A stretch of DNA of 64,000 nt from an uncultured Maritimibacter sp. Lineage in GTDB: Bacteria > Pseudomonadota > Alphaproteobacteria > Rhodobacterales > Rhodobacteraceae. Below the pieces are notes generated by a model. It had not been told where the DNA came from. It did no database searches and saw only the letters and a list, made by a program, of their open reading frames with translations. A program made the position numbers and the translations under genes. The DNA is taken from assembly GCF_937129605.1 (NCBI RefSeq), contig NZ_CAKZNN010000007.1. The stretch is one strand, 5' to 3'. Below are positions 1-64,000 of this stretch, one piece after another. Numbering within the stretch: position 1 is the first letter of the stretch; each line of letters starts with the position of its first letter.

Positions 1-796
1 GGTCCTTGATGTCGCCCGGCGCACGGTCCGCCGAGATGATGATCTGCTTGTTCTGGTCCACCAGCGCATTGAAGGTGTGGAAGAACTCTTCCTGCGTGGA
101 ATCCTTGCCCGCGATGAACTGCACGTCATCGACCATGAGCACGTCGACGGAACGGAACATGTGCTTGAAGTCCATCATCTGCTTGTCGCGCAGCGCCTGC
201 ACGAAGCGATACATGAACTGTTCTGCCGACAGGTAGAGCACCCGAAGGTCCGGGCGGCGCGCGGTCATCTCATGCGCGATGGCGTGCATGAGGTGCGTCT
301 TGCCGAGGCCCACGCCACCATAAAGGAACAGCGGGTTGAAGGTGACGGGCCCACCGTCGGCCACACGCCGGGCAGCGGCATGGGCCAGTTCGTTGGGCTT
401 GCCGACGACGAAGTTGTCGAAGGTGAAGCGTTTGTCCAGCGGCGCGCCGGGCAGTTCGCCCCCGTTCCCGGCCGAAACCACGGCGGCGGCAGGGGCGGCA
501 GGACGGCTGTTCCCATTCGCGGGCGCCGGCGGAGTGACACGGCCCGTGGACTGCGCCTTGGGCACGACGAATTCGAGCCGCGAGACTTTGGCCCCGTCGC
601 TCACGAATTGCTTGAGGATCTGGTCCCCGAAATTGCGCTGGACCCAGTTACCCATGAAATTGGTCGGAACGATGAAGCGGGCAACGCCGTCTTCAAGATC
701 CGCGAATTCCAGCGGTGCAATCCAGTTGCGATAGTTGTTCGCCCCGACCGATTGCTCCAGCCGCTCGCGTACTCTTCCCCACATAGTCTCCGCCAT
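1..796 (-). CDS. dnaA: Chromosomal replication initiator DnaA, 5' part (continues past window start)
   Basis: Not in ORF track (no stop in window). Manual translation from ATG 796 gives MAETMWGRVRERLEQSVGANNYRNWI..., and the same frame ends ...VDVLMVDDVQFIAGKDSTQEEFFHTFNALVDQNKQIIISADRAPGDIKD, the DnaA AAA+ signature. Lies next to rpsT as in other alphaproteobacteria. Confidence 0.97.
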   Translation of the reverse strand, partial: MAETMWGRVRERLEQSVGANNYRNWIAPLEFADLEDGVARFIVPTNFMGNWVQRNFGDQILKQFVSDGAKVSRLEFVVPKAQSTGRVTPPAPANGNSRPAAPAAAVVSAGNGGELPGAPLDKRFTFDNFVVGKPNELAHAAARRVADGGPVTFNPLFLYGGVGLGKTHLMHAIAHEMTARRPDLRVLYLSAEQFMYRFVQALRDKQMMDFKHMFRSVDVLMVDDVQFIAGKDSTQEEFFHTFNALVDQNKQIIISADRAPGDIKD

Positions 797-1463
797 CTTT
801 TTTGACCTGTTTCATCTGGCCACAAGCCCCGGACCCAAGTCTCCGAAGGCATGACCGCTCAACTCAAAAACGGACGCCTGAACGCGCCACTCTACCCGCG
901 CCTTTGTTTGGTGCGAGACGACCAGCGTGCTGACATTGGGCCAAGCCCCGACGGCACCCCGGCAGGGATCGCCATCAGGCAGGAAAACGGCATACATGCC
1001 CGCGAAGGCACATCGCGGCCAGTATAACTGTCAAAAATACCGAAGGTGTCCCCTCAGATCCCCTCGGTGCGGTCCTCGTGCAGAGATCCCCATCCCTGCT
1101 AACCGCCTGTCCCAAGTCAGCGACGTTTGTCGCTTGGTCAAAGTAGTTTCCGGGGACAACGAGTCGCAACCGATCAATCATCTTGACTCAAACTTAGCGC
1201 ATCCGAATCCGGGGTCGCTTTCACTAATCCAATTTCGCCTCTGGAAACTAAGGGCGAAATCGCTTCCAGCGATCGTGATCACGAATCGTGGTCGCCTTAG
1301 AATGTGTCCGCCGCGCACCATGTTCAGGGTCTGGCAGGGGCAAATCTGCATTTGATCCGGGCAAGCGCCCGCGCTTTGGGCGGGCCGCGTGGAATCACCC
1401 GCCGGACGTTGCGTCAGTGTCCCCGCAGCAGTCCTCGCGATCAGACAGGTCAGCACGCAAAAC

Positions 1464-1496
1464 GAAAACGCGGGAACCTTTCGGTCCCCGCGTTTC
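1464..1496 (-). terminator. Intrinsic terminator downstream of rpsT
   Basis: Stem-loop GAAAACGCGGGAACC-TTTC-GGTCCCCGCGTTTC with a T-rich tail on the minus strand. Confidence 0.75.
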
Positions 1497-1535
1497 ATCC
1501 GTCTGCCTGCTTGAAAGTCTCAAGCCGGCGAGAAA

Positions 1536-1799
1536 TCAGGCCAGCGTTTTCACGCGATGGGTCAGGCGCGACATTTTCCGCGCGGCGGTGTTCTTGTGGT
1601 AAACGCCCTTGGTGACACCCCGCATCAGTTCAGGCTGGGCAGCCTTGAGCGCGGCAGCGGCGGCATCTTTGTCGCCGGCGGTAAGCGCCTCTTCGACCTT
1701 GCGCAGGTAGGTGCGGATGCGCGAACGGCGGGCTTTGTTGACGTCGAAGCGACGCTCGTTCTGACGGGCGCGTTTCTTGGACTGCGGCGAGTTGGCCAT
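1536..1799 (-). CDS. rpsT: 30S ribosomal protein S20
   Basis: [17 protein letters not shown]...[10 protein letters not shown]...[12 protein letters not shown]. Confidence 0.98.
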
Positions 1800-2060
1800 G
1801 GTGATCTTCCCTTCGTCGGGTTTGGTTCAATACTGGTTGCACGAGACAAATCCCGACCGGGTTCTCTACCGGCATCTTCCGACCAAGCGGGTCTCACGCG
1901 CATATGAGGTGTGCCTATAAGGGGTCCGGGCCGCGTTGTGAAGCCGATTCTCACGATGGCACTGCTCGGGCCGCAATCTGCCGCCCGCCCCCTTTACGCG
2001 GAGCTTGCGGATTACAATATGCTGGCATCATGCTGCGATGCAGCGAAAAGGAGTGCCCGG

Positions 2061-3104
2061 ATGGCAAAGGACACGCTGACCACGACCAAGATCGACGTTG
2101 CCCTGCAGGGGGGCGGCGCGCATGGCGCCTTTACCTGGGGAGTGCTCGACCGGCTGTTTCGCGACGAAACCATCGCCGTGGGCGCGCTGTCGGGTGCCTC
2201 GGCGGGGGCGATGAACGCCCTCGTGGCGGCCTCGGGGCTGGTCCGGGGTGGCAATACGGCGGCGCGTGAAGATCTGCGCGTCTTCTGGACCGCGGTGAAC
2301 GAGGCGGCACGGCGCGTGACACCGTTCCTGCCGATCTTCGACCCGATCAACGCATGGCTCCGGGCCTCGTCCCGCTGGCTCGACGCCTTCACGGCCGGGC
2401 GCACGAGCTTTACCGCCTCGCCCATGGCCGGGCTGCCCGCGCAGGACATGCTCCGGCGGATCCTGTCGGATGTCATCGACTTCGACGCCCTGCGACGGCC
2501 CGAGGCGCCACGGCTTTTCATCGCGGCGACCCATGTGCAGACCGGGCTCGCCCGCATCTTCACCAACGAAGAGCTGACGCCAGACGTGCTGCTTGCCTCG
2601 GCCTGTCTGCCCACGGTGTTCCCCCCCGTGACCATTGACGGCGAAGATTACTGGGACGGCGGTTTCGCCGCGAATCCGCCCGTCATGCAGCTGGTCGAGA
2701 ACACCGCGACCCGCGATCTCGTGCTCGTCACGATCAATCCTTATCGGCGGCTGGGCACACCACGGCTAGCCACCGACATCCCCGACCGGATCAGCGAGCT
2801 GACCTTCAACCAGTCGCTTCTGGCCGAGCTGCGCGCCATCGCCATGCTGAAGGAAGAATTTCGCGACGACCCGAGCAGTTGCCGGAGCAGCGTCGTGAAG
2901 TCGGTCGCCAACCTGCGCTTCCACGAGATCAACAACGAAGAGGCGATGGGCGAATTCGACCCCATGTCCAAGCTCTTTCCGTCCTGGTCGCTCCTGACCG
3001 AGCTGCACGGGATCGGGGAACGCACGACGGCGCACTGGCTACGAAAGAACAGGGCGCGGCTGGGCCAGACCTCGACCGCGCAACTGATCGAACGCTTCGG
3101 CTAG
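2061..3104 (+). CDS. Patatin-like phospholipase family protein
   Basis: GGGAHGAF glycine loop, GASAG nucleophile motif, DGG motif. Start placed at ATG 2061 after an AAGGAG RBS. Confidence 0.9.
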   Translation: MAKDTLTTTKIDVALQGGGAHGAFTWGVLDRLFRDETIAVGALSGASAGAMNALVAASGLVRGGNTAAREDLRVFWTAVNEAARRVTPFLPIFDPINAWLRASSRWLDAFTAGRTSFTASPMAGLPAQDMLRRILSDVIDFDALRRPEAPRLFIAATHVQTGLARIFTNEELTPDVLLASACLPTVFPPVTIDGEDYWDGGFAANPPVMQLVENTATRDLVLVTINPYRRLGTPRLATDIPDRISELTFNQSLLAELRAIAMLKEEFRDDPSSCRSSVVKSVANLRFHEINNEEAMGEFDPMSKLFPSWSLLTELHGIGERTTAHWLRKNRARLGQTSTAQLIERFG

Positions 3105-3982
3105 AGGATGTCGCGCCAGTCGTAGCGCGGCTGAAAGCCCACGAGCCGCTTGGCCTTGGCGTTGGAATAGAAGGTCTCGCGCTCGCCCATCTCGGCACGC
3201 TTGGGCACGCCCTGATAGAACCGCGTGATGAGTTCCGGCGTCGTTGCCGCCACCGAATGGTGGTCGTTGGACACGTTGAACACCTCATAGCCCAGCCCGT
3301 TCGTGCGCAGGCAGCAGTCAACCATCTGGCCGAGGTCGCGGGCGTCGATGTAGGCGAATATGTTGCGACGGCGCTTTTCCGGGTCGTTCACAAATGTCGG
3401 GAACAACGTCTCGTATTCATGCGGCTCGATCACGTTGTTGATCCGAAGGCCATAGATATCTGCCCCCGTGCGCGCCTGAAAACTGCGCGCCGTCGCCTCG
3501 TTCACCACCTTTGACATGGCATAGCTGTCGTGGGGGACCGTCGGGTGATCCTCGTCGATGGGGATGTAGTCGGGCCTCTTCTCGCCTTGGGCGAAGCAGA
3601 TCGCATAGGTGGTTTCGGACGAGGCAAAGATCACCTTGGGCACACCAGCCCGCGCCGCCGCCTCGAGCACGTTGTAGGTGGCCAGCGTATTGGTGCGGTA
3701 ACATTCGGCGTCCGAGGTGACGAGGATGCGGGGCACGGCGGCGAAATGCACGATGGCGTCGAAGGATGGCTTCTCGGGCAGGTCGAGTTCGTCGAGGGCT
3801 GCGTAATTCAGCACCGTGTCCATCACCTGACCCGCGTCGGTCAGGTCCACATGCCGCGTCTCGACCCCGTCAAGGTCGAACGGCCTCAGATCAACGTTGA
3901 GCACCCGGTGCCCGGCCTCGACGAGATAGCGAACCGCGTGTTTGCCCGCCTTGCCGGACCCGCCGGTGAAAAGAATGCGCAT
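3101..3982 (-). CDS. NAD-dependent epimerase/dehydratase (extended SDR)
   Basis: TGGSGKAG Rossmann motif, HFAA, YAMSK (YxxxK). Confidence 0.9.
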   Translation of the reverse strand: MRILFTGGSGKAGKHAVRYLVEAGHRVLNVDLRPFDLDGVETRHVDLTDAGQVMDTVLNYAALDELDLPEKPSFDAIVHFAAVPRILVTSDAECYRTNTLATYNVLEAAARAGVPKVIFASSETTYAICFAQGEKRPDYIPIDEDHPTVPHDSYAMSKVVNEATARSFQARTGADIYGLRINNVIEPHEYETLFPTFVNDPEKRRRNIFAYIDARDLGQMVDCCLRTNGLGYEVFNVSNDHHSVAATTPELITRFYQGVPKRAEMGERETFYSNAKAKRLVGFQPRYDWRDIL

Positions 3983-4018
3983 GGTGCCTCTCCAGTTGTC
4001 GGCGATAGCCCTAACAGA

Positions 4019-4423
4019 TCACTCGGCGCAGCGCACGTAGTCGAAGCTGCCCGCGTTCTCGTCGTCGCCTGTGTCGAGCCGGGTGAGCGTGTCGCCCCCG
4101 TCAGACAGCGTGAGCACAAGGTCGCGCTCCCATTCCATGCCCTCGCCGGTAAAGGCGAACTGGCCCTGAAGCTCGGTCTCGGACCCGCCCGTCACGGCCG
4201 CGAGCGTCCCGCGCGATTCGTAGAAGCGCAGCGTGTCACCCTCGACCACCATCAGCCCCTTGGCGATGGAAGGATCGGCGGTGCATTCGGTCGCGGTCAG
4301 GCCCCATCGGCCCTGCATGTCCGCAGGAATACCAGTCGGCACCTCGGCCGCGCCCACAGTCTCTGCCGTGTCGGGGTCGCAGCCCAGAAGGGCGAGCGGG
4401 ATCATCAGAACGAGTGCTTTCAT
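4019..4423 (-). CDS. Hypothetical lipoprotein
   Basis: Hydrophobic N-terminus ending LLGC (lipobox), acidic mature part with QGRWG..EC motif. Confidence 0.75.
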   Translation of the reverse strand: MKALVLMIPLALLGCDPDTAETVGAAEVPTGIPADMQGRWGLTATECTADPSIAKGLMVVEGDTLRFYESRGTLAAVTGGSETELQGQFAFTGEGMEWERDLVLTLSDGGDTLTRLDTGDDENAGSFDYVRCAE

Positions 4424-4464
4424 CAGGTGTCCTCCGGACTGGTCCCATAAGAGAGCACCGGAAA

Positions 4465-4500
4465 CGAAACGGCGGCGTCGGGTGTTCCCGCGCCGCCGAT
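4465..4500 (-). terminator. Probable terminator after enoyl-CoA hydratase
   Basis: CGGCGGCG..CGCCGCCG stem followed by TTTCGTTTCC on the minus strand. Confidence 0.6.
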
Positions 4501-4521
4501 CCTCAGGCCAAAGCCTGCCGA

Positions 4522-5298
4522 TTACTTGTCGCGAAACTGCGGCTCGCGCTTTTCGATGAAGGCGGCCATGCCCTCTTTCTGGTCCTCGGTCGCGAACATC
4601 GAGTGAAACAGCCTGCGCTCGAACAGGACGGCCTCGGTGAGCGGCATCTGATCGGCGCGATGCACGGCTTCCTTGATGGCCATGACCGAGATCATCGACT
4701 TCTCGGCGATCTTCTTGGCCGCCGAGGTGGCCTCCTTCATCAGTTCCTTGCAGGGCACCACGCGGGACACCAGCCCCGAACGCTCGGCCTCTTCAGCATC
4801 CATGAAGCGGCCGGTCAGGTTCATGTCCATCGACTTGGCCCGCCCAACGAGCGCGGTCAGACGCTGGGTCCCGCCCATGCCCGCCATGACGCCAAGGTTG
4901 ATCTCGGGCTGGCCGAATTTTGCGGTGTCCGACGCGATGATGAAGTCGCACATCATAGCGAGTTCACAGCCACCGCCCAGCGCGTAGCCGCTGACCGCCG
5001 CGATGATCGGCTTGCGCACCCGCATCACCGCCTCTTCCTCGGGCGTGAAGAGATCGCCCAGGAACACGTCGGTAAAGCTCTTCTCCGACATCATCTTGAT
5101 GTCCGCGCCCGCCGCAAAAGCCTTTTCCGACCCGGTGACGATAAAGCAGCGCACCTTGTCGTTCTTCTGGCCCTCGGACAGCGCGCGGCCCAGTTCGCGC
5201 AGCAGGTCGAGGTTCAGAGCGTTGAGCGCCTCTGGCCGGTTGAGTTTGATCGTGCAGACGTATTGGTCCACGTCCACTATGATGTTTTCATATCCCAT
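4522..5298 (-). CDS. Enoyl-CoA hydratase (crotonase family)
   Basis: [21 protein letters not shown] motifs; usual position between rpsT and mutM. Confidence 0.95.
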
Positions 5299-5366
5299 GA
5301 AGCCTCAGGCCCCTTCCTTGCGGTTTCAAGTGGGACTCCTACCCACAAGACCGCGCGCCTCGCAAG

Positions 5367-6218
5367 TCACGTTTGGCAAGTGGGACAGTAGAAGGAGGAC
5401 CGCCCCGATTGCACGATGCGGTGGACGGTGTCGGTGCAACCCTCTGTCACGCAAGGCAAAGTCTCGCGCCCGTAAACCCGGAAGGTGTGTTGAAAATATC
5501 CCAGTTCGCCGTCCGCCTGCCGGTAGTCGCGCAAAGAGCTTCCCCCGGCGGCAATCGCCTCGGTCAGGACGTCGCGGACAATCGGGACGAGGGACGCGAT
5601 ACGCCTGGCGGAGATGTTGCGACAACGGCGGGCGGGGTGGATACCGGCACGAAACAGCGCCTCGCAGACATAGATATTGCCCAACCCTGCCACGATACGC
5701 TGGTCGAGCAGCGCGGATTTGATGGGCGTGTTGCGGCCCTTGAGCGCGGCGACGAGGTACGTTTCGTCAAAGGCGTTGCCCAGCGGCTCCGGCCCCAGCC
5801 CGGCAAGCAGCATATGCGCCCCCTCGCCCCCGCCGGGGATCAGGTCCATCGCCCCGAACCGCCGCGCGTCGTTGAGCGTGACCCGTGCCCCGTTGTCCAT
5901 ATGCAGAACGACATGGTCGTGCTTTTCGGTCGCCGGATGGTCACGGATGAAGTGCCCCAGCGGATCGCCCGAGATCAGGATGCGGCCCGACATGCCCAGA
6001 TGCAGCAGGAACACCTCGCCCGTGTCGAGATCGCCGAGGATATACTTCGACCGCCGCCGCAGCCCCGTTACCGTCGCCCCGGTCAGCCGCTCTGCCATCC
6101 CCGGCGGAAAGGGCCAGCGCAGCCCCTCGCGCCGGACCTCAGCCTTGGCGATCCTGATGCCCGTCATCGCGGGTTCCATGCCCCGGCGGACGGTTTCGAC
6201 TTCGGGTAGTTCGGGCAT
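5367..6218 (-). CDS. mutM: Formamidopyrimidine-DNA glycosylase
   Basis: N-terminal [21 protein letters not shown]-terminal zinc finger CPTCQ. Confidence 0.97.
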
Positions 6219-6508
6219 TCTGACCTCGGCAGTTACGTCCGGCGAATATAGGGGGCCTATGCGGGCTGCGCCATGCGGGTGCGACAAGCCAAGGTTCACG
6301 CGCCCCGCATGTCCCGACATCTCAATTCGCGCGCGCCAGCGTGAGACAGGCGCAGCTCACCTGACGGCATCGCGGGAAGAACGCGCACCTGTCGGGGCGG
6401 CGCTTGCCGGAACACCGGCCCGCCCCTTCTCCTCCCTGCGACCGATAGCTATTTGTCGTTTGCCTCAAAGCCCTATATCCCCAAGCAGACCAGAACGAGG
6501 CGCACACC

Positions 6509-7255
6509 ATGTCGGACCAGAAAACCACCCACTTCGGCTTCCAGACCGTTGACGAAGACCAGAAGGCCGGGATGGTCCATGGCGTGTTCACCAATGTCGC
6601 CTCGAAATACGACATCATGAACGACGTGATGAGCATGGGCATTCACCGCATCTGGAAGGACGCGATGATGGACTGGCTCGCGCCGCGTCCGGGGACGAAA
6701 CTGCTCGATGTCGCGGGCGGCACGGGCGACGTGGCGTTCCGTTACCTCAAACGCGCGCCGGGGGCCCATGCCACGGTCTGCGACATGACCGAGGGGATGC
6801 TGATCGAGGGCCGCAAGCGGGCGGAAGCCGAACAGATGGCAGGGAGCCTCGATTGGGTTGTGGGCGACGCCATGGCGCTCCCGTTTGAGGCCAACAGTTT
6901 CGACGTCTACACCATCAGCTTCGGCATCCGGAACGTGACCCGCATCCCCGACGCTCTGTCCGAAGCGTTTCGCGTGCTGAAACCCGGTGGCCGGCTCATG
7001 GTGCTGGAATTCAGCCAGATTCCGAACGAGCTGATGCAGAAGGCCTACGACCTCTATTCCTTCAACGTGATCCCCAAGATGGGCAAGGTCATCGCGAACG
7101 ATTCGGAAAGCTACCAGTATCTCGTGGAATCGATCCGCCAGTTCCCTGACCAGGAGAGGTTTGCGTCCATGATTCGCACGGCGGGGTTCGAACAGGTCAG
7201 CTACCGCAATCTCACCATGGGCATCGCCGCGCTGCACTCTGGCTGGAAGATCTGA
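6509..7255 (+). CDS. ubiE: Ubiquinone/menaquinone biosynthesis C-methyltransferase
   Basis: [33 protein letters not shown]. Confidence 0.97.
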
Positions 7256-8784
7256 TGCGCGGACCGATCAATATCTGGCGCCTGATCGTCACGGGCGCCA
7301 CCTTTGCCCGCACGGGTGCCCTAGGCGAGATGCTCGACGCGATGCAGGCCCCGCCGCTCATGCGCGTGACGGCACGCACGGTGTCCTGGACCTTTGCCTG
7401 GCTCGGCAAACGTGGCGACCCGGCGCTGCCACCCGTGACCCGCGCGATCACCGCATTGGGACCGGCCTATGTGAAATTCGGCCAGATCCTGTCGACCCGC
7501 CCCGATGTGGTCGGGCCCGCAATGGCCGAACAACTGACCTACCTGCAGGACAAGCTCGACCCCTTCCCCACCGCCGTCGCCCGCGCCACCATCGAGCGGG
7601 AACTGGGCGTGAAGGTGGACGACATTTTCTCGGATTTCTCCGGCCCCATCGCCGCCGCATCGATCGCGCAGGTCCACAAGGCAACGCTGCGCGCGACCGG
7701 GCAGGAGGTCGCGGTCAAGGTCCTGCGCCCGAGGATCGAGCGCGCCTTCCGCACCGACCTCGACGCCTTCCACTTCTCGGCTGCGGTGATCGAGTTCCTG
7801 CTGCCCCAGACCCGCCGCCTGCGTCCGCAGGACGTGATCCAGCATTTCGAAAACGTGGTGATGGGCGAGCTGGACCTGCGGTTAGAGGCCTCCTCGGCCT
7901 CGGAGTTCGCCGAGAACACGGCGGATGACGCGGGCTTCGTCGTGCCTCGGGTCTACTGGAACCACTCGTCCCGCCGGGTGATGACGATGGACTGGGTCGA
8001 GGGCATCCCGGCCAACGACCTCACGACCCTGCGCGCCTCCGGCCTCGACTTCGAGGCGATCGGGAACCGCATCCTGCATCTTTTCCTGTCCCACGCCCTG
8101 CGCGACGGCCTCTTTCACGGCGACATGCATCAGGGCAACCTCAAGATCGCGCCCAATGGCGACATCCTCGCCATCGACTTCGGGATCATGGGGCGGATCG
8201 ACGAATACACCCGCCGGGTCTATGCCGAAATCCTCTACGGCTTCATCAAACGCGACTACCGCCGCGTCGCCGAGGTGCATTTCGAAGCGGGCTACGTGCC
8301 CGCCGACAAGGATGTCGAGGAATTTGCCCGCGCGCTGCGCGCAGTTGGCGAGCCGATCTTCGGTATGGACGCCACTCATATCTCGATGGGCCGGCTCCTG
8401 TCCTACCTCTTCGAGGTCACCGAACGCTTCGGGATGCAGACCCGCACCGAGCTTATCCATCTTCAACGCACCATGGTCATCGTCGAAGGCGTCGCGCGCT
8501 CGCTCAATCCCTCGATCAACATCTGGCAGGTGGCCCAGCCCGTGGTCGAGGACTACGTCGCAGGCGCCATTGGCCCCAAGGCGATGCTCTCGGACCTCGC
8601 AAAGACCCTGCGCGTCCTCGCCCGCTTCGCGCCGCGTCTGCCCGACATCGCCGAGGCACAACTGATAAAGCAATCGACCCCGCCGCGCGAGCTCGACCGT
8701 GCACGCCCGCTGCGCGCCATGGGCTACTTCGCGCTTGGCGGCTCCATCGCGCTCATCGCCGTGGCCATCGCGGAACTCCTCTAG
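7255..8784 (+). CDS. ubiB: Ubiquinone biosynthesis ABC1 kinase-like protein UbiB
   Basis: GPAYVKFGQILSTRPD, AAASIAQVH, VAVKV, FHGDMHQGN, DFGI; overlaps the ubiE stop. Confidence 0.96.
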   Translation: MRGPINIWRLIVTGATFARTGALGEMLDAMQAPPLMRVTARTVSWTFAWLGKRGDPALPPVTRAITALGPAYVKFGQILSTRPDVVGPAMAEQLTYLQDKLDPFPTAVARATIERELGVKVDDIFSDFSGPIAAASIAQVHKATLRATGQEVAVKVLRPRIERAFRTDLDAFHFSAAVIEFLLPQTRRLRPQDVIQHFENVVMGELDLRLEASSASEFAENTADDAGFVVPRVYWNHSSRRVMTMDWVEGIPANDLTTLRASGLDFEAIGNRILHLFLSHALRDGLFHGDMHQGNLKIAPNGDILAIDFGIMGRIDEYTRRVYAEILYGFIKRDYRRVAEVHFEAGYVPADKDVEEFARALRAVGEPIFGMDATHISMGRLLSYLFEVTERFGMQTRTELIHLQRTMVIVEGVARSLNPSINIWQVAQPVVEDYVAGAIGPKAMLSDLAKTLRVLARFAPRLPDIAEAQLIKQSTPPRELDRARPLRAMGYFALGGSIALIAVAIAELL

Positions 8785-8910
8785 GCTTCACTGCTTCATA
8801 AATACTTCGGGAGGGTTTGGGAGGATCGCCATGGGCGCGCCATTGGTCCGAGAGACAATGGCGATGCCCTCCCAAGACCGCGCCTCTTTTGCCGGAGGCA
8901 AAAAGGCGCA
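8785..8910. repeat. Intergenic double stem-loop (REP/MITE-like) between convergent genes
   Basis: Nested inverted repeat TTGGGAGG..ATCGCCAT..ATTGGTC/GACAAT..ATGGCGAT..CCTCCCAA (8817-8875), then GCGCCTCTTTTGCC-GGA-GGCAAAAAGGCGC (8880-8909). Confidence 0.55.
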
Positions 8911-8963
8911 AGACCTACCTGCGCAAAGCGCAGTCCTGTCAACGGATACGTCAGCGCAGCCCG

Positions 8964-9755
8964 CTAGACCTCTTCGAGCAGCGACGCCTTGCCATAGCCC
9001 TCGTCGCCCCGTGCGGCTCGCCAGCGGCAATAGGCGCGCATCCGGGCCGCATAAAGCGGGGCGAGCGCGCGGTAGCGATCGGCGACCGCTGCATCGCCAT
9101 AGGCGGCGAGAAAGCCCTCGACCTCCTCCGCCGTCAACGGGTTGTTCCCCGACATCCACTGCATCGCGGGTGACAGGAACACCGCGACATCCGCCGCCGC
9201 ATCGCCGAAGGCCGGGCATTGCCAGTCGATGAAGGTCACGCGCCCGTCTGTCACCAGCGCATTCCCGGCGGTGGCATCGCCATGCAGGAACACCTCGCGC
9301 GCGGGCGGCAGGTCGTCGGGAACGGGCGGCACCTTGCCCGACATGGTAAGCGTCTGCTGCACGAGCACGTCCTTGCGCAGGTCGGCATGGGCCAGGCCCT
9401 CGGGGATCGGCTGCGCGTGCAGGGCGGCCAGTGCCTGCGCCACGACCTCGACGCCATGCGCGGGCCGCCAGACCTCGCCCTCGATCCGGCGATAGACCAC
9501 CGTGTCGCCCTCGGCGTCGATCAGCTCAGGGGCAAGCCCGGTGCCCTCGAGCGCCGTCAGCGCCAGCCGTTCCGACCGCACGTCGTTGCCAAAGATCGGC
9601 GTCTCGCCGCCCTCTCGAAACCGCTTCACGATCCGGTCGCCCACGCGCCAAGTCTCGTTGGTGTTGCCACCCGTGAGCGGCTCCCACTCATGGGCGCCGT
9701 CGACCGCGCCGCGCGCGATCCAGAAATGGGCAAACTCAACGTCCGGGGATGGCAC
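8964..9755 (-). CDS. Aminoglycoside/choline phosphotransferase family protein
   Basis: [21 protein letters not shown] and IDWQ kinase motifs; probable GTG start at 9755. Confidence 0.85.
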
Positions 9756-10599
9756 CGCGCTTTTCTCCCTTACCTTCCCAGTTCTCCATCGCGGCCAGGG
9801 CCTCGTCCGCCGTCTCGACGAAACGGAACAACGCCAGATCGTCGGGCGAAATCGTGCCCGCATCCGCCAACGCGTCCCAGTTGACGATGGTTTCCCAGAA
9901 ACTGCGCCCGAACAGCAAGACCGGCACCTGCCGCATCCTCCCGGTCTGGATCAGCGTCAGCGCCTCGAACAGTTCGTCGAGGGTGCCGAAGCCGCCGGGG
10001 AAGACCGCGATCGCCTCGGCCCGCATGAGGAAGTGCATCTTGCGGATCGCGAAGTAGTGGAAGTTGAAGCACAGCTCCGGCGTCACGTATTCGTTGGGCG
10101 CCTGCTCGTGCGGCAGCACGATATTGAGCCCGATCGACACGCCGCCCGCTTCCGCAGCCCCGCGCGATCCTGCCTCCATCACACCGGGGCCGCCGCCGGT
10201 CACCACGACCTTTTCGAGCTGCGGAAACTTCATCCCCTCCTCGGTCAGTTTCTTCGCGAAGATCCGCGCTTCTTCGTAGTATATCGACAGGGCGCGCAGG
10301 GTTTCGGTTCGCGCCCTGGACGCCTGGTCGGGCGAAGGGATCCGCGCACCGCCGAACATCACCACCGTCGATTTGATCCCGGCCTCATTCATCACGAGTT
10401 CCGGTTTCATCAGCTCGAGCTGAAGCCGCACCGGACGCAGTTCGTCCCGCGTGAGAAAGTCCAGATCGTCAAAGGCGAGCCGGTAGGTCGGACTGCGCGT
10501 CTGGGCGGTATCGGGGGTCTCGTGCGCGGCGCGCCGATCCTCCTCACTGTCACGAAACGGATGGGCGCGATTGCTGGGCGGGTGGCTGTCTTCTGGCAT
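9736..10599 (-). CDS. LOG family Rossmann-fold protein (TIGR00730-like)
   Basis: [33 protein letters not shown]. Confidence 0.93.
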
Positions 10600-10704
10600 G
10601 CTCGTCCTTTATGCCGCGTTGCGCGGACTGGTTTGACCCACTATAGCCGGGCGCGAACAGACGAAAACCGCCAAATTCCGGCAATCCAAAATCGGGGAGA
10701 GACG

Positions 10705-11509
<805 letters not shown>

Positions 11510-11532
<23 letters not shown>

Positions 11533-12574
11533 GGTCTGCGCGACGCGACCCGGTGCGGAACGCCGCGCCAATACCGATGGCCTCGCGGGTGTTCTGCGAG
11601 GCCATTTTGCTGACCCATTCACCGCTCAGCGCCCGCGTCTCCGCAGCGGTCAAGAGCCGTCCGGCAGGCACCGCCTCGGACCGGGCCGGCAGGTCCTCGA
11701 CACGGCAGCCGAGCACGCGCGCGATCCCGGCCAGCGCCAGTTCGCCCAGCGCGTCACGGGCCTGGTCGCCCAAGAGCAGGCTTTCGACCCCCAGCCCCTC
11801 GGCCAGGATCGCCGCGTGCCGGTCGAGAAGGATCGTATGATAGCCCACCGGCCCATCACGCTTCTGTGCCCGCACCTTCGGCAGATCGACAAACGACTTG
11901 GCCGGGCCAAAGACGATCTCACCTCCGAGGCGGAGAGCAATCCTGTGGTTTGGCGACAGGCGCAGCGTGCGATATGGCAACCCGCGCCCCATGGCGTTGG
12001 CGCGGATCAAGATCGGCCGTTGGTCCGGTGGCAGATGCGAGATCATGCGCCCGCCCGTCCAGAGCACCCGGCGCAGGTCGCCAGAAACCGAATAGACGAG
12101 ATCCCCCGGCGAAACCAGTTCGACAGGCCTCAACCCGGCCCGTGTCGCGATCATCGTCCCGGTGGCGAAACAGACCGGCGGCGCCCCGGCGAACGAGGCA
12201 GAATAAGGCTGGGCACTGGTGTTCGTCACCAGAGCGATGGCGGAGAGGATGTTCGGCGTTCCGTTCGGATAGACGAAGAAATACTGACCCGTTCCCGTGT
12301 TGCGCATGATCATCACGTCAACCGGGAAGCCGGTGGGAATGATCAGCGGCCCAAAGGCGAGGCCGGGCTGGGCAAACCCGGATCCCACCATCTCGAAGGT
12401 CTGGCCACCGATCGTGTACTGTTCGCCGAGATAGAAGACCCCGGTTTCATCCACCAGCGACAGCCCGGTTTGCAGCGGGCCGAAGATATTGAGCAAGTGG
12501 TTGACGTTGTTACCGAAAATCGTCGGCAACGTCAGCGAAAAACTCAAAGACTGCATCGAAACCGTCAGGTCCAA
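11510..12574 (-). CDS. Hint domain-containing protein (bacterial intein-like, B-type/Hint_2)
   Basis: [11 protein letters not shown] block [10 protein letters not shown] block [21 protein letters not shown]-terminal block; TTG start. Confidence 0.85.
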
Positions 12575-12747
12575 TGAACGACACCCTTACAAACTTTCGC
12601 GACTCGCCTAATGGGCGACTCAGTTATCCAATCAGTTAATTGTGTCCGCCAATCCTGCTGGTAATATGGCCGATCTCGTCCATTTCGATGGCCCTGTCCT
12701 AACCGCCGGTTTGCGCAGACTCTTCGACCTTTGCCGACCTCGGACGC

Positions 12748-12772
12748 GGAACCAGTTCCGCTCACGCGCGTT
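12748..12772 (+). promoter_or_regulatory. EcfG (sigma-T)-type promoter upstream of the GlsB/YeaQ/YmgE gene
   Basis: GGAAC-N16-CGTT exact consensus. Confidence 0.7.
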
Positions 12773-12841
12773 CACACTCAGGATACCGGACGGCTCGGAC
12801 GACGGACGAGGTCTGGTCACAGACACGAGAGGAAAGAACAC

Positions 12842-13096
12842 ATGACGGGTATTGGCTGGTTCGCTGCCATCATCATCGGGGCCATCGCCGGTTGGCTTGC
12901 CGAACAATTCATGAAGTCCAACATGGGCCTTTTGATGAACATCATCCTGGGCATCGGCGGCGCGCTGATCCTCAATGCCATCCTGTTCGCGCTTGGCGTC
13001 GGCACGCTGGGCGGCTGGATTGGCCAACTCGTCATCGGCTTCATCGGCGCCTGCCTGCTGATTGCGCTGGCTCGGATGATCCGCCGGGCGACGTGA
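12842..13096 (+). CDS. GlsB/YeaQ/YmgE family stress-response membrane protein
   Basis: MTGIGWFAAIIIGAIAGWLA..NIILGIGGALI; GAAAGAAC before the ATG. Confidence 0.9.
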   Translation: MTGIGWFAAIIIGAIAGWLAEQFMKSNMGLLMNIILGIGGALILNAILFALGVGTLGGWIGQLVIGFIGACLLIALARMIRRAT

Positions 13097-13117
13097 GCGG
13101 ATTAATTTTCATCGCAG

Positions 13118-13146
13118 AGGGGCGGGGACACTTGTTCCCGCCCTTT
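13118..13146 (+). terminator. Probable terminator
   Basis: GGGCGGGGAC-ACTT-GTTCCCGCCC followed by TTT. Confidence 0.6.
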
Positions 13147-13221
13147 CCGTATCCATCTGTCGTCGGCGCGGCCCTGATACACCTTGCGAAACCTGCCGCG
13201 TGACCGGAGATCTTCCCCCAA

Positions 13222-14169
13222 ATGCTTGACTTTGTGCTTGTCGCCGTCGGCCTGATCGGCCTGCTCATCGGCGGTGAATTCCTTGTGCGCGGCTCGGTCG
13301 CGGTGGCACGGGCCGCCGGGCTGTCGCCCATGGTCATCGGCCTCACTCTTGTGGGCTTCGGCACCTCGGCGCCGGAGCTTGTCACCTCGCTCCAGGCCGC
13401 CTCCATCGGTTCGCCCGGTATCGCGGTGGGCAACGTCGTGGGGTCCAACATCGGGAACATTCTGCTCATCCTCGGCATCGCAGCCTCGATGGGCGTGATC
13501 GCGGTGGACAAGAAGGCGTTCCGCCGCGACGGCCTTGTGCTCGCCCTCGCCTCGCTCGCCGCGCTGGGGGTCGTGCTGTCGGGCGAGATGAACCGGACCG
13601 CGGGAGGGCTGCTGTTCGCGATGCTCATCGGCTACCTCGCGTTCACGCTGATCTCCGAACGCCGCCGCCCGCAGGCGGCTGATGTCTACGCGGCCGAGGC
13701 CGACCTACCCGCGCCGATGGCAACGATCCCGGCGCTTCTGACCACCGTCGCCGGGCTTGCGGGCACGATCCTTGCCGCCAAGGCCCTGGTCACCGGCAGC
13801 GTGGGGATCGCGAGCGCGATGGGCCTTTCGGAAACACTGATCGGGCTGACCATCGTTGCCATCGGCACCTCGATGCCAGAGCTCGTCACCAGCGTGATCG
13901 CCATGCGCAAGGGCGAGGGCGACGTGGCCTTTGGGAACGTGGTCGGCTCCAACATCTTCAACATCCTTGGCATCCTCGGGATCACCGCGCTCGTATCACC
14001 CCTGACCGTGCCGCCCGAGATCTTGCGGCTCGACATCTGGGTCATGCTCGCCGCGACTGCCGCGCTCATTGTCGTGGCGATGACGGGGTGGCGCATAACC
14101 CGAGGCGAGGGCGCGGTGCTGGTCGCCGGTTACTTGGCCTACCTCGGCGTTCTGATCGCCGGCGCCTGA
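13222..14169 (+). CDS. Calcium/sodium antiporter (CaCA, YrbG-like)
   Basis: Two alpha repeats [15 protein letters not shown] and [15 protein letters not shown]; about 10 TM segments. Confidence 0.93.
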
Positions 14170-14208
14170 GCCGCGGAACATCGGAGGCCAGCGCGGGTTG
14201 GCCTTCCG

Positions 14209-15252
14209 ATGTTCAGTGACCTGCCGCTCCCCGCCCTTCTCGCCCTTTTCGCCGTCGCGGGGGGCGTCGTCGTCGCCGCCTCGATCAAGGCCACGCAACT
14301 GGCCGACGTGATCGCGGACCGCACCCGAATGGGCGAGGCGCTGGCGGGCGGGCTGATCCTTGGCGGCGCCACCTCGCTGTCGGGCGTCGTCGTCTCGGTC
14401 ACTGCCGCCGCGCAGGGGGATGCGAGCTTTGCCTTTTCGAACGCCGTGGGCGGGATCGCGGCGCAAACCATGTTCCTCGCACTGGCGGACTTGATTTATC
14501 GTCGCGCGAACCTCGAACATGCTGCCGCCGAGCCTGCGAACATGTTTCAGGCGGTGATGCTCATCATCCTCCTGAGCCTGCCTGTCGCCGCCATGTCCGG
14601 CCCCGACATCGCCTATTTCGGCATCCACCCGGTGTCGGTCGTGCTGTTCCTCGCCTATCTTGCGGGCGTGCGGCTCGCCGCCGGGGTGCGCGAGGCCCCG
14701 ATGTGGGAGCCGGTCGAAACCTCGGACACCCGCCACGACGACCCCGAGGATGCCGACGACGCGGACAAGCCGGTCACGTGGCCCGCGATCATCTTTGCGG
14801 GGCTGGCCGTCGCCATGGCCTGTGCCGGATGGATCATCAGCCAGGCAGGCGGGCAGTTCATCACCCGGTTTTCCCTGTCGTCCTCTCTCGTGGGCAGCCT
14901 GATCACCGCCGTCGTCACCTCGATCCCCGAGCTTGTCACGACACTCGTCGCCGTGCGCCGGGGCGCGTTGCAGCTTGCCGTGGGCGGGATCATCGGCGGC
15001 AACACCTTCGACACCCTGTTCCTCGTGTTCTCCGACGTGGCTTACCGCGACGGCTCGCTGTTTCACGCAGTGGGGACGGGCGATCTTTACTGGCTCGCCA
15101 CTGGGATGTTGCTGACCGCGGTGCTTCTGGGGGGGCTGATCTTGCGGCAGCGGCAGGGACCGGCGCGGATCGGGATCGAAAGCCTGCTCATGCTCATCAT
15201 CTACGCCAGCGCCGTGGCCGTCGAAGTGACCAAACCGGGGGCGGCGGGGTGA
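14209..15252 (+). CDS. Second CaCA-family antiporter with a degenerate first alpha repeat
   Basis: Alpha-1 ATSLSGVV, alpha-2 VTSIPELV..GGNTFD; hydrophobic. Confidence 0.85.
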   Translation: MFSDLPLPALLALFAVAGGVVVAASIKATQLADVIADRTRMGEALAGGLILGGATSLSGVVVSVTAAAQGDASFAFSNAVGGIAAQTMFLALADLIYRRANLEHAAAEPANMFQAVMLIILLSLPVAAMSGPDIAYFGIHPVSVVLFLAYLAGVRLAAGVREAPMWEPVETSDTRHDDPEDADDADKPVTWPAIIFAGLAVAMACAGWIISQAGGQFITRFSLSSSLVGSLITAVVTSIPELVTTLVAVRRGALQLAVGGIIGGNTFDTLFLVFSDVAYRDGSLFHAVGTGDLYWLATGMLLTAVLLGGLILRQRQGPARIGIESLLMLIIYASAVAVEVTKPGAAG

Positions 15253-15314
15253 CCCCGCGCTTGACTTCCCCTCGCCCGGACGGGCACCTCTTGGCCAAAG
15301 GTCAGGAGAACCGG

Positions 15315-15752
15315 ATGAGCGACGCGCCCGAAGAAAAGCCCGAGAAGGTCAAGAAACCGAAACGTCCGCAGCAGGTCTATACCCTGCTTGTCGAGGTGGG
15401 GCGGCACAGGGACGACGGCCTGCCCGAAGGCAGCACCGGCGCCGCGCTCATGTGCTATGCCTCGGGCGTGGACGAGGCCGAGGCGGTGCGCGAAACCGTC
15501 GCGATCCTGAAACAGGCCGACCTCGCGCCGCTGGACGTGACCGGATACGGCACGCTCGACGAGCGGCTCGAGATGGGCCACGACATTTCCGCGGAGGAGC
15601 GCGAGCTGATGGCGCGCGCGCTCGAGGAGAACTCGGTCATCGTCGCCCAGATGACGCCCTTCTTCGAGGACGACAAATCCGCAGGTGACGACGCCTCGGG
15701 CAAAGGCGGTCCCAAGGGCGGCCCGAAAGCCAAGGGCCGCAAGAATGGCTGA
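15315..15752 (+). CDS. Hypothetical protein
   Basis: ATG after AGGAGAA; globular core VYTLLVEVGR..CYASGVDEAEAVRE; stop overlaps the next gene. Confidence 0.75.
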   Translation: MSDAPEEKPEKVKKPKRPQQVYTLLVEVGRHRDDGLPEGSTGAALMCYASGVDEAEAVRETVAILKQADLAPLDVTGYGTLDERLEMGHDISAEERELMARALEENSVIVAQMTPFFEDDKSAGDDASGKGGPKGGPKAKGRKNG

Positions 15753-16746
15753 TCGCCTGATCCAGATCGTCGCCTCCGAGGACGACATCGGAACGATTAC
15801 CAAATGCTTCGAGGATCTGCCGGAAGAGAACTGGTATTGCATGCCCGCCGGCGAAGACGGACGTCAGGCGGTGATCGCCGCGCTGGACAAGGTCGATCTG
15901 CAAGAGGTGCTCGACGCGATTTCCGAGGCGATGGAGGGCCGAAAGGGCTGGACGCTCCATGCACTTCCCACCGAAGCGAGCCTGCCGGAGGCCGATGAGG
16001 AAGAGGAAGAGCGCGTCGCGCAGGCCGAAAGCGCCAACGCCCGCGAAGAAATCTACAACGACATCCGGGCTGGGACTGCGCTGACCTCGGATTACCTGAT
16101 CATGACCGCGCTCGCGACCGTGGTGGCGGCCATCGGGCTCATTCAGGATCAGGTGCCGGTCGTCATCGGGGCCATGGTCATCGCGCCGCTGCTTGGTCCC
16201 ATCCTCGCCTTTGCCTTTGCCACTACCATTGGCACCGTGCCGCTGATGCTCATCGCGCTCCGGGCACTTGGCGCGGGGCTGCTGGTGGCCATCGTGGCGG
16301 GCGTGGTCCTGTCCTTAATCGTCCCGTTCAACGGCGAATCCTCGCTGCTGGACTATACCGGCGAACTCAGCCTGATGACCGTCGCGCTGCCGCTCGCCTC
16401 GGGCGCGGCGGCCGCGCTCATGGTGGCCGGCGGGCAGACCTCGGGGTTGGTGGGTGTCATGGTCGCGGCCGCGCTGCTGCCGCCGCTCGCCGCCTTCGGG
16501 CTGCTTCTGGGCAACGGCAACTACGTGCAGGCGGTCCGCGCCTTTGCCACCGTGATCATCAACATTGCGGCCATCAACCTTGCCACCCAGGCGGTGTTCT
16601 TTCTCAAGGGCATCCGGCCAAAGAAATGGGAAAGCCAGAACTACGGCACCTCGATGCGGATTTCGCTGGGGTCGTCGGTCTTGGTCGTCGCCGTGCTGGG
16701 CGCGGCGACGCTGGCCGCGGAACATGGATGGATGTGGTTCGGATGA
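15745..16746 (+). CDS. TIGR00341/DUF389 family membrane protein
   Basis: VIGAMVIAPLLGPI, GVMVAAALLPP motifs. Confidence 0.88.
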   Translation: MADRLIQIVASEDDIGTITKCFEDLPEENWYCMPAGEDGRQAVIAALDKVDLQEVLDAISEAMEGRKGWTLHALPTEASLPEADEEEEERVAQAESANAREEIYNDIRAGTALTSDYLIMTALATVVAAIGLIQDQVPVVIGAMVIAPLLGPILAFAFATTIGTVPLMLIALRALGAGLLVAIVAGVVLSLIVPFNGESSLLDYTGELSLMTVALPLASGAAAALMVAGGQTSGLVGVMVAAALLPPLAAFGLLLGNGNYVQAVRAFATVIINIAAINLATQAVFFLKGIRPKKWESQNYGTSMRISLGSSVLVVAVLGAATLAAEHGWMWFG

Positions 16747-17381
16747 GCACGGTTTTCCTCGACCTCGACGGCACGCTCACCGACCCCAAGCCCGGCATCA
16801 CCCGCTCGGTCATCCACGCGCTGCAAAAGCTGGGCTTGCCTGCGCCCGAGGAAGACGAGCTGAAATGGGTGATCGGCCCGGCGCTGATCGACAGTTTCGC
16901 GCGGCTGGGCGTATCGGACCCGGACCTCGCGCTTGCCGCCTACCGTGAACGCTACACCGATGTGGGTCTGTTCGAGAATGCGCCTTTCGACGGGGTGCAT
17001 GAGGTGCTGGACCGGCTTTCCGCCAAGCACCGGCTTTGCATAATGACCGCGAAACCCCATGCCTATGCGACGCGGATCACCGAGAAATTCGGGATCACGC
17101 CCTATATGTTCCGCGAATACGGGCCCGAGCTTGACGGCACCCGCAACGACAAGGGCGAGCTGCTCGCCTATGCGCTGGCCGATCTGGGTGCCGATGCCGC
17201 AGACTGCGTCATGGTGGGCGACCGGCACCACGACTTCGACGCCGCGCGGGTTAACGGCATGGCAAGCGTTGCCGTGACATGGGGTTACGGAAACGAAGAG
17301 GAGTACCGGAGTGCCTCGATGATCTGTCGCGAGCTGCGCCACCTGCCCGAAGCCGTCGAGGTCGCGCTTGGGATGGACTGA
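16743..17381 (+). CDS. HAD-superfamily hydrolase (phosphoglycolate phosphatase-like)
   Basis: DLDGT, TAK, MVGDRHHD motifs; ATGA overlap with the previous gene. Confidence 0.92.
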   Translation: MSTVFLDLDGTLTDPKPGITRSVIHALQKLGLPAPEEDELKWVIGPALIDSFARLGVSDPDLALAAYRERYTDVGLFENAPFDGVHEVLDRLSAKHRLCIMTAKPHAYATRITEKFGITPYMFREYGPELDGTRNDKGELLAYALADLGADAADCVMVGDRHHDFDAARVNGMASVAVTWGYGNEEEYRSASMICRELRHLPEAVEVALGMD

Positions 17382-18024
17382 GTTCTTCGCGGCGCTCGTC
17401 GTCTTTTTCGTCCTGCACGCGGTCCCCGTGCGCCCCGGCGTGAAGGGACCGCTCGTGGCGCGCTTTGGCCGCCCGGCGTTCTCCATCGGCTATTCACTCC
17501 TGTCGCTCGCCACGCTCGTCTGGCTGATCGGTGCTGCAGGCCGCGCGCCTTACGTGGAGTTGTGGCCGCTCACCGACGGGGCGCGCCATATCGCGCTCGT
17601 TATGATGGCGCTGTCGGTGCTAATCCTCGCCTTGGGTATCGCCCGGCCCAACCCGCTGTCCTTTGGTGGTGGCGGAAATTTTCGCTTTAACCCGGCCCAT
17701 CCCGGCATCGTGGGCTACACGCGCCATCCGCTGCTGGCCGCCATCGCGCTTTGGGCGCTCGCCCATCTGGTCGCCAACGGCGACCTTGCCCACGTGATCC
17801 TTTTCGGCCTCTTCGTGGGCTTCTCGGTCCTCGGGATGCGGATGATCGACCGACGCAAGCAGCGCGAACTGGGCGACGCAACATGGCACCACTACGCCGC
17901 CACACGGCGCGAGTTGTCCATCGGCGGCAATGGCGCCGTGCGTCTGGGCCTCGCCGTGACGCTTTACCTTCTCCTGATCCTCCTGCACGGGCCGATCATC
18001 GGCGTCTGGCCCGTCGCGTTCTAG
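17368..18024 (+). CDS. NnrU family membrane protein
   Basis: GIVGYTRHPLL..WALAHLVANGDLAHVILFG. Confidence 0.88.
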   Translation: MGWTEFFAALVVFFVLHAVPVRPGVKGPLVARFGRPAFSIGYSLLSLATLVWLIGAAGRAPYVELWPLTDGARHIALVMMALSVLILALGIARPNPLSFGGGGNFRFNPAHPGIVGYTRHPLLAAIALWALAHLVANGDLAHVILFGLFVGFSVLGMRMIDRRKQRELGDATWHHYAATRRELSIGGNGAVRLGLAVTLYLLLILLHGPIIGVWPVAF

Positions 18025-18027
18025 GGG

Positions 18028-18624
18028 TCAGGATCCCGGACGGACCACCACGTCAAACTCCTGCGGCACCGCAGCACCCGAGACCGAGAACATACTTTCG
18101 AGCGGGATGACGAGCTGCGCGGTCTTGCCATCGTCAACGATCTCGCCCGAGGTCTCGATGATCTCCTCGCCCGTCACGCGCATGGTGATCGCATGGCCGA
18201 CGAACGCATCGCCGAACATCATCGCCATCTGCGCGCGCTCTTCCTCGCTCGGCATGTCGGCGGTCATTTCGCTCAGATCAAAGGTGACACGGACGTTGCC
18301 ATCGGCGGTTTCCTCGATCGACACGCCGTCGGCCATGCCAAGATCGCTATTCGGATCGTTCGCTTCCGCAATCAGGTCCGCCAGCGTGCGCACCTCGGTC
18401 TGCGCGCAGGTATAGGTGCCATCGGCGTTTTCGGTCCCGACGCCCTCCTTGCAAGGGTCCTCGCCCGTCGATTTCGCCATCTGGTAGACATCCGCGCCCA
18501 TCGTCATCACCGCGTCGAGCCTCACCGCATCGCGGTCCGAGAAATCCGCCGTCACATCGGCATCGAAACAGCCAGCAAGCGGCAAGGTAAGGGCAAGGAC
18601 AGCCCCGGCAAGGAAACGGCGCAT
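18028..18624 (-). CDS. Hypothetical lipoprotein (LppM-like)
   Basis: Lipobox LAGC; acidic, beta-rich mature domain. Confidence 0.75.
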   Translation of the reverse strand: MRRFLAGAVLALTLPLAGCFDADVTADFSDRDAVRLDAVMTMGADVYQMAKSTGEDPCKEGVGTENADGTYTCAQTEVRTLADLIAEANDPNSDLGMADGVSIEETADGNVRVTFDLSEMTADMPSEEERAQMAMMFGDAFVGHAITMRVTGEEIIETSGEIVDDGKTAQLVIPLESMFSVSGAAVPQEFDVVVRPGS

Positions 18625-18679
18625 GGAAATACTCCCTGGGTGAATTTCGTCTTACCTTGGCAGGGGGCCGCAGGACTGT

Positions 18680-19777
18680 CTAGCGGTGCAGGACCATGGC
18701 GAGCGAACGCGCCTCGTGATCGGACAGCCGGTAGCGGGCAAAGGCACGGTGCGTGGGCAAGGCAGTCACCGGCATTTCGGCAAGCGCGGTGGCCGACAGC
18801 CGCGTGCGGTCCATTGCGATCTGACCAATATACAGGCTCTCGCTCCAGACCGTGTCGTGCAGCAGGCACTCGTGCTGGTCGAGCAGCACATGGTAATAGG
18901 TGACGAGCTTCAGCTTTTCCTCGGGCCAGGCGGCATTGCTGCCTACGAGCCGCCGGGTTTCCAGAAGCACGTCGTCGTCGCCGACCATGTATTCCGCTTC
19001 GGCCCCGCCGACACGGATACGGTGGTCCTGCGCCATCACCACGTCGCCCGACAGCCCAAAGAACGGCGCGCGCAGACGGATCGGGCGAAACGCCCCAAGC
19101 GCCGGCACCGTGCGGCGCGTAATCCAGCGCACCGGTTGCGGACCCGAGGTCGCCGTAACCACGTGATCGCCCAGCCTGAGCCGCTCGATGGGCACGGATC
19201 CCGACGGTGTCTCGACCGGCGTGCCCTCGCAGACCCCGGCGGCAAGACCGATCGGTTCGACCCGATCGGAGACCGCCATGAACACGGTCTCGGACGAGGG
19301 CCGCGACTTGTTGCCATTGCGCATGATGGTCATGGCGTCGAGCAGAGGCATGGCGAGCGGATCATCAAAATAGGCGACGTGGAATTCGCCCGTCGCGATG
19401 AACTTGACCGCAAGCCGCGCCCAGCGCCCGGGACCATTCCAGCTGTAATAGACCCGTACGGCGGTATCCGTGACCGGCGCCGGAAAGGTCATCGCGGCCC
19501 GGAACACCGACCGCCCCTGATGTGCCTCGACCTCGAAACGGCCGCTGGCATGAAGCGTGAGGCTCAGCTCGCGTTTCCATTCACGGTGACGGGCAAAGCG
19601 CAGAATCTCCTGCGGGGTCTCGTCAAAGGCGAGAAACCGGGTTTCGACGACAAGCGTGCCCTCGGGCAGGATCGCATTGGGCAGTTCCGCCGCCACGTTC
19701 ACCTTGTCCTTTGGCGCCCCGATCCCCGCCGGGTTGAAATGCGCCCGCTTGAGGTCCGTCAATCCGATCCAGCTCAT
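18680..19777 (-). CDS. Hint domain protein with a degenerate first Cys
   Basis: GVCEGTPVETPSG..GDHVVT..QPVRWI, DHRI, YYHVLLDQH..SESLY. Confidence 0.85.
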   Translation of the reverse strand: MSWIGLTDLKRAHFNPAGIGAPKDKVNVAAELPNAILPEGTLVVETRFLAFDETPQEILRFARHREWKRELSLTLHASGRFEVEAHQGRSVFRAAMTFPAPVTDTAVRVYYSWNGPGRWARLAVKFIATGEFHVAYFDDPLAMPLLDAMTIMRNGNKSRPSSETVFMAVSDRVEPIGLAAGVCEGTPVETPSGSVPIERLRLGDHVVTATSGPQPVRWITRRTVPALGAFRPIRLRAPFFGLSGDVVMAQDHRIRVGGAEAEYMVGDDDVLLETRRLVGSNAAWPEEKLKLVTYYHVLLDQHECLLHDTVWSESLYIGQIAMDRTRLSATALAEMPVTALPTHRAFARYRLSDHEARSLAMVLHR

Positions 19778-21357
19778 GCAGCAACCCCGTGCGGCAGCAA
19801 GAGCCGCGCCTCGTATCCCTTGAGCATTTTGCGTGCCGCCGCAGGATAACCCAGGCCGGTCTGGGGATCGAGGTCAGGGAAGAGAGACAGGATTTCCTCG
19901 GCGATCTCACGCTCGAACCCGCCCACGACATGGGGACCGGGCAGAAAGCTCTCGGTCGCGAGACCCTCGGAAAACACGACCTGATGCTGATCGAAAAGGA
20001 TGTGGACATAGACCACCTCGCCCCCCTCGATCCGCCGCACGCTCTTATCGTTGACCAGGTTCTTGGCTGCGACCAGCACCTCGGGTTCGCCGAACAGGAG
20101 TTCCGCCAAGCCATCGCGGATGAGGACGCGGTGCAGCGGCGACAGATGCAACGTGCCATGACGGCCAAAGGTGTCGGCGGCGATCCTGACGGGGGCGAAA
20201 GCGCCCTCTGCCGCGACCCGGCGCGTGCCGATCCAGCGCACCGGCTGCGGTCCGTGATCGAGCGTCAGAACAAGGTCGCCCGGCGTCAGCGTCTCGACCG
20301 GCACTTCGCCCGAAGGCGTCGAAATCCGGGTGCCTGCGACGAAACAGGGGATCGAGTTGATCGTGACAAAGGCGCTGTCCGACGCGCCGTTGCCATTGCC
20401 CGTCGCGACGGTGTAGGAGAAATTGACCGCCTCGATATCGGTCCCGTTCACCACGGTGAAAGTGCCATTGGCGTTGAGCGTGATCTGCTGCCCGGTGGCC
20501 AGCGTGATCGTGTCACCCGCGACCACGGCCTGCCCGTTGATATGCGTTACCGTCAGGGTGGAATTGCCCGGTGCGCTGTCATTGGCCAGCACGTCGATGG
20601 TCTTGGTGCCGCCCAGCCCGATGCTGAGGCTGTCGTCGCTCGCGATGACCACCGTCTGTCCGCTGTTGCCCGCGATGAGCAAAGTGGAATCGTAGCTCGT
20701 ATCGCCCACGTCCGCGATGCCGATGCGGATCGTGTTCACCACGTTCGGAATGACCGCCATTTTCACCGTCATGGTGACGGTGAACCCGTCCATCTCGGTG
20801 TTGTATTGGTCATTGGTATTGGAGATGTAGAGGTTTTCGTTCGAGGCAGAGTTGATATTGCCCACCGACCCGTTGCCGCTGCCGATGGTCATCGTCGCGG
20901 GCTGGCCGTTCACCCAGACCCCGATCATGTCGTTGTAGATCGAACCCGCGTATTCCGGGTATTCCTCCGACGAGAACACGAACTGGAGCGTCAGCGTGTC
21001 GCCGGTCGGGATGATGTCCGTCGTGAGGATCGAGGCGTCATAGGTCGACGTGCCCGCGAGCGCGTTGAACAAAGCATCGTTGTTCGGCCCCGAGGTGTTG
21101 GTCGACGTCGCCCCCGAACGGTTCGGGTCGCCGTTGCGTTGCGTAAAGTCCGTCAGATAGCCGGTCGACAGCATCACTCCCGTGTCGGCCGGCGTGATCT
21201 CGGGCGAAATGACATCGCCGTTCGAATAGATTCCGGACGAACGGCTGTCGCCCGAATATGTTGCCGATACGACCGTGACCCCCTCGCCGAATATGGCATT
21301 CGCCATCTCCAGCGCCGTCGCGCCCGTGTCGATCGGGATTTCCCTGCCCGTCGCCAT
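19774..21357 (-). CDS. Hint domain protein with choice-of-anchor-L-like and Ig/cadherin-like N-terminal domains
   Basis: LTLQFVFSSEEYPEY..YNDMIGVWVNG (choice-of-anchor L), TIDVLAND..NGTFT..FSYTV (Ig-like), IPCFVAGT..SPLHRV..HILFDQH..GLATESF (Hint). Confidence 0.87.
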   Translation of the reverse strand: MATGREIPIDTGATALEMANAIFGEGVTVVSATYSGDSRSSGIYSNGDVISPEITPADTGVMLSTGYLTDFTQRNGDPNRSGATSTNTSGPNNDALFNALAGTSTYDASILTTDIIPTGDTLTLQFVFSSEEYPEYAGSIYNDMIGVWVNGQPATMTIGSGNGSVGNINSASNENLYISNTNDQYNTEMDGFTVTMTVKMAVIPNVVNTIRIGIADVGDTSYDSTLLIAGNSGQTVVIASDDSLSIGLGGTKTIDVLANDSAPGNSTLTVTHINGQAVVAGDTITLATGQQITLNANGTFTVVNGTDIEAVNFSYTVATGNGNGASDSAFVTINSIPCFVAGTRISTPSGEVPVETLTPGDLVLTLDHGPQPVRWIGTRRVAAEGAFAPVRIAADTFGRHGTLHLSPLHRVLIRDGLAELLFGEPEVLVAAKNLVNDKSVRRIEGGEVVYVHILFDQHQVVFSEGLATESFLPGPHVVGGFEREIAEEILSLFPDLDPQTGLGYPAAARKMLKGYEARLLLPHGVAA

Positions 21358-21636
21358 CTTTACTCTGCCCCATGCCCACAAGGCAGAGGCGGTGTCAGAC
21401 GGGCCGTGCCCGTTGTCTTTTCTGATATCCGCTCGTTGGCCCCACGCTTTTGCCGCGCTTCGGTGGCCGACCCCTGCCTCGGGATTTGTTAATGATTGGA
21501 CAATGACCCCGAAGGGTCGATTTGTTAACGAACTTGTTCACCTCTCCACTGAATGGAGGAAATCTGTCGCAGGGCTGCAACATTTGCGCCCGAAGCGCCG
21601 GGGATGTATCTGTCTGACAGGCAAGGAGAATACCCC

Positions 21637-22776
21637 ATGATCGAAGAAAACGCGGTCGAGATCACGCGCAGGTTGATCGAATGCCCCTCCGTCACCCCCG
21701 AGGAAGGCGGTGCTCTGGTCTATCTCGCGGATCTGCTGGCCGGCGCCGGGTTCGACTGCACCCGCGTAGACCGGGGGGAAACCGCGAACCTCTTTGCCCG
21801 CAAGGGACCCAAGGGGGCTGCGCGCACCTTGGGCTTCAATGGCCATACCGACGTGGTGCCGGTGGGGGATACCGGAGCCTGGACGGTGCAACCCTTTGGC
21901 GCGGAGATCCGCAACGGGATGCTCTGGGGCCGGGGCGCGACCGACATGAAATCGGGGGTCGCCGCCTGGGTCGCCGCAGCAATGGCAGCGGAGGTTCCCG
22001 AAGACGGCGCGTTGATCCTCGCCATTACCGGCGATGAAGAGGGCGACGCGACCGACGGCACCGTCGCGCTGCTCGACTGGATGGCCGCCAATGGCGAGGC
22101 GATGAGCGCCTGTGTCGTCGGCGAACCCACCTGCCCCGATGTCATGGGCGAGATGATGAAGATCGGGCGTCGCGGTTCGATGACCGCGTTCTTCACCGCG
22201 CGCGGCGTGCAGGGGCACGCGGCCTATCCGCATCGGGCGAAGAACCCCGTGCCCGCGCTGGCGAGACTGGTCGCCGCGCTCGACGCACATGTGCTGGACG
22301 AGGGCACGGATCATTTCGACGCCTCGACGCTCGCCGTCACAACGATTGACGTGGGCAACCCGGCCACCAACGTGATTCCGGCCGAGGCACGGGCGACCGT
22401 GAACATCCGCTTCAACGATGCGCATAGTTCGCAGGCGCTGACCCGCTGGCTCGAAGAGATGGCGGATCAGGCGGCGGCGGACACCGGCATCGGGATTTCC
22501 ATGACGGTCAAGGTCTCGGGCGAGAGCTTCGTGACACCGCCCGGGCCGCTCTCCGCCCTTGTCGCGACGGCAGTCGAGGCGGAAACGGGGCTGCGACCCG
22601 TGATGTCGACGAGCGGCGGCACTTCGGACGCGCGCTTCGTCAAGGATCACTGCCCGGTGGTCGAGTTCGGGCTGGTCGGCAAGACCATGCACCAGGTCGA
22701 CGAACGGGTCGAGATCGTCCAGATCGAACAGCTTGCGCGGATCTACGGGCGGATCATCGGCTACTATTTTGCGTGA
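21637..22776 (+). CDS. dapE: Succinyl-diaminopimelate desuccinylase
   Basis: [53 protein letters not shown]. Confidence 0.96.
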
Positions 22777-22867
22777 CGCTTTTGGACGCCGGGACCACGC
22801 GCGTTAACCCGTGACGATGTTCAAAGATGTGCAAGCCTTTGTGATTAATTATTATTTTTGAAATCAT

Positions 22868-22928
22868 GATTCTAGTTTTCTAGAATCCTGGAATTCCGGG
22901 ATGCCAGAATCCCGGACTCGCCGGAATG
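22868..22928. repeat. Palindromic core plus tandem octamer array (consensus CYRGAATC)
   Basis: GATTCTAG-TTTT-CTAGAATC followed in phase by CTGGAATT, CCGGGATG, CCAGAATC, CCGGACTC, then G and CCGGAATG. Confidence 0.75.
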
Positions 22929-22975
22929 ACCTCCGGTGCGCCCGAAGGCCATCACTACCGCGAAAATCGCAGGGG

Positions 22976-23569
22976 TCAGACGAGCGCCACGCCCGCCGCC
23001 CGCATCTCGGCCAAGGCCCGCTCCAGTGACCCGTCCAGATCAATCGCCCGGCAGGCAGACATCTTGACCGTCACATCAAAACCCAGCCGCGCGGCATCGA
23101 GCGCCGACCACGCGACGCAATAATCCGTGGCGAGCCCGACAAAGGTCAGCCGCGTCGCGCCCCGCGAGCGCAGGTAACCCTCGAGTCCGGTGGGTGTTTC
23201 ATGGTCATTTTCGAAGAACGCAGAATAGCTGTCCACGTCCGACCGAAAGCCCTTGCGCAGGATCATGTCCGCCGGCGCCACCTCGAGGTCCTCGTGGAAA
23301 GCGGCACCATCAGAGCCTTGCAGGCAGTGATCTGGCCAGAGCACTTGCGGACCATAATCCATCTCGACCAGGTCGAAGGGCACGCAGGCGGGATGCGACG
23401 AGGCGAAAGAGGAATGCCCTGCCGGATGCCAGTCCTGCGTGAACACCCGGATCGGAAAGGCCGCGAGCATCCGGTTGATCTCGGGCACGACCTCGTCCCC
23501 GCCCGCCACCGCCAAGGCTCCGCCGGGACAGAAATCGTTCTGAACGTCGACGACGATCAAGGCGTCCAT
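22976..23569 (-). CDS. pncA: Nicotinamidase/pyrazinamidase
   Basis: VDVQNDFCPGGALAV, QDWHP..H, WPDHC, YSAF, GLATDYCV. Confidence 0.95.
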   Translation of the reverse strand: MDALIVVDVQNDFCPGGALAVAGGDEVVPEINRMLAAFPIRVFTQDWHPAGHSSFASSHPACVPFDLVEMDYGPQVLWPDHCLQGSDGAAFHEDLEVAPADMILRKGFRSDVDSYSAFFENDHETPTGLEGYLRSRGATRLTFVGLATDYCVAWSALDAARLGFDVTVKMSACRAIDLDGSLERALAEMRAAGVALV

Positions 23570-23573
23570 CTCG

Positions 23574-24965
23574 TCACCCATTGAACCGCGCCGTCACCTG
23601 CCGGTTGCCGCGCATATAGTCCACGCGCCACCAGCCGGACTGGCCGGTGACGACCTGTTCCAGTTCTTCGGGCGTCGTGACTGCCACCCGGTTCACGGTC
23701 AGAATCACGTCGCCGCGCAGGAACCCCGTGCGCGCCGCGCGGCCCTCGACCCCGACGACGACGAGTCCACCAGTGACATAGGGGTTGCCCATTGACCGAG
23801 CCATGTCCGCGGTCATCGGCGTCACCGTCAGTCCCTGAAACGGACCCGCCGCCGCAATGGTGACAAGCGACGCTTCGGCCCGTTCCGGCGCCGGGACCAG
23901 AGCCACCTCAGCCCCCTGCCAGGACCCGCCCGAGATATAGCGCACCGCCACGGTGTCACCGAGCGGATGGGTGGCGAGCCGGAAATCGAGTTCGGCCGCA
24001 GCGTTCACCGGCTGATCCTCGATCGCGACGATCACATCGCCCGGCGCCAGCCCGGCTTGGGCAAAGGGACTGTCCTCGGCCATGCGCCGCAGGATCACGC
24101 CCATCGGCCGGTCGAGCCCCAGCGCCTCGGCCATGCCGGCATCGACCACCTGCACCTCGACCCCGGCATAGGGCCGCTCGAACCGGTCCTTGCCCGCCGC
24201 GGCCTGGTCCACGACCTGTTTCACGAGCGCCGCGGGGATGGCGAAGCCGATCCCGTTCGATCCGCCCGAACGTGTCACGATCTGCGTGTTGATGCCGACA
24301 AGGTCGCCGTTCATGTCGACAAGCGCCCCGCCGGAGTTGCCGGGATTGATCGGCGCGTCGGTCTGGATGAAATAGCGCCCGCCCTGCATCATGCCGCCGC
24401 CGCCCTGCCCGGTGCGCGCAAGGCCCGAGATGATGCCCGATGACACGGTCTGGCCGACGCCAAAGGGGTTGCCGATGGCGAGCACCAGATCACCCACTTT
24501 CAGACCGTCGGAATCCGCGTAATCGAGGGCCGGAAGCTCTGGCGCATCCGCGAGCCGGATCACCGCGAGGTCGGCGAATTCATCGGCCAATACCATGGTG
24601 CCCGCGTATTCGCGACGGTCAGCCAGCACGACACGGATGTCGTCGGCATTGCCCACCACATGGTAATTCGTCACGACCAGCCCGTCGCCAAGGATCACGC
24701 CGGACCCGAGCGAGTTCTGCTCCCGTGGACCCAAGACGAAGTCTTTGAAGAACTGCGAGAAAAACGGGTCATCCTGAAACGGCGTGCGCTGTTCGAGGGT
24801 GCGCGAGGCATAGATGTTCACGACCGCGGGCGCCGTCGCCTCGACCACCGGGGCAAAGGACAGTTGCACCTCGGCCTGACTGCCCGGCACACGCTCCTGC
24901 GCGGCGAGCGGCAAGGCCTGCAACGACGTCGCGAGAATTGCAATCAAGATCAGCTTTCGAAACAT
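23574..24965 (-). CDS. DegP/DegQ-type periplasmic serine protease with two PDZ domains
   Basis: Signal peptide, TNYHVV (His), DLAVI (Asp), INPGNSGG (Ser); true start MFRKLIL at 24965. Confidence 0.93.
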   Translation of the reverse strand: MFRKLILIAILATSLQALPLAAQERVPGSQAEVQLSFAPVVEATAPAVVNIYASRTLEQRTPFQDDPFFSQFFKDFVLGPREQNSLGSGVILGDGLVVTNYHVVGNADDIRVVLADRREYAGTMVLADEFADLAVIRLADAPELPALDYADSDGLKVGDLVLAIGNPFGVGQTVSSGIISGLARTGQGGGGMMQGGRYFIQTDAPINPGNSGGALVDMNGDLVGINTQIVTRSGGSNGIGFAIPAALVKQVVDQAAAGKDRFERPYAGVEVQVVDAGMAEALGLDRPMGVILRRMAEDSPFAQAGLAPGDVIVAIEDQPVNAAAELDFRLATHPLGDTVAVRYISGGSWQGAEVALVPAPERAEASLVTIAAAGPFQGLTVTPMTADMARSMGNPYVTGGLVVVGVEGRAARTGFLRGDVILTVNRVAVTTPEELEQVVTGQSGWWRVDYMRGNRQVTARFNG

Positions 24966-25085
24966 GGTCCCTCCCACTGTTTCCCGATTTGGGCGGCAAT
25001 CGTTCAAATTCAAGAGAATGCACCAGATCGGCCCAAATGCAGCCCCAATCCGGCGCGACTTTCGGCCAAGCTCGGAGACACTGCC

Positions 25086-25583
25086 ATGAAACCGGAAACC
25101 TACGATTACACCCTCACCACCGCCAAGGGCTATGCCCTTCTGGCGCTCTGCGCAATCGGCGCGGTCGGGATGGGGTATCTTGCGCTCACCCATGACGGCG
25201 GGCTGCGGTTTCTCGGGCTCGACCTCGGGTATCGCGGTACCACCGTCGCCTTCGCCGGTCTTGGCCTCGTCTGTGCCGCCATAGTCGTGGACCAACTGCG
25301 CGATGTTCTCAAACCGAAAGCCGTGAAGGCGCCGATCCGTCTGGATGCGGAGGCCATCGTGGCCCCGGTGCGTTGGGACGATCCGTCGCTCCTGCGTCTG
25401 ACCTACAAGGGCATCTCGGACGTCAAACCCCGGCTCGTTGGTCAGGACCGGGTGCTCGAGGTCAAGCATATCGAGGGCAACCTCTATATATCCTCCGCCG
25501 CGATGGAAAGCCGCGAGGCCTTTGACCGGCTGTGGAAATCGCTCGAGTCCCGCGTCGGCCTGCATCGCGGCTATCGCTACTGA
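25086..25583 (+). CDS. Hypothetical membrane protein (2 TM)
   Basis: ATG after GGAGAC; two hydrophobic segments, then a short soluble domain. Confidence 0.7.
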   Translation: MKPETYDYTLTTAKGYALLALCAIGAVGMGYLALTHDGGLRFLGLDLGYRGTTVAFAGLGLVCAAIVVDQLRDVLKPKAVKAPIRLDAEAIVAPVRWDDPSLLRLTYKGISDVKPRLVGQDRVLEVKHIEGNLYISSAAMESREAFDRLWKSLESRVGLHRGYRY

Positions 25584-25621
25584 GGCTTGATCAGGGGGCT
25601 TGCCGGGCGTAATCCCCGGCC

Positions 25622-26533
25622 ATGTTCACCGTCTGCGCCCTTTATCACTTCACGCCCTTCGACGACCTGCAAGCGATCCGGAAACCGCTGGCGGCGCTCT
25701 GCTGCGGGCGGGGGATCACCGGGTCGCTCCTGCTCGCCCCCGAGGGGATCAACGGCACCGTGGCGGGCACGGCCGAGGCGATCGAGGCGCTCATCGCGCA
25801 TATCCGCGCCCTGCCCGGCTGCGCGGATTTCGACTACAAGCTCTCGACCGCGACCGAGCAGCCCTTTGGCCGCATGAAGGTGCGCCTGAAGCGCGAGATC
25901 GTGACGATGGGCCAGCCCGACGTCGATCCCCGCGCGGGCACCGGGCATTACTGCACGCCCAAGGAATGGAACGACCTCATCCAACAGGACGACGTCGTGG
26001 TGATCGACACTCGCAACGATTACGAGGTGGCCATCGGCACCTTCGCGGGCGCGGTCGATCCCCACACGGCGAGCTTCCGCGAGTTTCCGGCCTGGTGGGA
26101 GGCAAACCGCGAACGCTTCCACAACAAGCGCGTCGCGATGTTCTGCACCGGCGGCATCCGCTGCGAGAAATCGACGAACTATCTGCTCGGGCAAGGGGTG
26201 GAAGATGTCTTTCACCTCAAGGGCGGCATCCTCAAGTATCTCGAGGATATGCCCGCCGACCAAAGCCTCTGGCAGGGCGAATGCTTCGTCTTTGACGGGC
26301 GGGTGAGCGTCGGTCACGGCCTTGTCGAAGGCCCGCATGAGATGTGCCATGCCTGCCGCCGCCCGATCCTGCCCGAGGACAAGGAACGTCCTGAATATGA
26401 GGCGGGCGTATCCTGCCACCTCTGCATCGAAGACTACGACGATGACCGGCGCGAACGGTTCCGCGAACGCCAGCGCCAGATCGCGCTCGCCAGGTCGCGC
26501 GGCGACAGGCATCTGGGTCCGCGCGGCGACTGA
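25622..26533 (+). CDS. trhO: tRNA uridine(34) hydroxylase (rhodanese-related, UPF0176)
   Basis: EGINGT, DTRNDYE, FCTGGIRCEKS, HLKGGILKY, CFVFDGR. Confidence 0.93.
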   Translation: MFTVCALYHFTPFDDLQAIRKPLAALCCGRGITGSLLLAPEGINGTVAGTAEAIEALIAHIRALPGCADFDYKLSTATEQPFGRMKVRLKREIVTMGQPDVDPRAGTGHYCTPKEWNDLIQQDDVVVIDTRNDYEVAIGTFAGAVDPHTASFREFPAWWEANRERFHNKRVAMFCTGGIRCEKSTNYLLGQGVEDVFHLKGGILKYLEDMPADQSLWQGECFVFDGRVSVGHGLVEGPHEMCHACRRPILPEDKERPEYEAGVSCHLCIEDYDDDRRERFRERQRQIALARSRGDRHLGPRGD

Positions 26534-26613
26534 TCCCACGAATTGCTGTCACGTCACGCGTGACCTCGACCCTCGGCGCGTTATCCTTCCGCCAAACCAC
26601 GGGAGGACCAATC

Positions 26614-27771
26614 ATGAGCCTGTTTTCACAAACCGCCACCTGGGCCACGGACGAGCACCGGATGTTCGCCGACATGGCAGGCAAGTTTCTTGACGACGCG
26701 ATGGTGCCCAACATCGAGAAATGGGTGAAGGCCGGGGTCGTGGACCGCGATTTCTGGCGCGCGGCGGGCGAGGCGGGTCTCATGGGCAGGTCGATCCCCG
26801 AGGAACACGGCGGCGTTGGCGGCGACTATGGCTTCGACGCCGTGCTGCTTTATGAACAGACCCGGCGCGGCGACATGGGCTGGGGCTACGGCATCCAGTC
26901 CATCGTGGCGCATTACATCACCGCCTATGGCTCGGACGAGCAAAAGGCGCGCTGGCTCCCCGGCCTCGTATCAGGCGACATCGTGGGCGCGATTGCAATG
27001 ACCGAACCGGGCACGGGGTCCGACCTTCAATCGGTGCGGGCCTTTGCCGAGAAGGACGGCAACCACTACAAGATCAACGGGTCGAAGATCTTCATCACCA
27101 ACGGCCAGACCGCCGATCTGGTTATCACGGTCGCCAAGACGTCCAAGGAGAAAGGCGCGAAGTCGATCTCGCTCATCGCCGTGGAACCTGCCGAGGCCGA
27201 GGGGTTCCGGCGCGGGCGCAACCTCGAGAAACTCGGGATGAAGGCCAACGACACGGCGGAGCTTTTCTACGAGGACGTGCGCGTGCCCACGTCGAACTTC
27301 ATCGGCACGGAAGAGGGTCAGGGGTTTTACCAACTGATGAAGCAACTGCCCTGGGAACGGCTGCTCATCGCCATTCAGGCGCTGGGAGCGGTCGATTTCG
27401 CCATCGCCGAAACGGTGAAATACGTGCAGGACCGCAGGGCGTTCGGCCAACGCGTGATGGATTTCCAGAACACGCGGTTCAAACTCGCGGAGTGCAAGAC
27501 CAAGGCCGAGGTGCTGCGCTCCTTCGTCAACGACTGCACCGCGCGGCTCGTGAAGGGTGAATTGGACGCGGCCACCGCCAGCATGGCGAAATATTACGGG
27601 TCCGAAGTGCAGGGGCAGGTCATGGACGATTGTCTGCAACTGTTCGGCGGCTACGGCTTCATGATGGAATACCCCATCGCGCGCGCCTATGCCGACGCGC
27701 GGGTGCAGCGGATTTACGGCGGCACGAACGAGATCATGAAGGAACTGATCGCGCGGTCGCTGGATGTGTGA
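26614..27771 (+). CDS. Acyl-CoA dehydrogenase
   Basis: AMTEPGTGSDL, GSKIFITNG, QLFGGYGFMMEYPIAR, IYGGTNEIMK. Confidence 0.96.
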   Translation: MSLFSQTATWATDEHRMFADMAGKFLDDAMVPNIEKWVKAGVVDRDFWRAAGEAGLMGRSIPEEHGGVGGDYGFDAVLLYEQTRRGDMGWGYGIQSIVAHYITAYGSDEQKARWLPGLVSGDIVGAIAMTEPGTGSDLQSVRAFAEKDGNHYKINGSKIFITNGQTADLVITVAKTSKEKGAKSISLIAVEPAEAEGFRRGRNLEKLGMKANDTAELFYEDVRVPTSNFIGTEEGQGFYQLMKQLPWERLLIAIQALGAVDFAIAETVKYVQDRRAFGQRVMDFQNTRFKLAECKTKAEVLRSFVNDCTARLVKGELDAATASMAKYYGSEVQGQVMDDCLQLFGGYGFMMEYPIARAYADARVQRIYGGTNEIMKELIARSLDV

Positions 27772-27869
27772 GACGAGTCTTGTGTCACGAGCCGAACTTT
27801 TGCCCTTAACTTCCGGGCGATAGCACCTAGCTGTTCCGCAACGAACCAAAACAGCGAACAGGAGCCCCA

Positions 27870-28313
27870 ATGCGCTATCTTCACACCATGATCCGCGTCA
27901 CCGATATCGAGGAAAGCCTCGATTTCTGGTGCAACAAGATGGGCCTCGTCGAAACCCGCCGCAAAGAGGTGCCGGAGGGCAAGTTCACCCTGATCTTCCT
28001 CGCCGCCCCCAAGGACGAGGCAGACGCCCGTGCCAACAACGCACCGGAACTGGAACTGACCTACAACTGGAATTCGGACGAGGTCCTCGACACCGCCCGC
28101 GCCTGGGGTCATGTCGCCTACAAGGTCGACAATATATATGAGACCTGCCAGCGGCTTATGGATGCGGGTGTCACGATCAACCGCCCCCCGCGCGATGGCA
28201 ACATGGCCTTCGTGAAATCCCCCGACAACATCTCGATCGAGCTTCTGCAAGAGGGCGATCCGCTGCCCAAGCAGGAACCTTGGGCGTCGATGGAAAACAC
28301 CGGAAGCTGGTGA
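27870..28313 (+). CDS. gloA: Lactoylglutathione lyase (glyoxalase I)
   Basis: [35 protein letters not shown]. Confidence 0.9.
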
Positions 28314-28349
28314 CCCCTGCGCACTTGAGAAAGAAGGCGAAGGCCCGGT

Positions 28350-28841
28350 TCAGACCGGGTCTTCTTCTTTCGAGAACCGCTTTTCCATCCGGCCGACAAG
28401 GCGGATGACCACAAGCGCCGGGATGGCGGTCAGAACGGCCACGTCCCACAGGCCCAGGCCACAGGCCACGCCGACGGCGGCGACGAGCCACAGGCTCGCC
28501 CCCGTTGTCAGACCGCGCACCTTGCCCTGCGAAAAGACGATCATCCCGGCCGCGAGAAAGGCGACACCCGAGGTCACCGCCTCGATCACGCGGATGGGAT
28601 CGTAGCGCGCGGCATCCACCGCGTCGCCGCCCTGCGCCATCAATTCAAGCGTCAGGATGCAGTAGACCGCCGCCGCCAACCCCACGAGCATGTGGGTACG
28701 CAGCCCGGCCGGCCGGTCGCGCTGTTCGCGTTCGAACCCGATGGCACCGCAAAGCACCAGCGCGCCAAGGATCCGCAGCGCAATGATGCCGATCGGCATG
28801 TCCGTGTTCGGCGAAAATTCGGAGATGAGTATGTCTAGCAT
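28350..28841 (-). CDS. MgtC/SapB family membrane protein
   Basis: IGFERE..AGLRTHMLV, GVAFLAAG, GLTTGASLW. Confidence 0.92.
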   Translation of the reverse strand: MLDILISEFSPNTDMPIGIIALRILGALVLCGAIGFEREQRDRPAGLRTHMLVGLAAAVYCILTLELMAQGGDAVDAARYDPIRVIEAVTSGVAFLAAGMIVFSQGKVRGLTTGASLWLVAAVGVACGLGLWDVAVLTAIPALVVIRLVGRMEKRFSKEEDPV

Positions 28842-29005
28842 GATGTGAACCCTTGCCCCAACACGCCGATTCAGGGGAAGGTTCCAGATACGGGGAGTGA
28901 TTTCGCCACAAGCATAAGAATCTTAGGCTAAAGAATCTTGGGAACTTTTTTGTGAGACGCGGGATTACCCCATAGACAGATATTCTGTGAACGAAGGAGA
29001 CAGAC

Positions 29006-29272
29006 ATGAAGACCCCCCTTATCGCCCTCGCCGTTGCTTCCGCTTTCGCCGTAGCTGGCTGTGAAAGCCAGAACCAGACGCAGGCGACCCTCGCTGGCGC
29101 CGCGACCGGTGCTGCCATCGGTGGCCTGACCTCGGGTTCCGTGGGCGGTGCCCTGATCGGTGGCGCGACCGGCGCCGTGGCCGGCAACCTCATCGGTCGC
29201 GTGGCCGACAGCCAGACCCAGTGCTACTACCGCGACGCTTCGGGTCAGCGTTACGTGGCCCAGTGCCCGTAA
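29006..29272 (+). CDS. Glycine-zipper lipoprotein
   Basis: Lipobox VAGC; GAATGAAIGG..GALIGGATGAVAGNLIG; C-terminal CYYRD. Confidence 0.85.
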   Translation: MKTPLIALAVASAFAVAGCESQNQTQATLAGAATGAAIGGLTSGSVGGALIGGATGAVAGNLIGRVADSQTQCYYRDASGQRYVAQCP

Positions 29273-29302
29273 GGCGATCCTTCCAGATCCAGGTGCACCT
29301 CA

Positions 29303-29329
29303 CCCCGTCTCTCACGAGACGGGGTTTTT
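29303..29329 (+). terminator. Intrinsic terminator
   Basis: CCCCGTCTC-TCAC-GAGACGGGG-TTTTT. Confidence 0.85.
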
Positions 29330-29376
29330 CTTTGCCCGCTGGTCCGGTCCGTCCAACGGTCCCCCGCCGCGCTTGC

Positions 29377-29412
29377 AAAAAAACCGCCCGCCGGATCGCT
29401 CCGACGGGCGGC
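29377..29412 (-). terminator. Intrinsic terminator of the CsbD gene
   Basis: A7 followed by CCGCCCG..CGGGCGG stem (T-tail on the minus strand). Confidence 0.75.
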
Positions 29413-29432
29413 TCTGTCAGTCGACGGAGTGA

Positions 29433-29630
29433 TCAGTGGCGGCTCATCCAGGCATCGACCTCGTCACGGGCCTCTTCCTTGGTCTTGCCGTAGCGTTCCT
29501 GAATCTTGCCCTCGAGCTTTTCGCGGTTGCCCGCGACTTCGTCGAGTTCGTCGTCAGTCAGCTTGCCCCACTGGACTTGGGCTTCACCTTTGAATTGCTT
29601 CCATTTGCCTTCGATCTGATCCCAGTTCAT
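29433..29630 (-). CDS. CsbD/YjbJ family general stress protein
   Basis: MNWDQIEGKWKQFKGEAQVQWGKLTDDEL..GKIQERYG. Confidence 0.95.
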   Translation of the reverse strand: MNWDQIEGKWKQFKGEAQVQWGKLTDDELDEVAGNREKLEGKIQERYGKTKEEARDEVDAWMSRH

Positions 29631-29667
29631 GGCGTTCTCCTTTTCACCTGATGGGTTATGAAAGAGA

Positions 29668-29693
29668 AACGCTCGGTCCCTGATGGCGGTTCC
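29668..29693 (-). promoter_or_regulatory. EcfG-type promoter of the CsbD gene
   Basis: GGAAC-N17-CGTT on the minus strand. Confidence 0.75.
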
Positions 29694-29696
29694 CGC

Positions 29697-31460
29697 CTAT
29701 GCCCGCGAAACGATCGGATGGGTGTGATCAGAGGGCACGATTTCGTCATCGAAGCCCTGAATCGGAAACTCGATCTCGACAACGTATTCGCCCTCATCTT
29801 CCCGGCGGGTGACCTTGCCGTCCATCTGGCTCACGAAGGCCCGGACAAGCTGCTCACCCAACCCGGTGCTTTCCTCTCCCGCACCCTCGCCAAAGGGCGC
29901 TCCCAGCGTGTTGACCACGGTGATCACACCCCGATCCCCGCCGGGCTCGCAATCAAGCCGGACCGTTAGGCGCGGATTTTCGCCGTTTTCGGGCTGCCCC
30001 AAGTGCTTCAGCGCATTGGTCACGAGCTCAGACACGGCAAGCGAAAGCGGCACGGCCTGATCAGGGTAGACCTCGCATTCGTCGAAGCTCATCGTCGTGG
30101 CGACGACCTCGCCCTCGGTGGCCGAGGAGAGGATCTGGCGCACGATGGCGTCAAGCAGCTCGTTGACCCGGACCCGTTCGGCGGTCGAGGTTTCGTAAAG
30201 ATTCTGGTGAACCCGCGCGATTGACATGACACGTTGCTGGATATCTGACAGGGCGTTCTTGATCGTGGGTGAATTGGCCTTGCGCATCTTCATGCCCACG
30301 ATCGACACGATGAGTTGCAGGTTGTTCTTGACCCTGTGGTGCACCTCCTTGAGCAGCACGGTGCGCTGGTGGATGGTGTCGTAGAGCTCGGCCTCGTCGT
30401 GCAAGATGTTCTCGGCCAGCCGCATCCAGGTCTCTTCCATATCCCGGATCTCGGCCGGCACCGACGGGTCGGGCTTGGGCTCGACCAGTTTGCGCGAGCG
30501 CATGAAGGCGAGCATCCGCGCCCGAAGGTTCCGTGTGGGCCGGATCACCATGCGCTGAACGGCGTAGAAGGCGACGAGAAGGCTCACGACCCACATCATG
30601 AGCGGAAAGAACATGGATGCGCCCCAGCTCATCCCGCCGACCAGTGCGCCGGATCGGTTCTCCCACGACCCCAGCGCAAAGACCTGCCCGGCGACGATGG
30701 GCACCACCGCAAACAGCCGCTCGTCCCCGGTTTCGGTCTCGGCCACAAAAGCCACCTCTTCGCCACCTGCCAGCGCGGCGAGTGAGCGATTCAGGGGCAG
30801 GTGCCGCCCCACATCCTCCATGCCCGAGGAGGACGTCAGGACATCGCCCTCGGCGTTGAAGGTGACAAGCTCGAGCGGACGTTGCTCCGGCCCCGTCGTG
30901 TCGATGGGCGAGGTCAGCTTGCGGTGGGGGATCGAGGCGACGACATAACCGTCGTAGTCCCCGTCCGTGACCACGGGCAACGAAACGATGATCACCGGCA
31001 CGTTGCTGATCGAGGGTGCCACGTTGAATTTCACCCGCGGCCCGGGCCGCTCGGTAAACTCATTGTGCATCGGGCGTTCCGCCAGGCTGTTGCCCTGCCC
31101 CGACGATGCACAGGCCACATTACCGTCACGTTGAACATAGGCGACGAGCGACAGCTCGGGCGTGTCGCGCAGAAGCGATGCGAGCGGCCCTTCGCAGGGC
31201 CACCCGTTTGCCCGCAGGACCGGCACAAGCGAAACAAGCGTCTTGGCGACGCCTGTTGCCGTCCGGATCGCCGCCTCTGGTTCCTGGGCGGCATCGGAGG
31301 TCAACGCCAGAAGCGTGTCGGCGAGATCCTCTTCCGCCCGATTGAGAAGCTGATAGGTCGTGGCGACAGAGATGATCCCCACCGGCAGAAGAGCCAGCGC
31401 GAGCAGCGCGGCGATCCGAAAGGTTAGGGTTCGACTCCGCTCGCGAAGCGTTGCAATCAA
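29697..31460 (-). CDS. Membrane sensor histidine kinase, HisKA_2/HWE type (PhyK/Pak-like)
   Basis: Two TM segments, periplasmic domain, LKEVHHRVKNNLQ H-box, ELVTNALKH, GLGEQLV; downstream of ecfG. Confidence 0.92.
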   Translation of the reverse strand: MIATLRERSRTLTFRIAALLALALLPVGIISVATTYQLLNRAEEDLADTLLALTSDAAQEPEAAIRTATGVAKTLVSLVPVLRANGWPCEGPLASLLRDTPELSLVAYVQRDGNVACASSGQGNSLAERPMHNEFTERPGPRVKFNVAPSISNVPVIIVSLPVVTDGDYDGYVVASIPHRKLTSPIDTTGPEQRPLELVTFNAEGDVLTSSSGMEDVGRHLPLNRSLAALAGGEEVAFVAETETGDERLFAVVPIVAGQVFALGSWENRSGALVGGMSWGASMFFPLMMWVVSLLVAFYAVQRMVIRPTRNLRARMLAFMRSRKLVEPKPDPSVPAEIRDMEETWMRLAENILHDEAELYDTIHQRTVLLKEVHHRVKNNLQLIVSIVGMKMRKANSPTIKNALSDIQQRVMSIARVHQNLYETSTAERVRVNELLDAIVRQILSSATEGEVVATTMSFDECEVYPDQAVPLSLAVSELVTNALKHLGQPENGENPRLTVRLDCEPGGDRGVITVVNTLGAPFGEGAGEESTGLGEQLVRAFVSQMDGKVTRREDEGEYVVEIEFPIQGFDDEIVPSDHTHPIVSRA

Positions 31461-32035
31461 GTGCCGGATTTCCTCACTTGCAGACCAGCGTTGACCACCG
31501 CCATCGTGGCGCGGTCCGTGATCTCGATTCCGTCCTCATCGCCGATGTCCAGCAGTTCGACCAAGCGTGCGCGTCCCCGGTTGATCCGGCTCTTGATCGT
31601 GCCGATGGCGACGCCACAGGTTTCGGCGGCCTCCTCATACGACATGCCCGAAGCGCCCACGAGGATCAGCGCCTCGCGCTGCTCGACGGGAAGCTGGGTG
31701 AAGACCTTTTCGAAATCGGAAAAGGCAAGGCGCCCGTCATGAGCGGGTTTTTCCGACAGGGTTCCTGCCATCACGCCATCCACATCCTCGACCTCGCGCT
31801 TCTTCTTGCGCAGGTCCGAGTAAAAGGTGTTGCGAAGAATGGTGAAGAGCCACGCCCGAAGGTTGGTGCCCGGCTTGAACTTGTCGAAGTTCTTCCACGC
31901 CTTGACGATCGTGTCCTGCACGAGATCGTCGGCGGCGGCGGAATTTCTGGTCAGACTCGCAGCAAAGGCGCGCATGGCCGGAAGATGCTCGACCACCGCT
32001 TCGCGCGGGTCCAGGGGTCGTGCGTCATTCGCCAT
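31457..32035 (-). CDS. ecfG: ECF sigma factor EcfG (sigma-T)
   Basis: DDLVQDT, FKPGTNLRAWLFTILRN, GTIKSRINRGR; within the phyR/nepR locus. Confidence 0.93.
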   Translation of the reverse strand: MANDARPLDPREAVVEHLPAMRAFAASLTRNSAAADDLVQDTIVKAWKNFDKFKPGTNLRAWLFTILRNTFYSDLRKKKREVEDVDGVMAGTLSEKPAHDGRLAFSDFEKVFTQLPVEQREALILVGASGMSYEEAAETCGVAIGTIKSRINRGRARLVELLDIGDEDGIEITDRATMAVVNAGLQVRKSGT

Positions 32036-32186
32036 GAGCGCGCCCTCCGGAATCCTGTTCCTTCAGCTTGGCGAGAAGGTCCAGGAACTTGTCCGGCACG
32101 TCCTCATCCAGCTTGCTCTGGAACACTTTCCGAAGGTTGTCGTCGATCTGCCTTTGCAGGCGATCCTCGTCATTGTCTTTTGTCAT
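32025..32186 (-). CDS. nepR: Anti-sigma factor NepR (53 aa, absent from ORF track)
   Basis: Manual translation MTKDNDEDRLQRQIDDNLRKVFQSKLDEDVPDKFLDLLAKLKEQDSGGRAHGE matches the NepR I..NL+..Y/F...L.E.VPD+F.DLL..L pattern; lies directly upstream of ecfG. Confidence 0.92.
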   Translation of the reverse strand: MTKDNDEDRLQRQIDDNLRKVFQSKLDEDVPDKFLDLLAKLKEQDSGGRAHGE

Positions 32187-32281
32187 TCCCGGTTGCCCCG
32201 ATCGTCTCTTGCGGCCAGCTCACTACAGGCGGTTTCAAATTCATGCACCCTGTCGTCCAGCACATTTTTTTCGCGCAGTTT

Positions 32282-32313
32282 GGAACCTAACGTGGCGATC
32301 CACGTTCGGTTCC
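32282..32313. promoter_or_regulatory. Overlapping divergent EcfG promoters for phyR and nepR-ecfG
   Basis: Plus strand: GGAAC(32282)-N16-CGTT(32303). Minus strand: GGAAC(32313)-N16-CGTT(32292-32289). Confidence 0.85.
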
Positions 32314-32356
32314 CATGAAGACCAAAAAAAATGGGGACCTTTCCGGGATGGACGGC

Positions 32357-33166
32357 ATGGCAGACAAAGACAGAGAATACCTATCGGTGAAGATCGCCTC
32401 GTTGCTTCCGTATCTTCGCCGCTATGCGCGTGCCCTGACGGGAAGCCAGACGACCGGCGATACATACGCCGCCGCAACGCTCGAGGCGCTGCTCGAGGAC
32501 CGCTCGGTTTTCGACATGGGCCTTGACCACAAGGTCGCGCTTTTCCGCGCTTTCAACCAGATCTGGGTGTCGTCCGGCTCGCCCATCGCGACCGAGGAAA
32601 GCGGCATCCACGCCCGCGCCCAGCGCCATCTGGCAAAACTTACCTCAAACACTCGAGAAGCGCTGCTTCTGCACACGGTCGAAGAATTCACCGTGGCCGA
32701 AATCGCGCAGATCATGCAGGTGGACGAGAGCGAAGTGAACGAGCTGATCCGCATCGCACGGCGCGAGATGGAAGACAGCGTGAAGGGCCGCATCCTCATC
32801 ATCGAGGACGAAGCGATCATCGCCATGGACCTTCAGGACATCGTTGCCGACATGGGCCATGCGATCACAGGCGTGGCCCGGACCGAACGCAATGCCATCG
32901 ACCTCGCTGGCAAGGAAAAGCCCGACATGATCCTGTCGGACATCCAGCTGGCCGACGGCTCGTCGGGCATCGACGCGGTGAACGCGATCCTGAAATCGGC
33001 GGGCGACGTGCCGGTGATCTTCATCACCGCCTTCCCCGAGCGGCTTTTGACCGGCGAACGCCCGGAACCGGCCTTCGTCATCACGAAACCCTATTCGGAA
33101 GACCAGGTGCGCTCGGCGGTGAGCCAGGCGATGTTCTTCTCCTCCACGGAAACGCTGGAGCTCTAA
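32357..33166 (+). CDS. phyR: Anti-anti-sigma response regulator PhyR
   Basis: N-terminal sigma-like LPYLRRYARALTG; C-terminal receiver IIEDE..LSDIQLADGSSG..FITAFPE..ITKP. Confidence 0.95.
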   Translation: MADKDREYLSVKIASLLPYLRRYARALTGSQTTGDTYAAATLEALLEDRSVFDMGLDHKVALFRAFNQIWVSSGSPIATEESGIHARAQRHLAKLTSNTREALLLHTVEEFTVAEIAQIMQVDESEVNELIRIARREMEDSVKGRILIIEDEAIIAMDLQDIVADMGHAITGVARTERNAIDLAGKEKPDMILSDIQLADGSSGIDAVNAILKSAGDVPVIFITAFPERLLTGERPEPAFVITKPYSEDQVRSAVSQAMFFSSTETLEL

Positions 33167-33192
33167 GACCCTCGATCAAAGGTGCACGATCG

Positions 33193-33230
33193 AAAAGACG
33201 CGGGGCCTGACGGTCCCGCGTTCTTTGTTT
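33193..33230 (+). terminator. Terminator after phyR
   Basis: AAAAGACGCGGG..CCCGCGTTCTTTGTTT. Confidence 0.7.
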
Positions 33231-33327
33231 GCGGCACGGGTATGGGGTATGCCGCGCCCCAACATCCGGACATGAAAAAGGGGCGCCCGAGGTACGTTGG
33301 CGCCCCTTTCCCATCAGTCAGTCAGCG

Positions 33328-33498
33328 TCACACGCTGCGGCCACGCACCGCCCGTGCCACCAGGGTGATCACGAAGAGCACCAAGAACACGAAGAACAGG
33401 ATCTGTGCGATACCGGCCGAAGCGGAAGCGATGCCGCCGAAGCCGAACAGAGCCGCGACAAGCGCGATGACGAGGAACGTAAGAGCCCAACCAAGCAT
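33328..33498 (-). CDS. DUF1328 (UPF0391) small membrane protein
   Basis: [42 protein letters not shown]. Confidence 0.93.
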
Positions 33499-33556
33499 GG
33501 GTATTCTCCTATCTGTTAGGTTGCGCCGTGCCCACTTGCACGGTGATTGAAGAAAA

Positions 33557-33582
33557 AACCGCTGCCCGGCGCGAAATGTTCC
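33557..33582 (-). promoter_or_regulatory. Probable EcfG-type promoter of DUF1328
   Basis: GGAAC-N17-GGTT (one mismatch). Confidence 0.55.
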
Positions 33583-33606
33583 CCGAAAAGAATCCACCCA
33601 ATGTTT

Positions 33607-33632
33607 GGAACAGGACCGGAGGGGTCCGCGTT
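33607..33632 (+). promoter_or_regulatory. EcfG-type promoter of the DUF883 operon
   Basis: GGAAC-N17-CGTT exact. Confidence 0.75.
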
Positions 33633-33669
33633 TCTAGCCAAAGGACAGACACCTTAAAGGAGTTGACCA

Positions 33670-34011
33670 ATGGCTACCGCCACTCAGACCGCGAAGAATG
33701 TCTCGAACGGCATCGACCGCAGCATGAAAGACCTTGAAGCGCAGATCGCCGCGCTGAAATCCGACGTTTCCGAGCTGACCACCACGCTGGGCAAGCTCGG
33801 CAAGGAAGCCAGCGCCGAGGCCAAGTCTCGCGCTTCCAAGGCGGCCTCTTCGGCCAAGGACAGCGCTTACTCGACGGCCAATGCCGCCGGAGCACAGGCC
33901 CGCGAATACTACGGCCAAGCCGAAGCGCAGGTGCGCGAAAACCCGGCGGCCGCCGTTGGGATCGCCGCAGGCGTCGGCTTTCTCGTCGGTCTCTTCATGG
34001 CCCGCAAGTAA
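33670..34011 (+). CDS. DUF883 (ElaB/YqjD) family protein
   Basis: Coiled-coil N-terminus; C-terminal VRENPAAAVGIAAGVGFLVGL. Confidence 0.9.
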   Translation: MATATQTAKNVSNGIDRSMKDLEAQIAALKSDVSELTTTLGKLGKEASAEAKSRASKAASSAKDSAYSTANAAGAQAREYYGQAEAQVRENPAAAVGIAAGVGFLVGLFMARK

Positions 34012-34017
34012 GCCAGC

Positions 34018-34398
34018 ATGTTCGCTGCCCTGAGATGGAAAGCCCACCTTGCCGCGCGCAAAGCCGCGTTCGGCTTGGTGGGCGTTTTGCTGCTGACTGT
34101 CGGTCTGACGTTCCTGACCACCGCAGCCTGGATCGGGCTGGTGCAGGTGGCGGACACGCTGACCGCGGCGCTTGTGATCGGCGGCGTCTATACCGGCTTC
34201 GGTCTCATCGCGTTGGCGCTTGCTGCCCGTAGACCCCGTGTTCCGGTGCGCGACCCCTATGTCGCGGGCGCGATGGCCACGGGCCATGCCACGAAATCCG
34301 GTCTCGAAAACGTCGGCGGCATCGCAGCCGCCTTCATGTCCGGCCTGAACGCGGGCACAGCCGCGCGCGACGGCTTTCACCGCGGGCGGGGTCACTGA
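34018..34398 (+). CDS. Phage-holin-like (YqjE-type) membrane protein
   Basis: Two TM segments; follows DUF883 as in the yqjDE pair. Confidence 0.65.
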   Translation: MFAALRWKAHLAARKAAFGLVGVLLLTVGLTFLTTAAWIGLVQVADTLTAALVIGGVYTGFGLIALALAARRPRVPVRDPYVAGAMATGHATKSGLENVGGIAAAFMSGLNAGTAARDGFHRGRGH

Positions 34399-34448
34399 TC
34401 CGAAAGGATCGGCCCGCCCGGCGGCTCTTACCGACTTTTTCCGAACGA

Positions 34449-34928
34449 TCAATGCTTGTGGGTCTTGAGATCCCCGTGGTGCAATACCGGTGCCGCGTCG
34501 ATGTCGTCGGCATCAAGCATCGCGGCCACCCGTTCGAGCGAGGCGATTATCTGCGCCTGCTCCCAATCCTCGAGCGACTCGAACTTGCGAACGTAACGCT
34601 GCTGAAGCGCGTCGGGCGCATCGTCCAACACAACCTGGCCCTGACGCGATACCGTCACGTTTGTCTGCCGCCGGTCCCGCTGCGACGGCTCGCGGGTCAC
34701 GAGCCCCTTGGCCACGAGCTTGTCCACCAGCGTCGTGATCGTCGCCTGCGACACCCCCATGCGGGTCGCGATGATCGACGGCGTGGCCGACCCCTCCTCG
34801 CCCGCGATCTGGAGCACGCGCAACTGCGGCGCCGAAAGCCCCGCCGCGCTGGCAAGCTCCTTGCCGTAAAGTTCGGTCGCGCGAAGGATACGGCGCAGCG
34901 CGATCAGGCTGACGTCTGTGCGGTCCAT
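34449..34928 (-). CDS. ectR: MarR-family regulator of the ectoine operon
   Basis: SLIALRRILRATE..GLSAPQLRVL..DRRQTNV; divergent from ectA; start after GAGGGG. Confidence 0.85.
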   Translation of the reverse strand: MDRTDVSLIALRRILRATELYGKELASAAGLSAPQLRVLQIAGEEGSATPSIIATRMGVSQATITTLVDKLVAKGLVTREPSQRDRRQTNVTVSRQGQVVLDDAPDALQQRYVRKFESLEDWEQAQIIASLERVAAMLDADDIDAAPVLHHGDLKTHKH

Positions 34929-35158
34929 GGTTTTCCCCTCTTTCGGCATAGGTGCCACAAGGGTGAGCAGTGAATCAATCATGATCCTTAGATAGGCAAA
35001 AGATTAGCTAAGTAAAGGTTCTGCGCCGCTTACTAAAGAAATTTGCGCCCAAAAACCCGTTATTTTACCGCATATCTTGAGAATATTGCTTAGACGGTTG
35101 AAACAAAACCCGCGATCCATTAGTTAGATGTGCAAAGGAACTTTGGAGGCACTGACTT

Positions 35159-35725
35159 ATGAAAGACATGAATGACTTCATGAATTCGCACGACCGAACC
35201 CGGTCGCCCCGCTCCGCGAACCCGTCCGGCGCTGTTACGCTGCGCAAGCCGGTGAGCGAAGACGGGGCCGCAATCTGGAACCTCATTCGCGCGTGCAAAC
35301 CGCTCGACGAGAACTCGGTCTACTGCAACCTTCTGCAATGCGACCACTTCCGCGACACCTGCGTGGTGGCGGAAAAGGACGGCGAAGTCGTCGGCTGGAT
35401 CTCCGGCTACATCGTCCCAGGCGAAGACACCCTGTTTGTCTGGCAGGTCGCCGTTGGTGAAAAGGCGCGCGGTCTGGGCCTCGCGGGCAAAATGCTCGAC
35501 GAGATCATGGAACGCGAAGAGTGCATCAACGTGGACCAGATGAAGACGACCATCACCAAGGATAACGACGCCTCTTGGGCGCTGTTTCGCAAGTTCGCCC
35601 GCCGTCACGGTGGCGATCTTGACGATGATCCCCACTTTCACGAGGACGACCATTTCGAGGGGCGCCACGACACCGAACACATGGTGACGATCACGCTCCC
35701 GGAACCGCTGGCAGCCGCCGCGTAA
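35159..35725 (+). CDS. ectA: Diaminobutyrate acetyltransferase
   Basis: PLDENSVYCNLLQC.HF, LFVWQVAV, TTITKDNDASWALF. Confidence 0.96.
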   Translation: MKDMNDFMNSHDRTRSPRSANPSGAVTLRKPVSEDGAAIWNLIRACKPLDENSVYCNLLQCDHFRDTCVVAEKDGEVVGWISGYIVPGEDTLFVWQVAVGEKARGLGLAGKMLDEIMEREECINVDQMKTTITKDNDASWALFRKFARRHGGDLDDDPHFHEDDHFEGRHDTEHMVTITLPEPLAAAA

Positions 35726-35768
35726 GCGCCCGCGCCGCACGTCCCTTTCACATCACTGGAGATTTTCC

Positions 35769-37070
35769 ATGACGACCCAAAAGTCCGTCAACGACCCCGT
35801 TTTTGCCCGCCGTGAGAGCGAAGCCCGCTCTTACTGCCGGAGCTTCGACACGACCTTTGCCTCGGCGCAGGGGTCCATCATGACCGACACAACCGGCCGC
35901 GAATATATCGACTTTCTCGCCGGTTGCTCGTCGCTCAACTACGGCCACAACGACCCCGACATGAAGGCGGCGCTCGTCGATCACATCACGTCGGACGGCA
36001 TCGCGCATGGCCTGGACATGTTCACCGAGGAAAAGGCCAAATTCCTCAAGGCCTTCGAGGAAATCATCCTCAAGCCGCGGGGCATGGACGACTACAAGGT
36101 CATGATGACCGGCCCGACCGGCACCAACGCCGTGGAGGCCGCGATCAAGCTCGCGCGCAAAGTCACGGGGCGGCGTAACGTGGTCGCCTTCACCAATGCG
36201 TTCCACGGGATGACCATGGGCTCGCTCGCCCTGACCGGTAACGCCGGCAAGCGTGGCGGGGCTGGCACCGGGTCGCTTACCGACGTGACCCACATGCCCT
36301 ATGACAAGGCGTTCGGCGACGATGTCGATACGCTCGCGATCATCGAACAGATGCTGTCGAACTCGTCCTCCGGCATGGACGCCCCCGCCGCGTTCATCTT
36401 TGAACCCGTGCAGGGCGAGGGTGGCCTCAACGCCGCCTCGCAGGAATGGATCGAAGGCATCGCCAAGCTCGCCCGCGAGCACGGCGCGCTGATTATCGTC
36501 GACGACATTCAGGCGGGGATCGGGCGCACCGGGAAATACTTCGGTGTCGAGGATATGGACATCGAACCCGACATGATCACGCAGGCGAAATCGCTGTCGG
36601 GCTTCGGCCTGCCCTTCGCCTGCCTGCTCATCAAGGGCGAGTATGACATCTGGAAGCCAGCCGAGCACAACGGCACCTTCCGGGGCAACACCCATGCCTT
36701 CGTGACCGCCCGCGTCGCGCTCGAGAAATTCTGGGCCGACAAGGTGGCGATGGAAGGCATGATCGCCGAGAAATCCGACGCTCTGCGCGAGGGCCTTCAA
36801 GAGGTGGCCAACCTCGTGCCCGGCGCCAAGCTCAAGGGCCGCGGTTTCATGCAGGGTGTCGATGTGGGCTCGGGCGAACTTGCCGCCGACATCTGTGCAC
36901 GTGCCTTTGACAAGGGCCTGATCATCGAAACCTCCGGGGCCGATGACGAGGTGGTCAAGGTCCTCGCCGCCCTCACCATTCCGAACGAGGTGCTCGCGCG
37001 CGGTCTCAACATCCTCTTGGATGCGACCCGCGACGCCCTTGCCGACAACCACAAGATTGCAGCGGAGTAA
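35769..37070 (+). CDS. ectB: Diaminobutyrate-2-oxoglutarate transaminase
   Basis: ESEARSYCRSF, GPTGTNAVEAA, DDIQAGIGRTG, AKSLSG, HNGTFRG. Confidence 0.97.
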   Translation: MTTQKSVNDPVFARRESEARSYCRSFDTTFASAQGSIMTDTTGREYIDFLAGCSSLNYGHNDPDMKAALVDHITSDGIAHGLDMFTEEKAKFLKAFEEIILKPRGMDDYKVMMTGPTGTNAVEAAIKLARKVTGRRNVVAFTNAFHGMTMGSLALTGNAGKRGGAGTGSLTDVTHMPYDKAFGDDVDTLAIIEQMLSNSSSGMDAPAAFIFEPVQGEGGLNAASQEWIEGIAKLAREHGALIIVDDIQAGIGRTGKYFGVEDMDIEPDMITQAKSLSGFGLPFACLLIKGEYDIWKPAEHNGTFRGNTHAFVTARVALEKFWADKVAMEGMIAEKSDALREGLQEVANLVPGAKLKGRGFMQGVDVGSGELAADICARAFDKGLIIETSGADDEVVKVLAALTIPNEVLARGLNILLDATRDALADNHKIAAE

Positions 37071-37076
37071 CACGAC

Positions 37077-37469
37077 ATGCTTGTTCGCGATTTCAACGAA
37101 CTGAAGAACACCGACAAAAAGGTCGCTGATGCGCGCTGGACCTCGGTCCGGATGCTGCTGGCCGATGACGGGATGGGCTTTTCGTTCCACATCACCACGC
37201 TCGAAGCCGGGTCGGAACACACGTTCCACTACAAGCACCACTTCGAGAGCGTCTACTGCATCTCGGGCAAGGGGTCGATCACAGACCTCGCCACCGGCGA
37301 GACGCATGAGATCAAGCCGGGCGTGATGTATGCGCTCGACCAGCACGATCACCACACGCTGCGCGCGGAAGAAGAGCTGGTCATGGCCTGCTGCTTCAAT
37401 CCGCCCGTGACGGGGACCGAGGTGCACCGTGAAGACGGTTCCTACGCCCCCGCCGAGGACGCGGCGTAA
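37077..37469 (+). CDS. ectC: Ectoine synthase
   Basis: [45 protein letters not shown]. Confidence 0.97.
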
Positions 37470-37479
37470 GGAGGGCCAG

Positions 37480-38913
37480 ATGACCCAGGACGAGATCAAC
37501 AAACGAAACCACACGGTCGAAAAGATCGGCGGGACGTCGATGAGCCGGGTGCATGAACTGCGCGATAGCCTGCTCATCAAGAAGGACGATCCCTACAACC
37601 GCATTTTCGTCGTGTCGGCCTTTGGCGGCATCACCAACCTGCTGCTCGAACACAAGAAGTCGGGCGAACAGGGGGTCTATGCTCTTTTTGCAGAAGACAA
37701 CGACGACCACAGCTGGCTCGACGCGCTGAAGCGCACGCAGGTCGCGATGGAAGAGGCACATCGCAAAGCGCTCGACCACCCCGCCGACATTTCGGACGCC
37801 ACGGATTTCGTGCGCGACCGGATCGAGGGTGCGCGCAACTGCCTGTTCGATCTGCAACGGCTTTGCACCTACGGTCACTTCCGGCTGTCCGAACATATGG
37901 GCCGGGTGCGTGAACTGCTGTCCGGTCTGGGAGAGGCGCATTCCGCCTACGTTACCGCACTCATGCTGAAACGAGCAGGTGTCGAGGCACGGTTCGTGGA
38001 CCTGTCGGGCTGGCGCGACGAAGGCGATGTGACGCTGGACGAACGCATCGCGCTCGGGCTTGAGCGTATCGACGTGGCCTCCGAGCTGCCCATCGTGACA
38101 GGCTATGCCCAATGCCGCGAGGGGCTGATGAGCGAATACGACCGGGGCTATTCCGAAGTGACTTTCGCCCGTCTTGCCGCGCTCACCAGCGCCAAGGAGG
38201 CGATTATCCACAAGGAATTCCACCTGTCGTCTGCCGATCCGAACCTCGTGGGCGGCGGCGTGCGCAAGCTCGGCCACACGAACTACGACGTGGCGGATCA
38301 GCTGTCGAACCTCGGGATGGAAGCCATTCACCCGTCTGCGGCCAAGATGCTGCGCCAAGCGGACGTGCCGCTGCGTGTGACCAATGCGTTCGAGCCAGAA
38401 GATCCGGGCACGCTCATCGACGATGCGCCGGCGGATGTGCCGGGTGTAGAAATCGTGACTGGCCTCGATGTCTTTGCTCTGGAAGTGTTCGAGCAGGACA
38501 TGGTCGGCGTCAAAGGCTACGACGCCACGATCCTCGACGCGCTCAAGCGTCACAAGATCTGGATCGTGTCCAAGACCTCGAACGCCAACACGATCACGCA
38601 TTATCTGCGCGGCAACCTGAAATCGGTGCGGCGCGTGGAGGCGGACCTGAAGGAAGCCTATCCCAACGCCTGCGTCGGCGTGCGCTCGCTTTCGATCGTT
38701 TCGGCGGTGGGTCGCGACCTGCGCAAGCAGTCGGTGCTGGGACGGGGCCTCCTGGCGCTGGACGAGGCGGGGCTCGACGTCATCGCGGCACATGCGACGC
38801 CGCGCAACGTGGACGTGCAGTTCCTCATGAACCGTGACGAAGCGGACGCGGCCATCGCCGCGCTCCACAAGGCCTTCATCGAAGAAGAGGCCAAGCTGCG
38901 GGAAGCAGCCTGA
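37480..38913 (+). CDS. ask: Ectoine-associated aspartate kinase (Ask_Ect)
   Basis: VEKIGGTSMS, DRGYSEVTF, IIHKEFHLSSADP; directly follows ectC. Confidence 0.93.
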   Translation: MTQDEINKRNHTVEKIGGTSMSRVHELRDSLLIKKDDPYNRIFVVSAFGGITNLLLEHKKSGEQGVYALFAEDNDDHSWLDALKRTQVAMEEAHRKALDHPADISDATDFVRDRIEGARNCLFDLQRLCTYGHFRLSEHMGRVRELLSGLGEAHSAYVTALMLKRAGVEARFVDLSGWRDEGDVTLDERIALGLERIDVASELPIVTGYAQCREGLMSEYDRGYSEVTFARLAALTSAKEAIIHKEFHLSSADPNLVGGGVRKLGHTNYDVADQLSNLGMEAIHPSAAKMLRQADVPLRVTNAFEPEDPGTLIDDAPADVPGVEIVTGLDVFALEVFEQDMVGVKGYDATILDALKRHKIWIVSKTSNANTITHYLRGNLKSVRRVEADLKEAYPNACVGVRSLSIVSAVGRDLRKQSVLGRGLLALDEAGLDVIAAHATPRNVDVQFLMNRDEADAAIAALHKAFIEEEAKLREAA

Positions 38914-38948
38914 CACCCAAAGTTCCTTTTTGACCGTCAGGCTGAGAT

Positions 38949-38982
38949 CGGGCGCTCGGAGACATCCGGGCGCCCGTTTTTT
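38949..38982 (+). terminator. Terminator of the ect operon
   Basis: CGGGCGCTCGGA-GACA-TCCGGGCGCCCG-TTTTTT. Confidence 0.85.
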
Positions 38983-38999
38983 GCGCCGGCTTGCGCCCG

Positions 39000-40040
39000 T
39001 CAAATCATCCGCGACTTGTCCAAGGTCAGCACGAACTCCGCCCCCATTGCTGTCGCGGGCGTTGTGAACCCCGTCGGCAGGCTCCCCTCCGCCGCCGCCT
39101 GCGCGATCTTGGGCGCGGTGATCGAGGTCAGCTCGTAGGCTTCCATCGTCTCGAGCCGCAATTCCACGACCTCGCCCGCCCCGTTCACCGCCCGGCCATA
39201 GATCCGCGACCGGCCCGTGGCGCGCGTTTCGGCATCCGGCCCGTCGGGCATCTTGCGAAGCTGCGCCCTGACGATGGGTTGGCCCAACGGCGTCGACAAA
39301 AACCACTTCGCGACACGCGGCAGTTTGAGCAGCGCGACGGTGTCGGGCGGAGCCTGAAAGAATACCTCGATACTCTGGACGCCCGTGGTATGCGCCGCCG
39401 TGACGATATCGCCCCAGGAGACAGCCATGACCTCCTGCGGGCCATCCCCGAAATCCACCTCCGTGGACAGCGGCCCTTGACGCGCGACGAGCCGTCCATC
39501 CTTGCGCACCAGCGGCCGCGCGGCGATCTGACGCGCGCCGGTCGTCGCCGTCCCGCGCGAGGCCCGGCCGATCCCACGAAACGCCAGCGTGATCTCCTGC
39601 GTGTCAGGCAGGCGTTCCACCAGCATCGCGGCCATGCAGTCGGTTGGCACAACGTCGAATCCGGTGCCGGGCAGGATCGTGATCCCCACGCCCTTTGCCG
39701 CCTCATCAAGGCCTGCGCAACCCGCCAGCACCTCGGATTCCCCGGTGATGTCGAGGTAATGGGTCCGGGTGTCGAGACAGGCCCGCGTCATATGCGCCCA
39801 TGTATCGGCGAAGGGCCCGGCGCAGTTCAGGACCGCGTCCACATCTGCCAGCGCCTCGCGCGCGGCCGCGTCGTCGGTCACGCTGAAAGCCACCTTCTCG
39901 CACCCCAGTTCCGCCGCCAGCGGAGCGAGCTTGGCCATCGACCGCCCGGCGAGGATCGGGTGCAGTCCCATCGCCACGGCCTGCCGCGCCACAAGCGTCC
40001 CGGTATAGCCGGTCGCCCCGTAGATCATGATCCTGCGCAT
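39000..40040 (-). CDS. Saccharopine dehydrogenase-like / trans-acting enoyl reductase family oxidoreductase
   Basis: IYGATGYTG, LAGRS, NCAGPF, YLDITGE, GFDVVPTD. Confidence 0.88.
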   Translation of the reverse strand: MRRIMIYGATGYTGTLVARQAVAMGLHPILAGRSMAKLAPLAAELGCEKVAFSVTDDAAAREALADVDAVLNCAGPFADTWAHMTRACLDTRTHYLDITGESEVLAGCAGLDEAAKGVGITILPGTGFDVVPTDCMAAMLVERLPDTQEITLAFRGIGRASRGTATTGARQIAARPLVRKDGRLVARQGPLSTEVDFGDGPQEVMAVSWGDIVTAAHTTGVQSIEVFFQAPPDTVALLKLPRVAKWFLSTPLGQPIVRAQLRKMPDGPDAETRATGRSRIYGRAVNGAGEVVELRLETMEAYELTSITAPKIAQAAAEGSLPTGFTTPATAMGAEFVLTLDKSRMI

Positions 40041-40294
40041 CCGTCGGCTCCTGCCTTATCGCCCATGTCAGATGTCCCGGTAGTGATCCGGAACATCGTC
40101 CTGTGTCTCTGGTCACCCTTTGCCGGGTGGGGCGCGGGGTCAAGCCCGCGCCGAAATGGTGCGTCACCGCCCGTCCCACACCAACGTGAGCATCTTCGGT
40201 CCCGAGTTGACAGTTCGGTGATCACCTCGCCGCACCGATTGCTGCAAAGGCCGCGCCCCCCATATCGGAATGAACAACCATCGCAGGAGTGACC

Positions 40295-40579
40295 ATGACC
40301 CCCATCGCCAAGATCACCGCCGCCACTGCCCTCGTCGCAGCCCCCTTTGTCGTGCCGCTCGCCGCCAGCGCCGATGACGACCGGATGCCGACCGCAGACG
40401 AACTGTCCTCGATCGAGACCGTGCTGACGGACGCGGGCTATACGATCTGGGAAGAGATCGAGTTCGACGACGGTCTGTGGGAGGTCGACGATGCCCGCAA
40501 GGGCGACGCAGTCGAGGAATACGACCTCAAGCTGCAGCCGGACACCTTTGCCATCGTGAGCGAGCGCGTCGATCGCTAG
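40295..40579 (+). CDS. Secreted single PepSY-domain protein
   Basis: Signal peptide; GYTIWEEIEFDDGLWEV..YDLKLQP; strongly acidic. Confidence 0.85.
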   Translation: MTPIAKITAATALVAAPFVVPLAASADDDRMPTADELSSIETVLTDAGYTIWEEIEFDDGLWEVDDARKGDAVEEYDLKLQPDTFAIVSERVDR

Positions 40580-40603
40580 ACTGCCCAGAGCGCGCCGGCG
40601 GTC

Positions 40604-42445
40604 CTAGACCACCGGCGTCACGACACGCGCGCCCGTCTCGGGTTTCGCGCCCAGTATCACCTCAAGCGGGTCGTGCTCGGCCACCCAATGTCCCGGCGCG
40701 ACCTGCTCGAGCCGGGGCGTATAGTCCCCCTGCCCCGCAGCCAGTTTGGAGGGCAGGAACCGGAGCGCCGCCCTGGGGTCGAGCGGTGAGGGCAATTCGC
40801 CGGGGATGCGGATGCGCTCGCGGCTTCGTTCAAGCTCCGGGTCCGGGATCGGCACCGCCGAGATCAGCGCCTTGGTATACGGATGTCGCGGCCCTTCCAC
40901 CACATCCCCCGCCGCGCCAAGCTCCACGATCCGGCCCAGATAGAGCACCATGATCCGGTTCGAAATCGCGCGCACCACCGACAGGTCATGCGAGATGAAG
41001 ATCATCGACATCCCGAACTCGGCCTGCAAGTCCTTCAGAAGCTGCACGATCTGCGCTTGGATCGACACGTCGAGCGCCGACACCGCCTCGTCGCAGATGA
41101 TTAGCTTGGGCTGGTTGATCATCGCGCGGGCGATCCCGACGCGCTGGTTCTGGCCGCCGGACAGCTCGTGCGGGTAGCGGTTGTAATAGGTCTGATCCAG
41201 CCCCACCCGCTCCATCATCGCGATCACCTTGTCGCGGCGCTGGGTCTTCGTCAGGCCGGGCTGAAAGGTCTTGAGCGGTTCCGTAATCGAGTCCGCGATG
41301 GTCATGCGCGGATCGAGGCTCGCGAGCGGGTCCTGAAAGACGAGCTGCATGTCGCGCCGCGATTTCGTCATCTCGCGCTTGTCCAATTCGGTGAGCGACC
41401 GCCCCAGCCACGTCACCGATCCATCGGTCGGCTCGATCAGCCGCAGAACCGCGCGCGCCATCGTGGACTTGCCGCAACCGCTTTCCCCCACGACGCCCAG
41501 CGTCTCGCCCTTGGCCAGGTCGAAGGTCACGCCGTTCACCGCCTTGAGCGGAATGGTGCGCCCGAAAAGCCCACCTTTGACCCGGATCGGGAAATGCACC
41601 TTGATGTCGTCGGCGGACAGGAGCGGCGCGGCATCGGCGCCGGTCCCTTCCGGCGCCCCCTTGTCGTCGATGCGCGGCATGGCATCGAGGAGTTTGCGGG
41701 TATAGGCGTGTTCCGGCGCCTTGAACACCTGCATCACGTCGCCCGACTCCACGTATTCGCCCAGCCGCATCACCTCGATCCGGTCGCACATGCGGGCGAC
41801 CACGCCCATGTCATGGGTGATGAGCGCAATCGCGGTGCCCTGTTCGCGTTGCAGTTCCGCCATCAGGTCGAGGATCTCCGCCTGCACGGTCACATCGAGC
41901 GCAGTGGTCGGTTCGTCCGCAATGAGCAGCTTCGGCTCGCAGAGCATCGCCTGTGCGATCATCACCCTTTGGCGCATCCCGCCGGATAGTTCGTGGGGGT
42001 ATTGATCCAGCCGCCGCTCGGCCTCGGGGATCTGCACGCGATTGAGCCAGTCGAGGCACTGCCGCCGCGCCACCGCGCCCGACAGGCCGCAGTGGACCTT
42101 GAGCACCTCGGCCATCTGGTCGCCCACCTTCAGATGCGGAGTCAAAGCGGTCAGCGGGTCTTGGAAGATCATCCCCACATCCGCGCCTCTCAGCTTGTTC
42201 AGCTTGCCCACGGGCAGGTTCAGGATCTCGGACCCCTGAAACGTCACGGACCCCGTGGCCCGGCCATTGGGCGGCAAGAGCCCCATGGCAGCCATGAAGC
42301 TCTGCGATTTGCCCGAGCCGGATTCCCCAACAATGCCAAGACATTCGCCCGGAGCGATGTCGAAGCTCACGCCCTTGACGGCATGGACGGGGCCATCGTT
42401 GGTGTCGAAGGTGACGGTCAGGTCGCGTGCGGAAAGAACGGTCAT
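40604..42445 (-). CDS. Oligopeptide ABC transporter, fused double ATPase (OppD-OppF)
   Basis: Two Walker [17 protein letters not shown], two YPHELSGG signatures, C-terminal HPYT. Confidence 0.93.
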
Positions 42446-42446
42446 G

Positions 42447-43379
42447 TCAGCGGTCCTTCGGGTCGAGAGCATCGCGCAGGCCATCACCGATGAAGAACAT
42501 CGTCATGATGATCGCGACGTAGAAGAAGAGCGGGTAGAGCAGTTGCCAGGTGGTGCCATAAGCCATGGTTCCGGCCCCTTCCGCGATCAGCTTGCCAAGC
42601 GAAGTATAGGGTTCGGAAATGCCAAGCCCGAGGAACGAGATGAAGCTCTCGGTCAGGATCATCTCGGGCACCAGAAGGGACGCATAGACGATCACCACGC
42701 CGATGAGGTTGGGCAGGATGTGCCGCACCATGATCGTCCCCTCGGACACGCCCGCCGCCCGCGCCGCCTCGATGAACTCGCGGTTCTTGAGGCTCAGTGT
42801 CTGCGCGCGCACGATCCGCGCCATGGTGAGCCAGCCGAAAGCACCGAGCGCGACGAAGAGCATGAGGAACGACCGCCCGGCGATCACCATGAGCAGGATG
42901 ATGATCAGCGTCGTGGGGATGGCGAGCAAGATGTCGACGAAACGCATCATCCCGCTGTCGATCCGCCCGCCCACGTAGCCCGCGATCAGGCCAAAGGTGG
43001 TGCCGATGATGAGTGCTGTCGCGGCACCGACGACCCCGACGAGCAGCGACGTGCCGGTCGCTTGTATGACACGGGAATAAAGGTCGCGGCCCAGTTCATC
43101 GAGGCCAAAGTAATGCCCGTTCTCGATGGACGGCATCCCGGATGTGGCGATGTCGCCCATCCTCTCCCAATCAATTTCCTCGTTGTCCCACTGGGCAAAG
43201 AGTGGGCCAATGAGCACAAACAACACGATCAGGCCCAGCACCACGACCGATGCCATCGCCGCCTTGTTGCGGATGAACCGGCGGTAGGCGTCTTGCAGCA
43301 GCGAGCGGCCTTTGACCGGCAGAACGTCGGTCACGTCATCCGCGATCTGCGCGGCTTTAACGGAGCTTCCAAATGCCAT
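42447..43379 (-). CDS. oppC: Oligopeptide ABC permease OppC
   Basis: [39 protein letters not shown]. Confidence 0.92.
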
Positions 43380-43390
43380 GATGCCCCCCC

Positions 43391-44314
43391 TCAGTAACGG
43401 ATTTTCGGATCGAACCAGGCATAGGCCAGGTCGGTGAGAAGGTTCACAAAGACGGTGAGCACGCCGTATAGGATCGTGACCCCCAGCAGCACGGCATAGT
43501 CCCGCGTCAGCGCCGACCCGACATAGGCCTGGCCCAGACCGCCGGTCGAGAAATAGAGGTCCACGAAGACCGACCCGGTGAGCACATAGACGAACACCGG
43601 ACCAAGGTAGCTCACCACCGGCAGAAGCGTCGGCTTCATCGCGTGTCTCCAGATCACGGCGCGCATCGGCAGTCCCTTGGCCCGCGCGGTGCGGATGAAG
43701 TTAGAGTTGAGCACCTCGAGCATCGAGGACCGCGTGAGCCGCGCGATGTTGCCCATGTAGGACGTGGACAGTGCGATCACCGGCATGATCAGATATTGCC
43801 ACTGCCCGCCGTTCCAGCCGCCGCCGGGCAGAATGCCTAGCCAGAGCGTGAAGGTCAGGATGAGGATCGGGCCCATGATGAAGTTGGGCAGCGCCTGCGC
43901 GGCGATGCCCAGCGTCACGGCGAAATAGTCGATAAAGGTGTTGTGTCGGATCGCGGCCCAGACACCGAGACCCACGCCCACCAGCGTCGCCACGACGAAG
44001 GCGAGCGAACCGTAGGTCAGCGAAATCGGGAAGCCCTGCGCGATGATGTCGTTCACGTCGCGGTCCTTGAACTTGAAGGACGGGCCGAAATCGAAATGCA
44101 GGATGATGTTGGACATATAGTCCCAGAGCTGCTTCCACAGCGGTTGGTCGAGGCCATAGCGCGCCTCGATATTCGCCAGCACGGCGGGCGGCAGCGGGCG
44201 TTCCGACGTGAACGGGCCACCGGGCGCGAAGTGGATCAGAAAGAACGAGGCGACGATCAGCAGCAGGATCGTCGGAATGGCGATCAGCAGACGCTTGAGG
44301 ATATAGGCCAGCAT
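43391..44314 (-). CDS. oppB: Oligopeptide ABC permease OppB
   Basis: APGGPFTSER, DFGPSFK, FIRTARAKGL, DLAYAWFDPKIRY. Confidence 0.93.
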   Translation of the reverse strand: MLAYILKRLLIAIPTILLLIVASFFLIHFAPGGPFTSERPLPPAVLANIEARYGLDQPLWKQLWDYMSNIILHFDFGPSFKFKDRDVNDIIAQGFPISLTYGSLAFVVATLVGVGLGVWAAIRHNTFIDYFAVTLGIAAQALPNFIMGPILILTFTLWLGILPGGGWNGGQWQYLIMPVIALSTSYMGNIARLTRSSMLEVLNSNFIRTARAKGLPMRAVIWRHAMKPTLLPVVSYLGPVFVYVLTGSVFVDLYFSTGGLGQAYVGSALTRDYAVLLGVTILYGVLTVFVNLLTDLAYAWFDPKIRY

Positions 44315-44387
44315 GGGCGCTCCAATACCGATGACCGCGCCCCCCTGTCCTGGGGGCGCGGATCGTTAGGATGCGAGCAACGCGCGG

Positions 44388-46013
44388 TTACTCGGCAATC
44401 TTGTAGAGGTTCTTCGAATACCAGTTCTGCTCGACGTTGTTGACGGGCCAGTTGCCCAGATCGGTGTCGAGCATGTAGACGCCGGCATAGTGATAGATCG
44501 GAATCACCGGCATCTCGTCATAGATGATCTCTTCGACCTCGGTATAGAGCGGGCCGGTGTCATCGGCGGTCTTGGCGTTCTCGAGCAGTTCATCGACACG
44601 GGCGTTCGAGAATTTGCCATCGTTGTATCCCGACTGGCTGTCGAGCAGGTCGAGGAACGTGGACGCCTCGTTGTAATCGCCGCACCAGGCACCCCGCGCC
44701 ATGTCGAAGTTCTGGTTGCCGCGCTCTTCGAGGAAGACCTTCCACTCCATGTTGGCGAGCGTCGCCTGCACGCCCAACTTGGATTTCCACATCTGGCTCA
44801 GGGCCACGGCGACCTTCTCGTGGTCGTCGGAGGTGTTGTAGACCATCTCGAACTCGAGCGGATTGTCGGGGCCATAGCCCGCCTCGGCCAGCAGATCTTT
44901 GGCCATAGCATCACGGTCGGCCTGCGTCATGCTCGCCCATTCAAGTGCGGGCGGCTCGAACCCTGCGACGGCGGCGGGGGTAAAGGTATAGGCGGGCGGC
45001 TGGCCGCCTTGCATGACCTTTTCCACGATGATGTCGCGGTCCACGGCAAGCGCCAGCGCCTTGCGGACGTTCACATCCTTGAAAGCCTCAGGCCCGCCCT
45101 CGGAGACGTTGAAGGTGTAGTAGTAGTTGCACAGACGCGGAAAGCTCGTGGCTTCATCCGGGTAGTCCTGCGACATCTTCGGATACTGGCCGGCGGGAAT
45201 TTCGGTGCGGTCCAGTTCACCGGCAAGGTAACGGGTCAGCGCCACGTTTTCGTCGTTGATGACGAGTGCGATCGTCTTGTCGATGATCGTGTTCTCGTTG
45301 TCCCAATACATCTCGTTGCGCTCGCGCACCGACCGTTCGTTGGGCAGGTGCTCGGTCAGCACATAAGCGCCGTTCGACACGATGTTCTCGGGCTTGGTCC
45401 AATCCTCACCGAACTCCTCGATCACCTTCTGCGGGGCCGGAAAGGTCGTCGCGTGGGTCGTCATCTGCGGAAAATAGGGCAAGGGCGAGGTAAGTTTGAC
45501 CTCGAGCGTATGGTCGTCCACGGCGGTGACGCCCAGCGTGCCGGGTTCAGCCGTGCCCGCGATGATCTCGGACGCGCCCTCGATCGACATAAGCTCGATG
45601 AACCACTGGTAAGGGCTGGCGAGCGCCGGATCGGCGGCGCGGTTCCAGGCATAGACGAAGTCGCCCGCGACCACGGGATCGCCGTTCGACCACTTGGCAT
45701 TGTCGCGCAGGGTAAAGGTATAGGTCAGCTTGTCGTCCGACACCTCGTAGCCCGTGGCCACGCCCGGCACGAGGTTGCCGTCCTCGTCCTGGTTCATCAG
45801 GCCCTCGAACAGGTCGCGCACGATTTCCGAACCGGTCACGTCCTCGACCACCTGTGGATCGACCGAGGAATGCTCGTCGAGCACGCGGTAGGTAAAGGTT
45901 TGATCATCCGCGAGGGTTACGCCCTCGGGCACATGCGAGGCGGCCATGGCGGCCCCGGTCAGCATGGTGGACGACAGAAGCGCCGCCAGCGCAAAGCGCG
46001 TGGTCTGTGTCAT
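44388..46013 (-). CDS. oppA: Oligopeptide ABC substrate-binding protein OppA
   Basis: Signal peptide; LFEGL, YTFTLRDNAKWSNGDPV, WCGDYNEASTFL. Confidence 0.93.
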   Translation of the reverse strand: MTQTTRFALAALLSSTMLTGAAMAASHVPEGVTLADDQTFTYRVLDEHSSVDPQVVEDVTGSEIVRDLFEGLMNQDEDGNLVPGVATGYEVSDDKLTYTFTLRDNAKWSNGDPVVAGDFVYAWNRAADPALASPYQWFIELMSIEGASEIIAGTAEPGTLGVTAVDDHTLEVKLTSPLPYFPQMTTHATTFPAPQKVIEEFGEDWTKPENIVSNGAYVLTEHLPNERSVRERNEMYWDNENTIIDKTIALVINDENVALTRYLAGELDRTEIPAGQYPKMSQDYPDEATSFPRLCNYYYTFNVSEGGPEAFKDVNVRKALALAVDRDIIVEKVMQGGQPPAYTFTPAAVAGFEPPALEWASMTQADRDAMAKDLLAEAGYGPDNPLEFEMVYNTSDDHEKVAVALSQMWKSKLGVQATLANMEWKVFLEERGNQNFDMARGAWCGDYNEASTFLDLLDSQSGYNDGKFSNARVDELLENAKTADDTGPLYTEVEEIIYDEMPVIPIYHYAGVYMLDTDLGNWPVNNVEQNWYSKNLYKIAE

Positions 46014-46352
46014 AGGTGGTTTCTCCCCGTTGTTTTGCGACGGATGCGGCGCGTCCCGGCCCCGCCCTGTCGTTTTTACCGATTGGTCGATCCTAGCCTG
46101 ACAACGGACCCTCACAAGCGAATGCAACGGTGACGTGAGGAAAGCCTGCGGAAATTTGCTCAAATTCCGATGTACCATTTCGTCCCGCGGTCGAACCGAG
46201 GCGAACAGGTGCCTGGCCACGCGGCGTACGTACCCCGAATCATTTCGGTATACCGTCGCACACATTGACTTGCCCGCCCCTGTGGCTTAGGGCGGAGGCA
46301 ACATGGCGGAGGGGCTATTCCCTTCGCGATTCCCGACAGGATGGAGAGCAAG

Positions 46353-48551
<2,199 letters not shown>

Positions 48552-48572
48552 GAGCCACGCCAACGCAGGATC

Positions 48573-48600
48573 AGGGCGGCGCGAGAGCGTCGCCCTTTTT
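48573..48600 (+). terminator. Terminator after icd
   Basis: AGGGCGGCGC-GAGA-GCGTCGCCCT-TTTT. Confidence 0.85.
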
Positions 48601-48655
48601 CATGCGCGACCGCAGTCAAATCGACGGTCCATAAACGGACATTCGTGCGAGGCCG

Positions 48656-48691
48656 GATTCCGGGATTCTAGAATTCTAGAATCCCGGAATC
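48656..48691. repeat. Perfect 36-bp palindrome built from four octamers
   Basis: GATTCCGG GATTCTAG AATT CTAGAATC CCGGAATC is its own reverse complement. Confidence 0.85.
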
Positions 48692-48759
48692 AAAAAGCTT
48701 CAACAAAAGCGCTGCCTTCGAAACGAAATTCTGAGGGATACCTTAACAGGCAGCCGCAC

Positions 48760-49455
48760 CTAAACGGACACGCCCTTGAGCAACTGCTCGCGCGTCACCT
48801 CGCCCTTTGGTCCAGCCAGCGTCACCGCACCCCGCCGCAGCACCACAAAACGATCCCCAAGGTCATGGGCGAAATCGAAGAACTGCTCGACCAGCACGAT
48901 GGCCATCTTGCCCTCGTCGCGCAGCATCTGGATGACGCGCCCGATCTGCTGGATGATGTTGGGCTGAATGCCCTCGGTCGGCTCGTCAAGCAGAAGGAGT
49001 TTAGGCTTCGTGATCAGCGCCCGGGCAATCGCCAACTGCTGCTGCTGCCCGCCCGACAGGTCACCGCCCCGACGGTTCTGCATTTCCTTGAGCACCGGAA
49101 ACAGCTCGAACATCGCCTCCGGCACCTCGTGTTCACCCTTGGGCAGGCAGGCAAAGGCCGTCTCCATGTTCTCGCGCACGGTCAGCAGCGGGAAGATCTC
49201 GCGCCCCTGCGGCACCAGCGCGATCCCCTTCTGGGCGAGCGCATGGGGCGACATGACGGGGAGCGTTTCGCCGTCCAGCACCATGGTCCCGCCGGATCGC
49301 GGATGCCGCCCGCAGATCGCGCGGATAAGGGATGTCTTGCCTACCCCGTTCGTGCCCATGACACAGGTGATCTTGCCCGTCTCGGCTTCCATACTGATCC
49401 CGTTCAGGATCCGCGAATGGCCATAATGCAGGGTGAAGTCGTCGATTTTCAGCAT
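48760..49455 (-). CDS. urtE: Urea ABC transporter ATPase UrtE
   Basis: GTNGVGKTSL, VPQGREIFP, LSGGQQQQLAIARAL, DEPTEGIQP. Confidence 0.94.
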   Translation of the reverse strand: MLKIDDFTLHYGHSRILNGISMEAETGKITCVMGTNGVGKTSLIRAICGRHPRSGGTMVLDGETLPVMSPHALAQKGIALVPQGREIFPLLTVRENMETAFACLPKGEHEVPEAMFELFPVLKEMQNRRGGDLSGGQQQQLAIARALITKPKLLLLDEPTEGIQPNIIQQIGRVIQMLRDEGKMAIVLVEQFFDFAHDLGDRFVVLRRGAVTLAGPKGEVTREQLLKGVSV

Positions 49456-49456
49456 G

Positions 49457-50197
49457 TTACCGCCCCAGATACACGTCGATGACCTGCTGGTTCGACGTCA
49501 CATGGTCCAAGGACCCCTCGGCCAGAACCGATCCCTCGTGCAGGACCGTCACCTTGCAATTCAGCCGCCGCACGAACTCCATATCGTGTTCGACCACGAC
49601 CACGGCCCGCGTCTTGGCCGCCTCGACCAGAATGTCGGTGGTCTTTTCCCGCTCCTCCGGCGTCATCCCCGCCGCCGGTTCATCGACCAGCAAGAGGCGC
49701 GGTTCCTGCGCCAACAGCATCCCGATCTCAAGCCACTGCTTCTGCCCATGCGACAGCTCGCCCGATTTGCGCATCAGTTCATTGGCAAGCCCGATCTCGG
49801 CGGCGAGTTCCGCCACCCGGTTCATGTCGGCATCCGAGGGCTTCCAGAACAGCACGGAGAACGCCCCGCGCTTGTTCTTCACGGCCATGAGGAGGTTCTC
49901 CTCGACCGTCTGATCCTCGAAGACCGTGGGCTTCTGGAATTTGCGCCCGATTCCCTCCTGCGCGATGCGCGCCTCGTTCATGCCGACGAGGTTGCGGGAC
50001 AATTCACCCCAAAGCACCTTGCCCGTATCCGGCCGCGTCTTGCCGGTCACGATGTCCATAAAGGTCGTCTTGCCCGCGCCATTGGGCCCGATGATCGCCC
50101 GCATCTCGGCGGGGCCGATGTTGAACGACAGGTTGTTGATGGCGCGGAAGCCGTCAAAGGTGACGGAAATGCCGTTCACTTCCAGAAGCGTGCTCAT
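49457..50197 (-). CDS. urtD: Urea ABC transporter ATPase UrtD
   Basis: GPNGAGKTT, GIGRKFQKPTVF, LSHGQKQWLEIGM, VYLGR. Confidence 0.95.
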   Translation of the reverse strand: MSTLLEVNGISVTFDGFRAINNLSFNIGPAEMRAIIGPNGAGKTTFMDIVTGKTRPDTGKVLWGELSRNLVGMNEARIAQEGIGRKFQKPTVFEDQTVEENLLMAVKNKRGAFSVLFWKPSDADMNRVAELAAEIGLANELMRKSGELSHGQKQWLEIGMLLAQEPRLLLVDEPAAGMTPEEREKTTDILVEAAKTRAVVVVEHDMEFVRRLNCKVTVLHEGSVLAEGSLDHVTSNQQVIDVYLGR

Positions 50198-51423
50198 TCC
50201 TCGGCCTCCCGTTCGCGCAAGCTGCCCTGATCCGGGCCAAGGTCGGCCCCGTGCCGGTCCGGCGTGCGCCGTTCCGCGATCAGGTCAAAGAGACCGCCGA
50301 TCCCCTTGGGCGCGAAGAGCGTGACGAGCACGAAGGACAGGCCCAGAAGGATGGTCCACCAGTCGACCCATTGGATGCGGTAGAATCCGAGGTTGATGTC
50401 CGGCGCCTGACCGCCGGTGAAATAGGTCGACACGAGCGACACGAAGACCGCGCCTAGCACCGCCCCGTAAAGTCGCCCCCGGCCCCCGATGGCCACCCAG
50501 ACGGCGAGGTAGATCGATGCGATCGGCGCGATTTCCGCCGGGTTGATGATGCCCGCCTGCGGATAATACAGCGCACCCGCGACCCCCGCGATCATGGCCG
50601 TCACCGTGAAGAGAAACAGCTTGTAGCCCTCGACCGAATACCCCAGGAACCGCACCCGTGCCTCGTTGTCGCGGATGCCGCGAATGACCGATCCGAACTT
50701 GCCGGACACGATCCAGGCAGCAAAGATATAGCCAAGGGCGAGCGCCAGCGCCGAGGCCCAGAAGAACCAGATCGACACATAGTCCTGCGATGCGGTCACG
50801 CCTGGAAGGTTCTGGAGGCCCGAGAGCCCGTTGTTGCCCCGCAAGCCGCTATCGTTCTGGAAGAGGTAGAGCGACAGGGCGAGCGTCATGGCCTGCGTCA
50901 GGATCGACAGGTAGACCCCCGTGACCCGGGACCGGAAGGCGAGCCAGCCGAAGACGAAGGCAAGCACACCGGGCACTGCGACGACCAGCAGGAGCTGCAT
51001 GAAGAGGCTGTCGGCAAAGAACCAGATGACCGGAAATTCGGATGACCCGACCACCCCGAAAATCTGCGTCCCGATGCCGTCCACCACCTCCTGCGCCGTT
51101 GGCGGGATCGGGTTCTGCGCCATGGAGGTCGCCACGATCTCTTTCGTCCGCTCATACATAAGCCACATGCCGATCATGTAGCCGCCCAGCCCGAAGAAGG
51201 CGAAATGGCCCAGCGACAGGATACCCGCATAGCCCCAGACGAGGTCCATCGCGACCGCGATCAGCGCGAGGCAGAGCGTCTTGCCCAGCGTTTTCACGAA
51301 GGAGGTCGAGATGATCCCCGCGCCGAAGGCTTCGGAGGAAAAGGTGACAAGGATCGTAAAGACCGTCAACACCGCGAGGAAAATCATGACCGAGGGGTTC
51401 TTGATGAGAAAGCTGCGTTGCAT
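50194..51423 (-). CDS. urtC: Urea ABC permease UrtC
   Basis: DLVWGYAGILSLGH, FRSRVTGVYLSI, IRDNEARVRFLGY, VWVAIGGRG. Confidence 0.94.
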   Translation of the reverse strand: MQRSFLIKNPSVMIFLAVLTVFTILVTFSSEAFGAGIISTSFVKTLGKTLCLALIAVAMDLVWGYAGILSLGHFAFFGLGGYMIGMWLMYERTKEIVATSMAQNPIPPTAQEVVDGIGTQIFGVVGSSEFPVIWFFADSLFMQLLLVVAVPGVLAFVFGWLAFRSRVTGVYLSILTQAMTLALSLYLFQNDSGLRGNNGLSGLQNLPGVTASQDYVSIWFFWASALALALGYIFAAWIVSGKFGSVIRGIRDNEARVRFLGYSVEGYKLFLFTVTAMIAGVAGALYYPQAGIINPAEIAPIASIYLAVWVAIGGRGRLYGAVLGAVFVSLVSTYFTGGQAPDINLGFYRIQWVDWWTILLGLSFVLVTLFAPKGIGGLFDLIAERRTPDRHGADLGPDQGSLREREAEE

Positions 51424-51426
51424 GGC

Positions 51427-53424
51427 TCAATCCCCCGCCGCGCGACCCTTGAGGGCGATGATGCCCCTTGGCCGGAATTGGATGAAGATGATGATGAAGA
51501 TGATCATGTAGGTCTGCGCCGCCAGCGTGTTGGACGGGTTGAACCACTCGATCCCCTTCTGGAGGATACCGATCAGCCCGGCGCCCAAAAGCGTGCCCCA
51601 GATGTTGCCGACACCGCCGACGACGACCGTCATGAAGCTTTGCACGATATAGGCCTGCCCGATCTCGGACGTGACCTGCGCATAAAGCCCGATGGCGACC
51701 CCCGCGATCCCGGCGATGCCCGAACCCAGCCCGAAGGTCAGCATGTTCACCCGCTCGGGGTTGATGCCCATGGCGCTGGCCATGCCGCGGTTCTGCGTCA
51801 CGGCACGGGTTTCCAGCCCCAGCCGTGTGCGCTTCATGATGAACAGGAACACGGCGAGGAAGATGAGCGCGAGCACGAAGATCGCGATCCGCACCGTCGA
51901 AATCGACACCACGTCGTTCATCACCCATGCCCCACCCAGCCAGTCGGGCGAGGTCAGGGGCCGCGCCTGCGTGCCGAAGATGTTCTTTGCCAATTGTTGC
52001 AGCGCAATCGAAATGCCAAAAGTCGCGAGCAGCGTTTCCAGCGGCCGGTTGTAGAGGTATCGGATCACCAGCCGCTCCATCGCCACCCCGGCGGCGAATG
52101 TCACGGCGAAGGCCAGCGGAATGGCGAGCAGGATCGACGCCGTGTGATTGGGGACGATCTGCTGCACGACATAGCCCGTGTAGGCGCCCATCATGATGAA
52201 CTCGCCATGGGCCATGTTGATGACCCCCATCACGCCAAAGGTGATGGCGAGGCCGATGGCCGCGAGGAAATAGATCGACCCCAACGACAGAGCGTCGAGG
52301 CCGAGGTCGAAGATCTGGAACAGTCCCACCTTTGTTTCGATGGCGGTGAGCGCGGATTGCGCCGCGTCGGTCACGTCGGCATTGGGTTCGGAATAGACGG
52401 CGGCAAAGACCTTGCCGTCGAGCGCCGCGTCCACATCGTCCTCGGTCGCCGCCGGGGGCACGGTGCCCGCGGCCTCCAGCGCCTCGAACGCTGCCACGCG
52501 CCGTTCGGGGTCGGACAACTCGGCCACCGGCACGCCGCCCACGGCACCGTCCACGATGTTGGCCTGCAAGAGGCCGCGCAGCGCATCGTCGGTCAGGAGC
52601 GGCTCGCCGTCGGTGAGCGCATAGGCTTCTTCGCGCGACAGGGCTTCGGACCCCACGCGAAGTTCGCGCGCCACGTTCACGTCGTCCGGGATGGCGCCGT
52701 CAAAGGCCATGATCCGCGTCGCGACCAGCGGGTTGAGCGCGCCGCGCACGGCAACGTCCAGATTGCCCGCCACGCTCTCGATCGCCGCGATCCGGTTCGC
52801 CGGGTCGGTGCCATAGGTGATGGTGATGAGCTTTTCGAGCCGCTCCTTGCGCGCCCTGATGTCCGCGTCTTCTTCGTTGTCGATCGAGGCGCGCAGCACC
52901 CCCAGCAGGTCCTCGCTCGCGTTGCGTTCGAGCGACGCGAGTGCTTCACGCCGTTTCGCGGGGTCTGGGTCGTTCAGTTGGAATGCGACGAGTGCCGAGC
53001 CGATCAGCCCTTGTATGCCCGAGTTCGGCTTGATCTGTTCGATGTCGTCCTTGGTAACGGTCGCCACGACCTCGCCGGTGTCGAAGTCGGTCAGCGCGTA
53101 GCCGTCACCGGCCTTCACCGCCTTGAAGAACTGCCCGTCCGAGATGCGCTGCCACATGTCGCGCGCCTGCCACGTCTCGAGAACGAAAGGCGCTGCGTCC
53201 AGCCCCGATCCGGCAACCGCGTCGATGGCGGGCTGGATCGTGCGACGCGAGCTGTCCACGATCAGCTCGGACACGGATTGCAGGACCTCCTGCATCGGAC
53301 CCAGCGCGACCGCTTCCGTTTCAGATGCGGTTTCGTTTGTTGGCTCGGTCGCGGCGTCCTGTGCCACCACCTGTGTCGCGAGGCAAAACATCGCCAGCAC
53401 GACCACCAATAGGCGTTTCAACAT
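51427..53424 (-). CDS. urtB: Urea ABC permease UrtB with a large N-terminal periplasmic extension
   Basis: C-terminal GLAITFGVMGVINMAHGEFIMMGAY, RPLETLLATFG, QFRPRG; about 370-aa signal-peptide-led extension. Confidence 0.92.
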   Translation of the reverse strand: MLKRLLVVVLAMFCLATQVVAQDAATEPTNETASETEAVALGPMQEVLQSVSELIVDSSRRTIQPAIDAVAGSGLDAAPFVLETWQARDMWQRISDGQFFKAVKAGDGYALTDFDTGEVVATVTKDDIEQIKPNSGIQGLIGSALVAFQLNDPDPAKRREALASLERNASEDLLGVLRASIDNEEDADIRARKERLEKLITITYGTDPANRIAAIESVAGNLDVAVRGALNPLVATRIMAFDGAIPDDVNVARELRVGSEALSREEAYALTDGEPLLTDDALRGLLQANIVDGAVGGVPVAELSDPERRVAAFEALEAAGTVPPAATEDDVDAALDGKVFAAVYSEPNADVTDAAQSALTAIETKVGLFQIFDLGLDALSLGSIYFLAAIGLAITFGVMGVINMAHGEFIMMGAYTGYVVQQIVPNHTASILLAIPLAFAVTFAAGVAMERLVIRYLYNRPLETLLATFGISIALQQLAKNIFGTQARPLTSPDWLGGAWVMNDVVSISTVRIAIFVLALIFLAVFLFIMKRTRLGLETRAVTQNRGMASAMGINPERVNMLTFGLGSGIAGIAGVAIGLYAQVTSEIGQAYIVQSFMTVVVGGVGNIWGTLLGAGLIGILQKGIEWFNPSNTLAAQTYMIIFIIIFIQFRPRGIIALKGRAAGD

Positions 53425-53446
53425 CAGCCCCACCCCGATGTAGTCA

Positions 53447-53478
53447 AAGAAGGGCGGCAGGTTGACCCCGCCGCCCGG
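53447..53478 (-). terminator. Stem-loop between urtA and urtB (attenuator/stabiliser)
   Basis: Minus strand GGGCGGC..GCCGCCC followed by TTCTTT. Confidence 0.6.
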
Positions 53479-53490
53479 TTTTTCTTGTTC

Positions 53491-54774
53491 TTAGTAGTTC
53501 GACGTGAGCTGAACGCAGGTCTGCGTCTCGGTGTTGTACATGCCGCACTGGAGGTCTTTCCAATCCGACTCGAGCACCGCCGATTCCGGGAGGTAGTCGG
53601 TCCAGGCATCGCCCGGCACCGGATCGGTTTCCGAGATGATGTCGAACTGACCATCGGCAAGGATTTCCCCGATCAGGACGGGCTTCGACAGGTGGTGGTT
53701 CACGCCCATCACGGCAGTGCCGCCGGTGAGGTTGGGGAACTCCTGCCCCCACATGGCCTCGCGCACGGCGTCAACGTCAGTGGTCCCGGCAGCGGTGGCC
53801 GCGTTCACCCACATGTTGAAGCCGATGTAGTGGGCTTCCATCGGGTCGTTGGTCACGCGGGCCTCGTCACCGATGAACTCGTGCCAGGCGGCGATGAACT
53901 CGGCATTGGCTTCGGTGTCAGCGGACATGAAGTAGTTCCAGGCGGCAAGGTGGCCGACAAGGTTCGAGGTGTCGAGACCGGCGAGTTCCTCTTCACCGAC
54001 CGAGAAGGCCACGACCGGAATGTCGTCGGCCGAGATACCGGCAGCGGCAAGCTCCTTGTAGAAACCGATGTTCGCGTCGCCGTTGATGGTCGAGATGACG
54101 CCGACCTTCTTGCCGTCCGCGCCCAGCGCCACGACGTCAGCGACGATCTTGGACCAGTCGGAATGACCGAAGGGCGTGTAGTTCACGAAGATGTCCTCTT
54201 GCGCGATCCCCTTGTCCTTCAGGTAGCTCTCGAGAATGTTGTTCGTGGTGCGCGGATAGACGTAGTCGGTGCCGAGCAGCGCGAATTTCTCGACGCCAAG
54301 CTCTTCGAGGAAGTAGTCGGTGGCCGGGATCGCCTGCTGGTTCGGGGCGGCGCCAGTGTAGAACACGTTCTTCGACGATTCCTCGCCTTCGTATTGCACC
54401 GGGTAGAACAGCAGGCCGTTGAGTTCCTCGATCACCGGCAACACCGATTTGCGCGACACGGACGTCCAGTTGCCGAAGATCACGTCGACCTCGTGCACGG
54501 TCAGAAGCTCACGCGCCTTTTCAGCGAACAGCGGCCAGTCCGACGCCGGGTCCACGACGACAGCTTCGAGATCGCAGCCCAGAAGACCGCCTTTCTCGTT
54601 CTGCGCGGCGACGAGCATTTCCATCGTGTCTTTCAGCGTGGTTTCCGAAATCGCCATGGTGCCCGACAGCGAGTGCAGCACGCCGACCTTGATCGGGCAG
54701 TCCTGCGCCGCGGCGGCCGAAGTCATCGCGGCAGCGGCGACTGTCCCGGCGAGAAGCGTTCTTACGAATTTCAT
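53491..54774 (-). CDS. urtA: Urea ABC substrate-binding protein UrtA
   Basis: IKVGVLHSLSGTMAISE, DPASDWPLFAEKA, WTSVSRKSVLP, YPVQYEG, DYVYPRTTN. Confidence 0.96.
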   Translation of the reverse strand: MKFVRTLLAGTVAAAAMTSAAAAQDCPIKVGVLHSLSGTMAISETTLKDTMEMLVAAQNEKGGLLGCDLEAVVVDPASDWPLFAEKARELLTVHEVDVIFGNWTSVSRKSVLPVIEELNGLLFYPVQYEGEESSKNVFYTGAAPNQQAIPATDYFLEELGVEKFALLGTDYVYPRTTNNILESYLKDKGIAQEDIFVNYTPFGHSDWSKIVADVVALGADGKKVGVISTINGDANIGFYKELAAAGISADDIPVVAFSVGEEELAGLDTSNLVGHLAAWNYFMSADTEANAEFIAAWHEFIGDEARVTNDPMEAHYIGFNMWVNAATAAGTTDVDAVREAMWGQEFPNLTGGTAVMGVNHHLSKPVLIGEILADGQFDIISETDPVPGDAWTDYLPESAVLESDWKDLQCGMYNTETQTCVQLTSNY

Positions 54775-55246
54775 GTAATCTCTCCCAGGCGGGGCGTCCC
54801 TGGACCTTGCCGAAAAGGGCAAAGGCCACCACATCCGTCCCCGCAACAGTTGTTGTTGCATCCGTGCGGCGGCTGGCCGTTCTGCATCTGGTCCGGCTGC
54901 CGCACACCCTTGCGATCCGTGTCGCGTCCCTAAGGGCAGGGGTAAGGTGTGTCGCAGTGCGGTGGCTGGGCAATTCACCCCGGTTATCTGAACGTTACAT
55001 TCCGGGGCTTGTTTAATAATTAGGCGCAACTTGCCGCATTTGGCGCAAATTTGTGCGAACACTAGGCAGAAAGCGACGTATCATAGACGGAAAGCGTCTC
55101 ACTTCGACTCACGAGTGACTGATTTAATCCGCCGAAGGTCGCAGATTCATGTGCACGCGGCATTGCCTTTATAAATGCAAGAGATACAGTTGTCGTATGC
55201 AGAATACGAGTTTCCCAACCTATTCAAGAAACTGAATGGAAATCCG

Positions 55247-56245
55247 ATGCGTCTTACGGTCAAGCAAATGGAGGTCTTCCACGCAATCGTGGTCGCTGGC
55301 TCCATCAGCCAAGCCAAACGTGTGCTCGGGCTGTCCCAGCCGACGATCTCGCAGCAACTCGCCAAGATGGAAGAATTGCTGGGTGTGCAGCTCATCCATC
55401 GCGGGCGGGGCGAAAGCCTGCGCCTGACGGCGGCTGGAGAATACTGGTACAAGGCCAGCAACCGTATCCTGACCGAGTTCGAGAACGCCGAACAACAGCA
55501 CCGCATCCTCTTTGACGAGAAACGTCTGACTCTTCACTTCGGCACGACGCCCTCGCTCCGTGGCCGCTTTACCGAGGTGGCGGCGCAGACCGCGCTCGAG
55601 CTCGACCAGTTCGCGCGCTTCGATTTCGACTGGGGCCTGACCTCGGCGGAGGTCGTCGAAAACATCAACGCGCACAAGTTCAACTGCGGCGTCGTCTCGG
55701 CGGCAAGCATCGAGGACCAGCGCGCGTCGTTTCACATCGAGTTCCTGTTCAAGGACCGCATCGTCTGGGCCGTGCCCGCCGATGTCCCGGACGAGCTGAT
55801 CGCGCTGGCGCTCGACCGGCTCGATGTCGAACCGGGCGCCGAGGCGCTGTCGCGCTACGTCGACGTGACGCCGCCGATCCCGTGGCGCGAACGCTCGGAC
55901 AACTGGTATCGCTCGCAACTGCCCTTCGCCGCGCCCTATTTCGGCTGCGTTACGCACCAGGCAGCCGTCGATGTGGTGGCGGCGGGTCTTGCCACCTGTC
56001 ACACGCCGATCTCGCTCCTGCCCAACCTGCCCGAACAGGTGCGCGAGCGGATCAAGATCTTCGACATCGGCGAGCATATTCGCGAAGTGGTCTTTGTGAT
56101 GCCCAAGCATCTGATGAGCCTCAGGCCCTTTGCCATGTATGCCACCAAGATCTCGGAATACATCCGCGCCACCTATTCCGACGCGCAGTTCGTGGATCAG
56201 ATCCTGCCCATGCCCCGGATCGACCATCTGGCGGCGGCTGAGTGA
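55247..56245 (+). CDS. LysR-family transcriptional regulator
   Basis: HTH FHAIVVAGSISQAKRVLGLSQPTISQQLAKMEELLGVQLIHR..LTAAG. Confidence 0.9.
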   Translation: MRLTVKQMEVFHAIVVAGSISQAKRVLGLSQPTISQQLAKMEELLGVQLIHRGRGESLRLTAAGEYWYKASNRILTEFENAEQQHRILFDEKRLTLHFGTTPSLRGRFTEVAAQTALELDQFARFDFDWGLTSAEVVENINAHKFNCGVVSAASIEDQRASFHIEFLFKDRIVWAVPADVPDELIALALDRLDVEPGAEALSRYVDVTPPIPWRERSDNWYRSQLPFAAPYFGCVTHQAAVDVVAAGLATCHTPISLLPNLPEQVRERIKIFDIGEHIREVVFVMPKHLMSLRPFAMYATKISEYIRATYSDAQFVDQILPMPRIDHLAAAE

Positions 56246-56295
56246 CGCCCTGCCGCCTTGCGCGGCGGCCCTGTCGCGGCGCGGCATAAGGTTTT

Positions 56296-56312
56296 TCTAT
56301 CTGATACATAGA
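56296..56312. promoter_or_regulatory. Candidate LysR recognition site upstream of the PQQ dehydrogenase
   Basis: Interrupted palindrome TCTAT-N7-ATAGA containing T-N11-A (56298/56310). Confidence 0.55.
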
Positions 56313-56391
56313 CCCATCGGATACGTCCCCGCGTTCCTATGACCTTAGTCGTACCCCGCCCGACGGGGACGCTGACGCAGGGAGGAATAAC

Positions 56392-58137
56392 ATGCGCACA
56401 TTGTCCACATCCGTGGCGGCGCTCGCCGCTACGGGATTGCTGTCTACTGCCCTCTGGGCCGACCCAGCCACGCCGGAACGCCTTGTCAATGCCGGGACCG
56501 ATGCCGAAGCCGCCAACTGGCTCACGGTCCACCGCACCTATGACAGCCACCGCTATTCGCCGCTGGACGAGATCACGCCGGAAAACGCCTCCGGCCTGAA
56601 ACTGGCCTTCGCCGTACCGCTGGGCGGAACCGAACCGTCGGCCTTCGGCGCAGGCGCGATGGAAACGACGCCGCTCGTCAAGGACGGCAAGATGTATGTC
56701 ACCGACCCCTGGGGCACCACGTACAAGATCGACGTTTCGACGGGCACCCGGGGCCAGATCGAGTGGATCTGCGATACCGCGATCGACAAGGACCCCTCCC
56801 TCGGGATCCTGCTCGCCAACCGGGGCGTGGCGCTGTCGGGCGATGTTGTCATATCCAATCTTCCTGACGGCCGTGTGGTGGCCTGCGACGATGCCTCGGG
56901 CGACATCGTGTGGGAACAGCAGACCGCCGATCAGCCGGGCGAAGGCTTTACGGGTGCGCCACTTGCCGTTGGGGACAAGGTCATTGTCGGCCAGTCCTAT
57001 GGCGACTGGGCCACACGGGGCTGGATCGCCGCCCTCGACGCGGCGACAGGTGAGGAAGTCTGGCGCTTCTACACCGTGCCGGAACCGGGTCAGCCCGGCT
57101 CGGAGACCTGGCTGTGCGAAGAAACGGGCAATCCCGATTGCTGGAAGACCGGCGGGGCCGCTGCCTGGGTGACCGGATCCTACGACCCGGAATCGAACAC
57201 ATTGATCTATGGTACGGGCAACCCCGTGCCGATGTTCGACCCGGAGTATCGCCCGGGCGATAACCTCTATTCCAACTCCGCCATTGCGCTCGACGCCGAT
57301 ACCGGCGAATTGAAATGGCACTTCCAGTATACGCCCGGCGACTACTTCGATTATGACGAAGTCGGCATTCACCTGCTGATCGACAAGGAAATCGACGGCG
57401 AAATGCGCAAGGTCGTGGGGCACTTCGGTCGAAACGGGTTCTTCTACAACCTCGATCGCACCAACGGGTCCTTCATCAACGCCGGCCAGTATGTCGAGAG
57501 GCTCAACTGGACCGACGGCGTCGATCCCAAGACAGGAAAGCCGCTGAATTACGACCCGAACGCAACGCTCCAGGCCTATGCGCAAGACGTCGTGCTGCGT
57601 CGTGACGGAGGGCCCGTCGAAAACTGTCCACACCTTCAAGGTGGCATCAACTTCTGGCCGACCGCCTATAACCCCGCGACCGGCATGGCCTATGGCCATT
57701 CGATCGAAGGCTGCTCGGAGTTGTCGACTGTTCCCGTCGCGCCCGAAGACGTGATGCAGGGCGCAATCTTCACCGGCGGCTCCAATGCTGATTCCGGCGA
57801 AATCGACGGCTCGATCGTTCAACTCGACGTCGCCACAGGTCAGGTCGTCAAGAAAGAGATGCGCGAGTATCCCGGTTATGCCGGCGTCCTGCTCTCGGGT
57901 GATCTGGTCTGGGTCGGCGAGCTGGACGGCACCTTCGGCGCCTACGATGCCGAAACGCTGGAACAGGTCTGGTCCACCAACCTGGGTGGGTCCTTCAAGG
58001 CACCGGCGATGACCTACGCGGTCGACGGCAAGCAGTATGTCGCCATTGTTTCAGGTCCCCTCGGCACTGGCTCCTTTGGCCATCCAGACATCGAACAGAC
58101 GCAGGGCGCCAACATGCTCTACGTCTTCTCGCTCTGA
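56392..58137 (+). CDS. Periplasmic PQQ-dependent dehydrogenase (methanol/ethanol family, divergent)
   Basis: Signal peptide; RYSPLDEI, ETTP, NRG, RGWIAALDAATGEEVWRF, GSYDP, GTGNP, FDYD, GRNGFFY.LDRTNG, YAVDGKQYV. Confidence 0.93.
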   Translation: MRTLSTSVAALAATGLLSTALWADPATPERLVNAGTDAEAANWLTVHRTYDSHRYSPLDEITPENASGLKLAFAVPLGGTEPSAFGAGAMETTPLVKDGKMYVTDPWGTTYKIDVSTGTRGQIEWICDTAIDKDPSLGILLANRGVALSGDVVISNLPDGRVVACDDASGDIVWEQQTADQPGEGFTGAPLAVGDKVIVGQSYGDWATRGWIAALDAATGEEVWRFYTVPEPGQPGSETWLCEETGNPDCWKTGGAAAWVTGSYDPESNTLIYGTGNPVPMFDPEYRPGDNLYSNSAIALDADTGELKWHFQYTPGDYFDYDEVGIHLLIDKEIDGEMRKVVGHFGRNGFFYNLDRTNGSFINAGQYVERLNWTDGVDPKTGKPLNYDPNATLQAYAQDVVLRRDGGPVENCPHLQGGINFWPTAYNPATGMAYGHSIEGCSELSTVPVAPEDVMQGAIFTGGSNADSGEIDGSIVQLDVATGQVVKKEMREYPGYAGVLLSGDLVWVGELDGTFGAYDAETLEQVWSTNLGGSFKAPAMTYAVDGKQYVAIVSGPLGTGSFGHPDIEQTQGANMLYVFSL

Positions 58138-58155
58138 TCCGAGACCCCCAACTGG

Positions 58156-58184
58156 TTTCCGGCCGCAGTCAACGCGGCCGGAAA
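58156..58184. other. Perfect 11-bp intergenic stem-loop between dehydrogenase and cytochrome genes
   Basis: TTTCCGGCCGC-AGTCAAC-GCGGCCGGAAA; no long T tail, so a stabiliser or partial terminator. Confidence 0.6.
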
Positions 58185-58240
58185 TCGTCTCTACCCCTAC
58201 GAAACGCGCAAACGACAAGACGATCGGAAAGTCACTCCTG

Positions 58241-58762
58241 ATGAAGGCACGAACCACCCTCACCGCCGCGGCCAGCCTCGGCCTCGCGCTTCTCACCGCA
58301 CCGCTCATGGCGCAGGACGCCACGTTCAACCCTGAAGACTACGACATCGCGCGCGGCAAGGAGGTGTTCGAGCGCATCGGCGTCTGCGTTCAGTGCCACG
58401 GCTGGGACGGCAACGGCATGGGCCGCAACCCGCGTTCGGTCGGGATCGCGCCGAACCTGCGCGAGTTTCCCGATGATGCCGAGCTGCTGCACGAAGTCAT
58501 TGCCTGCGGTCGGCCTTACACCGAAATGCCGTATCACGACCGCAATGCCTATTCGGATGGCCGGTGCTACGACATGACGCTCGACGACTTCGAGGAGGGC
58601 GATGCGCCGTCGCGCGGGAAATCCATTCGTGACGACGATATCGACAACCTCGTGGCCTATATGCTCACCGACGTGATCGGCGCTGGTGAAACCACGCTCG
58701 AGCAATGCGAAAAATTCTTTGAGCCGGGTCACCGCAACTGCGCGCCGCTGGCCAACAGGTAA
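58241..58762 (+). CDS. Periplasmic monoheme cytochrome c
   Basis: Signal peptide; CVQCH heme motif, APNL, TEMP (candidate distal Met), DDDIDNLVAYM. Confidence 0.88.
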   Translation: MKARTTLTAAASLGLALLTAPLMAQDATFNPEDYDIARGKEVFERIGVCVQCHGWDGNGMGRNPRSVGIAPNLREFPDDAELLHEVIACGRPYTEMPYHDRNAYSDGRCYDMTLDDFEEGDAPSRGKSIRDDDIDNLVAYMLTDVIGAGETTLEQCEKFFEPGHRNCAPLANR

Positions 58763-58765
58763 GCC

Positions 58766-59539
58766 ATGCGGACCGCGATCACACCCATGCTCCTCGCGGC
58801 GCTTGCCGCCGGGGGCGTTCTGGCCAGCGGGGGCGCCATGGCGCAGGACCGGGACCGGTCCGCGCTCGAAGCACCCTTCGACATCTGGGATGCGCAACTG
58901 GGCGCGCCGGTGTCGATCATCCCTGCCGTGGATGTGAACGAACTGGCCTGCGGCACGAACGGCGGCCCCTATTCGCTGCCCTTGAGCGAACCTACCGACT
59001 TCATGTCCTGCCCGCCCGAAGCATCGGGCTTGCGTGAAGTCCATTTTTCCTACGACGACGAACTGGACTACGTCGCCCGCGCGATGGAGTCCGAATACGC
59101 CGTACTGCAAGACGGGACGACGGTGTTTTCCCACAAGGTCATGGTCTCGGTGCTCGTCAGCGAAGACGGCATCATCGAGGGTATCCGTATCCTGACCGAC
59201 CCCCGCATCCCCGCCCGCGAACGTCGCCGCGCCGTGACGCTCATGCGCAATCTGGAGGCCCGCTACGGTGACTGGACCCTCGCCTGCGAGGACATGCCGC
59301 TTGCGGAAGGCGAGATGATGATCGGCAACGTCTTTACCAAACGGGTCTGCACGGGGGTCTCACCCGAGGGCGACACCCACCTGCGCCTTGATGCGCGCTA
59401 TCTGCGCAAGGCCGGGCAACAGGCGGTGAACCCGGAAACCCGCGAACTCAATTCCACCTATTTCGAAAGTTTCTCGCGCCTCGAAATGGTGCGCGCACCC
59501 TACGAACCGACGCCGCCGCCCGTGAGGGCGACGCGATGA
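58766..59539 (+). CDS. Hypothetical secreted protein
   Basis: Signal peptide ending AMA; four Cys; 3 bp after the cytochrome stop. Confidence 0.75.
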   Translation: MRTAITPMLLAALAAGGVLASGGAMAQDRDRSALEAPFDIWDAQLGAPVSIIPAVDVNELACGTNGGPYSLPLSEPTDFMSCPPEASGLREVHFSYDDELDYVARAMESEYAVLQDGTTVFSHKVMVSVLVSEDGIIEGIRILTDPRIPARERRRAVTLMRNLEARYGDWTLACEDMPLAEGEMMIGNVFTKRVCTGVSPEGDTHLRLDARYLRKAGQQAVNPETRELNSTYFESFSRLEMVRAPYEPTPPPVRATR

Positions 59540-59541
59540 CC

Positions 59542-60303
59542 CTATTCGCTGTAGGTGCCGTCCGCATTGAAGGTGCGCGTGACGCGGGCCCCCTCCATCA
59601 CCGCGCCCCGCATATTTGCGCGCGAGAACCGGCTCTCGCTGATCTGCGCCCCGGTGAAGTTGGTGTCGCGCAGGTCGGTGCCCCAGAAGTCGGTGTATTC
59701 GATCGTCGCACCCTCGAAGTCCGCCTTGACCGCGTCGCTTTTCACCATCGAGACATAGGACATGGTGACCCCGGCAAAGCTCGACCGGCCAAAGCTCGCC
59801 TCGCTCATGCCCGTGTTGTGAAACGTGGCGCCGGACAGGTCCGCGTTGTTCACCCGTGCCGCTGTCAGATGGGCGTTGTCGATCCGCGCCCCTGCCAGCA
59901 CCGCGCTGGTCATTCGGCTGTGCTGCATCCGCGCCCCGTTGAGGTTGGCCCCGGCGAAGTTCGCCGCGGACAGTTGTGCCTCGTAGAACAATGCAGCGGA
60001 CAGGTCGGCCCCGGTGAAATCGGCCTGGCGCAGTTCCGCGACATTGAAATTCGCGTCGACCGCGGTGACATCGACAAAGATCGTGCCGTTCAGGATCGCC
60101 CGATGAAACCGTGCGCCGGTCAGGTCGGCGCCGGTCAGATCGACGCCCGACAGGTCGGCCTTCTTGAAATTCGCGTAGGCAAGGTCGCAGCCCCGGCATT
60201 CGGTCCGCGAGCCATCGCGAAGCGCCGCAACGATTGCTGGGTCGGCGCCGGCCCAAACGGGGGTGGCGGTGAGGGCTGTGATGACGGCGGTTACGATGCG
60301 CAT
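59542..60303 (-). CDS. Secreted pentapeptide-repeat protein (PedD-like)
   Basis: Signal peptide, CRGCDL cap, many A(D/N)LxG/ANF repeats. Confidence 0.92.
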   Translation of the reverse strand: MRIVTAVITALTATPVWAGADPAIVAALRDGSRTECRGCDLAYANFKKADLSGVDLTGADLTGARFHRAILNGTIFVDVTAVDANFNVAELRQADFTGADLSAALFYEAQLSAANFAGANLNGARMQHSRMTSAVLAGARIDNAHLTAARVNNADLSGATFHNTGMSEASFGRSSFAGVTMSYVSMVKSDAVKADFEGATIEYTDFWGTDLRDTNFTGAQISESRFSRANMRGAVMEGARVTRTFNADGTYSE

Positions 60304-60338
60304 GGGGGATCTCCTCCTGTTGCGGGAAAGGATAGGAC

Positions 60339-60863
60339 ATGATCCCGGCCAAATCCAGCATTTTATCTTTTATAATCATAATGTTATCTGCGCCCTCCGC
60401 GCCCGCGGAAGATATGCGCCAAGACGCCGACGTCGTGACCGGCGAGGCCGAGATCCTTGACGCCGACGTGATCAAGATTGGCCCGCAGCGCGTGATCCTC
60501 TGGGGCGTGGACGCGCCGGAGCGGAACCAGTCCTGCTACAAGGACGGCGAACGCTGGGGCTGCGCGGATGCCGCAAAGCGCACGCTCGAACTGCTCGCGG
60601 GCCGCGGCGAAGTGACCTGTTTTCTCACTGGCGAAGCCGACCCCTTTGGCCGCCGCTACGGCGTCTGCGAAAGCGGCGGCGACGCGATCAATGAAGAGAT
60701 GGTGCGCCGCGGCATGGCGCTGGCCTATCTCGACCAGTCCCAAGATTACATCGACGCCCAGATGGACGCGATCACCGACGAAGTGGGCCTATGGGAGGTC
60801 GGCGTCGAGTTCGAGGAACCCTGGAAATTCCGCCTGCAAAACACACCCGGAGGCTTCCGTTGA
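60339..60863 (+). CDS. Secreted thermonuclease (SNase)-fold protein, probably lacking a catalytic Arg
   Basis: LDADVI, GVDAPE, DPFGR, INEEMVRRGMA, GLW motifs. Confidence 0.85.
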   Translation: MIPAKSSILSFIIIMLSAPSAPAEDMRQDADVVTGEAEILDADVIKIGPQRVILWGVDAPERNQSCYKDGERWGCADAAKRTLELLAGRGEVTCFLTGEADPFGRRYGVCESGGDAINEEMVRRGMALAYLDQSQDYIDAQMDAITDEVGLWEVGVEFEEPWKFRLQNTPGGFR

Positions 60864-61609
60864 GCGACCAGAGCATGGACGACCGTTCCCCCCTTGCCGC
60901 GCGTCTCGTCGGCAACCGCGCCTATGACGACCTGTTTCGCTGGGTGCTGCTCATGGCGCTCATCTGTCTGGGGGCCGTGATCCTGTGGGATTACGGCTAT
61001 CTCGCCTATCTCATTGACAACGACACCTCGGGCATCTCGACGCTGATCATCGCGATCTTCGGGGCCGCGAGTCTTTACTGCCTATGGTTCCTTTTCGACC
61101 TGTCCGGCGAGTTGTCGGCGCTCGCCCGCGTGATGAAGGGGCTCGAGGATGGCGGTGTGCCCGACATGGCCACGGCGGTGGACAAGCTGCGCAACCGCCG
61201 CCGCGTGGCACGGATCGTGAGCGATCTGAATACCATGCGCGTGACGACCGCCGGGTCGCCCGAAACGGTGTTGCAGGCCTTTGCCTCGGAACTGCGTGGC
61301 CCGGTGCGGCTGGGCGTGTTCATCTCGGACACGCTCTACAAACTCGGCCTCCTTGGAACGGTGATCGGGTTCATCCTCATGCTCGTCTCGATGCGCGATC
61401 TGGGCGAGTTCGACGTGGAAACCATGCGCTCGGCGCTGCAAAGCATGACCGGCGGCATGGCCGTCGCGCTCCTGACCACGATCACGGGCCTTTCCGCAGG
61501 TGTTCTCCTGCGGATGCAGTTCAACGTGCTCGACAGCCTCGCGCTTCGGATCACCCAGACTCTCGTGCGGTTTTCCGAGGTCGTGCTGCCCGCGGTCACG
61601 AGGGACTAG
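60860..61609 (+). CDS. MotA/TolQ/ExbB proton-channel family protein
   Basis: LGLLGTVIGF and GMAVALLTTITGL helices plus two N-terminal TMs; TTG 60860 overlaps the previous stop (alternative ATG 60875). Confidence 0.85.
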   Translation: MSDQSMDDRSPLAARLVGNRAYDDLFRWVLLMALICLGAVILWDYGYLAYLIDNDTSGISTLIIAIFGAASLYCLWFLFDLSGELSALARVMKGLEDGGVPDMATAVDKLRNRRRVARIVSDLNTMRVTTAGSPETVLQAFASELRGPVRLGVFISDTLYKLGLLGTVIGFILMLVSMRDLGEFDVETMRSALQSMTGGMAVALLTTITGLSAGVLLRMQFNVLDSLALRITQTLVRFSEVVLPAVTRD

Positions 61610-61612
61610 CAG

Positions 61613-62272
61613 ATGTTCGAGGACATCCGGGACGGTGACTACGACGCCTTTACCGACCTGCTGTTCAACGCACTGGTGGGGTTTGCCTTCATGTTCTTCA
61701 TCGCCTTCGCGATGATCAATCCCGTGGCCGAAGAGGGCAAGATCGACACCGAGGTCGAGATCCTGATCACTGTGCGTTGGCCCGATGGCCACGAGGACGA
61801 CATCGACGTCTATGTCGAGGACCCGGTGGGCAACATTGTCTGGTATCACGAACGCGAGGCGGGACTCATGCATCTGGACCGCGACGACCGGGGGCAGTTC
61901 AAGGACGTGCTTCTCGTGAACGGGGCCGAGATCGAGAACCCGCTCAATCAGGAAACCGTGTCGGTGCGGGGCCTAATGAACGGTGAATACGTGGTCAACG
62001 TGGTGCATTTCATCGCGACCTCGACCGATCCGGTGCGGGTGACGGTCAAGGTCGAAAAGATGAACCCCTCGGTGCGCGTGGTCTACTACGGTGAAACCGA
62101 CCTGACCGGCACCGGGGAAGAGGTGACGACCGTCCGCTTCACGCTCGACGACGACGAGATCATCGACCTCAACAACCGGCCCAAATCGCTCGTCGCGCTC
62201 ACCCGGCAGACCAAGACCAACACGCCCGGCGGTGATATGTCGCTCGGGTCGGGGGAGGTCGTGCGGCAATGA
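61613..62272 (+). CDS. Single-TM protein with membrane-proximal Asp (atypical ExbD/MotB-like partner)
   Basis: AFTDLLFNALVGFAFMFFIAFAMI, then a beta-rich periplasmic domain with DDIDVYVEDP and LDRDDRG. Confidence 0.7.
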   Translation: MFEDIRDGDYDAFTDLLFNALVGFAFMFFIAFAMINPVAEEGKIDTEVEILITVRWPDGHEDDIDVYVEDPVGNIVWYHEREAGLMHLDRDDRGQFKDVLLVNGAEIENPLNQETVSVRGLMNGEYVVNVVHFIATSTDPVRVTVKVEKMNPSVRVVYYGETDLTGTGEEVTTVRFTLDDDEIIDLNNRPKSLVALTRQTKTNTPGGDMSLGSGEVVRQ

Positions 62273-62847
62273 CCCAGACGATCATCACGCTCACGGTAGG
62301 CTATGCCCTCGTCGCCGTCCTCGTCGCGCTCGTCGTGCTTCAGGCGCGGTTTCACTGGCTGATCAAGGGCGGGCTGACGCTGGCGCTCGCGGCGCTTCTG
62401 TTCCTGACCTATCAGGGCGTCGGCAAACTGCGCGGCCTGCCGTCGGATACGAACCCGCCCGAGCGTTTCCGGCTCTACTGGGCGCAGATCGAGGAGCCGG
62501 ACAAGCTCACGGGTGACCCCGGTGCGATCTTTCTGTGGCTGGGCGAGCTTGACGCGGATTACTACCCCGTCGGCCAGCCCCGCGCACACCGCCTGCCCTA
62601 TTCCGACGAACTGGCCGCGCTGGTCCTAGAAGCACAGGCCAAGGTGGCCAAGGGCGAGGATATCGCGGGCGAGGTGTCCGAGGACGAGGCGGAAGAGGAC
62701 CCGGCCGAGACCCTGGCGGAAGAGGCGATGGAGGAGGCCGAACAGGGCAATTCGTCGCGCATTGGCACGCGGGTTCTGAGTTTCGACTTCGGCAATCTGC
62801 GGTTCGACACGACGCCCGCGCCGGTCACGCCGGAAAAGGACAACTAG
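62269..62847 (+). CDS. Hypothetical membrane-anchored protein with an acidic linker
   Basis: Two N-terminal TMs; EVSEDEAEEDPAETLAEEAMEEAE stretch; ATGA overlap with the previous gene. Confidence 0.72.
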   Translation: MTQTIITLTVGYALVAVLVALVVLQARFHWLIKGGLTLALAALLFLTYQGVGKLRGLPSDTNPPERFRLYWAQIEEPDKLTGDPGAIFLWLGELDADYYPVGQPRAHRLPYSDELAALVLEAQAKVAKGEDIAGEVSEDEAEEDPAETLAEEAMEEAEQGNSSRIGTRVLSFDFGNLRFDTTPAPVTPEKDN

Positions 62848-63572
62848 CCGGTGAGGCGGGAGTAAGCGTCCACCAGATCGACGGCCCCGCTCTGGTCGAT
62901 CAGCGCGGCGGGCGATCCGGTGGCGACCACGCGCCCCTTCACCAGCATGATCACGTCATCGGCGCGCTCGACCTCGTCCACCAGATGCGTGGCCCAAAGA
63001 ACCGCGACGGAATTGCCGGCGGCAAGCCGGTGAATGTCCTCGACCAGCGCGCGCCGCGAGGGCGTATCCAGCCCGGCGGACGGTTCATCCATGATGATGA
63101 GGTCCGGATCATTGATAAGCGCGCGCGCGATCTCGACCTTGCGCTGCTGCCCGCCCGACAGATTGCGCACCGGACGCTTGAGCAGATCAGCGAGGCCAAA
63201 TTGCTCGGCCAGCGCCTCGATCCGTTCATCGAGCGCACGTCCGCCCAGCCCAAACAGCCGCCCGTGAAACCGCAGGTTCGCCCGAATCGACATATCGAGG
63301 TCCACGGACCGCGCCTGAAACACGACCCCCATGCGGCGGCGAATGTCGGACCCGGCGTCACGATGGGTCATGCCGAACACCTCGACCGCCCCCGCGTCCG
63401 GCGCAAAAAGCCCCGCGATGATCTGGAAAAGCGTCGACTTGCCCGCACCATTGGGACCGAGCAGCCCCACGAACCGCCCCGGCGCGATCCTGAGCGACAC
63501 GCCGTCAAGCGCCGTGACGGCGCCGTAACGCTTGACCACATCCTGCATTTCCAGCACCGGCGTTTCGGTCAT
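62844..63572 (-). CDS. ABC ATPase of the PQQ-alcohol-dehydrogenase-associated type
   Basis: LLGPNGAGKSTLF, GVVFQ..DLDMS..NLRFHG, RKVEIARAL, VLWATHLVDE. Confidence 0.82.
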   Translation of the reverse strand: MTETPVLEMQDVVKRYGAVTALDGVSLRIAPGRFVGLLGPNGAGKSTLFQIIAGLFAPDAGAVEVFGMTHRDAGSDIRRRMGVVFQARSVDLDMSIRANLRFHGRLFGLGGRALDERIEALAEQFGLADLLKRPVRNLSGGQQRKVEIARALINDPDLIIMDEPSAGLDTPSRRALVEDIHRLAAGNSVAVLWATHLVDEVERADDVIMLVKGRVVATGSPAALIDQSGAVDLVDAYSRLTG

Positions 63573-64000
63573 TCTTCCCCCACCATGCGCTGGGCTTCCT
63601 CGCGCACCCAAGTCTCGTCGCGCAGGTCGCGGGCGACGCCCAGGCGCCGGTCCTCGACGACCTCCACCGGCCGACCATCCAGCACCACGACCCGATCCGC
63701 AAGCCGCGCGGCATCCTCGGGATCATGCGTGACGAGGATCACTGTGGGCCGGTAGGTGCGGATCACCCTTGCGATAAGCCCGGATAAGTCGCGGGCGAGT
63801 TTCCGGTCAATCGAGACGAAAGGCTCGTCGAGGATCAAGAGCCCGGGCTTCACGGCGAGCGCCCGGGCCAGCGCCACCCGGCGCTGCATCCCTCCCGACA
63901 ACTCGCCCGGCAGGGCATCCTCGTAGCCCGCGAGCCCCATCTCGACCAAGAGCTTGCGCGCCCCCGGCGCGTCGATGTTGTCCGAAATGATGGTCAGATT
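63569..64000 (-). CDS. NitT/TauT-type ABC ATPase, 3' part (5' end outside the window)
   Basis: PGELSGGMQRRVALARAL, ILDEPFVSID, VTHDPEDAARLADRVVVL. Confidence 0.85.
   Translation of the reverse strand, partial: NLTIISDNIDAPGARKLLVEMGLAGYEDALPGELSGGMQRRVALARALAVKPGLLILDEPFVSIDRKLARDLSGLIARVIRTYRPTVILVTHDPEDAARLADRVVVLDGRPVEVVEDRRLGVARDLRDETWVREEAQRMVGEE

Follow-up and report, generated by a model that had tools for sequence, protein, structure and literature searches.

Three coupled genes at positions 60860-62847 of a 64,000-nucleotide stretch of DNA from an uncultured Maritimibacter sp. (the whole stretch is hereafter referred to as the window) raise the question of whether they encode another copy of a known ion-driven membrane motor or a motor of a different kind, and what work such a motor would do. 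The known outputs of MotA/ExbB motors are only a handful, namely flagellar rotation, Ton uptake, Tol-Pal, gliding/T9SS and Zorya. The trio would add a further output module, in which both partner proteins are new and the channel subunit is stripped nearly to its membrane core. Nor is it a rarity, as hundreds of marine bacteria keep the trio beside a PQQ alcohol dehydrogenase and many phages carry it. We conclude that the trio, whose members we call A, B and C, belongs to the proton-driven membrane motors of MotA/ExbB type as a branch not described before, in which two of the three proteins are new partners.

Layout of the locus

The genes of the trio and their neighbors are given below, with the evidence for each in brackets.

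56392-58137, + strand: divergent PQQ dehydrogenase of the methanol/ethanol family (Pfam PQQ, 1.9e-57)
58241-58762, + strand: cytochrome c (Pfam; alphaproteobacterial cluster context)
58766-59539, + strand: 257-aa exported protein (Pfam; alphaproteobacterial cluster context)
59542-60303, - strand: pentapeptide-repeat protein (Pfam; alphaproteobacterial cluster context)
60339-60863, + strand: SNase-fold protein with a signal-like N-terminal segment, operon member upstream of A (Pfam SNase, 5.7e-08)
60860-61609, + strand: A, 4-TM channel subunit of the MotA/ExbB/TolQ family, 249 aa from TTG 60860 or 244 aa from ATG 60875 (PF01618 match)
61613-62272, + strand: B, single-TM partner of 219 aa (AF2 model, family conservation)
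62269-62847, + strand: C, 2-TM hairpin protein of 192 aa (ATGA overlap, 51-sequence alignment, AF2 model)
62844-63611, - strand: ABC ATPase of the "PQQ-dependent alcohol dehydrogenase system" type (TIGR03864, 282.5 bits against a cut-off of 302)

Inspection of the open reading frames confirms the arrangement described in the initial annotation, in which a MotA/ExbB-type subunit is followed after a 3-bp gap by a protein carrying Asp15 and then, through a 4-bp overlap, by an acidic protein with two TM helices. Gene A ends with its stop at 61609 and can start either at TTG 60860, which has a GGAGG Shine-Dalgarno sequence 6 nt upstream and overlaps the TGA stop of the SNase-like gene (TTGA), or at ATG 60875. 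The overlap between B and C is an ATGA, found again in most of the 85 bacterial loci, and the ABC ATPase gene converges on C with an overlap of 4 nt. A promoter and terminator scan at the trio was uninformative, and none of the public RNA runs covers this stretch. Homologues of B number more than 2,100 at cluster level (1,646 representatives at 50% clustering), which, taken with the conserved order and coupling of the three genes, indicates that A, B and C are real genes and not chance open reading frames.

As had also been stated, no TonB or flagellar genes lie near the trio. The genome carries separate canonical TolQRAB and ExbB-ExbD-TonB operons elsewhere, and since these are its ordinary Tol and Ton systems the trio is an extra one. 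We found no description of an A-B-C trio in the literature. The text of a survey of MotAB evolution makes no mention of PQQ, PPC or jelly roll; it does mention "generic ion transporters" with assorted DUF appendages, and among the passages listed phages figure only in connection with Zorya phage defence (PMC12505986).

The channel subunit and its two partners

Subunit A matches the Pfam MotA_ExbB profile (PF01618) over its last two TM helices with an E-value of 3e-10 (40.4 bits, cut-off 22.9), and the SAR86 and phage copies of A also score above the cut-off. The earlier placement of A, which contains LGLLGTVIGF and GMAVALLTT, in the MotA/TolQ/ExbB family is thus well founded. Two threonines within these last two helices, Thr167 (61358-61360) and Thr207 (61478-61480), are invariant in all 157 copies compared (78 bacterial and 79 viral). 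The same two helices align with the ExbB (28% identity) and TolQ of the genome itself, and T167 and T207 line up with GLLGTV and ALLTT of that ExbB. The cytoplasmic loop of A, about 85 residues at its longest, has all but vanished from the phage copies, which nevertheless keep the periplasmic parts of B and C; this suggests that the output of the trio is periplasmic.

In B, Asp15 (codon 61655-61657) lies within AFTDLL at the cytoplasmic end of a predicted helix spanning residues 11-34. Its motif, F-x-D-hydrophobic, aligns with the Asp of TolR/ExbD, and the hhalign comparison with the genome's own TolR is limited to the TM helix and, at a probability of 2%, statistically insignificant. Asp15 had been taken for the critical membrane residue of a motor B subunit; its conservation holds in every viral copy (82/82) but is not universal, with Asp in 52 of 81 bacterial copies (134/163 overall). 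The approximately 29 remaining bacterial copies have Ala, Ser or Val at this position, and most of them also carry B-K22 and A-E220. In one alphaproteobacterial subclade the change of D15 to Ala or Ser is accompanied by a new Lys22 in B and by Q220E at the cytoplasmic end of TM4 in A, a pattern that, at the level of aligned residues, is consistent with the helix of B contacting TM4 of A. This covariation comprises two events, belonging essentially to one lineage, so that no statistics are possible. The Asp of canonical motor B subunits, by contrast, is not known to be dispensable.

The periplasmic part of B is predicted to form a beta-sandwich at residues 50-187 (61760-62173; AF2 pLDDT 88.5). 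It carries the motifs EDDIDVYVEDP and LDRDDRG, and an acidic cluster in which D63, D65, D91, D92 and E114 are invariant and D98 is present in 159/163 copies. Within the cluster, conservation is highest in B, where the alpha and gamma types share 55-59% identity, compared to 27-40% in A and C and 32-34% in the PQQ dehydrogenase. The copy of B in the window has no significant match in Pfam (only E >= 0.06), NCBIfam or PADLOC, none to ExbD (PF02472) even at E <= 1, and none to the OmpA-like domain (PF00691) in the Pfam and NCBIfam searches. When the predicted structure of B was compared with the PDB by Foldseek, nothing matched at E < 0.01, and no ExbD, TolR or PPC fold appeared. The earlier view that B belongs to neither the ExbD nor the OmpA type therefore holds for the profile searches. 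Foldseek was otherwise uninformative for B (PDB and viral structures) and for C (PDB), with a best match to DUF4425 at a TM-score of 0.46, and PADLOC and PHROGs searches with B and C returned only one weak PHROG of unknown function.

Across the wider B family, 13 of 91 members weakly match the PPC domain (PF04151; best 1.1e-5), with window B not among them, and 3 of 91 weakly match the ExbD model (best 0.005). Searches of PDB sequences with B itself and with its family profile yielded nothing beyond the Tk-SP jelly roll (3afg), at an E-value of about 0.1, a domain that binds two Ca2+ (PMC3599501). On this comparison of sequences the B domain appears weakly PPC/jelly-roll-like, with an acidic cluster that probably binds Ca. 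The earlier suggestion that the Asp-rich domain binds metal gains from the likeness to Ca-binding PPC/jelly-roll domains, a likeness that is weak in that it amounts to 13/91 matches to PF04151 with no PPC fold from Foldseek.

Subunit C is predicted to comprise TM helices at residues 2-25 and 30-55 and a small conserved domain at 56-136 (AF2 pLDDT 82), followed by an acidic low-complexity linker at 137-176 (62677-62796) and a C-terminal motif, F..F...P..(L/T)P.K, at 177-192 (62797-62844). Conservation was assessed from an alignment of 51 sequences, and the linker and C-terminal motif are present in viral copies as well. Searches of Pfam, NCBIfam and PADLOC found no TonB_C or TolA domain in C and no other family match, and Foldseek found no fold match for the C model in the PDB. 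As predicted from its sequence, the architecture of C is TolA/TonB-like, including the conserved C-terminal LPxK motif; it differs from the single-TM TonB and TolA in having a second TM helix and, at the C-terminus, no more than a short motif. Of the initial annotation's proposal that C is a TonB/TolA-like transducer, the general build is thus retained (membrane anchor, small domain, low-complexity linker and C-terminal motif), but the TonB and TolA domains themselves were not found.

These properties also bear on whether the trio is an ordinary ExbBD-TonB or TolQRA paralogue that automated annotation overlooked. Such a reading could cite the UniRef name "biopolymer transporter ExbD" given to one homologue of B, along with the 3/91 weak ExbD matches, and we nevertheless consider it highly improbable: B does not have the ExbD/TolR fold, C lacks the TonB_C and TolA domains, the four TM helices and small loop of A set it apart from the genome's own ExbB and TolQ, and the canonical Ton and Tol operons are present elsewhere in that genome.

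Distribution and linkage to PQQ dehydrogenases

A, B and C occur together in 85 bacterial loci, two of them interrupted by the end of a contig, and 78 of 80 viral loci likewise have all three, adjacent and in the same order, with stops and starts that overlap or abut. The trio is present in at least 555 species-level genomes, including SAR86, Pelagibacteraceae, Rhodobacterales and Devosia, as well as in 375 IMG/VR viral contigs and in cultured Rhizobium/Sinorhizobium phages. The trio is a mobile, autonomous module that is abundant in phages and is carried there alone.

In bacteria, a PQQ dehydrogenase gene lies within 9 kb of the trio in 41 of the 45 loci with full flanks, compared to none of the viral loci. 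This adjacency survives rearrangement of the cluster, and the conserved set in gamma-type loci is reduced to A, B, C and the PQQ alcohol dehydrogenase. The genes for the cytochrome c, the 257-aa exported protein and the pentapeptide-repeat protein co-occur with the trio in 37-43 of 80 bacterial loci, including rearranged clusters. The SNase-fold gene adjoins the trio in 48/80, including four full-flank loci without a PQQ dehydrogenase; it is an upstream operon member in Alphaproteobacteria and is absent from gamma-type and viral loci. That the trio keeps a fixed place next to PQQ alcohol dehydrogenases suggests that, in ocean bacteria of high abundance, these periplasmic enzymes have a need that has so far gone unrecognised. 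As phages carry the trio without a PQQ dehydrogenase, the PQQ link cannot be its basic function.

Neither the abundance of the trio in phages nor its specific tie to PQQ dehydrogenases figured in the initial annotation.

The trio's frequency in phages, together with the SNase-fold gene that is translationally coupled upstream of A in Alphaproteobacteria, could suggest a Zorya-like role in defence or in superinfection exclusion, in which a MotAB-like envelope sensor would work with a periplasmic SNase-fold nuclease and phages would use it to exclude rivals. The sequence matches of A lean in the same direction, with ZorA models as its best sub-threshold named matches and 8vvn, an unnamed 696-aa protein with a MotA/TolQ/ExbB domain, as its best PDB sequence match. 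The ZorA matches, however, score no more than 23.9 bits where the cut-off is 100 and are confined to the shared channel helices, and A has no long cytoplasmic tail and nearly no cytoplasmic part at all in phages. PADLOC matches none of B, C and the SNase-like protein, the SNase-like gene is missing from gamma-type and viral loci, and the fixed synteny with a metabolic gene and very high conservation across classes are unlike those of defence genes. We therefore regard a defence role as very unlikely.

The PQQ enzymes themselves are not uniform. The dehydrogenase in the window scores 436 bits against TIGR03075, under the cut-off of 480, and its alignment gives D320-Y-D322 with no vicinal Cys pair, while the partner enzyme in SAR86 has D-Y-T with a Cys-Cys pair. 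The genome of the window is 99.8% complete and lacks pqqC, making it a PQQ auxotroph by gene content; pqqC is absent from 34 of 50 trio-bearing genomes and present in the other 16, and was found in none of approximately 17 SAR86/gamma-type trio genomes searched. Within the same bacterial family most carriers of a PQQ dehydrogenase do not have the trio, including 26 of the 28 genomes that are PQQ-DH-positive and pqqC-negative, and the second PQQ enzyme of the window's genome, a canonical XoxF-like one, has no trio beside it.

Two candidate roles were rejected on these counts. A general role in PQQ acquisition was set aside because 16/50 trio genomes have pqqC and 26/28 pqqC-negative genomes with a PQQ dehydrogenase have no trio, and a lanthanide-specific role because the SAR86 partner enzyme is of the Ca type (D-Y-T, Cys-Cys pair).

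The tight adjacency to the dehydrogenase, kept through rearrangement, could instead reflect a dedicated maturation or cofactor-loading machine, in which B would bind Ca2+ or lanthanide and/or PQQ and the PMF would drive the loading of apo PQQ dehydrogenase in the periplasm; powered by the PMF, such a machine would play the part that Ca-insertion proteins of the MxaACKL/MoxR type play for classical methanol dehydrogenase. The standing of B as the most conserved protein of the cluster, with its invariant acidic cluster, would fit, as would the lack of pqqC in a 99.8%-complete genome and in 34/50 trio genomes. We think this unlikely in view of the phage trios without a PQQ dehydrogenase, the different metal types of the partner enzymes (D-Y-D in the window, D-Y-T with Cys-Cys in SAR86), the 26/28 family genomes mentioned above and the XoxF-like enzyme with no adjoining trio.

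The gene content could also be accommodated by a Ton-like energiser of outer-membrane uptake of PQQ, lanthanide or substrate, with C as the TonB analogue and the receptor encoded elsewhere. The TonB/TolA-like layout of C agrees with this, as do the PQQ auxotrophy of the genome and the lack of pqqC in the roughly 17 SAR86/gamma-type genomes. We hold it to be quite unlikely, given that no TonB-dependent receptor or other outer-membrane protein that could be a partner is conserved near the trio among the loci surveyed, that the sole TonB-dependent transporter of the genome lies on another contig and the genome has its own ExbBD-TonB, and that C has no TonB C-terminal domain. The 16/50 trio genomes with pqqC, and the family's PQQ auxotrophs with a PQQ dehydrogenase, most of which have no trio, also argue against it.

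Proposed mechanism and known systems

We consider it reasonably probable that the trio represents a new family of force transducers that run on PMF in the manner of Tol and Ton and that bacteria have recruited to certain PQQ dehydrogenases of the periplasm. A, B and C would form one inner-membrane complex, a member of a separate and as yet unnamed family within the ion-driven motors of MotA/ExbB type. A would be the channel-bearing ring, with four TM helices, the Thr pair and almost no cytoplasmic domain, and B the central subunit equivalent to ExbD, TolR or MotB, whose helix would carry the protonatable Asp15 and whose acidic jelly roll, with putative Ca2+ binding, would most likely anchor or position the complex in the periplasm. 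C would act as the TolA/TonB-like output arm, consisting of a TM hairpin riding on A, a small periplasmic domain and a flexible charged linker, and its conserved C-terminal (L/T)PxK peptide may bind a partner that is itself conserved in the envelope. With protons passing through A and B, C would be set in motion and would do mechanical work, either in the periplasm or in the outer envelope, much like Tol and Ton. One bacterial clade has recruited the trio to periplasmic PQQ alcohol dehydrogenase modules, where it would most likely support the enzyme by supplying a need across or within the envelope, or by assembling it. The gene structure, the family of A, the conservation of key residues, the coupling of the genes, their spread over phages and bacteria and the link to PQQ dehydrogenases are observed here; for this scheme we infer the subunit stoichiometry, topology, Ca binding, role of C and physiological output. 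A 5:2 assembly, with a B dimer inside an A pentamer, is a candidate, and the coordinated B-D15A/K22 and A-Q220E change in one lineage is its sole, indirect hint.

A bolder and rather doubtful extension is that the trio is a new functional class of motor, in which a Ca-binding jelly roll and a tethered C peptide would carry out a periplasmic task new for MotA/ExbB motors. Certain PQQ alcohol dehydrogenases of bacteria would depend on it absolutely, say for PMF-driven loading of cofactor or metal or for positioning of the enzyme, and it would be used by T4-like and other phages to remodel the envelope. The force-transducer reading and this extension are directly testable, as the trio has cultured carriers, among them the non-pathogenic Sinisalibacter aestuarii B-399, Maritimibacter dapengensis DP4N28-5 and Mesobacterium pallidum T40-1, and occurs in the phage RHph_N34 and, as p039-p041, in the genetically tractable temperate Rhizobium phage 16-3.

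Among known systems, ZorAB resembles the trio in being a MotA/ExbB-type pair outside motility and transport, with ZorA giving the best named sub-threshold matches of A, but the trio has no ZorA tail, ZorB-type domain, ZorC/D/E effectors or defence-island context. The PPC/jelly-roll domains of secreted proteases (Tk-SP, 3afg) share with B the pattern W..(D)D(V/L)D(L/V)Y(V/L).DP.GN followed by G.Y.V.V; the similarity is weak, and the domain of B differs in being fused to a motor-type TM helix and in having extra invariant acidic residues (HLDRDD.G). With MotAB/PomAB the trio shares the four-TM topology of A, the single TM helix of B with a putatively critical Asp and the presumed periplasmic anchoring by B, and differs in having a third subunit and no OmpA-like peptidoglycan-binding domain, torque-generating cytoplasmic interface or flagellar context.

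ExbB-ExbD-TonB belongs to the same motor superfamily and follows the same three-part logic, with 28% identity between A and the genome's own ExbB over the last two helices. The trio departs from it in that B fails to reach the ExbD model, TonB_C is missing from C, the neighborhood has no TonB-dependent receptor, and the Glu of the "WEALL" helix of ExbB is a Val in A. Compared to TolQ-TolR-TolA, A has four TM helices and a minimal cytoplasmic loop, the periplasmic domain of B is a weakly PPC-like beta-sandwich and not the TolR/ExbD fold, and C has a two-TM hairpin and a C-terminal motif of approximately 15 residues in place of TolA domain III; moreover, the trio has no linked TolB/Pal and is found in phages and beside PQQ dehydrogenases. 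What the two systems share is a set of three co-transcribed inner-membrane proteins, comprising a channel subunit with G-T and T in its last two helices, a single-TM partner that, in most copies of B, has an Asp near the cytoplasmic end of its helix, and a third protein that is anchored in the membrane and ends, beyond a long linker that is charged and flexible, in a conserved element for interaction.

Gene layout and the A and B subunits

The trio occupies window 60860-62847 as three genes on one strand, encoding a 249-aa MotA/ExbB-type protein (A), a 219-aa protein with a single TM helix (B) and a 192-aa protein with two TM helices (C).

Genes of the trio and the associated PQQ dehydrogenase (PQQ-DH) in the window
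56392-58137, + strand: PQQ-DH, divergent, 436 bits (below the TIGR03075 cut-off), D-Y-D, vicinal Cys pair absent
60860-61609, + strand: A, start TTG 60860, alternative in-frame ATG at 60875
61613-62272, + strand: B, starting 3 bp past the end of A
62269-62847, + strand: C, ATGA overlap with B

An SD-like GGAGG stands 6 nt 5' of the TTG of A, which overlaps (TTGA) the TGA stop of a gene for an SNase-fold protein with a signal-like N-terminus (window 60339-60863). This gene closes a same-strand series 5' of the trio that also holds a LysR regulator, the 581-aa PQQ-DH, a cytochrome c and a 257-aa exported protein, with a pentapeptide-repeat gene upstream on the opposite strand. At the other end, C converges with a minus-strand gene for an ABC ATPase of the "PQQ-dependent alcohol dehydrogenase system" type (TIGR03864, 282 bits); the stop regions overlap by 4 nt (window 62844-62847), with no terminator-like structure between the two.

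By sequence, A belongs to the MotA/TolQ/ExbB family, scoring 40.4 bits on PF01618 (cut-off 22.9). Of its four hydrophobic helices, the final pair aligns to the ExbB and TolQ of the same genome (GLLGTV.G, ALLTT..G). Its Thr167 and Thr207, which do not vary among 78 bacterial and 79 viral copies, occupy what we take to be the positions of the ExbB/TolQ threonines lining the ion path. The genome encodes four MotA_ExbB paralogues, and a mis-annotated Ton or Tol system can be rejected since a complete tolQ-tolR-tolA-tolB operon and an exbB-exbD-exbD-tonB operon are found elsewhere in it; that the trio is an ordinary Ton/Tol paralogue, B and C being without family matches, seems very unlikely. The canonical Ton operon (L172 2365-3201; contig C7, about 30 kb past the window) carries two tandem ExbD genes, the second with Asn where the first has its TM Asp (VIPMINVVFLLL).

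For B, no significant match was found in Pfam, NCBIfam or PADLOC. AlphaFold2 with a 91-sequence alignment (pLDDT 88.5) predicts a beta-sandwich (residues 50-187) between an N-terminal helix (11-34) and a short second helix (193-203), and a Foldseek search of this model against the PDB gave no relative at E < 0.01. In Pfam scans of the 91 family members, 13 match PPC (PF04151) weakly, the best at 1.1e-5, and 3 match ExbD weakly. The family profile scores E ~0.1 against the C-terminal jelly roll of Tk-SP, an archaeal protease, with the shared motifs tLyWd..sDLDLYLyDPnGn and GtWtIkV; that jelly roll binds two Ca2+ (PMC3599501). Residues W56, D63, D65, R90, D91, D92, G94, E114, R119 and G124 show little or no variation across 163 bacterial and viral copies, and we infer that the domain is a jelly roll of the PPC type, though divergent, and that it carries a putative Ca-type acidic site.

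The N-terminal helix of B (AFTD15LLFN) places Asp15 in line with the Asp of the TolR (PFVDVMLV) and ExbD (PMIDVVFL) of the same genome, although the motif is short and the alignment statistically non-significant. The initial annotation had staked its motor proposal on conservation of Asp15 among homologues; this holds for all 82 viral copies and 52 of the 81 bacterial ones, including the window's clade and every copy from SAR86 and its relatives, but fails in part, in one subclade of Alphaproteobacteria (Devosia with several Rhodobacterales; loci L012, L014, L016-L034, L040, L042 and L046) where Ala or Ser stands instead. The same subclade has Lys at position 22, seven residues further on, and in 20 of its 25 members Gln220 of A, at the cytoplasmic end of TM4, has become Glu, a coupled change that is essentially one event on the tree and so beyond statistical testing. 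From the residues involved, the swap looks like a carboxylate moved from B to A, as would follow were the helix of B to lie against TM4 of A in the manner of known motors.

Distribution in bacteria and phages

Homologues of B fall into more than 2,100 clusters at 90% identity (1,646 representatives at 50%), and scanning a single genome for each species gave at least 555 trio carriers, the best 80 of which belong to Rhodobacterales, Devosia, Hyphomicrobiaceae, Geminicoccales, Pelagibacteraceae, SAR86, other Pseudomonadales and one Myxococcota bin. At each of the 85 bacterial loci B is next to C, and A is present at 83, both misses being contig ends. In IMG/VR, 375 viral contigs carry a B relative, and 78 of the best 80 keep A-B-C in order, with neighbours that include terminase, head protease, late sigma factor and gp46/47-like nuclease genes. 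The trio also occurs in 29 records of cultured Rhizobium/Sinorhizobium phages, among them the temperate phage 16-3 (p039-p041) and the T4-like RHph_N34. A single branch of the B tree (SH-aLRT 99.5) splits 81 bacterial from 82 viral sequences, each set being the best 80 of its own collection.

In T4-like phages the trio adjoins the late-transcription sigma factor and gp47/gp46-like exonuclease genes (L087, RHph_N34, 3444-4933; L176/L177, 7359-9131). In phage 16-3 (L086, 3705-5132) the B homologue p040 (178 aa) is preceded by the 96-aa p039 and followed by small ORFs; p039 has no Pfam match and may be a minimal A subunit.

The TM2-TM3 loop of A shrinks from about 85 aa in the window protein and 55 aa in SAR86 to about 15-20 aa in the majority of viral copies and near nil in RHph_N34, and A of T4-like phages is only 148-190 aa long. 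A loop so short leaves no space for a cytoplasmic working surface, and the complex therefore presumably acts in the membrane or periplasm. Zorya-like exclusion, which the trio's frequency in phages would favour but this short loop speaks against, we regard as improbable.

Association with PQQ dehydrogenases

Among the 45 bacterial loci flanked by 8 kb or more on each side, 41 have a methanol/ethanol-family PQQ-DH within 9 kb of the trio; none of 80 viral loci has one. In Alphaproteobacteria the set comprises PQQ-DH, cytochrome c, the 257-aa protein, the pentapeptide protein, the SNase-like protein, A, B, C and an ABC transporter, and stays grouped despite reordering (e.g., L004, L035 and L036). 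In SAR86 and its relatives conservation is limited to A, B, C and a convergently placed quinohaemoprotein ADH (about 741 aa), each at 27-29 of 29 loci, the next commonest neighbour reaching 15 of 29. Missing from SAR86-type and viral loci, the SNase-like gene adjoins the trio at 48 of 80 bacterial loci and is kept with A-B-C at the four full-flank loci that lack PQQ-DH. One of these four has a GSDH-type soluble PQQ sugar dehydrogenase about 6 kb upstream (L169 1826-3064; lineage of L061/L076); NosR-like, DUF1800 and DUF1501 genes lie downstream at L169.

A lanthanide-specific link was rejected, as the window enzyme carries D-Y-D without the vicinal Cys pair, whereas the SAR86 enzyme combines D-Y-T with a Cys-Cys pair. 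No pqqC was found in the window's genome (99.8% complete) by a search validated by 27 positives among 151 relatives; since two methanol/ethanol-family PQQ-DHs are nevertheless encoded, the organism appears to depend on external PQQ. General PQQ uptake by the trio is unlikely, because pqqC is present in 16 of 50 trio genomes (missing from 34) and 26 of 28 PQQ-DH-positive, pqqC-negative genomes of the organism's family lack the trio. Ton-like uptake, the genome's one TonB-dependent receptor being on another contig, likewise seems doubtful.

Within this family PQQ-DH occurs in 53 of 151 genomes and B in only 4 (E <= 2e-34). The second PQQ-DH of the window's genome, a canonical XoxF-like enzyme (769 bits, contig C9), has no adjoining trio, so that the trio, absent here and from most PQQ-DH carriers, is tied to particular enzyme clades; in this family the clade is the divergent one, at about 420-440 bits on TIGR03075. 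Loading of a cofactor or metal, which this enzyme link favours and the viral loci free of PQQ-DH speak against, has in our judgment a small chance of being correct.

The C protein and a proposed mechanism

C has no family match, and its AlphaFold2 model (pLDDT 82), without a fold match in the PDB, combines a pair of TM helices, a three-stranded sheet plus one helix, an acidic disordered region and a short strand at the terminus. In an alignment of 51 sequences, a conserved segment (G-W/L-P...P..F...W..EPDK..G.IFLW..LD..P.G.PRAY.LPY) is followed by a low-complexity linker that varies and by an invariant (L/T)P.K at the C-terminus, with F.F before it. The sole conserved basic residue near the hairpin sits in the inter-helix loop, which by the positive-inside rule suggests that the soluble part is periplasmic. 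Viral copies share this layout, with a G/E/K-rich linker and a terminal F..LPP..LP.K, and the third gene of RHph_N34 encodes a shortened C homologue (hhalign 80%, E 1.4e-5).

We propose that A and B would together be the core that conducts ions in a motor of the MotA/ExbB type, with the jelly roll of B fixing or positioning the complex in the periplasm, and that C would ride on A, its flexible linker passing movement to whatever binds the C-terminal peptide. That partner would be a universal envelope component or part of the trio itself, since no other conserved neighbour is common to phages and bacteria. In the bacterial clade the trio has been co-opted by a periplasmic PQQ-ADH module, for which it may supply, assemble or position something. 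We hold this structural and mechanistic reading as a motor to be somewhat favored, and would put little weight on any single physiological output.

We found no description of the A-B-C trio in the literature. C resembles TolA and TonB in architecture (anchor, spacer and terminal interaction element) but belongs to neither family, and the trio lies within a known superfamily, to which A recognisably belongs, whereas B and C are new.
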